DNA from: a virus
Taxonomy: Duplodnaviria > Heunggongvirae > Uroviricota > Caudoviricetes
IMG/VR virus record: IMGVR_UViG_2695420708_000010
DNA: 9,602 bases
Strand: one strand, 5' to 3'
In this document: one piece after another, positions 1 to 9,602 of the stretch
How the letters are laid out: every line of letters starts with the position of its first letter
How positions within the stretch are numbered: position 1 is the first letter of the stretch
Made by a program: the position numbers and the translations under genes
Notes under the pieces: model-generated
The model's database searches: none
Seen by the model: the letters and a program-made list of their open reading frames with translations, nothing else
Told to the model about the DNA's origin: nothing

Positions 1-167
1 AAGAACAAATGGTAGTGTCCGCTATTGCCAGTACACCTCAGGGTATAAGGGGTTATGGCCACCGGACTACCAAACGGCTGCCAGCCCTCTTTCAGTTTAT
101 GTGTCAGCTTTTCCGCAAGATCTGACGGCGGCGCCGCCCTGACAACATCATAGTGTTTAAATGCCAT
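1..167 (-). CDS. Partial hypothetical ORF running off the left window edge (5' end inside, 3' end outside); begins MAFKHYDVVRAAPPSDLAEKLTHKLKEGWQPFGSPVAITPYTLRCTGNSGHYHLF
   Basis: Own minus-strand translation: ATG at 167..165 with GGTGGA about 9 nt upstream; frame stays open for 55 codons to position 3. Absent from the supplied ORF track because it has no in-window stop. Competes with the plus-strand ORF 9..125. Confidence 0.3.
   Translation of the reverse strand, partial: MAFKHYDVVRAAPPSDLAEKLTHKLKEGWQPFGSPVAITPYTLRCTGNSGHYHLF
3..40. repeat. Left arm of terminal inverted repeat (38 bp, perfect reverse complement of 9565..9602)
   Basis: Reverse complement of 9565..9602 equals 3..40 base for base; match ends at 41 versus 9564; the right arm reaches the window edge, so true length is unknown. 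Confidence 0.9.
9..125 (+). pseudogene. 38-aa ORF whose first 10 codons (MVVSAIASTP) match the start of the 9366..9596 gene at the opposite window end, then diverge; probable gene-start remnant
   Basis: ATG at 9..11, stop TGA at 123..125; the first 30 coding nt lie inside the terminal inverted repeat. Confidence 0.25.
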
Positions 168-360
168 GGTTCTTTCCACCATCTGAAAAATAATTCTTTA
201 AAATACCTGACATGTAATACAGAAAAAACACAAAACCATACCTTAAATAAAAACCTGATTATCAAGCAGATATGCATGGATAAACTACAAGACGAGATAT
301 AAACCACCCTGCATTTAAATAAACAATAAACAACATCAGAAAAATAATTCTGCTCTATGG

Positions 361-387
361 TTTACATTCAAAAATATCATTTATACT
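361..387 (+). promoter_or_regulatory. Candidate sigma70 promoter for ORF 428..763 (TTTACA, 15-bp spacer, TATACT)
   Basis: -35-like TTTACA at 361..366 and -10-like TATACT at 382..387, about 40 nt upstream of the ATG; RBS AAGGAA precedes the ATG at 428. Confidence 0.4.
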
Positions 388-427
388 TTTCAGAACATCA
401 CCAGCAAGGCATAAACAAGGAAACTAA

Positions 428-763
428 ATGAAGTGGATTGTGATTGATACAGTTATCCAGCCATCATGCGGAATATCTTTTTCAGTCATATGGAGTAAAA
501 TAAAATTAATAATCTGGTATCAATCGGATGCTTTCTTACCTCCTGAAAGTATATTTACACTGACTCACACAGGCATCATGCTCAATAACAAAGTGCTACC
601 TGTAACCATTTACAACGTAGTACCATTCAATAAAACATTCTGGAATTCAATCAAAAATAGCCAGGAATGCCCTACAAATACAGATAACGTATTGAATGAA
701 TGCTTTAATAACCGTTGCACTCTGCAAATATGTCCTTATGGACTAAAACAACAAAGTCCATAA
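428..763 (+). CDS. Hypothetical 111-aa protein, AT-rich, four Cys in the C-terminal 30 residues; no family recognised
   Basis: ORF track; ATG with AAGGAA RBS about 8 nt upstream and a candidate promoter; opposite orientation to all neighbouring genes; identical second copy at 3672..4007. Confidence 0.45.
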
Positions 764-797
764 GGAGTTTACTCACATCTGACAAAATCAATATAAA

Positions 798-819
798 CAG
801 CCCCTCCGGAGAGGGGCTG
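798..819. terminator. Perfect 9-bp stem, 4-nt loop hairpin (CAGCCCCTC-CGGA-GAGGGGCTG); intrinsic terminator for minus-strand transcription, possible 3' end for ORF 428..763
   Basis: On the minus strand the hairpin is followed by a U-rich tract (TTTATATTGATTTTG); on the plus strand there is no T tract after it. Confidence 0.5.
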
Positions 820-1012
820 GAGAGTGGCGCTATGTGCCATTGCATGGTGCCGGGTGCCTCCCGGTGAATTCAGTACCAGCACCTGAATCCGCGATTATCC
901 CATATACCTACTCGCTGATTGCCCCTCCGCACAGGGGGATTCACCATGCCAGTTTCTTTTAACAAACTCCCCGCAAAACAGACAACTGTCAACCGTCTGA
1001 ATTGTGAGACAT

Positions 1013-1040
1013 TTAAAAAAAAGGCCCGCAAAAGCGAGCC
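1013..1040 (-). terminator. Rho-independent terminator immediately downstream of the Arg-UCU tRNA
   Basis: Minus-strand RNA GGCUCGC-UUUU-GCGGGCC (7-bp stem with one G-U pair) followed by eight U. Confidence 0.7.
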
Positions 1041-1054
1041 AGGGAAAATAAGTG

Positions 1055-1131
1055 TGGCGCGTTGTACTGGATTCGAACCAGTGACCGATTGCTTAGAAGG
1101 CAATTGCTCTGTCCGGCTGAGCTAACAACGC
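1055..1131 (-). tRNA. argO: tRNA-Arg, anticodon UCU (reads AGA), 77 nt with encoded CCA
   Basis: Hand-folded cloverleaf: acceptor GCGTTGT/ACAACGC, D stem GCTC/GAGC, anticodon stem ATTGC/GCAAT with loop CTTCTAA, T stem ACTGG/CCAGT with loop TTCGAAT. Symbol assigned from memory of the Stx-phage ileZ-argN-argO cluster; not verified. Confidence 0.88.
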
Positions 1132-1144
1132 ATGATGCAGATAA

Positions 1145-1221
1145 TGGACCGCCATCGGGGACTTGAACCCCGCGCAGCCAGCTTCGAAGGCTGGCGCTCT
1201 TTCCTGATGAGCTAATGGCGG
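1145..1221 (-). tRNA. argN: tRNA-Arg, anticodon UCG (reads CGA/CGG), 77 nt with encoded CCA
   Basis: Hand-folded: acceptor CCGCCAT/ATGGCGG, D stem GCTC/GAGC, anticodon stem CCAGC/GCTGG with loop CTTCGAA, T stem CGGGG/CCCCG with loop TTCAAGT. Unusual 5' C. Symbol from memory; not verified. Confidence 0.8.
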
Positions 1222-1228
1222 TATGTGA

Positions 1229-1304
1229 TGGTGGCCCTTGCTGGATTTGAACCAGCGACCTGGCGATTATGAGTCGCTCGCTCTCACCACTGAGCTAAAG
1301 GGCC
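1229..1304 (-). tRNA. ileZ: tRNA-Ile2-like, anticodon CAU (ileX/ileZ type, presumably lysidine-modified to read AUA), 76 nt with encoded CCA
   Basis: Hand-folded: acceptor GGCCCTT/AAGGGCC, D loop AGTGGTGA, anticodon loop CTCATAA, T loop TTCAAAT. Resembles E. coli ileX as I recall it; Met versus Ile cannot be settled from sequence alone. Confidence 0.85.
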
Positions 1305-1344
1305 GGGAGCCGCATAATAACGACGCGTAATTAATTCTTCAATA

Positions 1345-2403
1345 TCATCCGTTCTGGCTGACTAAATCCTGTACTTCCCGAACCGTCTGCTCAAAACGTT
1401 CAGTCTCCAGCTCAACGCCAATTGCACGACGCCCGAGCGCCAGTGCCGCTTTCACTGTCGAACCCAACCCCATGAAAAAATCTGCAATCAGGTCACCCGG
1501 ACGACTGCTAGCGCTGATTATCTGCTGCAGCATTTCTGCCGGTTTTTCGCACGGATGTTTCCCGGGATAGAACTGCACCGGTTTATGCGTCCACACATCG
1601 GTATACGGCACCTGCACCGTCACGCCAAAATACCGCCGCAGATGTTTATATTCACTCAGCAGCTCCGCATACTGCCGGTTCAGTGAGGTATACGTATCCA
1701 CCAGCTGGTGGTGGAGCTTTTCCAGTTCACCACGCCGATGCTTCTCTTCTGCCACCCGGGCAAACAGCGCCTGTAATTTCAGATAATCGCTTTCATTCGG
1801 CAACTGCCACTGACCGGCACTGAACCAGTGCGACACCATGTTTTTCTTTCCTGTGGCATCTGCAATCTGTTTTGCCGTTATCCCCAGGGCAGCTCGCGCA
1901 TCACGAAAGTAAGAAATCAGCGGGGCCATCACATGCTGTTTCAGTGCACTGCCCTTCGCCGCATACCCGGCATCTTTCGGACGATACGGCCCCTGATAAT
2001 GTTCCGCGAACAGAATGCGCTCTGTGGCGGGGAAATACGCCCGCAGGCTTTCCTTGTTGCATCCGTTCCAGCGTCCGGACGGCTTCGCCCAGATAATATG
2101 GTTCAGCACACTGAAGCGTTCACGCATCATGATTTCGATATCAGATGCCAGGCGATGACCACAGAACAGGTAAAGACTTCCGGCAGGTTTCAGCACCCGC
2201 CAGAACTGCGCCAGACACTGGTCCAGCCACTTCAGGTAATCATCGTCGCCCTTCCACTGGTTATCCCAGCCCTCAGGCTTCACTTTAAAGTACGGCGGGT
2301 CCGTGACTATCAGGTCAACAGAATTTTCGGGTAACGACCGGATAAATTCCAGGCAGTCGGCGTTGATTAACTCACAACTGGATATTTTTACAGTATTAAG
2401 CAT
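1345..2403 (-). CDS. DNA methyltransferase, beta-class N6-adenine or N4-cytosine (N6_N4_Mtase family), 352 aa
   Basis: ORF track. Motif IV DPPY (VDLIVTDPPYF) precedes the AdoMet motif I (DFFMGLGST), the order that defines beta-class amino-MTases; C-terminal HPCEKP...ASSRPGD block resembles YhdJ-type enzymes. ATG start, weak SD. Confidence 0.9.
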   Translation of the reverse strand: MLNTVKISSCELINADCLEFIRSLPENSVDLIVTDPPYFKVKPEGWDNQWKGDDDYLKWLDQCLAQFWRVLKPAGSLYLFCGHRLASDIEIMMRERFSVLNHIIWAKPSGRWNGCNKESLRAYFPATERILFAEHYQGPYRPKDAGYAAKGSALKQHVMAPLISYFRDARAALGITAKQIADATGKKNMVSHWFSAGQWQLPNESDYLKLQALFARVAEEKHRRGELEKLHHQLVDTYTSLNRQYAELLSEYKHLRRYFGVTVQVPYTDVWTHKPVQFYPGKHPCEKPAEMLQQIISASSRPGDLIADFFMGLGSTVKAALALGRRAIGVELETERFEQTVREVQDLVSQNG

Positions 2404-2435
2404 GGATCATTAAGCCTGTCTCTGATAGGCTCATT

Positions 2436-2454
2436 CTGCTTTTGCGCAAAGCAG
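2436..2454. promoter_or_regulatory. Imperfect palindrome CTGCTTT-TGCGC-AAAGCAG about 33 bp upstream of the methyltransferase start; candidate operator or 5'-UTR hairpin
   Basis: 7-bp inverted arms around a 5-bp centre; no U tract, so not a terminator. Confidence 0.35.
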
Positions 2455-2495
2455 TGGGCCTGAGGTTTGCTTGTGAACCCAACGCATGAGCAGAT

Positions 2496-2526
2496 GGCTG
2501 GTGGGTGCCCCTAACACCCACCAGCC
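2496..2526. other. Perfect 12-bp stem, 7-nt loop hairpin (GGCTGGTGGGTG-CCCCTAA-CACCCACCAGCC) between ORF 2554..2751 and the methyltransferase
   Basis: Arms are exact reverse complements; not followed by a U tract on either strand; function unknown. Confidence 0.5.
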
Positions 2527-2537
2527 GCCCATTTACC

Positions 2538-2566
2538 ACAAATAAAAAAGCCTTCACTGCGGAAGG
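2538..2566 (-). terminator. Rho-independent terminator overlapping the stop codon of ORF 2554..2751
   Basis: Minus-strand RNA GCCUUC-CGCAGU-GAAGGC followed by UUUUUUAUUUG. Confidence 0.65.
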
Positions 2567-2751
2567 CGTCTGTAACAACCGAACTGATAGTCTGCCAGAC
2601 CCGCCATAACCAGCTGGGTCAGTATTAACTGGCAGCGTTCGCGTGAAAGGTAAGTATTCTGCGCTATCTCCCCGACTGTCGCCGGTTCGGTAACGCTTAA
2701 TTCATTAAACACCACTCTGGCGGTTTCTGTCATATCCTGCTGTTTTAGCAT
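2554..2751 (-). CDS. Hypothetical 65-aa protein with a helix-turn-helix-like segment (TVGEIAQNTYLSRERCQLILTQL); possible small DNA-binding regulator
   Basis: ORF track; ATG at 2751..2749 with AAGGAAAAG RBS; ends in a terminator; lies just upstream of the methyltransferase. Confidence 0.5.
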   Translation of the reverse strand: MLKQQDMTETARVVFNELSVTEPATVGEIAQNTYLSRERCQLILTQLVMAGLADYQFGCYRRLPQ

Positions 2752-2869
2752 GTCTTTTCCTTTTCCGGTTAACGTGACACACCAATAACTCTTGTCGAAA
2801 AAGCCAGCAAGCTGAAAGACAGGTATTCACCGCCACCAGCGCGTTTACTGTACTGACGCGATTTCAGTC

Positions 2870-2896
2870 ATAAAAAACCCGCTCGGCGGCGGGTTG
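2870..2896 (-). terminator. tR'-like terminator, second copy (identical to 5209..5235)
   Basis: Minus-strand RNA A-CCCGC-CGCCGA-GCGGG-UUUUUUAU; lies inside the 2870..3394 repeat block. Confidence 0.7.
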
Positions 2897-2942
2897 TAGA
2901 AACTCTTCTAACGTCAGGCATAAAACGCCCATAGTTATGACG

Positions 2943-2970
2943 AATTTACCACAGATTCCGGAAAAATCAA
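2943..2970 (-). promoter_or_regulatory. PR'-like late promoter, second copy (identical to 5282..5309)
   Basis: Same sequence as the promoter downstream of the intact Q gene, offset 2339 bp. Confidence 0.4.
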
Positions 2971-2975
2971 CCTTG

Positions 2976-3394
2976 TTACCTAGTTACCTTTTTTAACTGC
3001 CGCTCAGCCCATGCTTCTTCAATATCAAACCGGGTCACCAGCGCATCATAAAATTTCTTAACTGTTTTTTCCCATGACGCGCGTGTTATCTGGTTTGTCA
3101 CCTCGCATATAGCATTAAATGCCTCCGTTGATGGTAGTCTTTCATAGCCACGACCACCACAACGCTGGCAGTCTCTGATAACAGGCATACCACGTTTTAC
3201 CGACTCTTCACGATGAATGGCGACACCACGCCCACGGCAATCCTTACAGGCGGTGGAAACCTCACCCTTTCCGCCACACTCCGGACAGGCAACTTTTACC
3301 ACCTCCCTGACTTTTTTCCATTCTTCCCAGTAAGACGGATACACACCTTTCGTACACTTTGCCCATACCGGCGGCTTACCATCCGGATACTGGA
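2976..3394 (-). pseudogene. 3' fragment of a Q-like antiterminator gene (C-terminal ~139 codons with the CxxCxGxG zinc-finger repeats), fused at 3394/3396 to the AT-rich module
   Basis: 2870..3394 matches 5209..5733; the intact gene's N-terminal ~134 codons are missing. The 191-aa track ORF 2976..3551 takes its first 52 codons from AT-rich module DNA with a GTG start and no SD. Confidence 0.8.
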
Positions 3395-3604
3395 AAGTGT
3401 TTAAATGCCATGGTTCTTTCCACCATCTGAAAAATAATTCTTTAAAATACCTGACATGTAATACAGAAAAAACACAAAACCATACCTTAAATAAAAACCT
3501 GATTATCAAGCAGATATGCATGGATAAACTACAAGACGAGATATAAACCACCCTGCATTTAAATAAACAATAAACAACATCAGAAAAATAATTCTGCTCT
3601 ATGG

Positions 3605-3631
3605 TTTACATTCAAAAATATCATTTATACT
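3605..3631 (+). promoter_or_regulatory. Candidate sigma70 promoter for ORF 3672..4007 (copy of 361..387)
   Basis: Identical sequence to copy A. Confidence 0.4.
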
Positions 3632-3671
3632 TTTCAGAACATCACCAGCAAGGCATAAACAAGGAAACTAA

Positions 3672-4007
3672 ATGAAGTGGATTGTGATTGATACAGTTAT
3701 CCAGCCATCATGCGGAATATCTTTTTCAGTCATATGGAGTAAAATAAAATTAATAATCTGGTATCAATCGGATGCTTTCTTACCTCCTGAAAGTATATTT
3801 ACACTGACTCACACAGGCATCATGCTCAATAACAAAGTGCTACCTGTAACCATTTACAACGTAGTACCATTCAATAAAACATTCTGGAATTCAATCAAAA
3901 ATAGCCAGGAATGCCCTACAAATACAGATAACGTATTGAATGAATGCTTTAATAACCGTTGCACTCTGCAAATATGTCCTTATGGACTAAAACAACAAAG
4001 TCCATAA
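3672..4007 (+). CDS. Hypothetical 111-aa protein, second copy identical to 428..763
   Basis: ORF track; identical translation; same RBS and promoter. Confidence 0.45.
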
Positions 4008-4041
4008 GGAGTTTACTCACATCTGACAAAATCAATATAAA

Positions 4042-4063
4042 CAGCCCCTCCGGAGAGGGGCTG
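4042..4063. terminator. 9-bp stem hairpin, copy of 798..819
   Basis: Identical sequence to copy A. Confidence 0.5.
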
Positions 4064-4287
4064 GAGAGTGGCGCTATGTGCCATTGCATGGTGCCGGGTG
4101 CCTCCCGGTGAATTCAGTACCAGCACCTGAATCCGCGATTATCCCATATACCTACTCGCTGATTGCCCCTCCGCACAGGGGGATTCACCATGCCAGTTTC
4201 TTTTAACAAACTCCCCGCAAACCAGACAACAGTCAACCGCCTGAATTGTGAAGTATTTAAAAATTTCTCCCGCTAACTGATACCCGG

Positions 4288-4374
4288 CTAACAGTCTGGC
4301 GTTTTCTTTTTCAGCAACGGGAAAGCAACAACCACCACACCCGCCACCAGCACACCGTCAGCCAGCACTGACAT
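4288..4374 (-). CDS. Candidate 28-aa hydrophobic peptide (MSVLADGVLVAGVVVVAFPLLKKKTPDC), single predicted TM segment then a basic tail
   Basis: Own translation; ATG at 4374..4372, stop TAG at 4290..4288; only a weak GGA SD; below the ORF-track size cutoff. Confidence 0.25.
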   Translation of the reverse strand: MSVLADGVLVAGVVVVAFPLLKKKTPDC

Positions 4375-4454
4375 TATCCGGCTGCTGCAATGCCATTCAC
4401 AAAAACAGTAAGCAATCACTTTTTACCGTAACAGGTGATAATCCAGATATGTAT

Positions 4455-4781
4455 CTACCCCAGATGAGTAATCCGAAGTTCATCCATACCACAGGTCCTG
4501 GCTATTCTGTTGTACTCCTGAACAAGAGCAAATAATTCTGAATTAGCAACCATGAACTCATCGCAAACCCTCTGTATAGCATCACTATTCAGAATAATAA
4601 CGTCTCTTCCCGAAAGACGATCAGGAGTACAGAACAAAACTGTCAAACGGCTGAAGGCCTTTGCTCGTGCTGCATTGACTATATCAATACGCTGCCTAAG
4701 GATGAAACACCCCGACGCCTCATCAATATTCACTCTACCCACACCATATGAATGATAAATATTTAATGCTGAAAAAACCAT
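4455..4781 (-). CDS. Hypothetical ~108-aa protein (117 aa from the TTG at 4808); no family recognised
   Basis: ORF track 4455..4808 begins at TTG; first ATG is at 4781..4779; no convincing SD for either start; sits directly downstream of the tRNA cluster on the late strand. Confidence 0.3.
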   Translation of the reverse strand: MVFSALNIYHSYGVGRVNIDEASGCFILRQRIDIVNAARAKAFSRLTVLFCTPDRLSGRDVIILNSDAIQRVCDEFMVANSELFALVQEYNRIARTCGMDELRITHLG

Positions 4782-4918
4782 TAGACCGTATAACAAACAC
4801 TCAATCAATACTTAACAGAACTTTTATTTTTGACAAACATAAAATATTTTCAACAATATCCTGAGCCAGGTATATTTCAGTATAAGGCTCTGCCGGAAGG
4901 AATCTGGAAGAATGAATA

Positions 4919-4995
4919 TGGCGCGCTGTACTGGATTCGAACCAGTGACCGATTGCTTAGAAGGCAATTGCTCTGTCCGGCTGAGCTAACAACGC
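4919..4995 (-). tRNA. argO: tRNA-Arg, anticodon UCU, 77 nt; differs from the 1055..1131 copy by one acceptor-stem change giving a U-G pair
   Basis: Same hand-folded cloverleaf as 1055..1131; plus strand reads GCGCTGT where the other copy reads GCGTTGT. Confidence 0.85.
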
Positions 4996-5008
4996 TGAAT
5001 ACCGATAA

Positions 5009-5088
5009 TGGACCGCCATCGGGGACCCGCCCCCGCACCAACAACCCTGTTATCATGTCGTCTGCTCTTCCTGATAAGCTAATGGCGG
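5009..5088 (-). pseudogene. Degenerate tRNA-Arg-like element: acceptor stem and D arm conserved, anticodon arm, variable loop and T loop replaced
   Basis: The 5' ~25 nt and 3' ~17 nt align with the intact Arg-UCG tRNA at 1145..1221; the middle (AGACGACATGATAACAGGGTTGTTGGTGCGGGGGCGGG) gives no anticodon stem-loop by eye and the T loop lacks TTC. Confidence 0.55.
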
Positions 5089-5095
5089 TTTGTGA

Positions 5096-5171
5096 TGGTG
5101 GCCCTTGCTGGATTTGAACCAGCGACCTGGCGATTATGAGTCGCTCGCTCTCACCACTGAGCTAAAGGGCC
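5096..5171 (-). tRNA. ileZ: tRNA-Ile2-like, anticodon CAU, 76 nt; identical to 1229..1304
   Basis: Identical sequence to the other copy. Confidence 0.85.
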
Positions 5172-5208
5172 GGGAGCAGAATAATAACGGTCCGTAATTA
5201 ATTCCGCA

Positions 5209-5235
5209 ATAAAAAACCCGCTCGGCGGCGGGTTG
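5209..5235 (-). terminator. tR'-like rho-independent terminator between the Q-like gene and the tRNA cluster
   Basis: Minus-strand RNA A-CCCGC-CGCCGA-GCGGG followed by UUUUUU; about 80 nt downstream of the Q stop. Confidence 0.7.
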
Positions 5236-5281
5236 TAGAAACTCTTCTAACGTCAGGCATAAAACGCCCATAGTTATGACG

Positions 5282-5309
5282 AATTTACCACAGATTCCGG
5301 AAAAATCAA
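5282..5309 (-). promoter_or_regulatory. PR'-like late promoter (-35 TTGATT, 16-bp spacer, extended -10 TGgTAAATT); would give a ~65-nt transcript ending at tR'
   Basis: Hexamers at 5309..5304 and 5287..5282 on the minus strand, immediately after the Q stop codon (5315..5317). Confidence 0.4.
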
Positions 5310-5314
5310 CCTTG

Positions 5315-6136
5315 TTACCTAGTTACCTTTTTTAACTGCCGCTCAGCCCATGCTTCTTCAATATCAAACCGGGTCACCAGCGCATCATAAAATTTCTTAA
5401 CTGTTTTTTCCCATGACGCGCGTGTTATCTGGTTTGTCACCTCGCATATAGCATTAAATGCCTCCGTTGATGGTAGTCTTTCATAGCCACGACCACCACA
5501 ACGCTGGCAGTCTCTGATAACAGGCATACCACGTTTTACCGACTCTTCACGATGAATGGCGACACCACGCCCACGGCAATCCTTACAGGCGGTGGAAACC
5601 TCACCCTTTCCGCCACACTCCGGACAGGCAACTTTTACCACCTCCCTGACTTTTTTCCATTCTTCCCAGTAAGACGGATACACACCTTTCGTACACTTTG
5701 CCCATACCGGCGGCTTACCATCCGGATACTGGATCTTGTTTGTAAAAACCTCGCTTTCAATAAATTTTTTTCCGTGACAGCAGGGGCACTGTTTTTTGCT
5801 CGCCGCGCTACGGGCATAATCTTCAAACGCATACGAAGCCATAATACGCATCACTGCCGGTTTTATTTCTGCCGGGAGTTTTCTTAACGCCGCCACGCGA
5901 TCACACCGACTGAGTGCATATTCTGTCAGCAATTCTGTTGCCCGCTCTCTGTCATTCATACTAATGCCCATTTTCCCAAGGAACGCAGAAACCCCCATCT
6001 CAGCCCGATTCTGTGTCATGCCCTGCGCGGCCATCACATCAGTGATACTCAGCGCATCTTTCGACGTTGAGGCCGATGCATCAGTCAGGCCGGGGGATTT
6101 TGGGGAGTAGTATTTCGGTAAATCTTCCAGTTTCAT
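5315..6136 (-). CDS. Antitermination protein Q-like, 273 aa, with DnaJ-type CxxCxGxG zinc-finger repeats
   Basis: ORF track; position between rusA and PR'/tR'/tRNAs is the canonical lambdoid Q position; ATG overlaps the rusA stop (ATGA); motifs CPCCHGKK, CPECGGKG, CKDCRGRG, CQRCGGRG. Family assignment rests on synteny and motifs, not a search. Confidence 0.75.
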   Translation of the reverse strand: MKLEDLPKYYSPKSPGLTDASASTSKDALSITDVMAAQGMTQNRAEMGVSAFLGKMGISMNDRERATELLTEYALSRCDRVAALRKLPAEIKPAVMRIMASYAFEDYARSAASKKQCPCCHGKKFIESEVFTNKIQYPDGKPPVWAKCTKGVYPSYWEEWKKVREVVKVACPECGGKGEVSTACKDCRGRGVAIHREESVKRGMPVIRDCQRCGGRGYERLPSTEAFNAICEVTNQITRASWEKTVKKFYDALVTRFDIEEAWAERQLKKVTR

Positions 6137-6513
6137 TTTTTGACCTGCCCTTCAAGCATTATGGGATAAATCTTCACCCCCAGACGTCCACCAGATACTG
6201 GCTGAGCACGAACGATATTGATTTCATCAAACTGCTCATCGTCCATTAGCAACCCCGCATGCGTCAGCGCATCCAGCGGCGCTTTCAGAATATTGTCCAG
6301 GTCACGGCGGCGCTTATCCGGTGGTTCTGCAATAATTTTTATTGCCAACCTTCCGGACAGGCTTAATTTCAGCCGCTGCTGGCGAACAATAAGCGCCACT
6401 GCCCGGCGATAACGCTCCCCGGCTTTTGATACAAAATATGTGCTGCCACGACGACGCCAGTAAGTGTTCACCGTCGGCGGGTAAGGTAAAACAAATTCTA
6501 TGCGCTCGGTCAT
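6133..6513 (-). CDS. rusA: Holliday-junction resolvase RusA, 126 aa
   Basis: ORF track; shows the RusA-family DxxRRRDLDN motif as I recall it; usual nin-region position just upstream of Q. Confidence 0.88.
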   Translation of the reverse strand: MTERIEFVLPYPPTVNTYWRRRGSTYFVSKAGERYRRAVALIVRQQRLKLSLSGRLAIKIIAEPPDKRRRDLDNILKAPLDALTHAGLLMDDEQFDEINIVRAQPVSGGRLGVKIYPIMLEGQVKK

Positions 6514-7572
6514 TTATGCTTTCCACTTCAGAACACCCGAATTTCTCGCGTGCATTAAAAAACGAATCAGCAACAACAGCTGACTGCCGTGTTTCTCTTC
6601 AAAATCTTTTACTCCGGCATGTAGTTCGTTACGGCATTTACGGCATAACGGAATAACAAACAAATCATCAGCCTTTGTTCCCATCCCTCCCAGTCCATGA
6701 CCAATGATGTGATGCGGATCATCTGCCTGATTGCCACACGTCATGCATTTCTGCGTTTTTACCCAGCGCGTGTATACAGGCATCTCTTCCCGTTGTGATT
6801 TCTGGCGCTGGAGATACTGAGCCGGTGACTCCGGATCAACGGCAATGCTGACCACCGTCTTTTCCTGTGGTGGGTTCTGTTGCTGGTGGACGTGAGGCAG
6901 TAACGCAATATTTTTTGTGCGCTGCTTCAGTATGCTGGTGGCTGTCTGCTCTCCCGGTATGATGTCGCTTTCACTGTACACAGAGCGAATTTTTTCCGCA
7001 CGCAACCCCAGCGAACGACGTAATACCGCTTCCGGTAGCGCGTCCGCCACCTGATTGCGGACCGCCCACCAGGATAATTCAGCCAGAGATAATTCACGCT
7101 CCTGCGTACCGCTTATTGCGTGACCGATGACGTCAATCATCCATGCTGACAGGTTTTGATGAGCAAGTTGCTCGAGTGATTCGGATGTCTGGTCACGCAG
7201 CTGGTTGTCGCAGTGCCAGCACAACACCATTGCGCCGGTACCATAACGGTGAATGACGGTTTCGCTGTGATGATAATCGCCGTGTGGCCACTGGCAGGAT
7301 TTAATATGGCGCAACAGCCAGTCAGACAATGCACCAGCACCACCAGCAGCACGAATCACCCGTGCGTTACTGAAAAACGGCAGCAATGTTTTGTCTTCCA
7401 CCAGCGGCTGGCGAGCGGCAGGAACGACCCCGGACGGCAGATTACGCATGCTTTTTGGTTCCGGCTCCACCAGTATTCTGCCGTTATGGAATGCTGACAT
7501 TGATTCACGGCCTGGCTTAACGATAACCAGACCGAGTTCCGGTACCAGAACAGGTCGAAGTAATACCCGCAC
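6514..7572 (-). CDS. DUF968-like prophage protein (YdfU-like), 352 aa, with a Cys/His-rich C-terminus (CMTCG...DPHH...CRKC)
   Basis: ORF track; GTG start at 7572 with GGAGG 5 nt upstream; family assigned from memory of Qin-prophage ydfU neighbourhood and motifs. Confidence 0.7.
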   Translation of the reverse strand: MRVLLRPVLVPELGLVIVKPGRESMSAFHNGRILVEPEPKSMRNLPSGVVPAARQPLVEDKTLLPFFSNARVIRAAGGAGALSDWLLRHIKSCQWPHGDYHHSETVIHRYGTGAMVLCWHCDNQLRDQTSESLEQLAHQNLSAWMIDVIGHAISGTQERELSLAELSWWAVRNQVADALPEAVLRRSLGLRAEKIRSVYSESDIIPGEQTATSILKQRTKNIALLPHVHQQQNPPQEKTVVSIAVDPESPAQYLQRQKSQREEMPVYTRWVKTQKCMTCGNQADDPHHIIGHGLGGMGTKADDLFVIPLCRKCRNELHAGVKDFEEKHGSQLLLLIRFLMHARNSGVLKWKA

Positions 7573-7573
7573 A

Positions 7574-7852
7574 TTACCTCCAGATCCGTTGCTGGAATGT
7601 GCGGGACGGACGCGTTGGCCGTTCGGAGTAAGGGAGCCTGACGGAGATTATCCAGTGACGGTAGTCGAGGCTAAGGGCTTTTTTAACCTCGCATCCGCGC
7701 CTGCGGTAACACTGAATGAGCCATTCGGCCTGTTCTTCAGTGCATGGGGGATGCTGGTACCAATCAGATTTAAATGCGTGAGAGCGCCGCCCGTGCCTGC
7801 TGGCAAAGACGGCTGAATTATCAGAATTGTGTAGTCTGGAATTTTGCGCCAT
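7574..7852 (-). CDS. Hypothetical 92-aa protein
   Basis: ORF track; ATG with GGAG SD about 8 nt upstream; stop one base before the DUF968 start codon. Confidence 0.5.
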   Translation of the reverse strand: MAQNSRLHNSDNSAVFASRHGRRSHAFKSDWYQHPPCTEEQAEWLIQCYRRRGCEVKKALSLDYRHWIISVRLPYSERPTRPSRTFQQRIWR

Positions 7853-7918
7853 CGGCTTTCTCCGGTGGCACAGTGTTACTCAACAGGGGTTCAGCCCTGC
7901 GCTGAATTGTAGATGAAT

Positions 7919-8179
7919 TCACTCATCTTCAAAAGCAGAAAAACCAGCCTTAATCCCAGCTTCTTTCAGAGACGGCAACGATGTGACAAATTCATTTGCA
8001 CGCGAAATAAAACCATCCGTCACAAGCCCATCCACAAAATGAATTAACGCAGCTCCACTCTTCCTTTGTTGAGACTGTAAACATTTAATACGGCAGTGGC
8101 TGACAATAGCGCCATTCTCAACGCGCACAGTATAGAGGCCATCTTCACTAAAAATTTCACGTAATTCTTCGATTTTCAT
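7919..8179 (-). CDS. Hypothetical ~86-aa protein (possibly Rem-like, by position only)
   Basis: ORF track 7919..8182 starts at TTG; the ATG is at 8179..8177 with GGAAGGA about 9 nt upstream. The Rem suggestion rests only on the ydfU-rem-hokD gene order of the Qin prophage. Confidence 0.5.
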   Translation of the reverse strand: MKIEELREIFSEDGLYTVRVENGAIVSHCRIKCLQSQQRKSGAALIHFVDGLVTDGFISRANEFVTSLPSLKEAGIKAGFSAFEDE

Positions 8180-8300
8180 CAACAGAATCCTTCCAGATAA
8201 ATAGCACTCCCCTGTTCGGGGTCCATCCCTCTTCTCCCTGCGCGCTACTTAAGTATTTTTGATTCTATTCCGGCACCATCTAAAACTTCAAACGCGTTGA

Positions 8301-8329
8301 AAATAAAAACAAAAACCCGCCGAAGCGGG
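8301..8329 (-). terminator. Rho-independent terminator downstream of hok (UUCG tetraloop hairpin plus U tract)
   Basis: Minus-strand RNA CCCGC-UUCG-GCGGG followed by UUUUUGUUUUUAUUU. Confidence 0.7.
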
Positions 8330-8399
8330 TTAAGTGTGGGTGCATTGAGGATGCCTGACCCATCAGAGGTGGCGAGGGATTTCTCCCCCGCCTGGTCTC

Positions 8400-8555
8400 T
8401 TACTCCTCAGGTTCGTAAGCTGTGAAGACAGCGACCTCCGTCTGGCCGGTTCGAATTCGTACCTCGCAGAGGTCTTTCCTCGTTACCAGTGCCGTCACTA
8501 TGACGGTTAAACAGATGACGATCAGGGCGATTAACATCGCCTTTTGCTGCTTCAT
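8400..8555 (-). CDS. hokD: Hok/Gef-family type I toxin, 51 aa (HokD/RelF-like)
   Basis: MKQQKAMLIALIVICLTVIVTALVTRKDLCEVRIRTGQTEVAVFTAYEPEE is a classic Hok sequence and matches HokD as I recall it; ATG at 8555..8553 with AGGAG 9 nt upstream. The track ORF 8400..8612 is an in-frame 19-codon upstream extension. Confidence 0.88.
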   Translation of the reverse strand: MKQQKAMLIALIVICLTVIVTALVTRKDLCEVRIRTGQTEVAVFTAYEPEE

Positions 8556-8766
8556 AGCCTGCTTCTCCTTGCCTTTCGGCACGTAAGAGGCTAACCTAGA
8601 TTTGCCGTTCATAGATTGAGCCTCAGATTAATGTTAAGCGTCTTGCCGGACGCGTAATGTTAACTGGGGCTTTTCTCTATCTGCCTTTTGGTGTTCATGC
8701 CTGAGACAGATAGCCTCAAGCACCCGCTGCAATTCTACTTAACTCTCCTTTTCCCGCAAACCGTTT

Positions 8767-8850
8767 TTATCCCCAGCGGCAAATCGAATACACCACCAGC
8801 GCCACCGCCATCGCAATTCCTACCGTTGTTAATGCTTCAGGCCAGGTCAT
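8767..8850 (-). CDS. Candidate 27-aa hydrophobic peptide ([27 protein letters not shown])
   Basis: Own translation; ATG at 8850..8848 overlaps the stop of the upstream 114-aa gene (ATGA); GGAGGA about 9 nt upstream; below the ORF-track size cutoff. Confidence 0.35.
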
Positions 8851-9191
8851 CGTAAAATATCCTCCACGCTTATCAGTCCGTTCCGCTCCAGATAACTCAT
8901 CGCCTTATCCGGTAATTTGCAGTCTGGCTTCGCTTTTCTCAGTTGCCAGGTTAACTGCTTTACCAGCATGGTTAACTCATCGACCAGACGCTGATATCCC
9001 ACTGGTTTGTATTCATGCAATTTACCGGCTGGCTCTGCTGCCAGCGATACCAGTGCGATTTCCAGAACAGCAATATCCATCTTATATGTGCGGATGATGT
9101 CATGGTCGATTGTGCCCGGTATGCACAGTCTCTGTGCTTCAATAGTCTCCTCTGCGTGAGCTATTAACTGCTCTCTGGTAAAAGTCGTCAT
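8847..9191 (-). CDS. Hypothetical 114-aa protein
   Basis: ORF track; start overlaps the stop of the upstream 55-aa ORF (ATGA); N-terminal half resembles that ORF. Confidence 0.55.
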
Positions 9192-9355
9192 GCCGTAGCC
9201 CCTTCTTGATATTTTTCAAACCAGAACACAACCGGCTCTGCTTCCAGCGATGCCAGCGCAATCCGTGCCAGTTCCATTTGTTCACCACGGGTAAGCCCGT
9301 TTTCAAGCGGGTTTTTAATGAACAATTCAATACGTTCTTTGGTAATAGTGGTCAT
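9188..9355 (-). CDS. Hypothetical 55-aa protein, paralogous to the N-terminal half of the 114-aa ORF
   Basis: Own translation ([55 protein letters not shown]); AAGGAG SD 7 nt upstream; the track reports the overlapping out-of-frame ORF 9139..9330 instead. Confidence 0.5.
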
Positions 9356-9365
9356 GTGTTACTCC

Positions 9366-9596
9366 TTAACCCGCAGTGCTTTCAACTGATGAGGGGAACA
9401 AAATCTTTTCATCAAACCCTGCATTCATATCATGAACAGCAACACACCAATCCATCGACGAACGATTATCAAGAGCCTCCATGATTTCATCCATGCGGCG
9501 TAGGTCATACAGGTAAATGCTTTTATCGCCAATGGTGTAAAAGCCAATTTTTTTCGGTGATGGATGAGGTGTACTGGCAATAGCGGACACTACCAT
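9366..9596 (-). CDS. Hypothetical 76-aa protein; start codon and first 10 codons lie in the right terminal inverted repeat
   Basis: ORF track; ATG at 9596..9594; upstream region is outside the window. A plus-strand ATG at 9564 opens an outward frame (MRCTGNSGHYHLF) in the same region. Confidence 0.45.
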   Translation of the reverse strand: MVVSAIASTPHPSPKKIGFYTIGDKSIYLYDLRRMDEIMEALDNRSSMDWCVAVHDMNAGFDEKILFPSSVESTAG

Positions 9597-9602
9597 TTGT
9601 TC
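9565..9602. repeat. Right arm of terminal inverted repeat (reverse complement of 3..40)
   Basis: See left arm. Confidence 0.9.

Follow-up and report, generated by a model that had tools for sequence, protein, structure and literature searches.

Two questions are raised by this locus: whether an 868-bp stretch that occurs twice in the window (the whole 9,602 nt of DNA that was analysed) is a mobile module carrying an orphan gene, and how it came to be there twice. The original prediction described an AT-rich repeat of about 870 bp in two copies without differences over about 825 bp, and self-comparison at an offset of 3244 bore out its extent, positions 152-977 being the same as 3396-4221 over 826 nt with zero mismatches. 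The copies then mismatch at 978, 987, 996 and 1008-1010, and all likeness is gone after approximately 1019/4263. The adjacent tRNA clusters, which had been described as diverged, do differ, with 91-94% mutual identity. AT-richness holds for 169-790 (GC 0.325) but not for 791-1019, where GC (0.515) equals that of the surroundings (0.515). The 868-bp unit consists of the first 16 nt of a DUF1737 gene (152-167), which form its left end, an iraL cassette, and the gene for the STnc100 sRNA, which is the GC-rich right end and lies on the minus strand. The repeat is a segment of a lambdoid prophage from between the Q/tRNA region and the DUF1737 and lysis genes. Its features are as follows.

169-798, plus strand: iraL cassette, copy 1, 630 bp, GC 0.325, bounded on one side by the STnc100 terminator and on the other by the DUF1737 start codon
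361-395, plus strand: putative iraL promoter, with a -35-like TTTACA (361-366), a -10-like TATACT (382-387) and a start at A395
428-763, plus strand: iraL copy 1, predicted RssB anti-adaptor of the IraM family, 111 aa, NCBIfam NF007393
789-978, minus strand: STnc100 copy 1, Rfam RF02076, convergent with iraL
3396-4263, plus strand: repeat copy 2, with 16 nt of the DUF1737 gene (3396-3411), iraL (3672-4007, plus strand) and STnc100 (4033-4222, minus strand)

The expected 111-aa ORF was present on the plus strand of both copies, at 428-763 and 3672-4007, but the description of it as an orphan without similarity was overturned. Since a Pfam search of the 111-aa protein gave no match at E≤0.01, NCBIfam was needed to identify it; model NF007393 matches residues 1-110 with 162 bits (cutoff 121). 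The protein is identical to CFT073 IraL (WP_000871291.1) at 110 of 111 residues and to K-12 IraM at 61% over 107 aa, and its N-terminal domain matches PDB 8TWD, "Anti-adapter protein IraM", with an E value of 6e-31, again pointing to the IraM/IraL family. Cysteines are found at residues 14, 81, 92, 97 and 102, so that the four anticipated in the last 30 residues fall within the last 31. The exact protein is also encoded by complete S. sonnei genomes, and 4,016 index blocks list this variant. Judged by these matches, the ORF is IraL, a characterised RssB anti-adaptor, rather than an orphan.

IraL (formerly YcgW) belongs to the IraM/IraL/RssC family of RssB anti-adaptors and was described in CFT073 and S. 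sonnei (Hryckowian et al., mBio 2014, PMC4045071), where it stabilises RpoS by binding RssB. The start of its mRNA was mapped by 5′-RACE in the same study (PMC4045071, section 7), and the published sequence is matched exactly over 30 nt by the window at 395 and again at 3639. Since the published start maps to these positions, iraL is predicted to have its own promoter here, as had been proposed, which supports the view that the ORF is a real gene, independently transcribed against phage late transcription. The promoter hexamers TTTACA and TATACT were assigned by reading the sequence. [quoted passage not shown]

The window and CFT073 share the same iraL mRNA 5′ end and promoter region and the same prophage slot, which in CFT073 belongs to the potB prophage, with the order Q, tRNAs, DUF3927, STnc100, iraL (antisense), DUF1737 and holin. 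They differ in a single residue (L74S in the window), in one base of the 5′ untranslated region (ACTA versus ACCA before the ATG), and in that iraL occurs twice in the window. K-12 IraM (b1160), which adjoins the e14 prophage and is induced by Mg2+ starvation, shares the four C-terminal cysteines and the NCBIfam model, but its allele, genomic context and promoter differ, and at the DNA level only the coding region is alike, at 70%. Differences between IraL and IraM in regulation and in their mode of RssB contact have been reported in the literature. A PhoP box in the iraL promoter, on the model of K-12 iraM, was considered and dropped, the two alleles having no upstream similarity.

The two copies of the sRNA gene score 133.6 and 132.4 bits against Rfam RF02076 (gathering score 47), over model positions 1-206. 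A 9-bp stem hairpin had been noted downstream of the ORF, and a terminator scan found it at 798-819, with nine pairs, seven of them GC, and the minus-strand tail TTTATATTGA. The T-run lies on the minus strand and there is none on the plus strand, for which reason the hairpin was assigned to STnc100 rather than to iraL; it is the predicted intrinsic terminator of STnc100. STnc100 is a prophage-borne sRNA related to PasD and in Stx2 phages follows stx2 at a distance of 75 nt (bioRxiv 10.64898/2026.05.13.724894; PMC12370729). As in those phages, the window matches the full-length model and places the gene after the Q/tRNA (or stx) slot and before a DUF1737/nanS-p gene, but here the iraL cassette is wedged between STnc100 and the DUF1737 gene. 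Weak Rfam matches to Plastid-ycf2 (on the tRNA antisense strand), sR55 and isrK (25.7 bits) were dismissed as below their gathering scores.

The origin of the two copies was examined by per-base comparison with S. sonnei, in which the parts of the window belong to two prophage remnants, locus A and locus B. The remaining features are assigned to these loci where known.

1-40, no strand: outermost 40 nt of IS600 (IS3 family), on the side beyond the transposase stop, interrupting the DUF1737 gene
3-167, minus strand: DUF1737-family gene cut by IS600, Pfam PF08410, 57.7 bits
1055-1304, minus strand: tRNA cluster of locus A type, tRNA-Arg(tct), tRNA-Arg(tcg) and tRNA-Met/Ile(cat), by ARAGORN
1345-2403, minus strand: phage DNA adenine methyltransferase (locus A), Pfam PF01555, 144 bits
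2976-3394, minus strand: Q′, the final 139 codons (C-terminal part) of antiterminator Q, with no difference from that part of full-length Q
3395, no strand: junction J, one base A that matches neither Q nor DUF1737, with TGTTT microhomology beside it
4288-4419, minus strand: small DUF3927 gene, 43 aa (locus B), via S. sonnei sequence L005 10617-10748 (PF13064), 100% identity
4919-5171, minus strand: tRNA cluster of locus B type, in which ARAGORN and Rfam find only two tRNAs
5315-6136, minus strand: full-length antiterminator Q of locus A type, 273 aa, Pfam PF03589, 179 bits
9565-9602, no strand: outermost 38 nt of another IS600 copy, from the same side of the element but inverted

Read from left to right, the window is a patchwork in the order B-A-B-A: 1-977 from locus B, 978-3394 from A, 3396 to about 5208 from B, and 5209-9602 from A. 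Segments 1-977 and 3396-5054 are 100% identical to locus B, and 795-3394 and 5209-9602 are 99.85-99.95% identical to locus A (99.95% for 5209-9602 in strain 53G). The tRNA cluster region at 1055-1304 is 100% identical to locus A, where the exact methyltransferase protein also occurs. The DUF3927 gene is missing on the copy 1 side, and comparison of the locus B tRNA cluster with intact copies identified a decayed homologue of the middle tRNA-Arg at 5009-5090. The two loci lie 665-780 kb apart in the same complete S. sonnei genomes (1.86 versus 2.53 Mb in CP104423.1, 1.32 versus 2.10 Mb in 53G, and 1.83 versus 2.49 Mb). In about 20-30 complete S. sonnei genomes inspected around the two loci, each has one iraL, and locus A is without it, having STnc100, other sequence and then NanS-p. 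Draft S. sonnei scaffolds also combine A and B pieces at the same locus.

The window ends on the left at the IS600 junction of locus B and on the right at that of locus A, and the left IS600 segment is the reverse complement of 9565-9602. The terminal 40-mer occurs in 2,667 E. coli genomes, where it adjoins annotated IS600 transposase. The exact IS600/DUF1737 junction was found at all ten S. sonnei iraL loci compared, the truncated DUF1737 gene being called as 57 aa beside IS600 in S. sonnei genomes (L005-L014), and the right junction was exact in six of six locus A sequences.

Three joints within the window depart from the reference loci, at 840-1020, at 5195-5320 and at J; none of them was present in 28 fetched loci, where every other adjacency was found. 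Two of them fall within exact repeats that A and B have in common, and J lies exactly at the end of such a repeat. The proposal that one edge of the repeat is the breakpoint that truncated Q was correct: identity of Q′ to full-length Q stops at 3394 and identity to the repeat begins at 3396. Q′ has the same family matches as the Q C-terminus, and 2870-2975 repeats the region downstream of Q, 2870-3394 being the same as 5209-5733 (self-identity at an offset of 2339). The base between, 3395, is A where both parent sequences have T, and its equivalent at 5734 is the first difference between A and B after an identical run of 343 nt. Two draft contigs (L025 and L027) begin exactly at the base equivalent to 3394. 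J was found neither in 5,426 complete E. coli genomes nor in IMG/VR, the GTDB species representatives or JGI metagenomes, and the gene index held none of the J-spanning products (191, 181 and 177 aa on the minus strand, and a 63-aa ORF on the plus strand). A 122-aa Q′ product is indexed, but solely from contigs whose first base is the break base or in which Q is frameshifted. As candidate genes, the chimeric 191-aa ORF (2976-3551) and a second ORF, orf117 (4455-4808), were rejected, neither having a family match and both being unannotated in CFT073 and ST131-type records.

Because the joints lie inside, or at the end of, exact repeats shared by A and B, they carry the signature of a chimera, and the second copy is most likely the product of an assembly that combined two distant S. 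sonnei prophage remnants. A short-read contig ending in IS600 copies would have become a repeat-induced assembly or scaffolding chimera, with A and B threaded together via the exact repeats common to both loci; the duplication is probably an artefact of this kind. Two properties of the window count against such an origin: it contains no N, and A3395 occurs in neither parent. For both reasons a simple end-to-end merge of two contigs would not reproduce the window exactly. A de Bruijn contig normally cannot hold an exact repeat of 826 nt twice, so that a repeat-resolution or scaffolding step must be assumed. Short-read assemblies of IS-rich Shigella genomes can thread distant prophage remnants together in this way.

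An unlikely alternative is a real rearrangement, private to one S. sonnei isolate, in which the remnants recombined at their shared STnc100 and downstream-of-Q segments. On the same reading, an illegitimate join of nucleotide 16 of the DUF1737 gene to the middle of Q, through TGTTT and one untemplated base, might then have led to a partial tandem duplication. The continuity of the sequence, without N, is in its favour, and 5 nt of microhomology with one orphan base at J is often seen at real illegitimate joints. Heavy rearrangement around IS elements is typical of Shigella genomes, and inverted IS600 copies border the window on both sides. Multiple copies also have precedent: region 169-790 was found in 1,446 of 5,426 complete E. 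coli genomes, nearly always at full length and at 1,608 places, with approximately 10% of the iraL-bearing genomes holding two or three copies, and JJ1886 was reported with two (PMC4045071). However, three non-reference joints would be needed within 9.6 kb, and the breakpoint would have to fall by chance on the first base that differs between A and B after the 343-nt run, where draft contigs break as well. J was seen nowhere else among the genomes, viruses, metagenomes and gene indexes searched, despite the dense sequencing of S. sonnei, and the duplicated segments are 100% identical, as when the same graph edges are used twice. If the rearrangement were true, the strain would hold two intact copies of iraL and STnc100 together with a second downstream-of-Q region, and would represent a naturally occurring difference in gene dosage through which RpoS levels in log phase could rise, albeit a minor variant of a known RpoS regulator.

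It is very improbable that gene conversion homogenised two iraL copies which had separated long ago and lay in the late regions of neighbouring prophages. This would account for 100% identity over 826 nt beside tRNA clusters that are 91-94% identical, but locus A in complete S. sonnei genomes has no iraL to convert, each of the two copies is an exact match to the one locus B sequence, and J is left unexplained. Of the origins first suggested for the repeat (recent duplication, gene conversion or mobility), mobility is contradicted. The identity of the copies on which they were based stands, and the assembly duplication that had been named as a refutation is probable.

Evidence on mobility came from the ends of the unit. 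Homology of copy 1 to the CFT073, ST131-type and S. sonnei prophages crosses the apparent edge at 152 and continues to position 38 or 1, and homology of copy 2 crosses the edge at 4263 and continues to about 5213. The left edge thus exists only in copy 2, at the Q breakpoint, and the right edge only in copy 1; both dissolve into continuous prophage homology, so that what recurs is a contiguous conserved phage region rather than a unit with constant ends. Self-repeat comparison reported no terminal inverted or direct repeats at the edges, inspection by eye revealed no direct repeats or target-site duplication flanking the unit, and the ORF list, NCBIfam and Pfam gave no recombinase inside it, iraL being its sole coding content. 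STnc100 without iraL makes up most phage matches, about 100 phage records matching STnc100 alone and only four matching the iraL part, and one syntenic slot holds the iraL unit in 1,431 E. coli genomes. By its ends and content, the 868-bp unit is neither discrete nor, as far as the sequence allows this to be judged, mobile. Insertion of a discrete element twice, cutting Q at one insertion, would fit identical copies between differing flanks, an end at a gene truncation, and an iraL cassette present or absent among phages, but is already contradicted, and is the least probable reading of all, since the unit lacks terminal repeats, visible flanking repeats and a recombinase, has each end in one copy while the other copy is continuous with ordinary prophages, cuts a gene start on one side, contains an sRNA gene distributed independently of iraL, and keeps to a single slot. 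A perfect repeat beside diverged flanks had mimicked recent mobility, and is better explained by remnants that share short exact repeats.

The unit that truly varies between phages is, by alignment, the 630-bp iraL cassette at 169-798, limits that were set by comparison with phage PhiR5_1 and S. sonnei locus A. In PhiR5_1 the flanks, which are homologous to window 38-168 and 799-1019, have an unrelated 233 bp between them, and locus A departs from the window between approximately 814 and 168. Lambdoid morons are accessory genes that have been inserted among the conserved genes of a phage and are transcribed independently of them. The cassette resembles them in being AT-rich, in having a predicted promoter of its own, in being present or absent between conserved flanks, and in being carried by an induced phage (vB_EcoS-640R1). 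iraL, STnc100 and their placement in lambdoid prophages have already been published, and multi-copy iraL strains are known. Unlike a typical moron, iraL opposes late transcription and has no clear terminator of its own, sharing instead the hairpin of STnc100.

The original prediction of a repeat holds: positions 152-977 equal 3396-4221 at an offset of 3244, with no mismatch over 826 nt. Beyond this run there are six mismatches (978, 987, 996 and 1008-1010) and similarity ends after about 1019/4263, giving two copies of an 868-bp unit (copy 1, 152-1019; copy 2, 3396-4263). The tRNA clusters, described as diverged, share 91-94% identity. The 111-aa ORF was found on the plus strand of both copies with its C-terminal cysteines at residues 81, 92, 97 and 102, and one edge of the repeat coincides with the truncation of the antiterminator gene Q (3394/3396). 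The described AT-richness was seen for 169-790 (GC 0.325) but not for the right-hand 230 bp (GC 0.515, equal to the surroundings); this GC-rich part is the sRNA STnc100. The left 16 nt (152-167) open the coding sequence of a gene of the DUF1737 family (Pfam PF08410).

Features of the repeat, and Q
428-763 and 3672-4007, plus strand: 111-aa ORF, iraL
789-978, minus strand: STnc100, copy 1, full length, Rfam RF02076, 133.6 bits (gathering score 47)
4033-4222, minus strand: STnc100, copy 2, full length, Rfam RF02076, 132.4 bits (gathering score 47)
2976-3394, minus strand: Q', truncated copy of Q
5315-6136, minus strand: Q, full length

The ORF is not the orphan gene it was taken for, since it matches both a known IraM-family model (NCBIfam NF007393, 'anti-adapter protein IraM'; 162 bits, cutoff 121) and a characterised protein. 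With K-12 IraM it shares 61% identity and all four of the C-terminal cysteines; it also matches the solved N-terminal domain of IraM (PDB 8TWD) and is identical at 110 of 111 residues to the CFT073 potB prophage protein, the RssB anti-adaptor IraL that Hryckowian et al. characterised (PMC4045071). IraL sequesters RssB, whereby RpoS escapes ClpXP, and strains with several iraL copies, such as JJ1886, have already been reported (PMC4045071). A promoter of its own, as predicted, is experimentally supported because the published 5′-RACE transcript start (PMC4045071) is exactly present at 395 and 3639. The precomputed annotation of the contig index assigns IraL (428-763) to Pfam PF11183 (PmrD), whereas hmmscan against Pfam-A gave no match at E≤0.01, a discrepancy that may come from differing versions or from a true distant kinship of IraM and PmrD.

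STnc100 is a prophage sRNA, kin to PasD, and in Stx2 phages it lies immediately downstream of stx2 (bioRxiv 10.64898/2026.05.13.724894; PMC12370729). The nine-pair hairpin described after the ORF does exist (798-819), but its T-run lies on the minus strand, and it is therefore the terminator of STnc100 rather than of iraL. All components of the repeat are previously described. Some prophages have a further, diverged STnc100-like element (∼72% identity) a few hundred bp away from the first (at ∼9850-10150 of comparison locus L019, which is locus A of Shigella sonnei 53G, and at 4608-4836 of comparison locus L030); it may correspond to the PasD/STnc100 relationship of the 2026 preprint (bioRxiv 10.64898/2026.05.13.724894).

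These components do not form a discrete module. In CFT073, an ST131-type prophage and S. sonnei, homology passes both edges of the 868-bp unit, crossing 152 in copy 1 to position 38 or 1 and 4263 in copy 2 to ∼5213, over DUF3927 and tRNAs; each edge is therefore present in one copy only, and the repeat is part of a contiguous conserved phage region without discrete ends. At the edges of the unit, terminal repeats were not reported and target-site duplications were inspected by eye only; no recombinase is found among the ORFs of the unit. Its STnc100 and iraL halves are distributed independently, with about 100 phage records matching the STnc100 part alone and only 4 the iraL part. On these grounds a mobile module is essentially excluded.

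The truly variable unit is a 630-bp cassette, 169-798. In phage PhiR5_1 and at locus A, one of two S. sonnei prophage remnants, the flanks are homologous, with the STnc100 terminator on one side and the start codon of the DUF1737 gene on the other, but the sequence between them is unrelated. Of 5,426 complete E. coli genomes, 1,446 have the iraL cassette (1,608 places, at most 3 per genome), in nearly every case at full length and in one constant slot, and induced phages such as vB_EcoS-640R1 carry it too. It behaves as a classical moron, opposed to late transcription. Judging from this anatomy, iraL would be transcribed during lysogeny from its own σ70 promoter; upon induction, Q-modified late transcription, arriving from the side of Q, would not stop at the STnc100 terminator but continue across iraL in antisense, probably silencing it. 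Binding of H-NS to the iraL region is plausible given its AT-rich composition.

Complete S. sonnei genomes encode proteins identical to the window's IraL (variant S74) and to its methyltransferase, but each at a locus of its own, and within the same genomes these two loci lie 665-780 kb apart. The window was compared base by base with these two remnants, loci A and B.

Source loci in S. sonnei and their match to the window
Locus A: IS600, 76-aa ORF ... hok, DUF968, RusA, Q (273 aa), orf65, methyltransferase, three tRNAs, STnc100, (IS600), NanS-p
Locus B: IS600, DUF1737', iraL, STnc100, DUF3927, tRNAs, Q (284 aa), RusA, IS21
CP104423.1: locus A at 1.86 Mb, locus B at 2.53 Mb
53G: locus A at 2.10 Mb, locus B at 1.32 Mb
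GCA_965230885.1: locus A at 1.83 Mb, locus B at 2.49 Mb
1-977: locus B, 100% identity
978-3394: locus A, 99.85% identity (measured over 795-3394)
3395: orphan base, in neither locus
3396-5054: locus B, 100% identity, with two polymorphic SNPs beyond, up to 5208
5209-9602: locus A, 99.95% identity
Joint 1: switch from B to A within the exact shared run 848-977 (STnc100)
Joint 2: switch from B to A within the exact shared run 5209-5308
Joint 3: junction J, 3394/3396, joining Q' to copy 2

An 8-nt indel at the Q stop codon (5309-5316, equivalent to 2970-2977) separates locus A (273 aa) from locus B (284 aa), and both window copies are of the locus A type. IS600 ends form both termini of the window, with the locus B junction at the left and the locus A junction at the right, which suggests that the window represents one complete short-read contig broken at IS copies. 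Positions 1-40 and 9565-9602 correspond to a single terminus of IS600 (IS3 family), the two occurrences being inverted relative to each other, and the IS end supplies the start codon of the 76-aa ORF at the right (9366-9596).

The three adjacencies are absent from all 28 fetched loci. J lies precisely where a 343-nt stretch identical in A and B stops, the first A/B SNP (5734) being the equivalent of 3395, and its base is the exact first base of contigs in two public, N-gapped S. sonnei draft scaffolds that mix A and B pieces (GCA_001255415.1 and GCA_001249935.1); the region is a recurrent scaffolding hazard in S. sonnei drafts. J was not found in complete E. coli genomes (n = 5,426), IMG/VR contigs, GTDB representatives or JGI metagenome contigs, and no gene products spanning it were indexed.

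The duplicated repeat is probably a repeat-induced assembly or scaffolding chimera of loci A and B, since the contig ends in IS copies, its source loci alternate, the switches lie inside exact shared repeats with J at a branch point of the graph, the duplicated segments show no difference from each other, and J does not recur although the species has been sequenced densely. A genuine private rearrangement is rather unlikely; it would accord with a window sequence free of N, with the notoriously rearranged genomes of Shigella, and with the TGTTT microhomology at J and its one base (A) absent from both parents, which a simple contig merge fails to explain. Gene conversion between the iraL copies is, like the mobile module, essentially excluded. 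The finding is an ordinary one, its most striking aspect, the duplication, being probably artefactual.

Elsewhere in the window, a hok/sok type I toxin-antitoxin locus occupies 8400-8725 on the minus strand.

8400-8612, minus strand: Hok ORF, its homologue in related prophages annotated hokD
8550-8725, minus strand: sok, Rfam RF01794, 112 bits

Between hok and an 87-aa ORF (7919-8182) lies a sub-threshold Rfam match to isrK, a Gifsy-1 prophage sRNA (8310-8391, minus strand; 25.7 bits, gathering score 50). Q, including Q', contains a zinc-finger segment of the DnaJ type (CXXCXGXG); in Pfam the match to the DnaJ central domain is just sub-threshold, and NCBIfam DnaJ and anti-TRAP matches are weak. 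In the second tRNA cluster, the middle tRNA (5009-5090, minus strand), homologous to tRNA-Arg(tcg) at 1145-1221 and to an intact CFT073 copy, is decayed and recognised by neither ARAGORN nor Rfam; S. sonnei locus B carries the same decayed sequence.

What the first reader, a model, noticed from the sequence alone, without database searches (positions are those of the whole stretch)
1..9602. Window bracketed by perfect inverted repeats that contain overlapping, oppositely oriented start codons
Positions 3..40 are the exact reverse complement of 9565..9602, and the match runs to the window edge, so the arms probably continue outside. The inward-facing frame (MVVSAIASTP) continues as a 76-aa ORF on the right but ends after 38 aa on the left. 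The outward-facing frame (RCTGNSGHYHLF) starts at an ATG exactly at the homology boundary on the right but has a 43-codon upstream extension on the left. This pattern fits an inversion or recombination between inverted copies of a gene, so the whole 9.5 kb segment may be invertible or a rearrangement product.
Basis: seen in the sequence. Interest (0 to 1): 0.55.

Follow-up and report, generated by a model that had tools for sequence, protein, structure and literature searches.

The report
IS600 ends flanking a prophage mosaic
The perfect inverted repeats at the two window edges are the last 38-40 bases of two oppositely oriented copies of IS600, a common Shigella insertion sequence, so this is an ordinary mobile-element boundary and not a new invertible gene switch.

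Summary
In detail: 3-40 is the exact reverse complement of 9565-9602. Both arms are the tip of IS600 (IS3 family, 1,264 bp), specifically the end just past the transposase stop codon. The same 38-mer occurs 4,996 times in 2,667 E. coli genomes. In finished Shigella sonnei chromosomes a complete IS600 sits outside each junction.

The "overlapping start codons" are by-products. One ORF reads out of the IS tip into a disrupted prophage gene. The other is a truncated DUF1737 gene reading into the IS.

The 9.5 kb is not one invertible unit. In the finished S. sonnei chromosome CP032523 the two junctions lie about 778 kb apart, at the inner edges of two decayed lambdoid prophages. The window is a four-block patchwork of those two loci, each block about 100% identical. 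One abrupt joint, at base 3395, is found nowhere else and looks like an assembly concatenation.

The DNA outside the left-junction IS600 in one strain lies, reversed, outside the right-junction IS600 in two other assemblies. That is the pattern expected from recombination between these inverted IS600 copies. This kind of event is already well known in Shigella, so interest is low.

The parts
1..40 (+). Terminal 40 nt of an IS600 copy (the end next to the transposase stop, IRR). The element extends leftwards out of the window, with its transposase on the + strand.
   Evidence: Identical to IS600 nt 1-40 in L002, which is annotated as an IS3-like IS600 family transposase. L004 continues for 107 nt of IS600. 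A complete IS600 sits at this junction in L034.
9565..9602 (-). Terminal 38 nt of a second IS600 copy (the same IRR end). The element extends rightwards, with its transposase on the - strand.
   Evidence: The 38-mer hits 4,996 places in 2,667 E. coli genomes. A complete 1,264-bp IS600 follows this junction in L011 and in eight of the ten finished loci L015-L024 (L015-L017, L019-L023); in L018 and L024 the copy was not fully readable.
41..167 (-). First 43 codons of a DUF1737 (nanS-p-like esterase) gene, cut by the left IS600. It reads on into the IS tip (…RCTGNSGHYHLFFF*) to give a 57-aa ORF.
   Evidence: Translation. A 57-aa PF08410 gene is called next to an IS600 transposase in L034/L035. 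The uninterrupted site is present in L001, L010, L015 and L016.
9..125 (+). Incidental 38-aa ORF that starts inside the IS600 tip and reads outwards.
   Evidence: No gene with this product is on record.
9366..9596 (-). 76-aa fusion ORF. Eleven new N-terminal residues (MVVSAIASTPH; the first 10 codons lie in the IS600 tip, the 11th spans the junction) are followed by the last 65 codons of an 87-aa prophage gene whose first 22 codons were removed by the insertion.
   Evidence: Compared with the intact L001 gene 13358-13621. Called as a gene in 795 collection blocks.
152..1019 (.). Copy 1 of the repeated module A (DUF1737 start, IraM/PmrD-family gene at 428-763 +).
   Evidence: Self-BLAST gives 152-1019 = 3396-4263 at 99.3%. 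Window 1-977 is identical to S. sonnei locus 2.
1055..1304 (-). Prophage tRNA cluster 1 (Arg-tct, Arg-tcg, Met/Ile-type cat).
   Evidence: ARAGORN.
1345..2403 (-). Phage DNA methyltransferase (PF01555).
2870..3394 (-). 3' part of an antiterminator Q gene (truncated extra copy). It ends exactly where the Q genes of locus 1 and locus 2 stop being identical.
   Evidence: Draft contigs L029 and L031 end at exactly this point.
3395..3395 (.). Single base 'A' at an abrupt joint. Both parental loci have T here. Probably an artificial contig joint.
   Evidence: The joint is absent from 5,426 E. coli genomes, IMG/VR, GTDB representatives, JGI metagenomes and all 52 fetched loci. Sister records carry single-N separators.
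3396..5208 (.). Copy 2 of module A (IraM at 3672-4007 +), then a DUF3927 gene (4288-4419 -), a 108-aa ORF (4455-4781 -) and tRNA cluster 2 (4919-5171 -). About 100% identical to locus 2.
5315..6136 (-). Complete antiterminator Q gene (273 aa, PF03589).
6133..7572 (-). RusA resolvase (6133-6513) and a DUF968/HNH protein (6514-7572).
7919..9355 (-). Small prophage genes: Rem (7919-8182), Hok-family toxin (8400-8612), 114-aa ORF (8847-9191) and 55-aa ORF (9188-9355).

Best explanation
Shown: The two arms are the outermost 38-40 nt of the right end (the end just past the transposase stop) of two oppositely oriented copies of IS600, a 1,264-bp IS3-family insertion sequence with 3-bp target duplications. 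Each copy is inserted in a decayed lambdoid prophage of Shigella sonnei or a very close relative. The left copy cuts a DUF1737/esterase gene after codon 43. The right copy cuts an 87-aa early-region gene after codon 22. The 'start codons' in the arms belong to accidental ORFs that read out of, or into, the IS tip. The arms contain no transposase codons.

Shown in finished S. sonnei chromosomes: The two junctions belong to two different prophage remnants, about 778 kb apart in CP032523. The two IS600 copies are inverted repeats bracketing that whole stretch. Strains differ in which junction is linked through IS600 to the same outside flank.

Inferred: That linkage difference arose by homologous recombination inside the inverted IS600 copies, which inverts the DNA between them (about 0.85 likely). 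No dedicated invertase is involved.

Inferred, about 0.7 likely: The window is not a true contiguous piece of chromosome. It is a draft-assembly product: two contigs that each end in collapsed IS600 sequence, each having switched between the two near-identical prophage loci inside shared repeats, and joined end to end at base 3395.
For: 1. The 38-mer occurs at 4,996 places in 2,667 of 5,426 E. coli genomes, up to 43 per genome, on chromosomes and plasmids. It abuts genes annotated 'IS3-like element IS600 family transposase'.
2. The full element in L002 is 1,264 bp with a GCG/GCG target duplication. Its two ends differ (TGAGGTGTACTGG... vs TGAGGTAGCCTGA...), and both window arms are the first type, so the two copies are inverted.
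3. Intact prophages read straight through both sites.
4. A complete IS600 follows the right junction in L011 and in eight of the ten finished loci L015-L024, and the left junction in L034. L004 carries 107 nt of IS600 at both ends.
5. The chromosomes are S. sonnei.
6. The left junction lies at about 3.524 Mb and the right junction at about 4.302 Mb of CP032523, in window orientation.
7. Window blocks 1-977, 814-3394, 3396-5312 and 5209-9602 are about 100% identical to locus 2, locus 1, locus 2 and locus 1 in turn.
8. Base 3395 is A where both parents have T. The joint is found nowhere else. Sister IMG/VR records use single-N separators between non-adjacent pieces, and draft contigs end at the 3394 equivalent.
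9. The right-junction outer flank in L023 (3,000 nt) and L011 (2,229 nt) is 100% identical to the reverse complement of the left-junction outer flank in L034. Eight other loci have a different flank.
10. The ORF explanations were checked by translation.
11. Most draft contigs that carry the right junction are 2-10 kb long (599 of 795 blocks), as expected for IS-bounded contigs.
Against: 1. The source of the window was not found, so its true flanks are unknown.
2. The window contains no N, so reading base 3395 as a placeholder is an inference.
3. Position 152/3396 is not an obvious repeat boundary. Only a 21-nt stretch is shared there with the other DUF1737 copy.
4. One N-free contig (L004, 6.2 kb) also carries both junctions at its ends, so a short IS600-bracketed version could be real in some isolates.
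5. The reciprocal junction expected from the inversion (reverse of flank G, then IS600, then the left junction) was not observed.
6. Neither IS600 copy has matching target duplications in either state, so the history involves more than one event.
Confidence: 0.9

Rival explanations
1. The window is a true contiguous 9.5-kb chromosomal segment of its source strain. In this reading it is a compact IS600-bracketed mosaic made by gene conversion or template switching between the two prophage remnants. It could then invert by IS600-IS600 recombination, or move like a composite transposon.
For: The window has no N. L004 is an N-free 6.2-kb contig with both junctions and 107 nt of IS600 at each end. 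A 5-nt TGTTT microhomology lies 3 nt from the joint. The IS600 and the shared modules could provide homology for conversion between the loci.
Against: None of the finished S. sonnei chromosomes examined shows this arrangement, and the junctions are about 778 kb apart in CP032523. Every block is about 100% identical to standard locus 1 or locus 2, and the switches fall at shared repeats. Base 3395 matches neither parent. The joint was absent from every collection scanned. At least three separate recombination events would be needed. The outer flanks seen in finished genomes show no shared target duplication (TAG vs AAA).
Confidence: 0.2
2. This is a programmed DNA inversion switch (Hin/Gin/shufflon-like), in which short inverted repeats let a recombinase swap alternative 5' ends of a gene.
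For: Only the superficial picture supports this: perfect inverted repeats carrying oppositely oriented ATGs.
Against: The arms are multi-copy IS600 tips. No recombinase or invertase gene lies in the window. The ORFs in the arms are a disrupted gene and accidental read-throughs. The repeat is 1,264 bp long in relatives, not a short recombination site.
Confidence: 0.01
3. The match between the two ends is a chance or low-complexity match.
For: None.
Against: The expected number of such pairs is about 6e-16. The sequence is a defined IS terminus.
Confidence: 0

Closest known systems
IS600 (IS3 family insertion sequence of Shigella / E. coli)
   Same: The arms are identical to the IS600 terminus. 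The element has TG...CA ends, is 1,264 bp long, makes 3-bp target duplications, and encodes an OrfAB transposase made by programmed frameshift. IS600 is one of five insertion sequences expanded in all Shigella species (PMC7373316).
   Different: Nothing differs in the element itself. Only 38-40 nt of each copy lie inside the window.
IS-mediated chromosomal inversions in Shigella (homologous recombination between inverted IS copies)
   Same: Two inverted IS600 copies bracket about 778 kb, and strains show alternative linkage of the same outside flank across the IS. IS-flanked inversions are reported for S. sonnei lineages (PMC12795559). In S. dysenteriae 1, 42 inversions were found, all associated with IS elements (PMC7819885).
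   Different: I did not find this particular IS600 pair or inversion described in the papers I read. Only one of the two reciprocal junctions was seen here.
IS600-associated defective Stx prophage region of Shigella dysenteriae type 1
   Same: It is a decayed lambdoid late-regulatory region (Q, tRNAs, DUF1737/nanS-p side) with IS600 inserted (PMC7819885). My own recollection, not verified here, is that McDonough and Butterton 1999 described amplification and deletion via flanking IS600 copies.
   Different: The window has no stx genes. The organism is S. sonnei-like. The IS copies are inverted, not direct.
Composite transposon (two IS copies mobilising the DNA between them)
   Same: Two copies of one IS in inverted orientation flank a DNA segment.
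   Different: There is no common target duplication outside the pair, no second site of occurrence as a unit, and the two copies are about 778 kb apart in finished genomes.

Membership tests
IS600 / IS3 family insertion sequence (identity of the arms) | Terminal sequence identical to the IS600 end, beginning 5'-TG and ending CA-3' | tested here: met
   Arms match IS600 nt 1-38 and 1-40 at 100% (TGAGGTGTACTGG...). L004 extends the match to 107 nt on both sides.
IS600 / IS3 family insertion sequence (identity of the arms) | Multi-copy, at many unrelated sites on chromosomes and plasmids | tested here: met
   4,996 places in 2,667 genomes: 4,126 on chromosomes and 870 on plasmids.
IS600 / IS3 family insertion sequence (identity of the arms) | Element of about 1.2-1.5 kb encoding OrfA/OrfAB (HTH plus DDE 'rve') made by programmed -1 frameshift | tested here: met
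   Not inside the window. It was seen directly outside both junctions in related loci: a 1,264-bp element, annotated 'programmed frameshift', with PF01527 and PF00665.
IS600 / IS3 family insertion sequence (identity of the arms) | 3-bp target-site duplication | tested here: inconclusive
   Present at other copies: GCG/GCG in L002 and GGA/GGA at the locus-1 left copy. Absent at the two copies that give the window arms (TAG/GGG; GGA/AAA or GGA/CTA), as expected after recombination between copies.
IS-mediated inversion by homologous recombination | Two copies of the same IS in inverted orientation | tested here: met
   Both arms are the IRR end. In CP032523 the copies face each other across about 778 kb.
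IS-mediated inversion by homologous recombination | Both linkage states found: the same outer flank joined to either inner junction across the IS | tested here: met
   Flank F-IS600-left junction in L034. Right junction-IS600-reverse of F in L023 and L011, 100% over 3,000 and 2,229 nt.
IS-mediated inversion by homologous recombination | Reciprocal junction present in the same genome | not testable with these tools
   The left-junction locus of CP045932 could not be fetched. S. sonnei genomes are not in the searchable DNA collections.
Composite transposon | One target duplication flanking the whole IS-segment-IS unit, and occurrence of the unit at different sites | tested here: not met
   Outer flanks are TAG and AAA (or CTA). 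The junctions are about 778 kb apart in the finished genome.
Programmed invertible DNA switch (Hin/Gin/Fim/shufflon type) | Site-specific recombinase gene next to short inverted recombination sites that bound a promoter or alternative gene ends | tested here: not met
   No recombinase ORF lies in the window. The gene content is Q, RusA, DUF968, methyltransferase, IraM, Hok, Rem and tRNAs. The repeats are IS termini.

The most novel reading that the evidence does not exclude
The source strain really carries this 9.5-kb arrangement. That would be a compact mosaic of two prophage late-regulatory modules, built by template switching or gene conversion between the two distant prophage remnants and bracketed by inverted IS600 copies. 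Such a segment could flip by recombination or be mobilised as a composite element.
Probability: 0.15. Interest if true: 0.3.

Novelty: already known. Interest (0 to 1): 0.12.

Why it matters
The result matters mainly as a caution. In IS-rich genomes such as Shigella, draft contigs and the windows cut from them routinely end in collapsed IS sequence. Perfect inverted repeats at both edges, with 'start codons' inside them, are therefore expected and do not indicate a switch.

There is one minor biological point. This particular inverted IS600 pair sits at the inner edges of two decayed prophages in S. sonnei. It appears to have mediated a chromosomal inversion of roughly 0.78 Mb that differs between sequenced strains. 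That fits the established picture of IS-driven genome plasticity in Shigella (PMC7373316, PMC12795559, PMC7819885).

Tried and rejected
1. Searching for the window's own source so its flanks could be read. Neither junction is in the 5,426 E. coli genomes. The right junction is not in the GTDB representatives. The internal joint is absent from E. coli genomes, IMG/VR (also with a wildcard at 3395), GTDB representatives and JGI metagenomes.
2. Exact-protein look-ups on ORFs spanning the joint. The 191-, 181- and 177-aa versions are not on record. The 122- and 108-aa versions only found frameshifted Q genes or contig ends elsewhere.
3. The 38-aa left-junction ORF is not on record.
4. The predicted simple-insertion outer junction of the left IS600 (…CATCAGGG followed by the IS600 5' end) is not in IMG/VR. 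In finished genomes that copy abuts unrelated DNA.
5. A simple inversion of the IS-bracketed segment in locus 1 is rejected. The segment is co-linear with its left flank, and the left copy there has an intact GGA/GGA duplication.
6. A tandem duplication or a single deletion as the origin of the 3395 joint is rejected. The order of the blocks would require at least three events (my reasoning).
7. Position 152 as a long-repeat boundary is not supported.
Full report
**1. The observation**

The window does begin and end with a perfect inverted repeat. Positions 3-40 are the exact reverse complement of 9565-9602, 38 nt at 100%. About 6e-16 such pairs are expected by chance in 9.6 kb.

- MVVSAIASTP... 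runs for 38 aa at 9..125(+) and for 76 aa at 9366..9596(-).
- ...RCTGNSGHYHLF begins at an ATG at 9564 on the right. On the left it is preceded by 43 codons, MAFKHY....

**2. What the arms are**

Whole-window matches in 5,426 complete E. coli genomes cover only 38..9564. Searches with each end alone stop at the same points, so no E. coli genome holds either junction.

The 38-mer on its own hits 4,996 places in 2,667 genomes, up to 43 per genome, on chromosomes and plasmids. It lies directly next to genes annotated 'IS3-like element IS600 family transposase, programmed frameshift'.

In L002 the whole element is 1,264 bp (2501-3764) with a GCG/GCG target duplication. Its two ends differ:
- The end beside the transposase stop reads TGAGGTGTACTGGCAATAGCGG...
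- The end beside the transposase start reads TGAGGTAGCCTGAGTTTAACGG...

Both window arms are of the first kind. The window is therefore bounded by the same end of two IS600 copies in opposite orientation. Window bases 1-2 continue the IS sequence too. The arms stop 4-6 nt short of the transposase stop codon, so they contain no transposase codons.

**3. The arms are insertions into a prophage**

An intact E. coli prophage (L001) and finished S. sonnei loci read straight through both sites...CTGCATCA|GGGTATAAGG... and ...GGTGATGGA|CAGCGATC....

The interior of the window is a lambdoid late-regulatory region. It holds a DUF1737 fragment, IraM, tRNAs, a DNA methyltransferase, antiterminator Q, RusA, DUF968, Rem, Hok and small ORFs.

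This explains the 'start codons':
- The 76-aa ORF is an 87-aa prophage gene whose first 22 codons were replaced by 11 residues, MVVSAIASTPH. The first ten codons lie in the IS tip.
- The left-hand ORF is the first 43 codons of a DUF1737 gene reading into the IS, where it stops after ...HLFFF. It is called as a 57-aa gene in finished genomes.
- The 38-aa ORF and the ATG at 9564 are accidental.

**4. The arms continue outside the window**

- L004 is a whole 6.2-kb contig with both junctions and 107 nt of IS600 at each end.
- The junction-spanning 76-aa ORF occurs in 795 blocks of the assembly collection, including many complete chromosomes.
- Two of those chromosomes are identified in papers as Shigella sonnei: CP060117 is UKMCC1015 and CP022457 is 2015C-3566.
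- In eight of the ten finished loci examined, a complete 1,264-bp IS600 lies immediately outside the right junction; in L018 and L024 the copy was not fully readable.

**5. The two junctions belong to different loci**

A look-up of the 108-aa ORF at 4455-4781 found the window's left junction, with a complete IS600, in finished S. sonnei chromosomes. It lies in a second prophage remnant there (L034 = CP023645, L035 = CP032523).

CP032523 also supplied the right-junction locus L016. From the reported ranges, the left junction is at about 3,524,284 and the right junction at about 4,302,286. Both are in the same orientation as in the window (my arithmetic). The two IS600 copies are therefore inverted repeats bracketing about 778 kb, with one prophage remnant at each inner edge.

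**6. The window is a patchwork**

Block-by-block comparison with those two loci gives:

| Window | Best match |
|---|---|
| 1-977 | locus 2, identical |
| 814-3394 | locus 1, 2 mismatches |
| 3395 | A, where both loci have T |
| 3396-5312 | locus 2, 1 mismatch |
| 5209-9602 | locus 1, 2 mismatches |

Two of the three switches fall inside sequence that the loci share. The third, at 3395, is abrupt. It is absent from all E. coli genomes, IMG/VR, GTDB representatives, JGI metagenomes and every fetched locus.

Three further observations bear on this joint:
- Independent draft contigs L029 and L031 end exactly at the 3394 equivalent.
- Sister IMG/VR records (L008, L009, L013, L014) contain single-N separators joining pieces that are not adjacent in finished genomes.
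- One piece in L009 starts exactly at the other edge of the shared Q repeat, at 5391.

My inference, at about 0.7, is that the window is two draft contigs joined at 3395. Each would end in collapsed IS600 sequence, and each would have crossed between the two loci inside shared repeats.

Points against this inference: the window has no N, position 152/3396 is not an obvious repeat edge, and the N-free contig L004 also carries both junctions.

**7. Is anything inverted?**

Within locus 1, the IS-bracketed segment is co-linear with its left flank. The left IS600 there has a clean GGA/GGA duplication, so that segment has not flipped.

The right-junction IS600 has no matching duplication (GGA|IS|AAA or GGA|IS|CTA), and its outer flank differs between strains. 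The decisive comparison is this:
- The 3,000 nt outside the right-junction IS600 in L023 (CP045932), and 2,229 nt in L011 (an independent IMG assembly), are 100% identical to the reverse complement of the DNA outside the left-junction IS600 in L034 (CP023645).
- Eight other finished loci carry a different flank, G, at the right junction.

Flank F stays attached to the transposase-start end of IS600, while the other end of the IS is attached to the left junction in one strain and the right junction in another. That is the pattern expected from homologous recombination inside two inverted IS600 copies, which inverts everything between them. The reciprocal junction was not observed. The lack of matching duplications in either state shows that more than one IS-mediated event has occurred here.

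**8. Comparison with what is known**

IS600 is one of five insertion sequences expanded in all Shigella species. Such elements are recognised as causing deletions and rearrangements between homologous copies (PMC7373316). IS-flanked inversions are catalogued in S. sonnei lineages (PMC12795559). In S. dysenteriae 1, 42 inversions were found, all associated with IS elements (PMC7819885).

The finding is therefore an already known kind of feature. The features that define a programmed invertible switch or a composite transposon were tested and not met.

**9. Verdict**

But the element is IS600, the start codons are incidental, and the 9.5 kb is not the invertible unit. Interest is low.

Noticed in passing
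window 152-1019 vs 3396-4263; 2870-3394 vs 5209-5733; joint at 3395: There are large internal direct repeats: two tandem prophage late-regulatory modules, the first with a truncated Q gene. They meet at an abrupt joint whose single base (A) matches neither parental locus (both have T). The joint was found in no other sequence searched.
   Followed up: yes
L015-L022 (window orientation), about 1.3-3.5 kb beyond the right-junction IS600: The prophage DNA outside the right IS600 is inverted relative to the intact prophage (L001 15728->15449 and 13840->13554). It ends with ...GATCGCTGTCC, the missing half of the original GGA target site, abutting unrelated non-IS sequence (TGTGGTGTCATCC...). How that distal breakpoint formed without an IS copy is unexplained.
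   Followed up: partly
L008 2627; L009 1952 and 4268; L013 4036; L014 3927 and 6362: IMG/VR 'viral contig' records from several isolates are concatenations of non-adjacent contigs separated by a single N. Some hold the same prophage region two or three times (L009), and L014 holds the right junction twice.
   Followed up: partly
window 40/41; L015rc 2571-3834; L010 2009-3271 and L016rc 1-124: Three different IS600 insertion sites occur on the lysis-gene side of this prophage region in different strains: DUF1737 codon 43, a GGA site 186 nt left of the window-795 equivalent, and a site about 3.6 kb further left. All have the same orientation, with the transposase-stop end facing the Q region.
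   Followed up: partly
window 7842-8091: A 250-nt stretch next to or overlapping the Rem gene is present in the window, L010 and L016, but missing from L004, L011, L012, L013 and L015. This is an indel polymorphism among otherwise about 100% identical sequences.
   Followed up: no
window 1055-1304 and 4919-5171: The two prophage tRNA clusters differ in content: Arg-tct, Arg-tcg and Met/Ile-type cat in the first, against Arg-tct and cat only in the second. They are only about 87% identical, although the sequence flanking them is nearly identical.
   Followed up: no
L027 (GCA_900486275.1 contig UDVF01000192.1, 6,951 nt): This is another whole contig of a related prophage region with IS600 tips in inverted orientation at both ends, but at different insertion points. 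It illustrates how commonly draft contigs of this region are bounded by IS600.
   Followed up: no
L035rc 5718-8830 (CP032523): In this strain the left-junction IS600 is itself interrupted by a 768-bp IS1-like insertion and abuts a further IS600 copy, with part of flank F deleted. This is nested IS activity at the same spot.
   Followed up: no

Follow-up and report, generated by a model that had tools for sequence, protein, structure and literature searches.

The open reading frame at nucleotides 428–763 of the plus strand is iraL, a paralogue of iraM carried by prophages; we put the probability of this reading, with a product that binds RssB and blocks the handover of sigma-S to ClpXP, at about 0.93. 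It lies in a 9,602 nt stretch of viral DNA, the whole of which was analysed and is referred to below as the window. The first-pass annotation had presented the product as an orphan of unknown function. Neither term can be retained: the protein matches a curated family model and all but one residue of a published protein, the gene was characterised in 2014 (PMC4045071), and the paralogous protein has been crystallised together with its target (8TWD). Gene, promoter, target and phenotype are all known from the 2014 work.

The identity of the gene was established by comparison with family models, structures and sequenced genomes. Both copies of the ORF, the second of which is described below, scored 162 bits with the NCBIfam model NF007393 ('anti-adapter protein IraM'; cut-off 121), and residues 1–110 aligned with positions 1–113 of the 114 in the profile. 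A phmmer comparison with PDB entry 8TWD chain A, which comprises IraM residues 1–78 in the RssB-bound state, gave an E-value of 6.3e-31, and IraM (YcgW/ElbA) of E. coli K-12 (NC_000913.3) aligned with the window protein over 107 residues, without gaps, at 61% identity. IraL of uropathogenic E. coli CFT073 (c1429, WP_000871291.1), the gene for which is located in the potB prophage, is identical at 110 of 111 residues, the one exception being residue 74, which is Ser here and Leu in CFT073. Promoter and coding sequence show a mean column identity of 99% to CFT073 iraL over 624 nt, with two coding differences, and two base changes fall in the UTR region. The IraL protein of Shigella sonnei, the gene for which was also studied in 2014 (PMC4045071), is identical to that of the window. 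At least 999 contigs carry precisely this sequence under the name of IraM from Shigella sonnei or Shigella. PGAP labels the homologous ORF 'anti-adapter protein IraM', and among 5426 complete E. coli genomes 80% or more of the region from 300 to 1000 of the window is present in 1432.

In the literature the iraL subtype is delimited by nucleotide identities of at least 95% to the CFT073 iraL coding sequence and at least 96% to its promoter. Both the coding sequence and the promoter described here lie within these limits, and, judging by sequence, a transcript start of the type mapped by RACE would be situated downstream of sigma-70-like hexamers. The Pfam-A library contributed little. An hmmscan of the ORF returned only a sub-threshold, meaningless match to Nairovirus_NSm, and no PmrD match was seen at E-values up to 10 for the window protein, K-12 IraM or three relatives. 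Since K-12 IraM itself is without a Pfam-A match, this negative result reflects the library rather than the protein. Precomputed labels in the protein collection assign PF11183 (PmrD) to the window protein and to all of its relatives.

The iraL promoter occupies nucleotides 361–387 of the plus strand, its -35 hexamer TTTACA (361–366) being separated by a 15 nt spacer from the -10 hexamer TATACT (382–387). The 5' UTR extends from 395 to 427 on the same strand and contains a Shine-Dalgarno sequence, AAGGAA (417–422), that ends 5 nt before the ATG. The 5' end of the CFT073 iraL mRNA was mapped by 5' RACE as ACATCACCAGCAAGGCATAAACAAGGAAACCA (PMC4045071), and nucleotides 395–426 of the window match this published 32 nt sequence with a single mismatch. 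By homology to this transcript the predicted +1 of the window gene is nucleotide 395, 7 nt past TATACT. Both hexamers are identical to those of CFT073 iraL and the 250 nt upstream are near-identical; because this near-identical locus has been RACE-mapped, the promoter proposed at first pass has experimental backing in CFT073, and the proposed ribosome binding site was found as described. A generic promoter scan that allowed spacers of 16–18 nt did not flag the iraL promoter because its spacer is only 15 nt long, and the sites that the scan did list were no commoner than in shuffled sequences. The gene was further said to be the only clearly signalled one on the plus strand. This proved wrong, since an identical promoter, UTR, Shine-Dalgarno sequence and ORF recur in the window, with the coding sequence at 3672–4007.

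The ORF starts with ATG at 428, ends with TAA at 761–763 and specifies 111 amino acids, in agreement with the first-pass annotation; five of these are cysteines (C14, C81, C92, C97 and C102). The AT-bias remarked upon there is also real: the GC content is 34.5% in the ORF and 29% in the 250 nt upstream, compared with 47.4% for the window and 49–53% for the adjoining phage genes. An AT-rich non-coding spacer may contain open frames by chance, and in 73 of 2000 shuffles (3.7%) of the 843 nt region from 177 to 1019 an open stretch at least as long as this ORF was obtained. The length of 111 codons is thus only modestly unusual and is weak evidence on its own, so that support for coding rests on homology and on dN/dS. 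Between iraL and K-12 iraM, which share 69% nucleotide identity, dS is approximately 1.8 (saturated) and dN 0.26, and the resulting dN/dS of 0.146 is a clear indication that the protein is under purifying selection. It had been proposed that a frame lost from related copies would point to a non-coding region; the frame is intact in all copies compared, namely those of CFT073, two other E. coli prophages, eight S. sonnei chromosomes and four phages of the vB_EcoS-640R1 group, and this favours coding. A search of the protein collection yielded 20 clusters, all from Escherichia and Shigella, and among the 15 representatives aligned the frame is kept without frameshift down to 53% identity. Together with the match to a curated family model, the crystallised paralogue and the protein-level experiments published for IraL, these results rule out a chance frame, to which we attach practically no weight.

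Membership of the IraM family might also be taken to mean that the gene is the functional equivalent of K-12 IraM, silent in unstressed cells and switched on by Mg2+ starvation or acid through PhoQ/PhoP. On the minus strand at 316–332, approximately 70 nt upstream of the transcriptional start, is a direct repeat that resembles a PhoP box, TGTTTATTGTTTATTTA, with one mismatch to KGTTTA-N5-KGTTTA. One good-looking site of this kind precedes each copy of iraL, but the total for the whole window, three, is that expected by chance (3.35 from shuffles). Promoter, UTR and protein are all of the iraL and not of the iraM type, and the literature treats the two as non-overlapping sequence groups. According to the same literature Mg2+ starvation induces K-12 iraM by way of PhoP; iraL, in contrast, acts in unstressed logarithmic phase, where it is both expressed and active (PMC4045071). 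The regulatory influences reported for iraL are different ones, its expression being raised in the absence of Fur and upon a shift from 23 to 37 °C. The iraM subtype is characterised by a PhoP-dependent promoter and a position adjoining e14; K-12 iraM lies beside this element and not in the slot between Q and the lysis genes, while the window gene occupies another locus, has 61% protein and 69% nucleotide identity to iraM, and is accompanied by PhoP-box-like sites at chance frequency. Equivalence to K-12 IraM is, in our opinion, highly improbable, and the gene is treated as iraL in what follows.

The product would be a small cytoplasmic protein with an N-terminal PmrD-like beta-barrel (residues 1 to about 78) and a Cys-rich C-terminal tail. 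Its N-terminus can be aligned position by position with beta-strand 1 of the barrel of cytoplasmic IraM, in which I4 and I6 contact RssB; a signal peptide or a lipoprotein was rejected on these grounds, and the first-pass annotation had also seen no canonical signal peptide. An AF2 model was of low confidence (mean pLDDT 61.5) and showed an IraM-type barrel of seven strands and a helix at residues 69–76. A fold search with this model returned 8twd_A as the best PDB match (E-value 2.4e-5) followed by the PmrD structures 4hn7 and 2jso, with TM-scores of only 0.37–0.45.

In the crystal structure, IraM docks on the alpha4-beta5-alpha5 face of the RssB receiver domain through I4, I6, W22, K26 and I42, and in addition touches the C-terminal domain of RssB through T13, C14, F18, W30 and L75 and the linker through I61–I64 (PMC10844676). 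All five receiver-domain contacts (cluster I) are identical in the window protein. Three of the five residues directed at the C-terminal domain (cluster II) are retained, the substitutions being T13S and L75I, as are two of the four residues directed at the linker (cluster III: I61, Y62, H63 and I64), with H63N and I64V; P66 of IraM is identical as well. CFT073 IraL co-purifies with RssB, and in two-hybrid experiments it interacts with the N-terminal receiver domain only; according to the 2014 paper, the interaction with RssB is not the same for IraL as for IraM (PMC4045071). The pattern of conservation across the three clusters, as read from the alignment, fits the published binding of IraL to the N-terminal domain alone.

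Published work on close relatives gives the outline of a probable mechanism. IraL would bind the response-regulator-like adaptor RssB, docking on the alpha4-beta5-alpha5 face of its receiver domain by analogy with the IraM-RssB crystal; this binding mode is extrapolated from IraM. RssB would thereby be stopped from passing sigma-S (RpoS) to ClpXP, and sigma-S would accumulate during exponential growth without added stress. In CFT073 and S. sonnei, IraL raises the level of sigma-S in logarithmic phase, an iraL deletion has a phenotype in both, and the sigma-S half-life is roughly doubled by IraL, dropping in CFT073 from about 5 to about 2.5 min when the gene is deleted (PMC4045071). The evidence on the CFT073 protein includes immunoblots and half-life measurements. 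RssB binding and stabilisation of sigma-S are probably properties of the S74 allele in the window also, by analogy with the CFT073 protein, to which it is 110/111 identical, and with the S. sonnei iraL deletion (PMC4045071).

Several related proteins bear on this assignment. K-12 IraM shares with the window protein, in addition to the receiver-domain contacts, the four C-terminal cysteines, and differs from it in that the window protein is four residues longer and has other residues at some of the positions that face the C-terminal domain and linker of RssB. PmrD (4HN7, 2JSO), which according to PMC10844676 is alone in sharing the fold of IraM, is likewise a small binder of a receiver domain and accounts for the second and third fold matches of the AF2 model. 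Its identity to the window protein is approximately 15%, its target is PmrA, it protects phospho-PmrA and is activated by PhoP, and it has no such Cys-rich tail. The window protein probably shares the fold of PmrD; in our reading it is not a PmrD orthologue. RssC of Salmonella has been reported as an IraL/IraM-like anti-adaptor with an identity of only about 47–49%, and was not among the sequences retrieved by our searches.

A closer relative is found in Stx2 and Stx2c phages, among them phages 1717 (ACI43140.1) and 2851, as an IraM-like ORF of 107 amino acids with 74% protein identity. Like iraL it is transcribed opposite to the late genes and occupies the same slot, upstream of a nanS-p/DUF1737 gene and a holin gene. 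It differs in being located directly downstream of stx2cB and in having the same length as IraM, 107 residues, and it is mostly unannotated or listed as 'hypothetical'. We found no functional study of this paralogue in the literature, and an IraM-family gene adjoining stx2c may merit the attention of specialists.

The C-terminal tail also deserves comment. None of the 15 family representatives, down to 53% identity, departs from C81, C92, C97 and C102, which give a spacing of C-x10-C-x4-C-x4-C and end in a conserved ICPYG; C14 varies across the family between Cys and Ser. Structural work on IraM employed the tail-less form, residues 1–78, and described the tail as less conserved and flexible (PMC10844676); cysteines or zinc in the tail are mentioned neither there nor in the binding study of 2015. 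Perhaps the four cysteines make up a knuckle, sensitive to redox state or able to bind zinc, on which the anti-adaptor's stability or activity depends, a suggestion that we offer as speculative and rather doubtful. The AF2 model, in which the tail has a pLDDT below 50, says nothing for or against it. Were it correct, the knuckle would couple stabilisation of sigma-S to metal or oxidative status. No study of its role was found, and the invariant Cys4 tail may merit the attention of specialists.

The phage genes around iraL are all encoded on the minus strand and comprise hok/mok, DUF968, RusA, Q and tRNAs, followed by the cargo region. The complete Q-type antitermination gene (5315–6136, minus strand, 273 amino acids) was recognised from the ORF list, the PGAP annotation ('antitermination protein') of homologous loci and the Pfam Antiterm domain (PF03589) of the identical S. 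sonnei product. It shows which way late transcription runs, and iraL is read the other way. A cluster of three tRNA genes (Met/Ile-type CAT, Arg-TCG and Arg-TCT) was located at 1023–1304 on the minus strand by ARAGORN and Rfam, and is followed by a strong intrinsic terminator at 1040–1023 on this strand (terminator scan). Immediately downstream of iraL and convergent with it is a gene for the STnc100 sRNA at 789–978 on the minus strand (RF02076; 133.6 bits against a gathering threshold of 47, over the full-length model); its intrinsic terminator (terminator scan), a GC-rich stem at 819–798 with a T-tract, lies 35 nt past the iraL stop codon. On the other side, the 5' remnant of a DUF1737 (nanS-p-type) gene was found at 3–176, also on the minus strand (PF08410, E-value 1.2e-15). 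This is the first lysis-side gene; it is cut at 40/41 by IS600, and the same junction is present in S. sonnei chromosomes. The antisense position of iraL with respect to the late operon, noted at first pass, is borne out by these assignments.

Relatives that are intact carry, one after the other, Q, tRNAs, (DUF3927 etc.), iraL (encoded on the opposite strand), DUF1737, holin, lysozyme and Rz. CFT073, two further E. coli, S. sonnei and phage vB_EcoS-640R1 all have iraL in this slot and in this orientation. The likeness to CFT073 covers the -35 and -10 hexamers, the region of the transcriptional start and the Shine-Dalgarno sequence as well as the opposite-strand location between Q/tRNAs and DUF1737/holin; the difference is that the prophage of the window is cut by IS600 on both sides and shows two copies. 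The gene is present in CFT073, phage 640R1 and one of the two S. sonnei loci described below (locus B) and absent from the other, locus A, which has the same backbone. With its own promoter, its deviant GC content and its presence or absence among similar phages, iraL is a moron of the slot between Q and the lysis genes of lambdoid prophages, the position taken by stx in Stx phages, and the first-pass view of the gene as horizontally acquired cargo holds.

This arrangement suggests how the gene could be expressed. In the lysogen, iraL would be transcribed independently of Q from its own sigma-70 promoter on the opposite strand, and the terminators at 1040–1023 and 819–798 may shield it from leftward transcription that is not antiterminated. 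Upon induction, Q-modified polymerase would read through these terminators, which could result in antisense collision with iraL. The prophage around iraL is a decayed remnant bounded by IS600, and may no longer have any connection with the life cycle of a phage.

The window contains iraL twice. Nucleotides 152–1019 recur as 3396–4263 with six differences, all after 977, so that the second iraL unit at 3605–4007 (plus strand; promoter 3605–3631, UTR 3639–3671, CDS 3672–4007) is identical to the first, and a second STnc100 gene follows at 4033–4222 on the minus strand (RF02076, 132.4 bits). Between the two lies the 3' portion of a second, truncated Q gene (2976–3394, minus strand), recognised from the ORF list and by self-BLAST; the repeat to which it belongs, 2870–3394, is 100% identical to 5209–5733. 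The two-copy layout is created by a non-homologous junction at 3394–3396, where the middle of Q is joined through one extra 'a' to nucleotide 25 of the DUF1737 gene. The window starts with the terminal 40 nt of an IS600 element (1–40) and finishes with the terminal 38 nt of a second, inverted copy (9565–9602), nucleotides 3–40 being an exact inverted repeat of 9565–9602 by self-BLAST. Comparison with S. sonnei agrees, the adjoining element there being annotated 'IS3-like element IS600 family transposase'.

Each segment of the window has its match, at 99.8–100% identity, in one or the other of two prophage remnants that lie approximately 0.78 Mb apart in S. sonnei 53G (HE616528.1). Locus B (1.31–1.33 Mb) has the order IS600, truncated DUF1737, iraL, STnc100, DUF3927, a 117 amino acid ORF, tRNAs and a Q of 284 amino acids, and locus A (2.09–2.11 Mb) the order STnc100, three tRNAs, methylase, a 65 amino acid ORF, the Q of 273 amino acids, RusA and DUF968, continuing to a 76 amino acid ORF and IS600. 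Read against these, the window runs from B (1 to about 900) to A (about 900–3394), then, after the one extra base, to B (3396–5208) and again to A (5209–9602). Copy 1, together with the IS600-truncated DUF1737 gene, is identical to the authentic locus B, and the identity of iraL is unaffected by the question of the junction.

The source genome may hold a single iraL gene, the two-copy layout, and with it the placement of copy 1 beside the methylase module, being a chimera of the two S. sonnei remnants introduced by assembly or scaffolding. Besides the near-perfect identity of all segments to the two loci, the positions of the switches speak for this: the first falls inside a 132 nt stretch (846–977) that is identical in A and B, the third exactly where homology between A and B starts (5208/5209), and the junction itself exactly at the first A/B SNP (5734, T vs C) past the shared 3' half of Q, its other side lying 4 nt into a 24 nt stretch identical in A and B. 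The junction was also found in none of the genome sets searched. Megablast of nucleotides 3150–3650 against the 5426 complete E. coli genomes gave no locus covering it, and an exact 44 nt pattern across it had no match in IMG/VR. The same pattern had none among the GTDB representatives, a species-level set that is uninformative here, since one genome presumably stands in it for E. coli and Shigella together. When IraL, the methylase and the 273 amino acid Q were looked up in S. sonnei chromosomes, this disclosed only the separate loci A and B without the junction, while exact-protein look-ups of the truncated Q found no record of the 191 and 181 amino acid forms, and the 108 and 122 amino acid forms only in frameshifted-Q contexts unrelated to a two-copy layout. 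Against a chimera, the junction offers no overlap or repeat for a de Bruijn assembler to join, and its one untemplated base fits genuine illegitimate recombination too. A single event between two natural types of module, iraL-STnc100-three tRNAs as in E. coli SW070919 and iraL-STnc100-DUF3927-117 aa-tRNAs-Q as in CFT073, would yield the layout; strain JJ1886 is on record in the literature with two copies of iraL, and the Shigella genomes compared are only a sample. We consider the chances of a real illegitimate recombination and of an assembly chimera to be about even. If real, the layout would add a second case to that of JJ1886, in which the dosage of the anti-adaptor is doubled.

There is little here that is new about the gene itself, iraL having been published in 2014 and the structure of its paralogue with RssB in 2023. 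What the window illustrates is that iraL, in the same slot between Q and the lysis genes that is used by the Shiga toxin genes, is prophage cargo that rewires a core stress pathway of the host, RpoS being kept high in growing uropathogenic E. coli and Shigella.

The window carries two identical copies of iraL, the gene for a 111-aa RssB anti-adaptor of the IraM/IraL family, at 428-763 and 3672-4007, both on the plus strand. The second iraL-STnc100 module, together with a truncated copy of the antitermination gene Q, results from a non-homologous junction at 3394-3396, where the middle of Q is joined through one extra base to nucleotide 25 of the DUF1737 (nanS-p-type) gene. Around it, 152-1019 is repeated as 3396-4263 and 2870-3394 as 5209-5733. 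The window segments trace to two prophage remnants of S. sonnei 53G (loci A and B). The junction coincides precisely with the first SNP that distinguishes these loci, and it was absent from 5426 complete E. coli genomes, the GTDB representatives, IMG/VR and the S. sonnei chromosomes examined. Based upon these two observations, it may be an assembly chimera.

Both edges of the window are formed by IS600, represented by its terminal 40 nt on the left (1-40) and 38 nt on the right (9565-9602), the two copies being mutually inverted. The left element cuts the DUF1737/nanS-p-type gene at 40/41, while the right one removes the 5' end of a gene for a 76-aa ORF; S. sonnei chromosomes have IS600 insertions at sites identical to both. 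Among the other prophage genes we found, on the minus strand, a hok/mok toxin gene in the nin-like region (8400-8725; a 70-aa Mok frame with Hok inside) with a match to the Sok antitoxin RNA (Rfam RF01794, 112 bits). In copy 2 alone, STnc100/iraL is separated from the tRNAs by two further minus-strand ORFs, one of 117 aa with no Pfam match (4455-4808) and a DUF3927 ORF of 43 aa (4288-4419). Both are likewise neighbours of iraL in CFT073 and in S. sonnei locus B.

Each iraL copy is convergent with a full-length gene for the prophage sRNA STnc100 (Rfam RF02076), located on the minus strand at 789-978 (133.6 bits) and 4033-4222 (132.4 bits). The STnc100 terminator hairpin (819-798) lies 35 nt past the iraL stop codon. 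Read on the iraL strand, this hairpin lacks a U-tract, so iraL transcripts might continue antisense into the STnc100 gene. Partial matches to window 793-1000 occur at up to 12 places per E. coli genome, EDL933, for example, having eight. Approximately 70 nt upstream of the transcription start of each iraL copy is a PhoP-box-like direct repeat, TGTTTATTGTTTATTTA, on the minus strand (316-332 and 3560-3576), with one mismatch to KGTTTA-N5-KGTTTA. Across the window such matches were no more frequent than in shuffled sequences.

Precomputed labels in the protein collection assign IraL and all its relatives to Pfam PF11183 (PmrD), whereas hmmscan against the Pfam-A copy used here returned no family for IraL or for K-12 IraM, a discrepancy between library versions. 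The IraL tail (residues 81-102; window 668-733) possesses four cysteines at fixed spacing, C81-x10-C92-x4-C97-x4-C102, followed by PYG. Crystallography was done on IraM without this tail (PMC10844676), and its cysteines are discussed neither there nor in the 2015 binding study. All four are invariant in 15/15 family representatives, with identities down to 53%.

A third IraM-family variant, for which our literature search found no functional study, is encoded by Stx2-converting phage 1717 (FJ188381.1, 26252-26575; 4516-4839 in our L028 sequence). This 107-aa protein is 74% identical to IraL, and its gene is placed between stx2cB and a nanS-p-type gene, on the opposite strand. It is also present in about 40 other Stx2/Stx2c phage records, mostly unannotated or as 'hypothetical', with one labelled iraM.

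Follow-up and report, generated by a model that had tools for sequence, protein, structure and literature searches.

A candidate structured leader RNA in a late-operon adenine methyltransferase cassette of lambdoid and N15-like phages

The adenine methyltransferase M.EcoGII is a commercial enzyme in wide use for chromatin and RNA footprinting, and it is reported to act on RNA too. In phage Mu, translation of the late adenine-modifying enzyme Mom is activated by the zinc-finger protein Com. According to the passages of Murray et al. (2018, PMC5778455) considered here, M.EcoGII methylates adenine without sequence specificity, is not expressed in the lysogen and harms cells when expressed constitutively; the same passages propose an anti-restriction role for the family, name phage 1720a-02 as carrier of a very similar enzyme and make no mention of a position behind pR'-tR', a winged-helix partner or a structured leader. 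In Mu-like prophages of Haemophilus and Neisseria, non-specific adenine methyltransferases replace mom (Drozdz et al. 2012, PMC3299994, in the part considered), and the toxin genes stx of lambdoid phages are under pR' control (PMC7547250, PMC6266700). Our literature searches found nothing specific on regulation of the methyltransferase in Stx phages, on methylated phage DNA after induction or on the leader sequence described below.

Here we analysed a 9,602-nucleotide stretch of DNA from a Caudoviricetes virus (IMG/VR record IMGVR_UViG_2695420708_000010, hereafter the window), which encodes a relative of M.EcoGII in a late-operon setting, preceded by a conserved leader.

The methyltransferase cassette and its late-operon setting

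The window contains two copies of a Q-pR'-tR'-tRNA unit, and a cassette carried by the downstream copy is precisely missing from the upstream one. Two repeat families, D2 (2863-3162 and 5202-5501, 99% identical) and D3 (1201-1344 and 5068-5211, 94%), are directly adjacent in the upstream unit, whereas about 1.5 kb separates them in the downstream unit. The upstream junction reads GGGTTTTTTAT joined to TGCGGAATTAATTAC, and the downstream ones read GGGTTTTTTAT joined to GACTG...GGATGATAT joined to TGAAGAATTAATTAC, so that the extra segment corresponds to 1342-2869 (1,528 nt), with a 2-nt AT ambiguity at the boundaries. In the upstream unit the tR' U-run ends at about 5211 and tRNA-Ile starts at 5171, a gap of about 39 nt, versus 1.57 kb with clean junctions in the downstream unit, where the methyltransferase stop (1345) is 40 nt from the tRNA (1304). 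The features of the region, all on the minus strand, are the following:

1055-1304: tRNA cluster with tRNA-Ile (CAT), tRNA-Arg (TCG) and tRNA-Arg (TCT) (ARAGORN and Rfam tRNA)
1314-1342: promoter-like site TTGAAG-17-TATTAT, lying after the cassette and before the tRNAs
1342-2869: the cassette, delimited by repeat boundaries and junction sequences
1345-2403: orphan beta-class N6-adenine DNA methyltransferase of the M.EcoGI/GII family, 352 aa (PF01555, E = 8e-42)
2401-2535: structured leader (candidate), about 135 nt, ending at the AUG (2403-2401)
2544-2567: terminator T2, GCCTTC-CGCAGT-GAAGGC followed by T6 (terminator scan)
2554-2751: 65-aa stand-alone winged-helix protein, with Shine-Dalgarno (SD) sequence AAGGA at 2763-2759
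2771-2810: promoter-like block with TTGCTG (2810-2805), 17 nt, TATTGG (2787-2782) and then TGTGTCAC
2870-2895: intrinsic terminator tR', with stem 2895-2876, U-run and then AT (terminator scan)
2928-2970: pR'-like late promoter (alignment with lambda pR')
2976-3551: truncated Q' (ORF list; Antiterm domain at residues 96-183; 99% repeat with intact Q)
5209-5234: tR' of the upstream unit (empty site), a 99% copy of 2870-2895, reading ...CCCGCCGCCGAGCGGGTTTTTTAT joined to TGCGGAATTAATTAC...
5315-6136: intact antiterminator Q of the upstream unit, 273 aa (PF03589 Antiterm, E = 1.6e-53)

A sequence-only reading of this DNA had placed a methyltransferase moron between tR' and the tRNA cluster, from a gap of ~40 bp upstream and ~1.5 kb downstream, and had listed an orphan beta-class methyltransferase, a 65-aa HTH-like ORF, a terminator overlapping its stop and a structured leader with a perfect 12-bp stem-loop (2526-2496) and a 19-bp imperfect palindrome (2436-2454). 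The repeat boundaries and junction reads confirm that placement exactly, and every listed feature was found, with coordinates exact or a few bases off. As in a moron, the cassette is extra DNA between features that are adjacent in related sequence; of the promoter and terminator that a moron would bring, terminators are present and the promoter-like TTGCTG-N17-TAYNNG block falls below the sigma-70 scan threshold. The region as a whole is a partial tandem duplication, which complete E. coli genomes match in pieces and none contiguously. The window also ends in a 38-nt perfect inverted repeat.

The pR'-like site consists of TTGATT (2970-2965), a 16-nt spacer with TGg and TAAATT (2948-2943), and 6 nt further on it is followed by a pause-like element, AACTATGGG (2936-2928), and then by the terminator. 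Its lambda counterpart in the alignment reads TTGACT-N17-TAAATT, 6 nt and AACGATGGG, and tR' at 2870-2895 aligns with the end of lambda tR'. This site is conserved among prophages carrying the same Q type and, by analogy with lambda biology, would work as a late promoter. Genes matching Q in the matching prophages are annotated as antitermination protein, and Q' fuses 52 unrelated N-terminal codons to the C-terminal ~138 residues of Q. At the other end of the cassette, TTGAAG-17-TATTAT was the only sigma-70-like match of the promoter scan within 1200-3100, and the empty site carries a homologous TTGCGG-17-TATTAT. The tRNAs are annotated as ileZ/argN/argO-type in Stx phages; ARAGORN calls the tRNA-Ile with its CAT anticodon Met.

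The PF01555 domain of the methyltransferase spans residues 29-340, and the motif order (DPPY N-terminal, central target-recognition region, FxGxG C-terminal) is that of the beta class, to which the best PDB sequence matches (RsrI, CcrM and MboIIA among them) also belong. The family alignment shows no variation at D35-P-P-Y38 or F310-M-G-x-G314. The protein is identical to M.EcoGII at 324 of 349 residues (93%), some mismatches being machine-reading errors in the text of the supplement of PMC11551740 from which the M.EcoGII sequence was taken; the ~25 substitutions fall mostly in the target-recognition region and the C-terminus is 3 residues longer. By sequence, this is an already known enzyme, a close M.EcoGII relative, and the non-specificity of this allele is extrapolated from the 93% identity. 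Like the M.EcoGI/GII family it is prophage-borne and orphan, since it lies in a lambdoid late region with no adjacent nuclease ORF in the window's ORF list, and PADLOC matched only methyltransferase models. Because the passages of PMC5778455 describe the family as non-specific and silent in lysogens, a methylome of lysogen versus cured strain, which the sequence-only reading had proposed, is not expected to reveal a new motif even if the module works.

The 65-aa protein is real and conserved, with 334 homologs labelled 'TrmB family' or 'hypothetical' by their sources, 44-52% identity to those in other genera and membership of phrog_331, which has no function assigned there. Its AlphaFold model (pLDDT 90) has an H-H-H-beta-hairpin fold, and its best structural matches in the PDB (Foldseek) were winged-helix domains of IclR, MarR and O-methyltransferases, with the SelB winged helix among the matches. 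Pfam matches were sub-threshold (TrmB with E = 0.0026, MarR_2 and HTH_24) and did not include HTH_3, a profile search against the PDB gave weak winged-helix matches only, and the protein has only two cysteines. Its gene lies just upstream of the methyltransferase in 53 of the 88 related loci, with a spacing of 138-154 nt, and no homolog of it is present in 24 of the 75 loci that have both leader and methyltransferase. The block at 2771-2810, which may have promoter activity, hardly varies among 48 distinct loci, whose range extends from Escherichia to Proteus and Plesiomonas. At its other end, the TGA of the small ORF (2556-2554) falls in the loop of T2; a GC-rich hairpin lies 12-15 nt upstream of the leader helix P1 in 44 of 72 distinct flanks, and the U-run at the T2 position is strong in the clade of the window and in N15 and weak or absent elsewhere.

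The same layout recurs across phage records and genomes of many genera and so is more than a chance arrangement, and a terminator begins every cassette examined. The order Q, small ORF, methyltransferase and then tRNAs/stx or lysis genes was found in Stx2 phages, phiP27, mEp460 and Providencia and Hafnia phages; Stx-converting phages carry the cassette on one late transcript with stx2, after Q and ahead of the toxin genes. Phage 1720a-02 matches the cassette at 94.7% nucleotide identity, and the closest cassette found was that of Escherichia albertii NBRC 107761 (locus L010; 96% protein identity). In N15, an annotated late promoter and terminator directly precede leader and methyltransferase, and the homolog of the small protein, gp51, is encoded outside the late transcription unit. 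We regard the cassette as self-contained and as a common accessory of lambdoid and N15-like temperate phages, located in their late operon.

A conserved leader upstream of the methyltransferase

The proposed leader structure comprises five helices, all on the minus strand:

2531-2527 with 2459-2455: P1, in the three-way junction P1-P3
2526-2496: P2, a perfect 12-bp stem, GGCTGGTGGGTG with CACCCACCAGCC
2494-2466: P3, in the three-way junction
2454-2436: P4, the 19-nt palindrome
2435-2409: P5, followed by UGAUCC and the AUG

Searches with nhmmer placed the leader in 75 of the 88 related loci, spanning E. coli, N15 and Vibrio, and a covariance model (R1) gave a single match per locus, on the methyltransferase strand and ending at its AUG, with the window's leader scoring 129 bits, similar to other family members. 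In the phage collection the leader likewise occurs once per record and adjoins the methylase wherever this is annotated. The structure was drawn by hand and then converted into the covariance model, and the case for P3-P5 depends on that drawing and on the alignment made to fit it, in which 82.3% of cells are paired, against 32-40% when the pairing is slid, and 38 of the 42 pairs changed on both sides, against 9-16; none of 500 shuffles reached the observed values, and we rate this covariation as strong. The 67 distinct leader sequences, folded singly, give the same architecture. RNAalifold recovered P1 and P2 only, and P1 only on a plain MAFFT alignment, where the variable arms are misaligned. 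No Rfam 15 model matched 2401-2535 on the minus strand (cmscan over the whole window, E up to 1); on the plus strand the region had a chance-level match to P26 (E = 0.14, 24 bits against a cutoff of 36). These data make the leader a well-supported candidate structured RNA and, it seems, an undescribed part of the cassette.

Two other explanations for the conservation of this region, coding and Chi, were rejected. No conserved upstream ORF was found in the leader: coding by the 60-aa ORF at 2396-2578 is ruled out by homologs that differ by 1-nt indels, and an ORF from the invariant AUG/GUG/UUG of P1 varies freely in frame and length, with stops from codon 3 to beyond codon 42. The 12-bp hairpin contains Chi (GCTGGTGG) and its complement, but Chi is absent from the hairpins of Hafnia, Proteus, Serratia, Vibrio and N15, which still form the helix, and by this comparison what is conserved is the structure, not the motif.

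The methyltransferase start codon has no canonical SD, and P5 ends about 6 nt before the AUG. Genes with the leader start ...GCUUACUGAUCYAUG, whereas leaderless loci, represented by Vibrio and Psychromonas only, have SDs of the GGAG/GAGA type. Synonymous sites are constrained in codons 1-10 of the methyltransferase (0.91, versus 0.56 for the whole gene). In addition, the P3 5' arm GCUCAU is complementary to the P5 5' arm AUGAGC in 83.5% of cases, versus 18-52% slid, and no covariation above shuffles was found for this alternative pairing. In Vibrio, the leader lies ~150 nt from a methyltransferase with a normal SD, so direct control of the methyltransferase ribosome-binding site cannot be the universal role of the leader. 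A Com-like zinc-ribbon ORF separates leader and methyltransferase, in that order, in three Vibrio loci; it is 29-45% identical to Mu Com, with a Pfam Com match below the curated cutoff. Finally, wobble statistics disagree between helices as to the folding strand: G.U pairs outnumber A.C in P2 and P5 (42 and 92 versus 20 and 11), favouring the mRNA strand, while A.C outnumber G.U in P3 and P4 (163 and 38 versus 11 and 12), which would pair better on the opposite strand.

Proposed expression and control of the cassette

From the position of the cassette directly behind a lambda-like pR'-tR', we infer Q-dependent late expression and an anti-restriction role, and we consider it probable that the locus is a late-operon methylase cassette with Q-dependent expression, an anti-restriction payload, control through the structured leader and an accessory winged-helix regulator. 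Q would make RNA polymerase terminator-resistant, so that it would pass tR' and T2 and reach the methyltransferase, which would be silent in the lysogen and on in the late lytic phase. Many adenines of the replicating phage DNA would then be methylated before packaging, and restriction would be blunted in the next host. The leader, between T2 and a start codon lacking a canonical SD, would most likely add post-transcriptional control, of translation or mRNA stability, and the 65-aa protein may be a frequent but dispensable accessory regulator with its own promoter-like block and a good SD. Against this explanation, Q-dependence is argued from position and resemblance to lambda, the Q directly upstream is truncated, so that the intact Q would have to act in trans or by read-through, and the promoter-like block could transcribe the small ORF independently of Q and leak through T2.

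Several other readings were considered. The leader might belong to a new class of RNA switch that gates a harmful, non-specific DNA/RNA adenine methyltransferase, with a toggle between P3 plus P5 and the GCUCAU/AUGAGC pairing opening the SD-less start; we put this forward tentatively, as possible and not as our expectation, and the candidate signals would be the methyltransferase itself, one of the two small proteins (winged-helix or Com-like) or a metabolite, for example SAM or SAH. Control could also resemble that of com-mom, with the winged-helix protein (or the Vibrio Com-like one) binding the leader RNA and switching methyltransferase translation, as suggested by the Com-like ORF between leader and methyltransferase in Vibrio, by the shared logic of a small gene just upstream of a late, harmful adenine-modifying enzyme, by the ability of some winged-helix domains, such as perhaps that of SelB among the structural matches, to bind RNA, and by a P5 that abuts a start codon lacking a canonical SD. 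Nevertheless, 24 loci keep the leader without the winged-helix gene, so the protein is not an obligatory cis activator, the Pfam match of the Vibrio ORF is below the curated cutoff and gp51 of N15 is encoded outside the late unit, and we regard this form of control as unlikely. A metabolite riboswitch, with the three-way junction as aptamer, P5 and the start region as expression platform and a ligand such as SAM or SAH, would fit a 5' leader ending at the start codon in which a multi-helix junction, conserved joining strands and covarying helices, the generic hallmarks of such elements, coexist with a mutually exclusive pairing; but this pairing does not covary above shuffles, no Rfam riboswitch matched, the leader has a narrow distribution linked to one gene family, and the Vibrio element does not abut the methyltransferase ribosome-binding site, which leaves little probability for it.

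The hairpins might instead act from the opposite strand, as a cis-antisense RNA silencing the methyltransferase or at the DNA level. The A.C cells of P3 and P4 would be antisense G.U pairs, overall pairing is 84.7% antisense against 82.3% sense, a terminator-like hairpin was called on the plus strand (2413-2431), the constraint in codons 1-10 could hide an antisense promoter, and harmful genes are often checked by antisense RNAs, a hok/sok pair being present in the same window (Rfam scan). Yet neither the scan of 1200-3100 nor visual inspection of the gene's first 40 nt revealed a promoter-like plus-strand site, the wobble counts of P2 and P5 point to the sense strand, and position and orientation relative to the start codon are fixed in 75 loci, so that this too appears improbable. 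It is equally doubtful that the cassette is an inert remnant left by prophage decay and recombination, its methyltransferase never usefully expressed: the truncated upstream Q fused to unrelated codons, the duplication, of which complete E. coli genomes gave only separate pieces, and the terminal inverted repeat, suggestive of rearrangement, would agree with it, but the methyltransferase and small ORFs, the two terminators and the leader have all stayed intact, conservation extends to the catalytic motifs, the leader scores like its relatives and 2.3 kb upstream there is an intact Q, its pR'-tR' region being 99% identical. Lowest of all we rate the controller module suggested by the sequence-only reading, in which the 65-aa protein, as a C-protein-like factor, would bind the palindrome at 2436-2454 as a DNA operator and time or limit methyltransferase transcription; this is very improbable. 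What stood of it is a small protein of HTH type, upstream in 53 of 88 loci at a nearly constant distance, and a structured leader with a palindrome between the two genes. What did not stand is the fold, which by Pfam, AlphaFold model and Foldseek is a winged helix and not the all-alpha Xre/HTH_3 domain of C proteins, and the location of the palindrome, downstream of the small gene and past its terminator, when a C-box sits upstream of the controller gene. The palindrome arms, moreover, change on both sides and stay complementary (CTGCTTT/AAAGCAG, CCCGCGA/TCGCTGGG in N15, GCTG/CAGC in Serratia-type loci) and accept G.U pairs, so they read as an RNA helix rather than a fixed operator; the small protein is dispensable, being absent from 24 leader-bearing loci, and there is no nuclease gene to time.

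Significance and relation to known systems

Natural regulation of M.EcoGII has so far been described, in the passages of PMC5778455 considered here, only as "not expressed in the lysogen". The position behind pR'-tR' offers a testable reason for this silence, as two terminators and a structured leader would precede a start codon lacking a canonical SD, and it predicts that the enzyme acts at a late lytic stage, on DNA that is soon to be packaged. Where the cassette sits between Q and stx2 on one transcript, as in Stx-converting phages, its terminators and leader lie on the path of the polymerase to the toxin. The leader is a well-supported candidate for a structured RNA, hitherto undescribed, that temperate phages of Enterobacterales and Vibrio carry, and its link to Com-like genes would connect anti-restriction by a methyltransferase with the way Mu controls mom; if the leader were only a passive stabilising or attenuating structure, the locus would be an ordinary member of a known cassette.

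The enzyme shares with M.EcoGII and M.EcoGI, from prophages of E. coli O104:H4 C227-11, its 93% identity, beta-class motif order, prophage origin and orphan state, and differs in the ~25 substitutions and longer C-terminus noted above, so that its activity and specificity are extrapolated. With Mu com-mom the locus has in common a late, harmful adenine-modification gene with a presumed counter-restriction role, behind a structured leader and a small gene of putative regulatory function; however, the enzyme is a SAM-dependent methyltransferase and not Mom, the small protein is a winged helix without zinc ribbon, and the two genes do not overlap but lie ~150 nt apart with a terminator between them. 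A Com zinc-ribbon just upstream is absent from the window, and Com-like ORFs were found only in the three Vibrio loci. The methylases of Haemophilus and Neisseria, compared here through their description in the part of PMC3299994 considered, follow the same anti-restriction idea in Mu-like and not lambdoid or N15-like phages. Restriction-modification systems with C-proteins resemble the cassette in having a small protein of DNA-binding type next to a methyltransferase, with a palindrome nearby, but here the protein is a winged helix, a nuclease gene is lacking, the palindrome follows the small gene and has the behaviour of an RNA helix, and that gene is dispensable, about a third of cassettes lacking it. 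The late morons of lambdoid phages, stx and ileZ-argN-argO, occupy the same class of site, from Q/pR'/tR' to the tRNAs and then stx or lysis genes; compared with stx, the cassette has its own terminators, a promoter-like block and a long structured leader, and stx has none of these.

Anatomy of the cassette within a duplicated late-regulatory unit

Read along the minus strand, the window has the organisation of a lambdoid late-regulatory region. In the upstream unit, intact Q is followed by tRNA-Ile(CAT) and tRNA-Arg and then by an AT-rich stretch that carries an STnc100-type sRNA as well as plus-strand iraM. The unit recurs as an incomplete second copy, which contains a truncated Q' (2976-3551; joined in frame with 52 unrelated codons read out of the AT-rich flank of iraM), the cassette region, three tRNAs (1055-1304) and a repetition of STnc100 and iraM. 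The partial tandem duplication of the Q-tRNA-STnc100-iraM unit covers 152-~1000 and 3396-~4240, and in complete E. coli genomes the duplicated arrangement was matched only piecewise.

Features of the window outside the cassette
6514-7572, minus: DUF968 protein, first in gene order
6133-6513, minus: RusA, after the DUF968 protein
5315-6136, minus: intact antiterminator Q (PF03589)
5096-5171 and 1229-1304, minus: tRNA called Met (anticodon CAT) by ARAGORN, tRNA-Ile (ileZ) in phage and RefSeq records
4455-4808, minus: ORF of 117 aa assigned to phrog_2873 (unknown function), E = 4e-70, with the upstream tRNAs on one side and STnc100 on the other; neither Pfam nor PADLOC match
4033-4222 and 789-978, minus: two STnc100-family sRNA copies (132 and 133 bits)
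3672-4007 and 428-763, plus: a duplicated 111-aa ORF that agrees in location, length and strand with a RefSeq-annotated anti-adapter IraM gene of a matching prophage
8400-8725, minus: hokD/sok type I toxin-antitoxin pair (sok 112 bits; 70-aa Hok-like ORF)
8310-8391, minus: weak isrK-like match adjoining hokD/sok (25.7 bits, below cutoff)

The Ile annotation of the CAT tRNAs fits a lysidine-modified anticodon; just upstream of them lies a promoter-like TTGAAG-17-TATTAT, which in the other copy reads TTGCGG-17-TATTAT. Both the STnc100 and the IraM-like copies lie downstream of the tRNAs, where stx sits in Stx phages. The window ends (3-40 and 9565-9602) form a perfect 38-nt inverted repeat, each arm being the start of the same ORF (MVVSAIASTP...) pointing inward, a pattern suggestive of inversion, or of rearrangement, involving two copies of the prophage.

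The sequence-only reading had proposed a moron-like insertion at the tR'/tRNA site, and this placement is confirmed by two repeat families shared by both units, D2 (2863-3162 = 5202-5501) and D3 (1201-1344 = 5068-5211), which touch in the upstream unit and lie ~1.5 kb apart in the downstream one. The upstream junction reads GGGTTTTTTAT joined directly to TGCGGAATTAATTAC, and the downstream junctions read GGGTTTTTTAT followed by GACTG... and, at the far end, GGATGATAT followed by TGAAGAATTAATTAC. Repeat boundaries and junction reads therefore delimit the extra DNA to 1342-2869 (1,528 nt), starting directly after the terminator U-run and ending 3 nt past the methyltransferase stop codon. The parts that had been described inside it were recovered as follows.

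Features of the cassette, minus strand
2554-2751: 65-aa small ORF
2567-2544: second terminator, overlapping the small ORF, whose stop codon lies within its loop
2526-2496: perfect 12-bp hairpin
2436-2454: palindrome
1345-2403: methyltransferase

Immediately upstream, the ~100 nt past the Q stop codon align with the pR' region of phage lambda. In the window, TTGATT and TAAATT are separated by a 16-nt spacer with TG and followed, after six bases, by AACTATGGG; in lambda pR', TTGACT and TAAATT are 17 nt apart and, again after six bases, AACGATGGG follows. Both regions close with a GC-rich hairpin followed by TTTTTTAT. Judged by this alignment, the terminator upstream of the cassette is a genuine tR'; the window unit is shorter, with a transcript of ~66 nt compared to 194 nt in lambda. 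From lambda biology we infer that the pR'-like promoter would be Q-responsive.

Chi sites (GCTGGTGG) occur 11 times in the 9.6 kb, compared to 0.32 expected from shuffles, and 5 of the 11 fall inside the cassette: 1698-1705 (minus), 1704-1711 (plus), 2497-2504 (plus), 2518-2525 (minus) and 2833-2840 (minus). Those at 2833-2840 and 2518-2525 are invariant in six E. coli-type cassettes, both on the late-transcript strand, which from lambda biology we take to be the active orientation for RecBCD entry from cos. The corresponding hairpins of more distant loci keep the helix without Chi.

The methyltransferase, the small gene and their distribution

The methyltransferase carries an N6_N4_Mtase domain (E = 8e-42) with intact DPPY and FxGxG motifs, and is 93% identical to M.EcoGII as given in the supplementary table of PMC11551740, a few of the mismatches being evident machine-reading errors in the text of that table. 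According to Murray et al. (PMC5778455), M.EcoGII methylates adenine in any sequence context, also accepts RNA and DNA:RNA hybrids as substrates, is unexpressed in the lysogen and, under constitutive expression, is harmful to cells; the same paper proposes that it helps phages past restriction and names phage 1720a-02 as the carrier of a very similar enzyme. Our cassette is matched in this phage at 94.7% nucleotide identity. For O111 STEC genomes, homologs are recorded as "nonspecific", and no motif could be attributed to them (PMC6602927). The enzyme and its presumed role are thus already known, and since the family is non-specific and silent in the lysogen, a comparison of lysogen and cured strain for a new methylation motif is expected to be negative even if the module works.

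The small ORF has 334 homologs, with 44-52% protein identity in Stx2c phages, Providencia and Hafnia, and a good Shine-Dalgarno (SD) sequence, AAGGA; by these marks it is a real gene. It belongs to phrog_331 (unknown function), and its AlphaFold model (pLDDT 90) shows three helices and a beta-hairpin wing, the nearest solved structures being winged-helix domains of IclR- and MarR-type regulators, O-methyltransferases and SelB. The Pfam search returned TrmB, MarR_2 and HTH_24, all sub-threshold, and no HTH_3. Across 48 distinct loci, ranging from Escherichia to Proteus and Plesiomonas, an intrinsic terminator begins the cassette and is followed by a near-invariant block, TTGCTG, 17 nt, TAY..G, embedded in CAGAGTTAY..TGTRTGTCAC. 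This block lies ~35-45 nt 5' of the small-ORF start (2810-2771 in the window) and scores below the promoter-scan threshold; its sequence resembles that of a weak promoter, perhaps one dependent on an activator.

Searching with the full 1.66-kb query, we found 21 phage records matching over at least 80% of its length (Stx2a and Stx2d phages, phiP27, 1720a-02); 96 phage records have the methyltransferase protein, and 57 the small ORF. Q, the small ORF and the methyltransferase follow one another in this order, and what comes next varies: tRNAs and stx2, tRNAs and stx2e in phiP27, tRNAs and iraM in an ST131-type prophage, or directly a holin in mEp460 and in Providencia and Hafnia phages. In the linear plasmid-prophage N15 (locus L007, 2006-2233 and 2276-2364), the small ORF has a distant homolog, gp51 (23% identity), just upstream of the annotated late promoter, which together with a terminator immediately precedes the methyltransferase and stands between gp51 and the leader described below; there the small gene therefore lies outside the late transcription unit.

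A one-genome-per-species collection was then scanned with a methyltransferase alignment, yielding 80 loci (Enterobacterales, Vibrio, Psychromonas, Gilliamella), which combined with the phage loci gave 88 loci with usable upstream sequence. A small-ORF homolog is located upstream in 53 of the 88, with a stop-to-ATG distance of 147-154 nt in Enterobacteriaceae and 138-143 nt in Morganellaceae, and the leader was detected in 75, among them 24 in which unrelated cargo genes take the place of the small ORF. Retention of the leader in these 24 loci indicates that the core unit is leader plus methyltransferase, the small gene being frequent but dispensable. The 65-aa protein had been read as an HTH-like controller of the methyltransferase. 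Its HTH-like character holds, but the fold that defines C proteins was not found, the model being a winged helix, and with HTH_3 missing and the gene itself absent from those 24 loci the controller-protein reading is not supported.

A conserved structured leader

The ~150 nt that separate the small ORF from the methyltransferase could be aligned out to N15, and in this alignment both previously noted hairpins keep their pairing while both arms change. Folded singly, 67 distinct sequences gave one common architecture.

Helices of the leader, in 5' to 3' order
P1: closing helix, UGGGC/GCCCA (UGAGC/GCUCA in one Mixta locus)
P2: long hairpin directly stacked on P1; the 12-bp stem
P3: second hairpin, after which a strand of ~5 nt leads back to P1 and completes a three-way junction
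P4: the palindrome
P5: ends ~6 nt before the AUG

From 15 sequences and a hand-proposed structure we built a covariance model, which detected a single element at each of 75 loci. The element was invariably on the methyltransferase strand and lay immediately 5' of the methyltransferase, except in three Vibrio loci. In the phage collection there is one leader per record, beside the methylase wherever this is annotated. The pairing counts come from the model-based alignment, which was fitted to the proposed structure.

Pairing in the model-based alignment, proposed partners versus partners slid by 1-3 columns
Cells with a standard pair: 82.3% versus 32-40%
Pairs changed on both sides, of 42: 38 versus 9-16
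Covariation score: 0.236 versus 0.02-0.06

None of 500 shuffles reached any of the observed pairing or covariation measures. RNAalifold, run on the same alignment, independently recovered P1 and P2 (15 pairs, 12 with compensatory changes) and did not recover P3-P5. The palindrome had been proposed as an operator; the retention of P4 pairing through changes in both arms speaks against this. The 5' arms of P3 (GCUCAU) and P5 (AUGAGC) are highly complementary, and this alternative pairing showed no covariation. A coding function of the leader was ruled out.

Leader-bearing genes start in the context ...GCUUACUGAUCYAUG, with no canonical SD and a conserved GAUC directly before the AUG; leaderless genes have an ordinary GGAG/GAGA SD in the Vibrio and Psychromonas loci, whose start contexts were read. 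Synonymous-site conservation over methyltransferase codons 1-10 (2374-2403) is 0.91 compared to a gene mean of 0.56, AUGAAAAAUACUGUA... being nearly invariant, and this excess indicates that the constrained element extends into the coding sequence, where it could reflect the translation-initiation region, leader pairing or an antisense promoter.

The strand on which the helices act was also considered, as they may instead function as an antisense RNA or at the DNA level. P2 and P5 contain more G.U pairs than A.C cells, fitting the mRNA strand, whereas P3 (2466-2494) and P4 (2436-2454) contain 163 and 38 A.C cells against 11 and 12 G.U cells, and these A.C cells would be G.U on the opposite strand, where overall pairing is 84.7% compared to 82.3% in sense. 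At one place in P3 the E. coli clade has tandem C.A/A.C, and Hafnia and Morganellaceae have C-G/G-C. Against an antisense or DNA-level element, however, the scan of 1200-3100 found no antisense promoter, and the position and orientation relative to the methyltransferase start codon are fixed, which argues for an element acting as an mRNA leader.

We found no matching Rfam family, and a search for the sequence in the literature found nothing. The leader is real and conserved well beyond E. coli, is apparently undescribed so far, and is the only part of the cassette with real novelty.

Proposed working and comparison with Mu com-mom

Anatomy, homology, distribution and covariation are observed here, and the enzyme's non-specific activity, silence in lysogens and harm to cells are taken from published work. 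We propose that in the lysogen polymerase starting at pR' would halt at tR', and that after induction Q-modified polymerase would pass tR' and the second terminator into the methyltransferase, the tRNAs and beyond. Because the cassette directly follows a truncated Q, antitermination would need to come from the intact one (5315-6136); the pR'-tR' region of its unit is 99% identical to the cassette-side copy. The enzyme would then methylate replicating phage DNA before packaging, so that this DNA would be shielded against restriction when the next host is infected; the leader may add post-transcriptional control over an enzyme that must not leak, and the winged-helix protein would be a modulator of the system, not an essential component.

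The three Vibrio loci have the leader ~150 nt 5' of a methyltransferase whose SD is normal, so that masking the ribosome-binding site of the methyltransferase itself is not the leader's sole role. The gap between them (L079 2328-2438, L080 2341-2466, L081 2325-2453) codes for a 41-45-aa protein with two CxxC pairs, whose best Pfam match is Zn_ribbon_Com (E = 0.0016, below the curated cutoff) and which shares 29-45% identity with Mu Com across the zinc-ribbon core. Mu Com, annotated as translational regulator of Mom, works through a stem-loop of the mom leader to which it binds. The Vibrio loci thus resemble Mu com-mom in having a Com-like ORF before a modification gene, although the enzyme here is a SAM-dependent methylase, and this layout indicates that the methyltransferase family is under the same kind of multi-layer control as mom.

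Follow-up and report, generated by a model that had tools for sequence, protein, structure and literature searches.

The window analysed here is the whole 9,602-nucleotide stretch of IMG/VR virus record IMGVR_UViG_2695420708_000010, and its minus strand carries the region that regulates the late genes of a Qin-like lambdoid prophage. Upstream of Q, which on this strand means at higher coordinates, are hok/sok, a DUF968 gene and rusA. The antiterminator Q gene (5315..6136, minus strand, 273 aa; Pfam PF03589 Antiterm, E 1.6e-53) stands at the head of the late region and is called "antitermination protein" by PGAP in near-identical loci. A PR′-like late promoter element occupies 5282..5309 of the same strand, with TTGATT at 5309-5304, a spacer of 16 nt and then TGgTAAATT, the -10 lying at 5287-5282. 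The element scores 8/12, which is under the threshold of the promoter scan, and it was found by direct reading of the sequence; its place directly after Q matches that of pR′ in phage 933W, and we infer that it is the late promoter, which we take to resemble lambda PR′. It is followed by the tR′ intrinsic terminator (5205..5234, minus strand), identified by the terminator scan as the hairpin AACCCGCCGCCGAGCGGGTT at 5234-5215 plus a T-run; a second tR′ copy is present after a truncated Q at ~2869-2900, inside repeat D2.

Organization of the slot downstream of Q

Three tRNA-related elements follow tR′ on the minus strand. The first is an ileZ-like tRNA with a CAT anticodon (tRNA-Ile2; 5096..5171, called by ARAGORN and Rfam) that is identical to 933W ileZ in the alignment and carries the PGAP label tRNA-Ile. 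The second is a degenerate argN-like pseudo-tRNA spacer (4996..5095), recognized by its alignment to 933W argN; it also aligns with an intact tRNA-Arg(TCG) at 1145..1221 of the window, its middle part is diverged, and ARAGORN called no tRNA at this position. The third is an argO-like tRNA-Arg (TCT) at 4919..4995, supported by ARAGORN and by the 933W alignment. Immediately beyond it, 4880..4918 (minus strand) is the decayed remnant of a post-argO terminator; in the alignment it faces CCAGGCTCGCTTTTGCGGGCCTTTTTT, the terminator found in 933W and in the window's second module (below), but its own stem and T-run are lost. No terminator was found between the tRNA-Arg and the first ORF of the slot, where 4860-4920 folds like its own shuffles (z -0.25), whereas the terminator after the window's second tRNA cluster is strong (stem 1040-1023 plus T-run, z -4.61 for 1005-1056). 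An earlier note on this DNA had stated that no terminator separates these tRNAs from the ORFs and that the downstream cluster has one at 1013..1040, and both statements were borne out. An Rfam scan (E ≤ 1) detected no RNA family within 4260-4918.

The slot holds two minus-strand ORFs, both present as previously described: one of 108 aa (4455..4781, ATG start), which is 117 aa long if read from TTG 4808, and one of 28 aa (4288..4374, ATG start), which is 43 aa long if read from GTG 4419. They lie on the same strand as Q, after Q, PR′ and tR′, with no further terminator before the larger ORF, and Q-dependent read-through from PR′ would fit this geometry.

Conversion genes such as stx are carried by lambdoid prophages between Q and the lysis genes, and unknown cargo found there is worth inspection. 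The annotated order in 933W is Q, pR′, qut, terminators, ileZ, argN, argO, terminator, stxA2B2, nanS-p esterase, S and R. The tRNA block of the window aligns with that of 933W almost base for base, its Q, promoter, terminator and tRNAs are in the same order, and its cargo starts ~140 nt after argO. This synteny and alignment confirm the proposal of the earlier note that 4260-4918 corresponds in position to the stx slot. The two regions differ in that the window cargo is unrelated to Stx, the post-argO terminator is decayed, argN is degenerate, and the counterpart of the 933W esterase is a DUF1737 fragment interrupted by iraM. Searches of Pfam, NCBIfam, PADLOC and the PDB for a Shiga-toxin-like AB5 cargo gave no StxA/StxB or toxin homology, and nothing suggests a toxin-like or virulence role for the cargo.

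Coding status and extent of orf92

The larger ORF matches PHROG 2873 along the entire profile (residues 10-117 of the 117-aa reading against profile positions 1-108 of 108, E 3.8e-70), and it had no significant match in Pfam, NCBIfam or PADLOC scans. The earlier view that it belongs to no recognizable family is therefore right for Pfam and NCBIfam models but not in general, since the protein is a PHROG 2873 member and has been deposited as a hypothetical protein (UniProt A0A136WL65_ECOLX, GenBank AKK54112.1; a diverged allele is WP_001017777.1).

Distant-mode BLAST of complete E. coli genomes found two diverged alleles, one in strain O43 RM10042 (L004), where it is unannotated, and one in ETEC4079 (L005), where it is annotated as the 92-aa protein WP_001017777.1. 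The window, L004 and L005 alleles are each exactly 279 nt long with no indels, have 57–63% amino-acid identity, and start at a GTG (ATG in some database members), the codon preceding NID(E/D). In-frame stops are present 6 and 11 codons upstream of this start in L004 and L005, so that only the window lineage has the 16 residues by which the 108-aa form is longer at its N terminus. The PHROG 2873 profile is 108 positions long, whereas the comparison across clades conserves only the last 92. We place the gene, called orf92 here, at 4455..4733 (minus strand), a conserved core of 92 codons with a GTG start that is recognized by profile, dN/dS and structure; the likely start codon is GTG 4733, not the ATG that gene callers pick. 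A lineage-specific extension of 16 codons from ATG 4781 (4734..4781, minus strand), which would give the 108-aa form, is possible. The length of 108 aa given previously is thus replaced by a conserved coding core of 92 aa from GTG 4733.

Pairwise Nei-Gojobori comparisons of the three alleles gave dN/dS values of 0.26-0.27 at dS of about 0.9-1.1. Substitutions in orf92 are enriched at third codon positions (43 versus 24 and 23), and dN/dS in the other frames is near 1, except in the antisense frame that shares wobble positions with orf92 (below). Variation at shorter distance was followed in 79 related loci representing 32 haplotypes. The gene is intact in all 79, with no stop and no indel, and it is the least variable segment, with 4.3 variable sites per 100 nt compared to 12.4 upstream of it and 10.6 in the neighboring DUF3927 ORF; the orf92 variants in this set are 6 synonymous and 7 non-synonymous. 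At the sequence level these results are far outside what chance would give and demonstrate that the 4455..4781 ORF is a genuine coding gene, and the doubt about its coding status in the earlier note is settled by the dN/dS of ~0.26, the PHROG 2873 match and the 79 intact loci. The reading frame is kept across homologous prophages, both in the 279-nt alleles and in the close set (79/79). Its translation signals are nonetheless as weak as the same note had said: calculated SD:anti-SD pairing is -0.9 to -4.5 kcal/mol over all candidate starts, compared with -8.2 for Q, and GTG 4733 has the best, still modest, pairing among the candidate starts (the window-wide mean is -1.7 kcal/mol).

Predicted structure of Orf92

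An AlphaFold2 model built from a 12-sequence alignment (pLDDT 91.2, pTM 0.76) has a helix at residues 3-34, a short β-hairpin (39-41, 44-46) and a second helix at 50-81, which form an antiparallel hairpin whose small β-hairpin tip carries the invariant TPDR motif; a first model made from 5 sequences had the same fold. Orf92 has no N-terminal hydrophobic segment or signal peptide, no family member has a hydrophobic segment, and most are acidic with a pI of about 5-6. Orf92 is predicted to be a soluble, acidic two-helix hairpin. Foldseek searches of the PDB and of viral models returned nothing at E ≤ 0.001, only generic helical hairpins, and Pfam, NCBIfam, PADLOC and PDB searches found no similarity to a toxin, defence or solved protein. 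The top PDB-sequence profile match, a UPF0335/GapR-like protein, had an E-value of 0.61 and was discarded as noise. The predicted fold would fit a small protein-binding module, and it does not point to a specific function.

Distribution and genomic contexts of orf92

When 5.8 billion proteins were searched by word index, 23 relatives came up, mostly near-identical, with one clade at 54-60% identity; a profile search run exhaustively over 1.84 billion representatives gave 19 hits, in which full-length members are 91-95 aa long. Judged by source name, the hosts are E. coli/Shigella, the Citrobacter freundii complex and Salmonella Kottbus, and the genes are in prophages and plasmids. Distant members P0027-P0033 match PHROG 2873 too, and the Citrobacter and Salmonella homologues, at 33-43% identity, have the same length and motifs, with a good SD in Citrobacter. 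The window allele is present at ≥99% identity in 1,184 of 5,426 complete E. coli genomes (~22%), and its carriers are environmental, animal and human E. coli; among the near-identical complete genomes listed, none has a RefSeq/PGAP annotation of orf92. The exact 108-aa sequence is on >1,000 contigs and the exact 92-aa sequence on 210, and the exact 108-aa protein has been named from Shigella sonnei among others. A tblastn search (E ≤ 1) found orf92 in a single phage record, that of the lab-derived mEp460_ev081, out of 50,697. We also considered whether Orf92 could be the TciC protein of phage P1 and rejected this, as TciC is 35 aa long and mEp460_ev081 is the only phage record found by tblastn.

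The common E. coli arrangement, carried for example by ST131 or O104:H4 isolates, is intact and consists of Q, a 65-aa gene, a methylase gene, tRNAs, orf92, 'tciB (below), iraM and the holin gene. In Salmonella Kottbus the homologue is between the Q and holin genes, in Citrobacter braakii the genes that come after it are tciA (TerB-like), tciB (DUF3927) and those for holin and endolysin, in ETEC4079 it is between the late-region methylase and holin genes, and in RM10042 it is upstream of a nanS-p-type esterase gene. In a distant E. coli clade the gene is carried by plasmid-like contigs, in the neighborhood of a K88-like fimbrial operon, and a further family member adjoins a type IV pilus cluster. 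Since the family occurs on plasmid-like contigs by fimbrial or pilus operons, there is no fixed link between its role and the late operon. An obligate orf92-tci module was likewise rejected, as tciB is adjacent in the window clade and Citrobacter only and not in Salmonella, ETEC4079 or the plasmid copies.

In both the Citrobacter and the Salmonella copy an intrinsic terminator precedes the start by ~55 nt, and the DNA between the two gave no promoter match. A downstream terminator is clear in the Citrobacter copy and only a weak match in Salmonella, and the ETEC4079 homologue has a terminator just downstream. The layout of terminators in Citrobacter and Salmonella suggests that the gene is expressed by antiterminated read-through. 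In the window there is no terminator directly after orf92, the first being that of the STnc100 sRNA gene (below); a weak terminator-like site inside orf92 (4619-4601, 3 GC pairs) was taken as chance.

The hydrophobic peptide is part of a truncated tciB

The 28-aa peptide is the part, from ATG 4374, of a 43-aa ORF that we call 'tciB (4288..4419, minus strand). Residues 2-43 of this ORF match positions 7-53 of the DUF3927 profile (PF13064; 95.6 bits versus a cut-off of 25, E 1.7e-27), and it also matches PHROG 1470, "TciB-like", and has the PGAP accession WP_000562553.1. The peptide does have a recognizable family (DUF3927/TciB, at 95.6 bits versus 25); the hydrophobic ORF described in the earlier note exists, but it is the C-terminal part of the 43-aa ORF and hence of a gene remnant.

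Full-length TciB proteins (phage P1, lambdoid phage JLK-2012, Citrobacter) are 50-54 aa long and have two hydrophobic helices, and in 'TciB only one hydrophobic segment is found (Kyte-Doolittle windows 12-20). The N-terminal helix (TM1) is replaced by unrelated sequence (MIAYCFCEWHC; 14 unrelated residues). The last 29 residues of 'TciB, SSRIMSVLADGVLVAGVVVVAFPLLKKK, show 97% identity to TciB of JLK-2012, so that the protein retains TciB residues 23-51, which are the second helix and the tail, and DNA homology to JLK-2012 tciB begins at 4387 and runs downstream into the sRNA region. The order in JLK-2012 is Q, tRNAs, tciA and tciB, and 'tciB of the window is likewise downstream of phage tRNAs; in P1 the order is methylase gene (dmt), tRNAs, tciA, tciB, tciC and tRNA-Ile2. 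The TerB-like gene tciA, present in JLK-2012, P1 and Citrobacter, had no tblastn match in the window. In 2 of the 79 loci there is a stop at codon 8 of the 43-aa ORF. The profile matches and alignments show 'tciB to be a 3′ remnant of tciB that has lost its first membrane helix, and the tci label as used here denotes homology only. P1 tciABC was non-essential in a CRISPRi screen (PMC10695390). The literature searched gave no functional data on DUF3927, tciB or mEp460.

The simplest history would be a loss of tciA and the 5′ part of tciB on joining the orf92 segment. The event would be a deletion or recombination that broke the DNA at 4387/4388, took out tciA together with the first membrane helix and fused the remainder to the orf92 segment (4388-4918), and a deletion from a Citrobacter-like order (orf9x, terminator, tciA, tciB) would yield exactly the arrangement in the window. 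What is left, 'tciB, could at best make a one-helix membrane peptide of 28-43 aa.

Downstream end and state of the locus

Below the coordinates considered in the earlier note, an STnc100 sRNA gene lies at 4033..4222 (minus strand; Rfam RF02076), matching the full model length with 132.4 bits versus a gathering score of 47. The terminator scan found its own intrinsic terminator at 4063-4042, which closes the unit. The earlier note had missed both this sRNA and its terminator. STnc100 is one of the known prophage sRNAs and a relative of PasD, and its typical place is in lambdoid late regions near esterase genes (bioRxiv 10.64898/2026.05.13.724894). Convergent with the unit is an iraM-like gene (3672..4007, plus strand; NCBIfam NF007393, E 4.7e-48), called "anti-adapter protein IraM" by PGAP.

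The window holds a partial tandem duplication with two modules. Module 1 consists of Q, tRNAs, orf92, 'tciB, STnc100 and iraM, and module 2 consists of a truncated Q, a 65-aa gene, a methylase gene, three tRNAs, a terminator, STnc100 and iraM. It is because of this duplication that there are two STnc100 copies in the window, the second at 789..978; they score 132.4 and 133.6 bits. A search of the 5,426 complete E. coli genomes gave no instance of the junction at 3395/3396. A 38-nt sequence, the terminus of IS600, forms a perfect inverted repeat at the two extremities of the window. The window, with IS600 sequence on both sides, is a rearranged remnant of a prophage, and we infer that its origin is a Shigella-type, IS-ridden remnant. 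Since the remnant is rearranged, is bracketed by IS600 and has a second, truncated Q, Q-driven or induction-dependent expression is uncertain here. The earlier proposal that both ORFs are transcribed from PR′ on induction consequently stands as far as geometry goes, but not as a statement about expression at this rearranged locus.

Interpretation and alternatives

What, then, is the cargo of this slot? We think it probable, with some reserve, that orf92 and 'tciB are cargo of a slot in a Qin-like prophage and that the hairpin protein is a binding partner acting around late expression or lysis. The interval would be a cargo ("moron") slot of a Qin-like lambdoid late region with two passengers, closed by the sRNA, and Q-modified RNA polymerase starting at PR′ would read through tR′, the tRNAs, orf92 and 'tciB. 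Orf92 would be a small protein that binds another one and thereby modulates some function of the host or the phage near late expression and lysis. Its shape, charge and position suggest a protein-binding mode of action, and the geometry of the region suggests expression that depends on Q; we regard Orf92 neither as an enzyme nor as a membrane protein or secreted toxin. With regard to a promoter of its own, such as a moron, an autonomous insert of promoter, gene and terminator in a phage late region, would have, only weak promoter-like matches at chance frequency were found. A broader proposal, which we put forward as speculation with the balance against it, is that Orf92 represents an overlooked, Enterobacteriaceae-restricted family of small cytoplasmic effectors that are made only when antitermination (by Q or otherwise) carries transcription through the flanking terminators, and that tune pre-lysis events by binding a host or phage protein. 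If this were true, lysis timing, superinfection exclusion or counter-defence would be examples of possible Orf92 roles, and a widespread, unstudied prophage function would be present in ~1/5 of E. coli genomes, mostly without annotation in RefSeq.

The best surviving alternative, which we regard as doubtful but worth keeping in mind, is that orf92 is a lysogenic-conversion gene expressed without induction and independently of Q, either from its own promoter in the AT-rich upstream DNA or by read-through from a tRNA promoter. Such read-through is possible in the uninduced state because the post-argO terminator is decayed in module 1, so that transcription of the tRNAs would enter orf92, and a putative tRNA promoter, pT, is annotated in 933W, with TTGAAG, 17 nt and TATTAT at 1342-1314 in module 2; however, the -35 of pT is degraded in module 1 (TTGCGG). 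There is a promoter-like match upstream of orf92 itself (TTGAAA, 16 nt, AAAAAT at 4853-4826), but such matches are no more numerous than in shuffled sequence (6 versus 4.1 ± 1.9). The frequent occurrence of orf92 in defective prophages and on plasmid-like contigs without Q is in favor of expression independent of Q, whereas the homologues of Citrobacter and Salmonella, placed directly behind a strong terminator and lacking a promoter match, speak for expression that needs antitermination. Lysogenic expression is compatible with late expression, and both could hold.

It is very unlikely that the 108-aa ORF is untranslated, decaying intergenic DNA left by recombination, with its conservation due to recent spread. 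The missing PGAP calls in the near-identical complete genomes listed, the weak start signals and the fact that the neighboring 'tciB is itself a remnant would all agree with such a view, and the >1,100 copies at ≥99% identity are by themselves uninformative about selection. On the other hand, alleles at 57-63% amino-acid identity hold exactly 92 codons at a dN/dS of ~0.26, homologues at 33-43% identity keep the length and motifs (and, in Citrobacter, a good SD), the AlphaFold fold is confident, and orf92 is the least variable segment of the close clade and is never disrupted there. The reading of the ORF as untranslated DNA is largely refuted by these findings.

Less credible still is a real gene on the opposite strand, namely the 67-aa plus-strand ORF at 4552..4755 that shares third-codon positions with orf92. 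Its apparent dN/dS is equally low (0.22-0.38), and its frame runs without a stop through most of the region in the window and through all of it in L005; a low value is, however, expected in this frame as a shadow of the sense frame with which it shares wobble positions. We rejected this ORF as a gene because a mid-ORF stop breaks its frame in L004, because no Pfam, PHROGs or NCBIfam family matches it, and because its SD is the worst of all candidate starts (+0.4 kcal/mol). Finally, a virulence or toxin determinant analogous to Stx and released on prophage induction has in its favor only its position, in the slot that stxAB occupies in 933W, and is hardly to be believed of an acidic, simple helical hairpin with no signal peptide or hydrophobic segment and no similarity to any toxin, defence or solved protein, which is encoded in ~22% of complete E. 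coli genomes of environmental, animal and human origin and whose neighbor is a truncated membrane peptide.

The cargo is a catalogued small gene plus a gene remnant, not a new toxin or system, and its novelty is low because the sequences are common and already deposited. The locus does expose an annotation gap, in that a gene under purifying selection is absent from RefSeq in the near-identical E. coli genomes listed, and orf92 is a small, defined target for studies of prophage late regions. The DUF3927 "protein" annotated in near-identical genomes is the truncated tciB.

Partial Tandem Duplication of the Late Region

The late region of this Qin-like prophage is partly duplicated in tandem, such that window positions 152–1019 correspond to 3396–4236. 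A second Q gene, truncated at its 5′ end (2976..3395), is fused at 3395/3396 to the segment carrying the DUF1737 fragment and iraM, and no copy of this junction turned up among 5,426 complete E. coli genomes. The prophage sRNA STnc100 is present as two minus-strand copies (4033..4222 and 789..978; Rfam RF02076, about 133 bits each), both of which terminate in the hairpin CAGCCCCTCTCCGGAGGGGCTG followed by a T-run. Two identical iraM-like genes lie on the plus strand at 3672..4007 and 428..763 (NCBIfam NF007393, an anti-adaptor of RssB, E = 4.7e-48 for the first copy); they are antisense insertions in the late region and lie in AT-rich DNA (~30–35% GC).

The stretch from the truncated Q to the three-tRNA cluster is occupied by a 65-aa winged-helix-like ORF (2554..2751, minus strand; PHROG 331, with weak TrmB and MarR Pfam matches) and, downstream of it, an N6/N4 DNA methyltransferase gene (1345..2403, minus strand), the order that is usual in ST131-type prophages. 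The argN-type tRNA-Arg is intact in this second module (1145..1221), as it is in the Stx phage 933W, whereas in the first module the copy between ileZ and argO is degenerate (4996..5095, minus strand).

Relatives of orf92 in Other Contexts

Relatives of orf92, the PHROG 2873 gene of the first module, occur in other settings. In Citrobacter braakii ATCC 51113 (locus L008, 4926–7200) the family adjoins an intact tciAB pair in a compact late module, whose order is terminator, orf95, terminator, tciA (TerB-like), tciB, Phage_holin_8, a small membrane ORF that is the second of its kind, and an M15 peptidase endolysin. In the E. coli plasmid-like contigs L089–L091, a 91-aa family member (4001–4276; 34% identity) is not inside any phage late operon; it has a K88-like fimbrial operon under PapB regulation on one side and a region of cation-efflux, integrase and Rep3 genes on the other.

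Window Ends and the hok/sok Element

A perfect 38-nt inverted repeat at 3–40 and 9565–9602 has the sequence of the terminus of IS600 (IS3 family). The window thus spans the interval bounded by a pair of IS600 elements in inverted orientation, which suggests a Shigella-like, IS-rich genome of origin. The ORFs at 9..125 (plus strand) and 9366..9596 (minus strand) have their first 10 codons in common because of this repeat. Finally, a hok/sok element (8400..8725, minus strand) combines a type I toxin ORF of the hokD type at 8400..8612 with the sok antisense RNA (8550..8725; Rfam RF01794, 112 bits), and a hokD-type ORF with sok is likewise present in the K-12 Qin prophage.

Follow-up and report, generated by a model that had tools for sequence, protein, structure and literature searches.

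The region of interest lies downstream of a lambdoid Q-type antitermination gene in the window, by which we mean the whole 9,602-nt stretch of phage DNA that was analysed. Between Q and the far end of the first tRNA cluster are a candidate late promoter, a terminator-like hairpin, and two intact tRNA genes with a tRNA-shaped element between them. A second cluster contains an intact tRNA-Arg(UCG) gene in the middle position. The relevant features, including the parts of the element itself, are the following:

5315..6136, minus strand: gene for a lambdoid Q-type antitermination protein, directly upstream (Pfam PF03589, E=1.6e-53)
5282..5309, minus strand: candidate pR'-like late promoter, TTGATT-16 nt-TAAATT, 8/12 matches, read from the sequence
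5208..5234, minus strand: intrinsic-terminator-like hairpin with a U tract, tR'-like, between Q and the tRNA cluster (terminator scan)
5096..5171, minus strand: tRNA(CAT), ileZ type, intact upstream neighbour (ARAGORN; Rfam, 72.5 bits)
5009..5088, minus strand: non-decoding tRNA-like element in the argN slot, 80 nt, CCGCCAU...AUGGCGGUCCA
5082..5088, minus strand: 5' strand of the acceptor stem, CCGCCAU, RNA positions 1-7, partner 5013-5019
5064..5079, minus strand: D arm, GCUU-AUCAGGAA-GAGC, RNA positions 10-25
5040..5062, minus strand: central hairpin in place of the anticodon arm, stem GACGAC/GUUGUU, 11-nt loop AUGAUAACAGG at 5046-5056
5020..5035, minus strand: T arm, stem CGGGG/CCCCG, 6-nt loop GCGGGU
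5009..5019, minus strand: 3' strand of the acceptor stem, AUGGCGG, with discriminator U and encoded CCA
4919..4995, minus strand: tRNA-Arg(UCU), argO type, intact downstream neighbour (ARAGORN; Rfam, 68 bits)
1145..1221, minus strand: tRNA-Arg(UCG), argN type, intact, in the second cluster (ARAGORN and Rfam)

The cluster is of the ileZ-argN-argO type found in 933W and other Stx and lambdoid phages, with gene names as annotated in AP012540 and AM072972; the ileZ-type tRNA(CAT) is annotated as tRNA-Ile by PGAP in other genomes. None of the papers searched names ileZ, argN and argO together, and a search of the literature on AgvB, the Pas sRNAs, yahM and xtpA turned up nothing on the element. The 5208..5234 hairpin was aligned by Rfam to terminator-bearing families. 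The candidate promoter fell below the threshold of the promoter scan, which did not report it, and no promoter-like site was found in the interval between the terminator and the tRNA cluster. Two small open reading frames run across the element (4877-5056 on the minus strand and 4830-5117 on the plus strand); both overlap tRNA genes.

The original prediction had placed an 80-nt degenerate tRNA at 5009-5088 between intact neighbours, and both the limits and the state of the flanking genes proved to be exactly as described. RNAfold predicts a complete cloverleaf in which the centre forms a 6-bp stem and an 11-nt loop, where the same prediction had seen no anticodon stem-loop by eye. The folding energy is no better than that of shuffled sequences (z=-0.97), so the cloverleaf rests on homology, not on thermodynamics. 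In the common allele, the centre can also be folded as a 7-bp stem, CGAUAAC/GUUGUUG, closed by an AGG triloop. Positions 33-35 of the central loop are polymorphic (ACG, AUG, ACC or GCG). The 7-bp acceptor stem is followed by a discriminator base and a 3' CCA, as in a normal tRNA. In this predicted fold, the element has what an RNase P substrate requires, namely a coaxial acceptor/T-stem helix of about 12 bp and a 3' RCCA.

The element cannot be a decoding tRNA. It has no 5-bp anticodon stem with a 7-nt loop, U33 and a three-base anticodon, and although its T stem is intact, the 7-nt T loop with U54-U55-C56-R57-A58 (UUCRANU) is missing. Nor is there a UCG anticodon with C35 in a canonical arm; C35 is an identity element for ArgRS. 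Lacking U33 and an anticodon in a 7-nt loop, C35, and a T loop with T54, Psi55 and A58, the product is unable to decode. ARAGORN called five tRNAs in the whole window, none of them at 5009-5088, and no tmRNA. A scan of the window at the Rfam gathering thresholds did not report the element, and a permissive search (E<=10) of the 401 nt from 4850 to 5250 gave no tRNA match on it, so that no tRNA model accepted the region. All of the relatives that were tested likewise scored under the gathering threshold of the Rfam tRNA family (RF00005, 29 bits). One contig (L029), which combines an intact anticodon arm with the same degenerate T loop as the element, scored 45 bits.

The permissive search did produce some other matches, all far below threshold, to YrlA, isrK and the Trp leader, which are accounted for by the neighbouring tRNA or the terminator hairpin. 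YrlA (Y RNA-like, RF02553) is a bacterial and phage non-coding RNA with a tRNA-mimicking domain, but the element is not a member: the match reached 17.3 bits (E=0.54) against a gathering score of 69 bits and fell mostly on the neighbouring tRNA(CAT). An intron or a long variable arm was rejected as well; the element exceeds argN in length by no more than 3 nt, and these lie within the central loop.

The natural reference for the element is the argN gene at 1145..1221, which the original prediction had recognized as a clean tRNA-Arg(UCG) and which scores 58 bits in Rfam. Both have an acceptor stem, a D arm and a T stem in common, and both sit after Q between an ileZ-type and an argO-type tRNA, an arrangement found for the element in phages phiP27 and mEp460 as well. 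Pairwise alignment confirmed the conserved ends and diverged centre that the two-cluster comparison had suggested. The first 21 nt match argN, 3.9 kb away, at 20 positions, after which comes a 1-nt deletion in the D loop that leaves A20 in place; identity to argN is complete over the last 18 nt and the 5' strand of the T stem. The acceptor stem, T stem and encoded CCA are thus the same in both, while the D stem is one wobble apart, with U13-G22 in the window allele against C13-G22 in argN and in other alleles. The stretch that cannot be aligned is real, but smaller than the roughly 40 nt first proposed: it covers only about 28 nt, the anticodon arm and variable loop. The T arm, also thought to have been replaced, retains both strands of its stem and differs only in the loop, GCGGGU for UUCAAGU. 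Within the centre, there is no similarity to argN (z=-0.8), and neither the 7-nt anticodon loop nor the UCG anticodon is present.

The centre is not unrelated sequence, as had been supposed, but is homologous to that of other tRNA-like elements. These elements can be defined as a family built on a tRNA-Arg body: an acceptor stem CCGCCAY/RUGGCGG, a D arm ..GGAAGAGC, a core stem RYRAC/GUUGU, a T stem CGGGG/CCYCG and a non-canonical central loop, all of which are found in the window element. The central loops are 6, 7, 10 or 11 nt long. Because MAFFT misaligned the centre, 26 distinct sequences were aligned manually by structure with N padding. In this alignment, 99.6% of stem cells are paired. 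The acceptor stem is nearly invariant, with one compensatory change from U-A to C-G in Yersinia phage YeP1 and a change from G-C to G-U in one IMG/VR contig (L225). Covariation was considered as proof of function and rejected: there is only that single compensatory pair, 23 of 500 shuffles were as good, and the central helix is uninformative since its 3' strand consists entirely of G and U, so that transitions in the 5' strand keep the pairing. The body of the family is conserved to 87-100%, compared with 88-100% for the tRNA(CAT) neighbour, and the centre alone varies, with the proviso that the conservation of the body is partly forced by the search patterns used.

YeP1 carries a related element that follows Q and a terminator and precedes the lysis genes, labelled “tRNA-Pseudo-TTG” in its record, and its centre resembles that of the window element (z=3.6). 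It shares the tRNA-Arg body and core stem, as do a Citrobacter element (L124) and five IMG/VR contigs (L204, L230, L220, L216 and L201), and many IMG/VR contigs have related elements in the same post-Q position. Unlike the window element, YeP1, the Citrobacter element and the IMG/VR relatives have loops of 6-7 nt (CAUUAA, CUCAAU, CAUUGCC and others) and canonical T loops. ARAGORN makes odd calls on such relatives, including “tRNA-???” with two-base anticodons, Ser(gga) and Lys(ttt). The T loop reads UUCGAGN in all other subtypes, in contrast to GCGGGU in the window allele, and it is intact in some alleles of the same subtype (phiP27, L205 and L199).

As judged by similarity, the closest relative of the central hairpin is a core chromosomal element of E. 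coli that is itself unannotated. In K-12 MG1655 it occupies 345,334-345,414, between yahL and yahM, and overlaps the ORFs xtpA/yahM. The two centres match with z=6 (p<=2e-4). The core stem ACGAC/GUUGU, the T stem and the acceptor stem correspond to those of the window element, and the first 33 nt are identical to the L205 allele, which has an intact T loop; the window allele differs from these 33 nt at position 13, with U for C. In the chromosomal form, the central stem is 7 bp long, its 6-nt loop reads CCAGGA and the T loop is canonical, UUCGAGG. In the window allele, a 4-nt insertion breaks this stem and loop, and GGG stands in place of GGA. The chromosomal element also stands alone, whereas the window allele sits within a phage tRNA operon. 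A sigma-70 promoter with 11/12 matches is predicted 89 nt upstream.

From the pattern of variation, it is clear that this chromosomal paralogue is under purifying selection. Copies with 100% identity are found in 93% of E. coli genomes; for stretches of the same length on either side, the figures are 37% and 30%. The 86 metagenome copies have no non-singleton SNPs, against 0.08-0.15 per site in the flanks. In one E. coli genome, the match ends at position 62 of 81, within the T loop. By its sequence, then, the centre of the window element belongs to a separate tRNA-like lineage on an argN body, one that includes a conserved chromosomal copy.

Near-identical copies of the phage element itself are present in 1609 of 5426 complete E. 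coli genomes (about 30%) and are never annotated. At least 80% of its length is covered in 1601 genomes, which makes it more than a chance sequence. Besides prophage sequence, it occurs in the deposited genome records of phages mEp460 and phiP27. Among the 67 copies examined for context, the adjoining 120 nt came in 31 versions upstream and 20 downstream. About 96% of the E. coli copies, judged from identity bands, have a degenerate T loop, and among related contigs the T-loop alleles form a graded, stepwise loss of the consensus.

The argN slot is the fast-evolving position of the phage tRNA operon. Middle genes of the UCG type comprise 46 haplotypes in 107 clusters, compared with 4 for ileZ and 17 for argO, and many have stem mismatches or other damaging mutations; one form of the middle slot is internally deleted to 66 nt. 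This pattern suggests that constraint on the middle slot has been relaxed. Two kinds of mosaic were seen: in phiP27 and L205 the odd centre is joined to a canonical T loop, and in L029 a canonical UCG arm occurs together with the degenerate T loop. Among the IMG/VR contigs, none had flanking tRNAs less than 62 nt apart, from which it follows that the slot is never fully deleted. The haplotype diversity of the 11-nt-loop lineage is 0.67, compared with 0.71 for the functional argO.

The explanation that we favour, with moderate confidence, is that the element is a non-decoding, tRNA-derived relic (“pseudo-argN”) that is probably co-transcribed and excised with its neighbours and has no demonstrated role. 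Its homology to tRNA is clear over part of its length, and the features lost, the anticodon loop and T loop, are those needed for decoding. The original prediction offered two options, a pseudo-tRNA in decay and a tRNA derivative that serves some other purpose. Its general framing was right, since the element is tRNA-derived and unable to decode, but the origin is very probably not decay of tRNA-Arg(UCG) in place. This allele probably entered the argN slot by recombination inside the conserved tRNA body instead of by point decay, as the mosaic alleles in L029 and phiP27 support.

Transcription from the late promoter, antiterminated by Q, would run through the upstream terminator and cover the tRNA(CAT), the element and the tRNA-Arg(UCU). 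Bacterial RNase P accepts acceptor/T-stem minihelices with a 3' CCA. Since the 12-bp acceptor/T-stem stack and 3' UCCA of the element are intact, it should remain a target for RNase P and the 3'-end processing enzymes, and its excision would free both functional neighbours. Separation by RNase P is described for polycistronic tRNA transcripts of E. coli (PMC2190699). In the window allele, the degenerate T loop would fail to lock the tRNA elbow, and the product would most likely be an unstable by-product or spacer. The element may persist because it is flanked by two selected tRNA genes.

Some known RNAs offer partial parallels. The E. coli K-12 tRNA pseudogenes ptwF and pawZ are truncated or att-site remnants; like them, and like the “pseudo” calls of tRNAscan-SE, the element is tRNA-derived and no longer fits tRNA models, but it is full-length, with four stems and a CCA, and lies within an operon of working tRNAs. 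RNAs C and D of phage T4 (species 1 and 2) are demonstrated stable RNAs, non-decoding and released by the tRNA-processing machinery, and are not known to have a function. They resemble the element as structured non-decoding units in a phage tRNA operon; a relationship in sequence would not be expected.

Several observations run counter to a simple relic. The family is not simply rotting, as the chromosomal relative is far better conserved than its flanks and almost all stem changes keep the pairing; the 11-nt-loop lineage is no more diverse than argO, and its slot is never fully deleted; and the body of the family is as conserved as the decoding tRNA(CAT) neighbour, with the element carried in the mEp460 and phiP27 records.

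A real but lesser possibility, and one that we consider unlikely, is that the element is a functional non-decoding RNA. Here, the tRNA body would be a scaffold for processing, stability or protein recognition, and the hairpin would be the working part, acting as a decoy or sponge (for example, for an anticodon nuclease or CsrA), or the whole would be a dedicated RNase P-dependent processing module that decides what becomes of the late transcript. The selection on the chromosomal paralogue and its predicted promoter fit this, as does a conserved body with a loop that varies across phages. In the phage type with 6-nt loops, the variable sites are six in loops and two in stems, both of the latter pair-preserving, by our own count from the listed sites against the predicted fold. 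The persistence of the slot and the presence of the element in phage records and 30% of E. coli genomes point the same way, and the chromosomal (CCAGGA) and Citrobacter (CAGGAU) loops resemble the GGA-in-loop motif of CsrA. However, the window allele has lost the T-loop consensus, carries the 4-nt insertion and has GGG for GGA, and the loops of the family differ too much in sequence and length for an evident common ligand. The covariation is weak, the conservation of the body comes partly from the search patterns, and gene conversion from an intact argN in the same cell could keep the body uniform.

Two candidate partners for the loop were rejected. The complement of the loop is found with one mismatch in the Q gene on the same strand (5514-5524) and in a duplicate at 3175-3185, but this is not significant: about 0.15 chance occurrences of a 10/11 match are estimated, and across the window the 11-nt loop complement had 7 matches against 2.7 expected, with 6 of 200 shuffles as good. 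A 9-mer of the loop, GAUAACAGG, is identical to positions 2447-2455 of 23S rRNA, in the peptidyl-transferase centre (confirmed in rrlH). Since a shared 9-mer with a 2.9-kb RNA has p ~0.2 and the similarity does not extend, we take the match as coincidence.

Ordinary decay of argN in place, the literal form of the first option in the original prediction, is improbable; on this reading, the centre arose within argN itself as point mutations and small indels accumulated. The slot, ends and neighbours are indeed those of argN, and both the many damaged UCG-type copies and the stepwise T-loop series speak for it. However, the ends are about 100% identical to argN, while the 28-nt middle has z=-0.8 to argN but z=6 to the chromosomal element and z=3.6 to YeP1. 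Point decay would not saturate the middle and leave the ends untouched, and the mosaics of centre and T loop indicate recombination.

We give equally little credence to a role at the DNA level, in which lambdoid phages would exchange modules at the element as a conserved junction, or the element would be an attachment site, and its RNA would be irrelevant. The tRNA cluster stays conserved while its flanks vary greatly, there are recombinant alleles inside the element, and the match to the chromosomal relative ends at 62/81 in one genome. Against this, the neighbouring tRNAs offer the same homology without a middle element, no integrase gene or att-site repeat structure is associated with it in the window, and the pair-preserving changes, including G-U wobbles that pair only on the RNA strand, fit a history at the RNA level.

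That the element works as a tRNA, with an odd anticodon loop that promotes frameshifting or recoding, or with rescue by an intron or editing, is scarcely credible despite the cloverleaf, the encoded CCA and the odd ARAGORN calls on relatives, because no tRNA model accepts it, its T loop lacks the elbow-forming residues, a bacterial (group I) tRNA intron would need far more than 3 extra nt, and no decoding precedent is known for an 11-nt anticodon loop without U33.

The element has consequences for how these genomes are read. Annotation pipelines silently skip an 80-nt tRNA-shaped sequence in about 30% of complete E. coli genomes. Strains that seem to have ileZ-argN-argO may lack the tRNA that reads CGA and CGG, which bears on arguments about how rare codons in late and toxin genes are supplied. 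More speculatively, and we would not expect it to hold, an undescribed family of non-decoding tRNA-like RNAs, maintained by selection, may be common to temperate phages of enterobacteria and to the core genome of E. coli. The tRNA-Arg body would guarantee processing and stability while the hairpin varies, and the RNAs might draw off anticodon-loop-directed nucleases or hairpin-binding regulators, in the manner of decoys or sponges, or they might work as RNase P-dependent switches in the phage late transcript and at yahM; the window element would be a diverged, possibly still active member. Should the family prove functional, host and phage would have a new class of tRNA-scaffold RNA in common, and one that is directly testable in K-12.

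In the window, all the relevant genes are encoded on the minus strand. Read along that strand, lambdoid nin-region genes come first, followed by an antiterminator gene, a terminator and a tRNA operon in which the element is the middle unit:

6514-7572, minus: DUF968 gene
6133-6513, minus: rusA
5315-6136, minus: Q-type antiterminator gene (Pfam PF03589, E = 1.6e-53)
5309-5282, minus: weak candidate late promoter, TTGATT-16 nt-TAAATT, read from the sequence
5234-5208, minus: terminator-like hairpin with U tract (terminator scan)
5096-5171, minus: first unit, tRNA(CAT), ileZ (ARAGORN; Rfam 72.5 bits)
5009-5088, minus: second unit, the element
4919-4995, minus: third unit, tRNA-Arg(UCU), argO (ARAGORN; Rfam 68 bits)
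1055-1304, minus: second tRNA cluster, with all three genes present
1145-1221, minus: tRNA-Arg(UCG), argN, of the second cluster (ARAGORN; Rfam 58 bits)

The three tRNA-sized units start 36 nt past the terminator-like hairpin, and a promoter scan found nothing promoter-like from the terminator to ileZ. Past the Q stop codon and ahead of the tRNA cluster (5208-5314, minus), the weak TTGATT-16-TAAATT pair is followed about 50 nt on by a strong terminator, as in the region of lambdoid phages that encodes the short pR' leader RNA (lambda 6S, StxS-like). Rfam matches to the terminator here (isrK and Trp leader) are all sub-threshold. The nin region also holds a hok/sok-type type I toxin-antitoxin (8550-8725, minus, sok at 112 bits in Rfam; ORF 8400-8612, minus), and hokD is annotated at the matching place in E. 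coli 042 and strain 131.

The window contains two tandem late-regulatory modules:

Module A: full Q gene, terminator, tRNA cluster A, STnc100, iraM-like ORF
Module B: 5'-truncated Q gene (2976-3551, C-terminal Antiterm domain retained), same terminator region, small ORF, DNA methylase (1345-2403), tRNA cluster B, STnc100, iraM-like ORF

Repeats link the modules (152-451 = 3396-3695; 2863-3162 = 5202-5501; 1042-1344 ~ 4906-5211), and the arrangement suggests a partial duplication, or else that two lambdoid prophages recombined. Strain 131, the best-matching complete genome examined, has a single module only. The two copies of the sRNA family STnc100 (4033-4222 and 789-978, both minus, 132-134 bits) lie about 700 nt (A) and 80 nt (B) downstream of their own tRNA clusters, and in related loci such as L131 a match to the anti-GcvB sRNA AgvB adjoins STnc100.

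The original prediction placed a degenerate tRNA at 5009-5088 between intact neighbours, with an intact tRNA-Arg(UCG) as its counterpart in the downstream cluster, and this core is correct. Every tRNA model failed on the element, with no call by ARAGORN and no tRNA match in a permissive Rfam run (E<=10 over 401 nt), and ARAGORN called both flanking genes and the counterpart. When the two clusters are aligned, 20 of the first 21 nt are identical to argN, followed by a 1-nt D-loop deletion, as are all of the final 18 nt. The ends are thus kept as described, but the unrelated middle, put at about 40 nt, comes down to an unalignable stretch of about 28 nt, consisting of the anticodon arm and variable loop (the "centre", as distinct from the "body" of acceptor stem, D arm and T stem). 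The T arm was said to be replaced; since the 5' strand of the T stem (CGGGG) is retained together with the last 18 nt, the stem survives and the loop alone differs (GCGGGU versus UUCAAGU in argN). Nor does the centre lack a stem-loop, as had been claimed, for RNAfold predicts a complete cloverleaf:

Acceptor stem: 7 bp
D stem: 4 bp
Central stem: 6 bp, GACGAC/GUUGUU, with an 11-nt loop
T stem: 5 bp, with a 6-nt loop
3' tail: UCCA

In folding energy the element does not surpass shuffled sequence (z = -0.97); its cloverleaf is therefore inherited, not statistically remarkable. For the commonest allele, a rival central hairpin is predicted (CGAUAAC/GUUGUUG with an AGG triloop), and neither form has a 7-nt anticodon loop or U33. 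The loop at 5046-5054 (minus) holds GAUAACAGG, which is also found at 23S rRNA positions 2447-2455 in the peptidyl-transferase centre (compared with rrlH); with a probability of about 0.2 of sharing such a 9-mer by chance, this is probably a coincidence.

The origin of the centre is to be sought elsewhere than in argN. An 81-nt relative, of which a metagenome scan gave about 100 identical copies, belongs to the E. coli core chromosome (K-12 MG1655, NC_000913.3, 345,334-345,414, plus; our locus L465, 3835-3915). It lies in the yahL-yahM interval, where it overlaps two annotated ORFs, xtpA (b4845) and the beginning of yahM, and is itself unannotated and without a matching Rfam family. Its predicted fold is a cloverleaf with a 7-bp central stem, the loop CCAGGA and a canonical T arm, and a predicted sigma-70 promoter (11/12) lies 89 nt upstream. 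The 28-nt centre of the element aligns with that of the chromosomal relative (z = 6.0; p<=2e-4 against shuffles), differing essentially by a 4-nt insertion and a few substitutions, and does not align with that of argN (z = -0.8). The slot therefore holds a different lineage of the same body family, and the element, judged by these alignments, is not a point-mutated argN.

The chromosomal relative is under selection. About 95% of complete E. coli genomes carry it, and 4822 of 5171 records (93%) match K-12 at 100% identity, versus 37% and 30% for equal-length upstream and downstream flanks. The 86 metagenome copies show zero non-singleton polymorphism, while their flanks have 0.08-0.15 per site. 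It resembles a conserved non-coding RNA, or else a conserved site, that has escaped annotation.

The same body and core stem (RYRAC/GUUGU) were found in further scans with other non-canonical loops:

CAUUAA, CAUCAA, CGUUAA, CAUUAU: 6-nt loops, in clusters of tRNA(CAT)-X-tRNA-Gly or tRNA-Thr
CUCAAU, CUCGCU: further non-canonical loops
CAUUUAU, CGUAAGC: loops without U33
CAGGAU: a Citrobacter contig

None of these odd-loop relatives reaches the Rfam tRNA threshold. In viral contigs, the same acceptor stem is most commonly found on ordinary tRNA-Arg(UCU) genes, so the body of the element is a tRNA-Arg body. Many temperate-phage tRNA clusters have a second gene with a normal tRNA-Arg body and either a 6-nt "anticodon" loop or a 7-nt loop without U33 (loci L204, L206, L208, L209, L203, L224, L228, L230, L220, L216 and L201; L246, Yersinia phage YeP1; L124, Citrobacter amalonaticus). 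ARAGORN reports these as "tRNA-???" with two-base anticodons. The YeP1 relative (L246, 3002-3079), labeled "tRNA-Pseudo-TTG" in its record, sits directly after Q and a terminator, ahead of a holin gene.

The element itself is present in 1609 of 5426 complete E. coli genomes, and the intact argN type in 1208. Among the matches listed in these genomes, no annotated feature lies beneath a copy; PGAP labels only tRNA-Ile and tRNA-Arg on such clusters. Phage records that carry it include mEp460, several vB_EcoS phages and the Stx2e phage phiP27, for which only ileZ and argO are annotated. The window allele (loop AUG...) is one base apart from the common allele (ACG...) and has no exact match in complete E. 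coli genomes (top identity 98.8%). From identity bands, about 96% of the copies in E. coli have the degenerate T loop.

In IMG/VR, pattern scans that took either the element ends or both tRNA neighbours as anchors locate the variability of the tRNA operon in its middle slot. The 107 clusters whose middle is of the UCG type have 46 distinct middle sequences, compared with 4 for ileZ and 17 for argO; many of these middles have acceptor-stem or T-stem mismatches. A 66-nt form (L131, L154, L156) is entirely without an anticodon arm. No IMG/VR contig has an ileZ-argO spacing below 62 nt, and complete loss of the slot was not seen among them. T loops form a graded series (UUCAAGU, UUCGAGU, UUCGGGU, GUCGGGU, GGCGGGU, GCGGGU) and assort independently of the centre: phiP27 and loci L205 and L199 combine an odd centre with the canonical UUCGAGU, and L029 a canonical UCG arm with a degenerate T loop, still scoring 45 bits as an Rfam tRNA. 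Such combinations point to recombination within the gene. In E. coli prophages, many of the "intact" copies of tRNA-Arg(UCG) (e.g., L135, L129, L181, L160) have acceptor- or T-stem mismatches (e.g., GAAGGCGG, CGGAG) or non-consensus T loops (UUCGGGU) and nevertheless receive a tRNA-Arg call. Selection on the phage tRNA that reads CGA/CGG seems weak in general.

The most probable reading, by a modest lead over an even chance, is that the element is a processed but useless relic. Q-modified polymerase would transcribe it from a late promoter, through the terminator and across the cluster. Minihelices are established substrates of RNase P, and the intact acceptor/T-stem stack with UCCA should remain a substrate of that enzyme and of the 3'-trimming enzymes. 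The element would be cut out together with its neighbours, as in polycistronic tRNA processing (PMC2190699). The excised RNA would be unable to decode, and the absence of C35 from an anticodon loop would prevent charging by ArgRS. As the T54/Psi55/A58 loop is missing too, the RNA would probably lack a stable elbow and be turned over.

A still-working RNA on a tRNA scaffold is possible but distinctly less likely. Selection on the family as a whole is suggested, not proved. Body identity between subtypes is 87-100%, compared with 88-100% for the adjacent decoding tRNA(CAT) and only 54-88% for the centre, although the search words fixed part of the body, so that its conservation is partly built in. 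When 26 distinct sequences are aligned by hand on their structure, 99.6% of stem cells are paired (2 of 546 unpaired), with the central-stem register picked to maximise pairing, and in the 6-nt-loop type, variable sites avoid stem breakage. The single compensatory pair was equalled in 23 of 500 shuffles; as the 3' strand of the central stem is all G/U, any transition in the 5' strand preserves pairing. Selection on the window's own lineage is equivocal: haplotype diversity is 0.67, versus 0.09 for ileZ and 0.71 for argO, polymorphisms are concentrated at loop positions 33-35 and in the T loop, and its dominant allele has lost the T-loop consensus kept by every other subtype. Some phage tRNAs with altered anticodon loops escape host anticodon nucleases, which offers a lead for a working scaffold; however, those tRNAs still decode and the element does not. 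The nearest known functional analogy is with two small stable RNAs, C and D, that lie within the tRNA cluster of phage T4 and have no established role. The small remaining probability is shared by three readings: argN that literally decayed in place, a role at the DNA level, and an exotic decoding tRNA.

The element descends from a phage tRNA gene and works like one, but it fails the tests that define a tRNA (model score, anticodon loop and T loop), and it fits the loose class of tRNA pseudogenes and tRNA-like elements. A literature search, with key older phage papers outside its scope, found no description of it or of the yahL-yahM tRNA-like element. It is real, precisely located, very widespread, unannotated and tRNA-derived. 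Taken alone, it is nothing unusual in kind: a prophage-borne tRNA relic that does not decode. What is unexpected is its pedigree, which ties it to a conserved chromosomal tRNA-like element and to an odd-loop family of phage tRNA-like sequences, a family that is worth experiment.

Follow-up and report, generated by a model that had tools for sequence, protein, structure and literature searches.

How is a Hok toxin restrained when relBE does not accompany it and its antisense RNA gene escapes notice? The question arises from a hokD-like gene in a 9,602-nucleotide sequence of a tailed phage (Caudoviricetes), the whole of which is called the window here. A sequence-only reading had assigned the gene, its in-frame extension and a small hydrophobic open reading frame to the minus strand, and all features were found where it had placed them. 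Sequence identity, element positions, folds and conservation were determined in this analysis; RNA expression, processing and toxicity are taken from the literature. Judged by these comparisons, the segment 8305-8760 (minus strand) very probably holds the whole of a type I toxin-antitoxin module, a hok/mok/sok of the hokD/hokW lineage carried by a Qin-like lambdoid prophage, and a 27-codon open reading frame beside it would be a separate conserved gene. The coordinates are collected in Table 1.

Table 1. Features of the hok/mok/sok module and of the open reading frames preceding it (window positions).
Feature	Position	Strand	Basis
Intrinsic terminator of hok mRNA: 7-bp stem AACCCGCTTCGGCGGGTT and T run	8305..8331	minus	terminator scan
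fbi (fold-back inhibitory element) CCUCAAUGCACCC, predicted to pair with 5' tac	8338..8350	minus	MFE fold
hok (hokD) toxin CDS, 51 aa and stop	8400..8555	minus	ORF list, HOK_GEF match, HokD identity
mok, 70 codons: hok extended in frame by 19 codons	8400..8612	minus	MokW likeness, PHROG 251
hok mRNA 5' leader	8550..8725	minus	Rfam RF01794
sok promoter: -35 TTGCCT 8569-8574, 17-nt spacer, -10 TAACCT 8592-8597	8569..8597	plus	identical to 933W/Sp5 block
Sok-target hairpin with mok ATG (predicted); hypervariable island in otherwise near-identical hokD/hokW loci	8598..8627	minus	variant comparison
Sok antisense RNA (predicted), about 71 nt; single-stranded 5' tail followed by a long hairpin and a U-rich end	8604..8674	plus	transferred from 933W sokW misc_RNA
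mok Shine-Dalgarno sequence GAGG, 8 nt upstream of mok ATG	8621..8624	minus	read from sequence
tac element GGGUGCUUGAGGC	8725-8713	minus	within hok mRNA 5' leader
hok promoter (putative): -35 TTTGCG 8760-8755, -10 TAGAAT 8737-8732, +1 about 8725	8732..8760	minus	read from sequence
27-codon ORF, predicted single-pass membrane microprotein	8767..8850	minus	conservation, hydrophobic core
Coupling signals of the 27-codon ORF: GGAGGA 8865-8860, ATGA stop/start overlap 8850-8847	8847..8865	minus	sequence
114-aa gene (PHROG 660), hypothetical protein	8847..9191	minus	stop overlaps start of 27-codon ORF

The hok gene and its neighborhood

The toxin is a member of the Hok/Gef family, with about 50 residues, an N-terminal transmembrane helix and the conserved cysteine. 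It matches Pfam HOK_GEF (PF01848) with 81.6 bits (cut-off 22), and all 51 of its 51 residues (100%) are identical to HokD of a K-12 derivative, in agreement with the earlier naming of the toxin as HokD. Loci identical to this hok are labeled hokD by PGAP (WP_000813254.1). HokD is toxic on expression (bioRxiv 10.1101/2025.08.07.668861). In work by Pedersen and Gerdes, cited in that preprint, the tested chromosomal hok loci gave no post-segregational killing.

The gene order in the prophage is upstream early genes, hokD, rem, ydfU, rusA and Q, and DUF968, RusA and Antiterm Q domains were found by Pfam among the window genes. The downstream side is therefore of the Qin type (rem, ydfU/DUF968, Q antiterminator). 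Upstream of hok, the open reading frames gave zero Pfam or NCBIfam matches and no match to RelB or RelE. Strains 300709 and 131 have the 114-aa frame at 8847-9191 annotated as WP_000206826.1, a hypothetical protein. The whole 8305-8745 module is present in 4952 of 5426 complete E. coli genomes, and the terminator forms the low-coordinate end of the module that these genomes have in common. The recurrence of the module and of the 27-codon frame is more than chance. Nothing in the window sequence conflicts with a hok/sok assignment.

Relation to relBE-hokD of K-12

In the Qin prophage of K-12, hokD (relF) is the last gene of relB-relE-hokD. The two loci have in common the identical HokD protein, the downstream neighbors rem and ydfU (the window Rem and YdfU are 71% and 78% identical, respectively) and a 3' untranslated region with fbi and terminator. 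Upstream, the homology extends 14 nt beyond the hok ATG and ends there, at the point where relE abuts hokD in K-12. Thus relE and relB stand in place of tac, leader, mok start and sok promoter, whereas the window has all four and no relB and relE immediately upstream of hokD. The absence of relBE beside hok, already observed in the sequence-only reading, is confirmed by the unmatched upstream frames and by the alignment break before relE.

The same reading had drawn attention to a hokD without relBE. Loss of toxin-antitoxin components through rearrangement has been described for K-12 hokD (PMC12214031; PMC7232551), and the homology break together with the former report marks K-12 as the rearranged copy. 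The K-12 relBE-hokD operon is a derived rearrangement from which tac, mok and sok were removed, and the window holds the intact ancestral arrangement. Absence of relBE is the ancestral state and no anomaly. The intact form of hokD without relBE is already known and is carried by thousands of E. coli genomes. The apparent anomaly is thereby corrected to a normal intact locus with textbook control by Sok, mok and mRNA folding. Identification of this control removes the question of an unrestrained toxin.

Leader, mok and hok promoter

The 5' leader matches Rfam RF01794 over its full length (model positions 1-157 of 157) with 112.4 bits (gathering score 59), and alignment revealed leader blocks conserved with the R1-type IncFII hok/sok locus. 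The mok frame starts with the ATG at 8612, 154 nt from the stop codon of the 27-codon frame, and encodes 70 aa. It overlaps hok, has its own Shine-Dalgarno sequence and begins about 19 codons upstream of hok, in the in-frame variant of this arrangement. The annotated MokW of phage 933W is 89% identical to the window mok, and PHROG 251, "MokW-like host killing", matches it with 7.7e-33. An in-frame 19-codon extension of hok and a leader of about 150 nt had been noticed before; both are present, but the extension had not been recognized as mok, which 933W annotates identically as mokW.

The hexamers of the hok promoter are assigned by reading the sequence and are putative. The promoter block is identical to that of 933W/Sp5, a single A/T difference being located downstream of the -10 hexamer. 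In Sp5 lysogens, hokW mRNA has been detected (PMC8621323).

The sok gene

In the alignment, the -35, spacer and -10 of the sok promoter equal base for base those of sokW in Sp5/933W. The -35 and -10 also align positionally with R1-type IncFII hok/sok. Replacement of the exactly matching -10 by primer YO-421 gave a promoter-less sokW mutant, and HokW toxicity was released; the sokW RNA of Sp5 was detected by Northern blot with probe YO-592, which maps onto the Sok region of the window (PMC8621323). The predicted fold of 8604-8678 comprises a 9-nt tail and a hairpin (-31.4 kcal/mol, z = -5.2). The window thus contains a cis-encoded sok with its promoter in the mok-hok junction, and the predicted RNA covers the mok start.

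A generic sigma-70 consensus scan of 8550-8700 reported no antisense promoter, and the hok promoter went unreported as well. Each of the two promoters has one hexamer with only 3 of 6 matches, which explains why they were missed, and the silence of the scan therefore says nothing against them. In the sequence-only reading, no convincing Sok-like promoter had been placed and the restraint of the toxin was called unclear, which implied an orphan hok, unregulated by Sok and restrained otherwise. The silent scan and the K-12 copy of the same protein, which does lack sok, are in line with such an orphan. It is nevertheless hardly credible in view of a sok -35, spacer and -10 identical to an experimentally validated promoter, a full-length RF01794 match, a predicted Sok fold with the typical tail and hairpin, the alignment of the locus with R1-type hok/sok, and the presence of mok, tac, fbi and the mok Shine-Dalgarno sequence. 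The earlier statement was an oversight of the validated sokW promoter and the full-length family match. Alignment with hok/sok/mok loci, proposed in the same reading, yielded the canonical sok/mok arrangement that it had named as evidence against itself.

Comparison with hokW-mokW-sokW and R1

The hokW-mokW-sokW loci of the Stx2 phages 933W and Sp5 (VT2-Sakai) have a nucleotide identity of about 92% over window positions 8328-8850. They share with the window the 70-codon in-frame mok and the 51-aa Hok (89% identical over Mok), identical sok and hok promoter blocks and a 27-codon frame directly upstream. Experiments have shown the hokW-sokW pair of Sp5 to be a type I toxin-antitoxin system with a requirement for RNase III and Hfq (PMC8621323). 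Differences concern the C-terminus of Hok (TAYEPEE in the window, VDYESEK in 933W/Sp5), the first five mok codons, the target of the Sok 5' tail (MNGKS and MLNTC, respectively), and the genomic position. The window module is located between early genes and rem-ydfU-rusA-Q, whereas that of 933W adjoins L0139-L0141 near the tail-fiber end of the deposited record.

The hok/mok/sok locus of plasmid R1 (parB) agrees with the window in order and spacing of tac, ucb, mok Shine-Dalgarno sequence, mok ATG, sok -10 and -35, hok Shine-Dalgarno sequence and ATG, and the fold-back 3' end. The R1 mok comprises 70 aa and starts 19 codons upstream of hok, with a GAGG Shine-Dalgarno sequence at the same 8-nt spacing (PMC9841398). 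Sequence conservation with the window is confined to functional blocks, and the published Hok identity is 44% (PMC8621323). By the positions given in PMC9841398, mok and hok of R1 are in different frames, while the window mok is in frame with hok. R1 parB is a plasmid-stabilization locus, the window locus that of a prophage.

Folding of the hok mRNA and proposed mechanism

In the minimum free energy fold of the 420-nt transcript, the 5' GGGUGCUUGAGG is closed with fbi (-169.2 kcal/mol, z = -6.8). The predicted long-range tac/fbi pairing connects 8725-8714 with 8350-8338, which corresponds to the closure of a full-length hok mRNA. In the full-length fold, the partner of the mok Shine-Dalgarno sequence GAGG is GCCCCAG (ucb); in a local hairpin, predicted for 10 of 11 variants, it is AGCCU (dcb). 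When a hok mRNA truncated at its 3' end was folded, the mok Shine-Dalgarno sequence stayed paired with ucb and the prediction did not reproduce the published tac/ucb refolding, a process that a thermodynamic prediction cannot settle.

The steps of the mechanism are taken from the R1 and Sp5 paradigms. A weak promoter would yield a hok mRNA of about 420 nt. The full-length mRNA would be translationally inert because tac pairs with fbi and the mok Shine-Dalgarno sequence is sequestered. Slow trimming at the 3' end would open the mRNA, and translation of mok, here the in-frame 19-codon extension, would then drive translation of hok. The unstable Sok, transcribed from the promoter inside the mok-hok junction, would pair with the mok start hairpin, thus blocking mok and hence hok, and the duplex would be degraded. 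Hok would be made only once the supply of Sok stops, by loss of the element or by prophage induction. Release of Hok on prophage induction has been shown for hokW-sokW in Sp5 (PMC8621323).

Within the transcript of hokD/hokW loci, variation is highest in the Sok-target hairpin. Mok codons 1-5 occur in 13 variants, and diversity per 15-nt block is 0.17-0.26 in the island versus mostly 0.00-0.06 in the neighboring transcript blocks. Predicted folds keep a hairpin with the AUG in its stem in 10 of 11 variants. As a smaller possibility, the hypervariable first mok codons (8598-8627) may be a specificity determinant, which would allow many hok/sok copies to share a genome and not repress one another. 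Up to a dozen copies of the module are tolerated by E. coli strains, which a variable Sok target could explain.

Sequence and conservation of the 27-codon open reading frame

The 27-aa hydrophobic frame, the GGAGGA Shine-Dalgarno sequence and the ATGA overlap described in the sequence-only reading are all present at 8767-8865, the ATG (8850-8848) overlapping the TGA (8849-8847) of the 114-aa frame. The small frame was found in 1636 of 5426 complete E. coli genomes (~30%) and in 91 phage records. A set of copies from viral contigs was seeded on codons 3-7 and contains 49 unique nucleotide sequences; 115 of the 129 copies are intact as 27 codons, so that the conservation in related prophages, on which the earlier claim depended, held. 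Codons 3-7, the seed, are nearly invariant including synonymous sites, as are the first 20 nt. Behind upstream genes that are unrelated, the junction has the ATGA overlap in 97 of 133 copies, and in a further 27 the ATG adjoins the stop codon. Across lambdoid, P1-like and rV5-like phages, the frame follows at least four upstream genes unrelated to one another, with hydrophobic core and ATGA overlap retained.

The pN/pS of the small frame is 0.43, and the antisense frame, which shares wobble positions, scores equal (0.41). This ratio cannot distinguish sense from antisense frame, and start, stop and indel behavior together with a simulation of hydrophobicity were therefore relied on. The hydrophobic core and R25-W26 are kept in six diverged lineages (P 0.001-0.04 each, against random expectation in the simulation). 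Only in-frame indel variants were seen, and homology blocks in foreign contexts end exactly at the start and stop codons.

Searches of Pfam and NCBIfam assigned no family to the small frame. A KdpF match was at chance level (E = 0.12), and PHROG 4612 was matched weakly (E = 0.011). Folding of the region gave no unusual RNA structure (z = +0.7 to +1.5), and the promoter and terminator scan reported none around the frame. RefSeq/PGAP annotation is absent in every locus examined. Full text and supplements of small-ORF papers, searched also for peptide strings, gave no ribosome-profiling, proteomic or literature support for the 27-aa peptide, and no literature on its toxicity was found.

The conservation pattern makes it fairly likely that the frame is a real gene for a membrane microprotein (M-x-WPEAF-x2-VG-x9-YSICRWG), stop/start-coupled to a preceding "ea-region" gene (DUF551, Eaa, 933W L0139-like or PHROG 660). 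Its product is probably an uncharacterized single-pass inner-membrane microprotein; translation and membrane location are predicted from the sequence. The peptide would consist of a short acidic N-terminus, a helix of about 17 residues and a C-terminal R-W. Termination-reinitiation at the end of whichever early-region gene stands in front would bring about its translation.

Alternatively, the frame may be untranslated and open by chance or composition, in which case what is conserved would be an element at the nucleotide level, for instance a homologous "linker" in the exchange of lambdoid modules. The almost invariant first 20 nt with their synonymous sites would suit such an element, as would the location at mosaic junctions, the antisense frame that is open in 49 of 49 variants at equal pN/pS, and the missing PGAP calls and expression data. 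A length that stays at 27 codons although as many as 29 of 81 nucleotides differ is less easily reconciled with it, and so are the exclusively in-frame indels, the uncharged hydrophobic core with R-W in six diverged lineages, and start and stop codons that bound the homology block. Further, codon 2 varies except for the A at +4, whereby the upstream TGA is preserved; a Shine-Dalgarno sequence stands at the right distance within unrelated upstream genes; and an RNA structure signal is missing. A nucleotide-level element is thus unlikely, though it retains appreciable weight beside the preferred microprotein.

Relation of the 27-codon frame to hok

A link between the small frame and hok had been implied in the sequence-only reading. 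With contig-edge copies left out, a hok signature lies downstream of 41 of 116 copies, and 75 have none. Contexts lacking hok include positions before DUF4222-xis-int or parDE, P1-like plasmids and the rV5-like phage Av-05. About two thirds of the copies are without hok downstream, which places the frame outside the toxin system; by this distribution it appears as a gene independent of hok/sok.

A role within the hok system, as a second toxin, a co-toxin or a leader peptide tuning the hok promoter, is accordingly very improbable. It would be compatible with the small size and hydrophobicity typical of type I toxins, with the end of the frame 7-13 nt upstream of the hok -35 region, and with its travel alongside hok in 933W/Sp5 and many other prophages. 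Moreover, the published pBAD18-hokW-sokW clone starts exactly at the small-ORF ATGA (primer YO-432, PMC8621323), so that a contribution of the frame was never separated from hok. Opposed to this are the 75 copies lacking a hok signature, the DUF4222-xis-int, parDE or P1-like genes that follow instead, and the many hokD loci that match the module only to 8744 or 8773 and have no small frame, with which the implied link falls. In addition, the frame lacks a separate promoter, a long leader and an antisense hairpin, and it is coupled to the gene before it. Its unwitting inclusion in the hokW-sokW expression clone calls for an experimental separation from Hok effects.

DinQ, ShoB, Ibs, TisB, KdpF and AcrZ are small single-pass membrane proteins or type I toxins of E. 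coli. The 27-aa peptide resembles them in size, in its one hydrophobic helix and in a basic-aromatic C-terminal flank. It differs by the coupling to an upstream phage gene and lacks the own promoter, structured 5' untranslated region and antisense sRNA of a type I small-ORF toxin. Widespread and conserved, yet overlooked in standard annotation, this membrane-peptide frame is a candidate for a phage microprotein.

A degenerate pattern scan with one genome per species gave 15 matches, of which 10 lay in unrelated taxa and were due to chance. Two others, on tiny contigs under the names Xanthomonas and Acinetobacter, were identical to coliphage variants and probably represent contamination. A fusion or frameshift with DUF551 was considered, as the peptide clustered with DUF551 proteins of 121-185 aa. 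The sequences have no common segment, however, and the clustering is therefore an artefact. With the 45-aa in-frame translation as homology query, matches were obtained only in Escherichia, Shigella and Salmonella, under the names "hypothetical", "bacteriophage protein" and a mislabeled "DUF551 partial".

Hok, mok and sok

By alignment with characterized loci, the hok part of the window is a canonical and complete hok/mok/sok module (Table), and the locus represents already known biology. The Hok protein yields 81.6 bits against Pfam HOK_GEF and is identical in 51 of 51 residues to HokD of a K-12 derivative, in agreement with the toxin named in the sequence-only reading. The missing adjacent relBE was confirmed, as a domain search of the ORFs upstream of hok revealed neither a RelB nor a RelE homologue. 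The in-frame extension of hok by 19 codons is present as described; judged by its sequence, it is mok. Plasmid R1 mok likewise comprises 70 aa and starts 19 codons before hok (PMC9841398). A UACG motif is present at the C-terminal tyrosine codon of hok (codon 47, TAC, and the following G; 8414-8417, minus strand).

Features of the hok/mok/sok module and of the ORFs upstream
Feature	Position	Strand	Remark
hok	8400-8555	-	51 aa and stop
mok	ATG at 8612	-	70-aa ORF, in frame with hok, 19 codons upstream
27-codon ORF	8767-8850	-	
GGAGGA	8865-8860	-	Shine-Dalgarno sequence of the 27-codon ORF
114-aa ORF	8847-9191	-	TGA overlaps ATG of the 27-codon ORF as ATGA
hok promoter	-35 about 8760-8755; -10 8737-8732; +1 about 8725	-	-10 TAGAAT
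SDmok (GAGG)	8624-8621	-	paired with GCCCCAG in the fold of the 420-nt transcript
fbi (CCUCAAUGCACCC)	8350-8338	-	from the fold of the 420-nt transcript
hok mRNA terminator	8331-8314	-	terminator scan
Sok antisense RNA	about 8604-8674	+	coordinates transferred from 933W sokW
sok promoter	-35 8569-8574; -10 8592-8597	+	TTGCCT, 17-nt spacer, TAACCT

The sequence-only reading had placed no convincing Sok-like antisense promoter and considered the restraint of the toxin unclear. This was not sustained: alignment revealed complete sok, mok, leader and promoter in the canonical arrangement, which had been overlooked. The hok leader (8725-8550, minus strand) matches RF01794 (Rfam name 'sok') end to end with 112.4 bits, the gathering score being 59. 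The Stx2 phage 933W is about 92% identical to the window across 8328-8850. Its curated features comprise hokW, the sokW antisense RNA and mokW, a 213-nt ORF. As mokW shares its stop codon with hokW, it is the same in-frame extension as in the window. The entire sok promoter block shows no differences between the window and 933W or Sp5 (VT2-Sakai). In Sp5, sokW RNA has been detected by Northern blot, and a promoter-less sokW mutant lost the protection against HokW (PMC8621323). The mutagenic primer YO-421 of that study places the mutated hexamer exactly on the TAACCT of the window's sok promoter.

In the predicted fold of Sok (z = -5.2), a single-stranded tail of 9 nt is followed by a single long hairpin and a U-rich end. 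For the hok transcript of 420 nt (8725-8306), pairing of the 5′ GGGUGCUUGAGG with the 3′ CCUCAAUGCACCC was predicted (overall z-score -6.8). By analogy to R1 and Sp5, the hok mRNA would be made as an inert folded RNA, hok translation would depend on mok translation, and the Sok antisense RNA would cover the mok start, leading to duplex decay. For transcription, 3′ processing, RNase III cleavage and toxicity the basis is published work on R1 and Sp5, while the window itself contributes sequence and folds.

Comparison with R1 and K-12

An R1-type IncFII hok/sok locus shares with the window an ordered series of blocks: the 5′ element tac, ucb (GCCCCAG), SDmok, the mok ATG, the sok -10 and -35 hexamers, and the Shine-Dalgarno sequence and ATG of hok. 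In K-12, the homology runs from the 3′ flank to a breakpoint 14 nt ahead of the hok ATG. Past it follow relE and relB, neither of which the window contains, and K-12 thus has no tac, leader, mok start or sok promoter. According to Pedersen and Gerdes (1999; cited in PMC12214031 and PMC7232551), K-12 hokD lost its activity when a rearrangement deleted TA components, and PMC7232551 reports intact hokD loci for other E. coli. The aligned breakpoint agrees with this view. The neighborhood of the window is Qin-like, with Rem (71%) and YdfU (78%), then RusA and the Q antiterminator. Of 5426 complete E. coli genomes, 4952 contain parts of the hokD module, with as many as 12 sites in a genome.

In a set of 31 unique hokD/hokW-type loci, the most variable transcript stretch (8598-8627, minus strand) covers mok codons 1-5 with their flank and is targeted by the 5′ tail of Sok. 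Diversity per 15-nt block reaches 0.17-0.26 there, versus mostly 0.00-0.06 in the neighboring transcript blocks. At least 13 variants of the five codons occur in otherwise near-identical loci; the window encodes MNGKS, a rare variant, and 933W MLNTC. A hairpin with the mok AUG in its stem is kept in 10 of 11 variants. Since variation at the mok start is automatically mirrored in Sok, the recognition specificity would change. The hypervariable island may be a specificity determinant limiting cross-talk among co-resident copies.

The 27-codon ORF

The small hydrophobic ORF upstream of hok is, by its distribution, a conserved ORF outside the hok/sok module. All positive details of the sequence-only reading, including GGAGGA and the ATGA overlap, were found in the sequence, and the frame is kept in relatives, with 27 codons in 115 of 129 viral-contig copies. 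The ORF stops at 8767, followed by the hok promoter. The ORF and hok meet at a mosaic junction and do not form a functional unit. No hok signature lies downstream in 75 of the 116 viral-contig copies located away from a contig edge. Copies without hok precede a DUF4222 gene, xis and int (one in VT1-Sakai) or a parDE pair in the slot occupied by hok in the window, and occur on a P1-like plasmid and in the rV5-like phage Av-05. Conversely, in many hokD loci the shared module ends at window position 8744 or 8773, and the ORF is absent. In many records the homology block is bounded exactly by the ORF's own stop and start codons (query positions 13-96).

The ORF sequence was found in 1636 of 5426 E. 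coli genomes and, by tblastn, in 91 phage records. A stringent pattern scan of a single genome per species yielded genuine copies from Escherichia and Shigella only. Two further copies, on short contigs of Xanthomonas pisi (L136, 431 bp) and Acinetobacter idrijaensis (L142, 369 bp), are identical to coliphage variants and are probably contamination of these assemblies. The large Escherichia phage Av-05 (L010, Vequintavirinae) carries a diverged, unannotated copy (1201-1284) with 18 nucleotide differences from the window, 12 of them synonymous, likewise ATGA-coupled to an unrelated upstream gene.

The upstream genes belong to at least four unrelated classes: DUF551 (protein ending ...PLPEPPQEVNQ), PHROG 660 (the window's gene), 933W L0139-like and Eaa. 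Of 133 junctions, 97 are ATGA overlaps and a further 27 have the ATG next to the stop codon; the Shine-Dalgarno sequence lies within the upstream coding sequence. In 12 viral-contig loci the ORF overlaps a directly following small hydrophobic ORF (...MSDDISLAMEGALAVIAVVGVYCLVVFLMDRLGN), which suggests tandem small membrane-peptide genes.

Where indels occur, the frame is preserved: the variants are forms of 24 and 25 codons, one with an AMAMAM expansion and one with 15 codons duplicated. The pN/pS ratio is 0.43 in the sense frame versus 0.88-1.77 in four other frames, and equal (0.41) in the antisense frame that shares the wobble positions. Six lineages differ from the window in 11-23 of 60 nucleotides over codons 8-27; all six keep the uncharged hydrophobic core and R25-W26, an outcome with a probability of 0.001-0.04 per lineage under simulated random substitution. 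No unusual RNA structure was found across the region (z = +0.7 to +1.5). Codons 3-7 are almost invariant, in a viral-contig set seeded on these codons; phage POCJ13 has TAG for TGG at codon 3.

PGAP annotated the ORF in none of the loci examined, and submitter calls are sporadic ('hypothetical protein', 'bacteriophage protein', mislabeled 'DUF551, partial'). No Pfam or NCBIfam family matched, PHROG 4612 matched weakly, and searches for literature or ribosome-profiling support retrieved none. The product is probably a small single-pass inner-membrane peptide, made by termination-reinitiation after translation of the early-region gene before it. According to the positive-inside rule, its N-terminus would face out and its C-terminus in. 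The ORF is an uncharacterized microprotein candidate, not an extraordinary one.

The insert of pBAD18-hokW-sokW (primer YO-432; PMC8621323) begins exactly at the ATGA of the ORF (GAATCAATGACCTGGCCTGAAGC; window 8842-8856). The construct that defined hokW-sokW thus contains the whole ORF, whose possible share in the hokW-sokW phenotypes is not separated in the published clone. The upstream early genes, hok and the downstream Q gene run in one direction, so antiterminated early transcription after induction would cross hok in sense, against the sok promoter. Such read-through could be one reason why Sp5, as reported, loses sokW RNA in a RecA-dependent manner and HokW appears (PMC8621323).

The slot between the ORF and the ydfU-side genes holds relBE and a truncated hokD in K-12. 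In a related prophage of E. coli TD225-C4 (L007, 815-1377), a type II TA pair, parDE, stands on the opposite strand in place of hok/sok (cf. window 8190-8760). Exchange of addiction modules seems to be concentrated at this slot.

Repeats in the window

Large direct repeats of 91-100% identity connect 104-1344 with 3348-4588 and 2863-3551 with 5202-5890. Part of the region downstream of Q seems to have been duplicated in tandem, and the end of the full Q antiterminator gene (5315-6136) recurs as a 3′ fragment (2976-3551). An IraM-like 111-aa ORF occurs in two identical copies (428-763, 3672-4007), and the STnc100 sRNA was matched twice (789-978, 4033-4222). Two tRNA clusters are present (Arg-tct, Arg-tcg, Met-cat; then Arg-tct, Met-cat), and a DNA methyltransferase gene (1345-2403) lies between the repeat copies.
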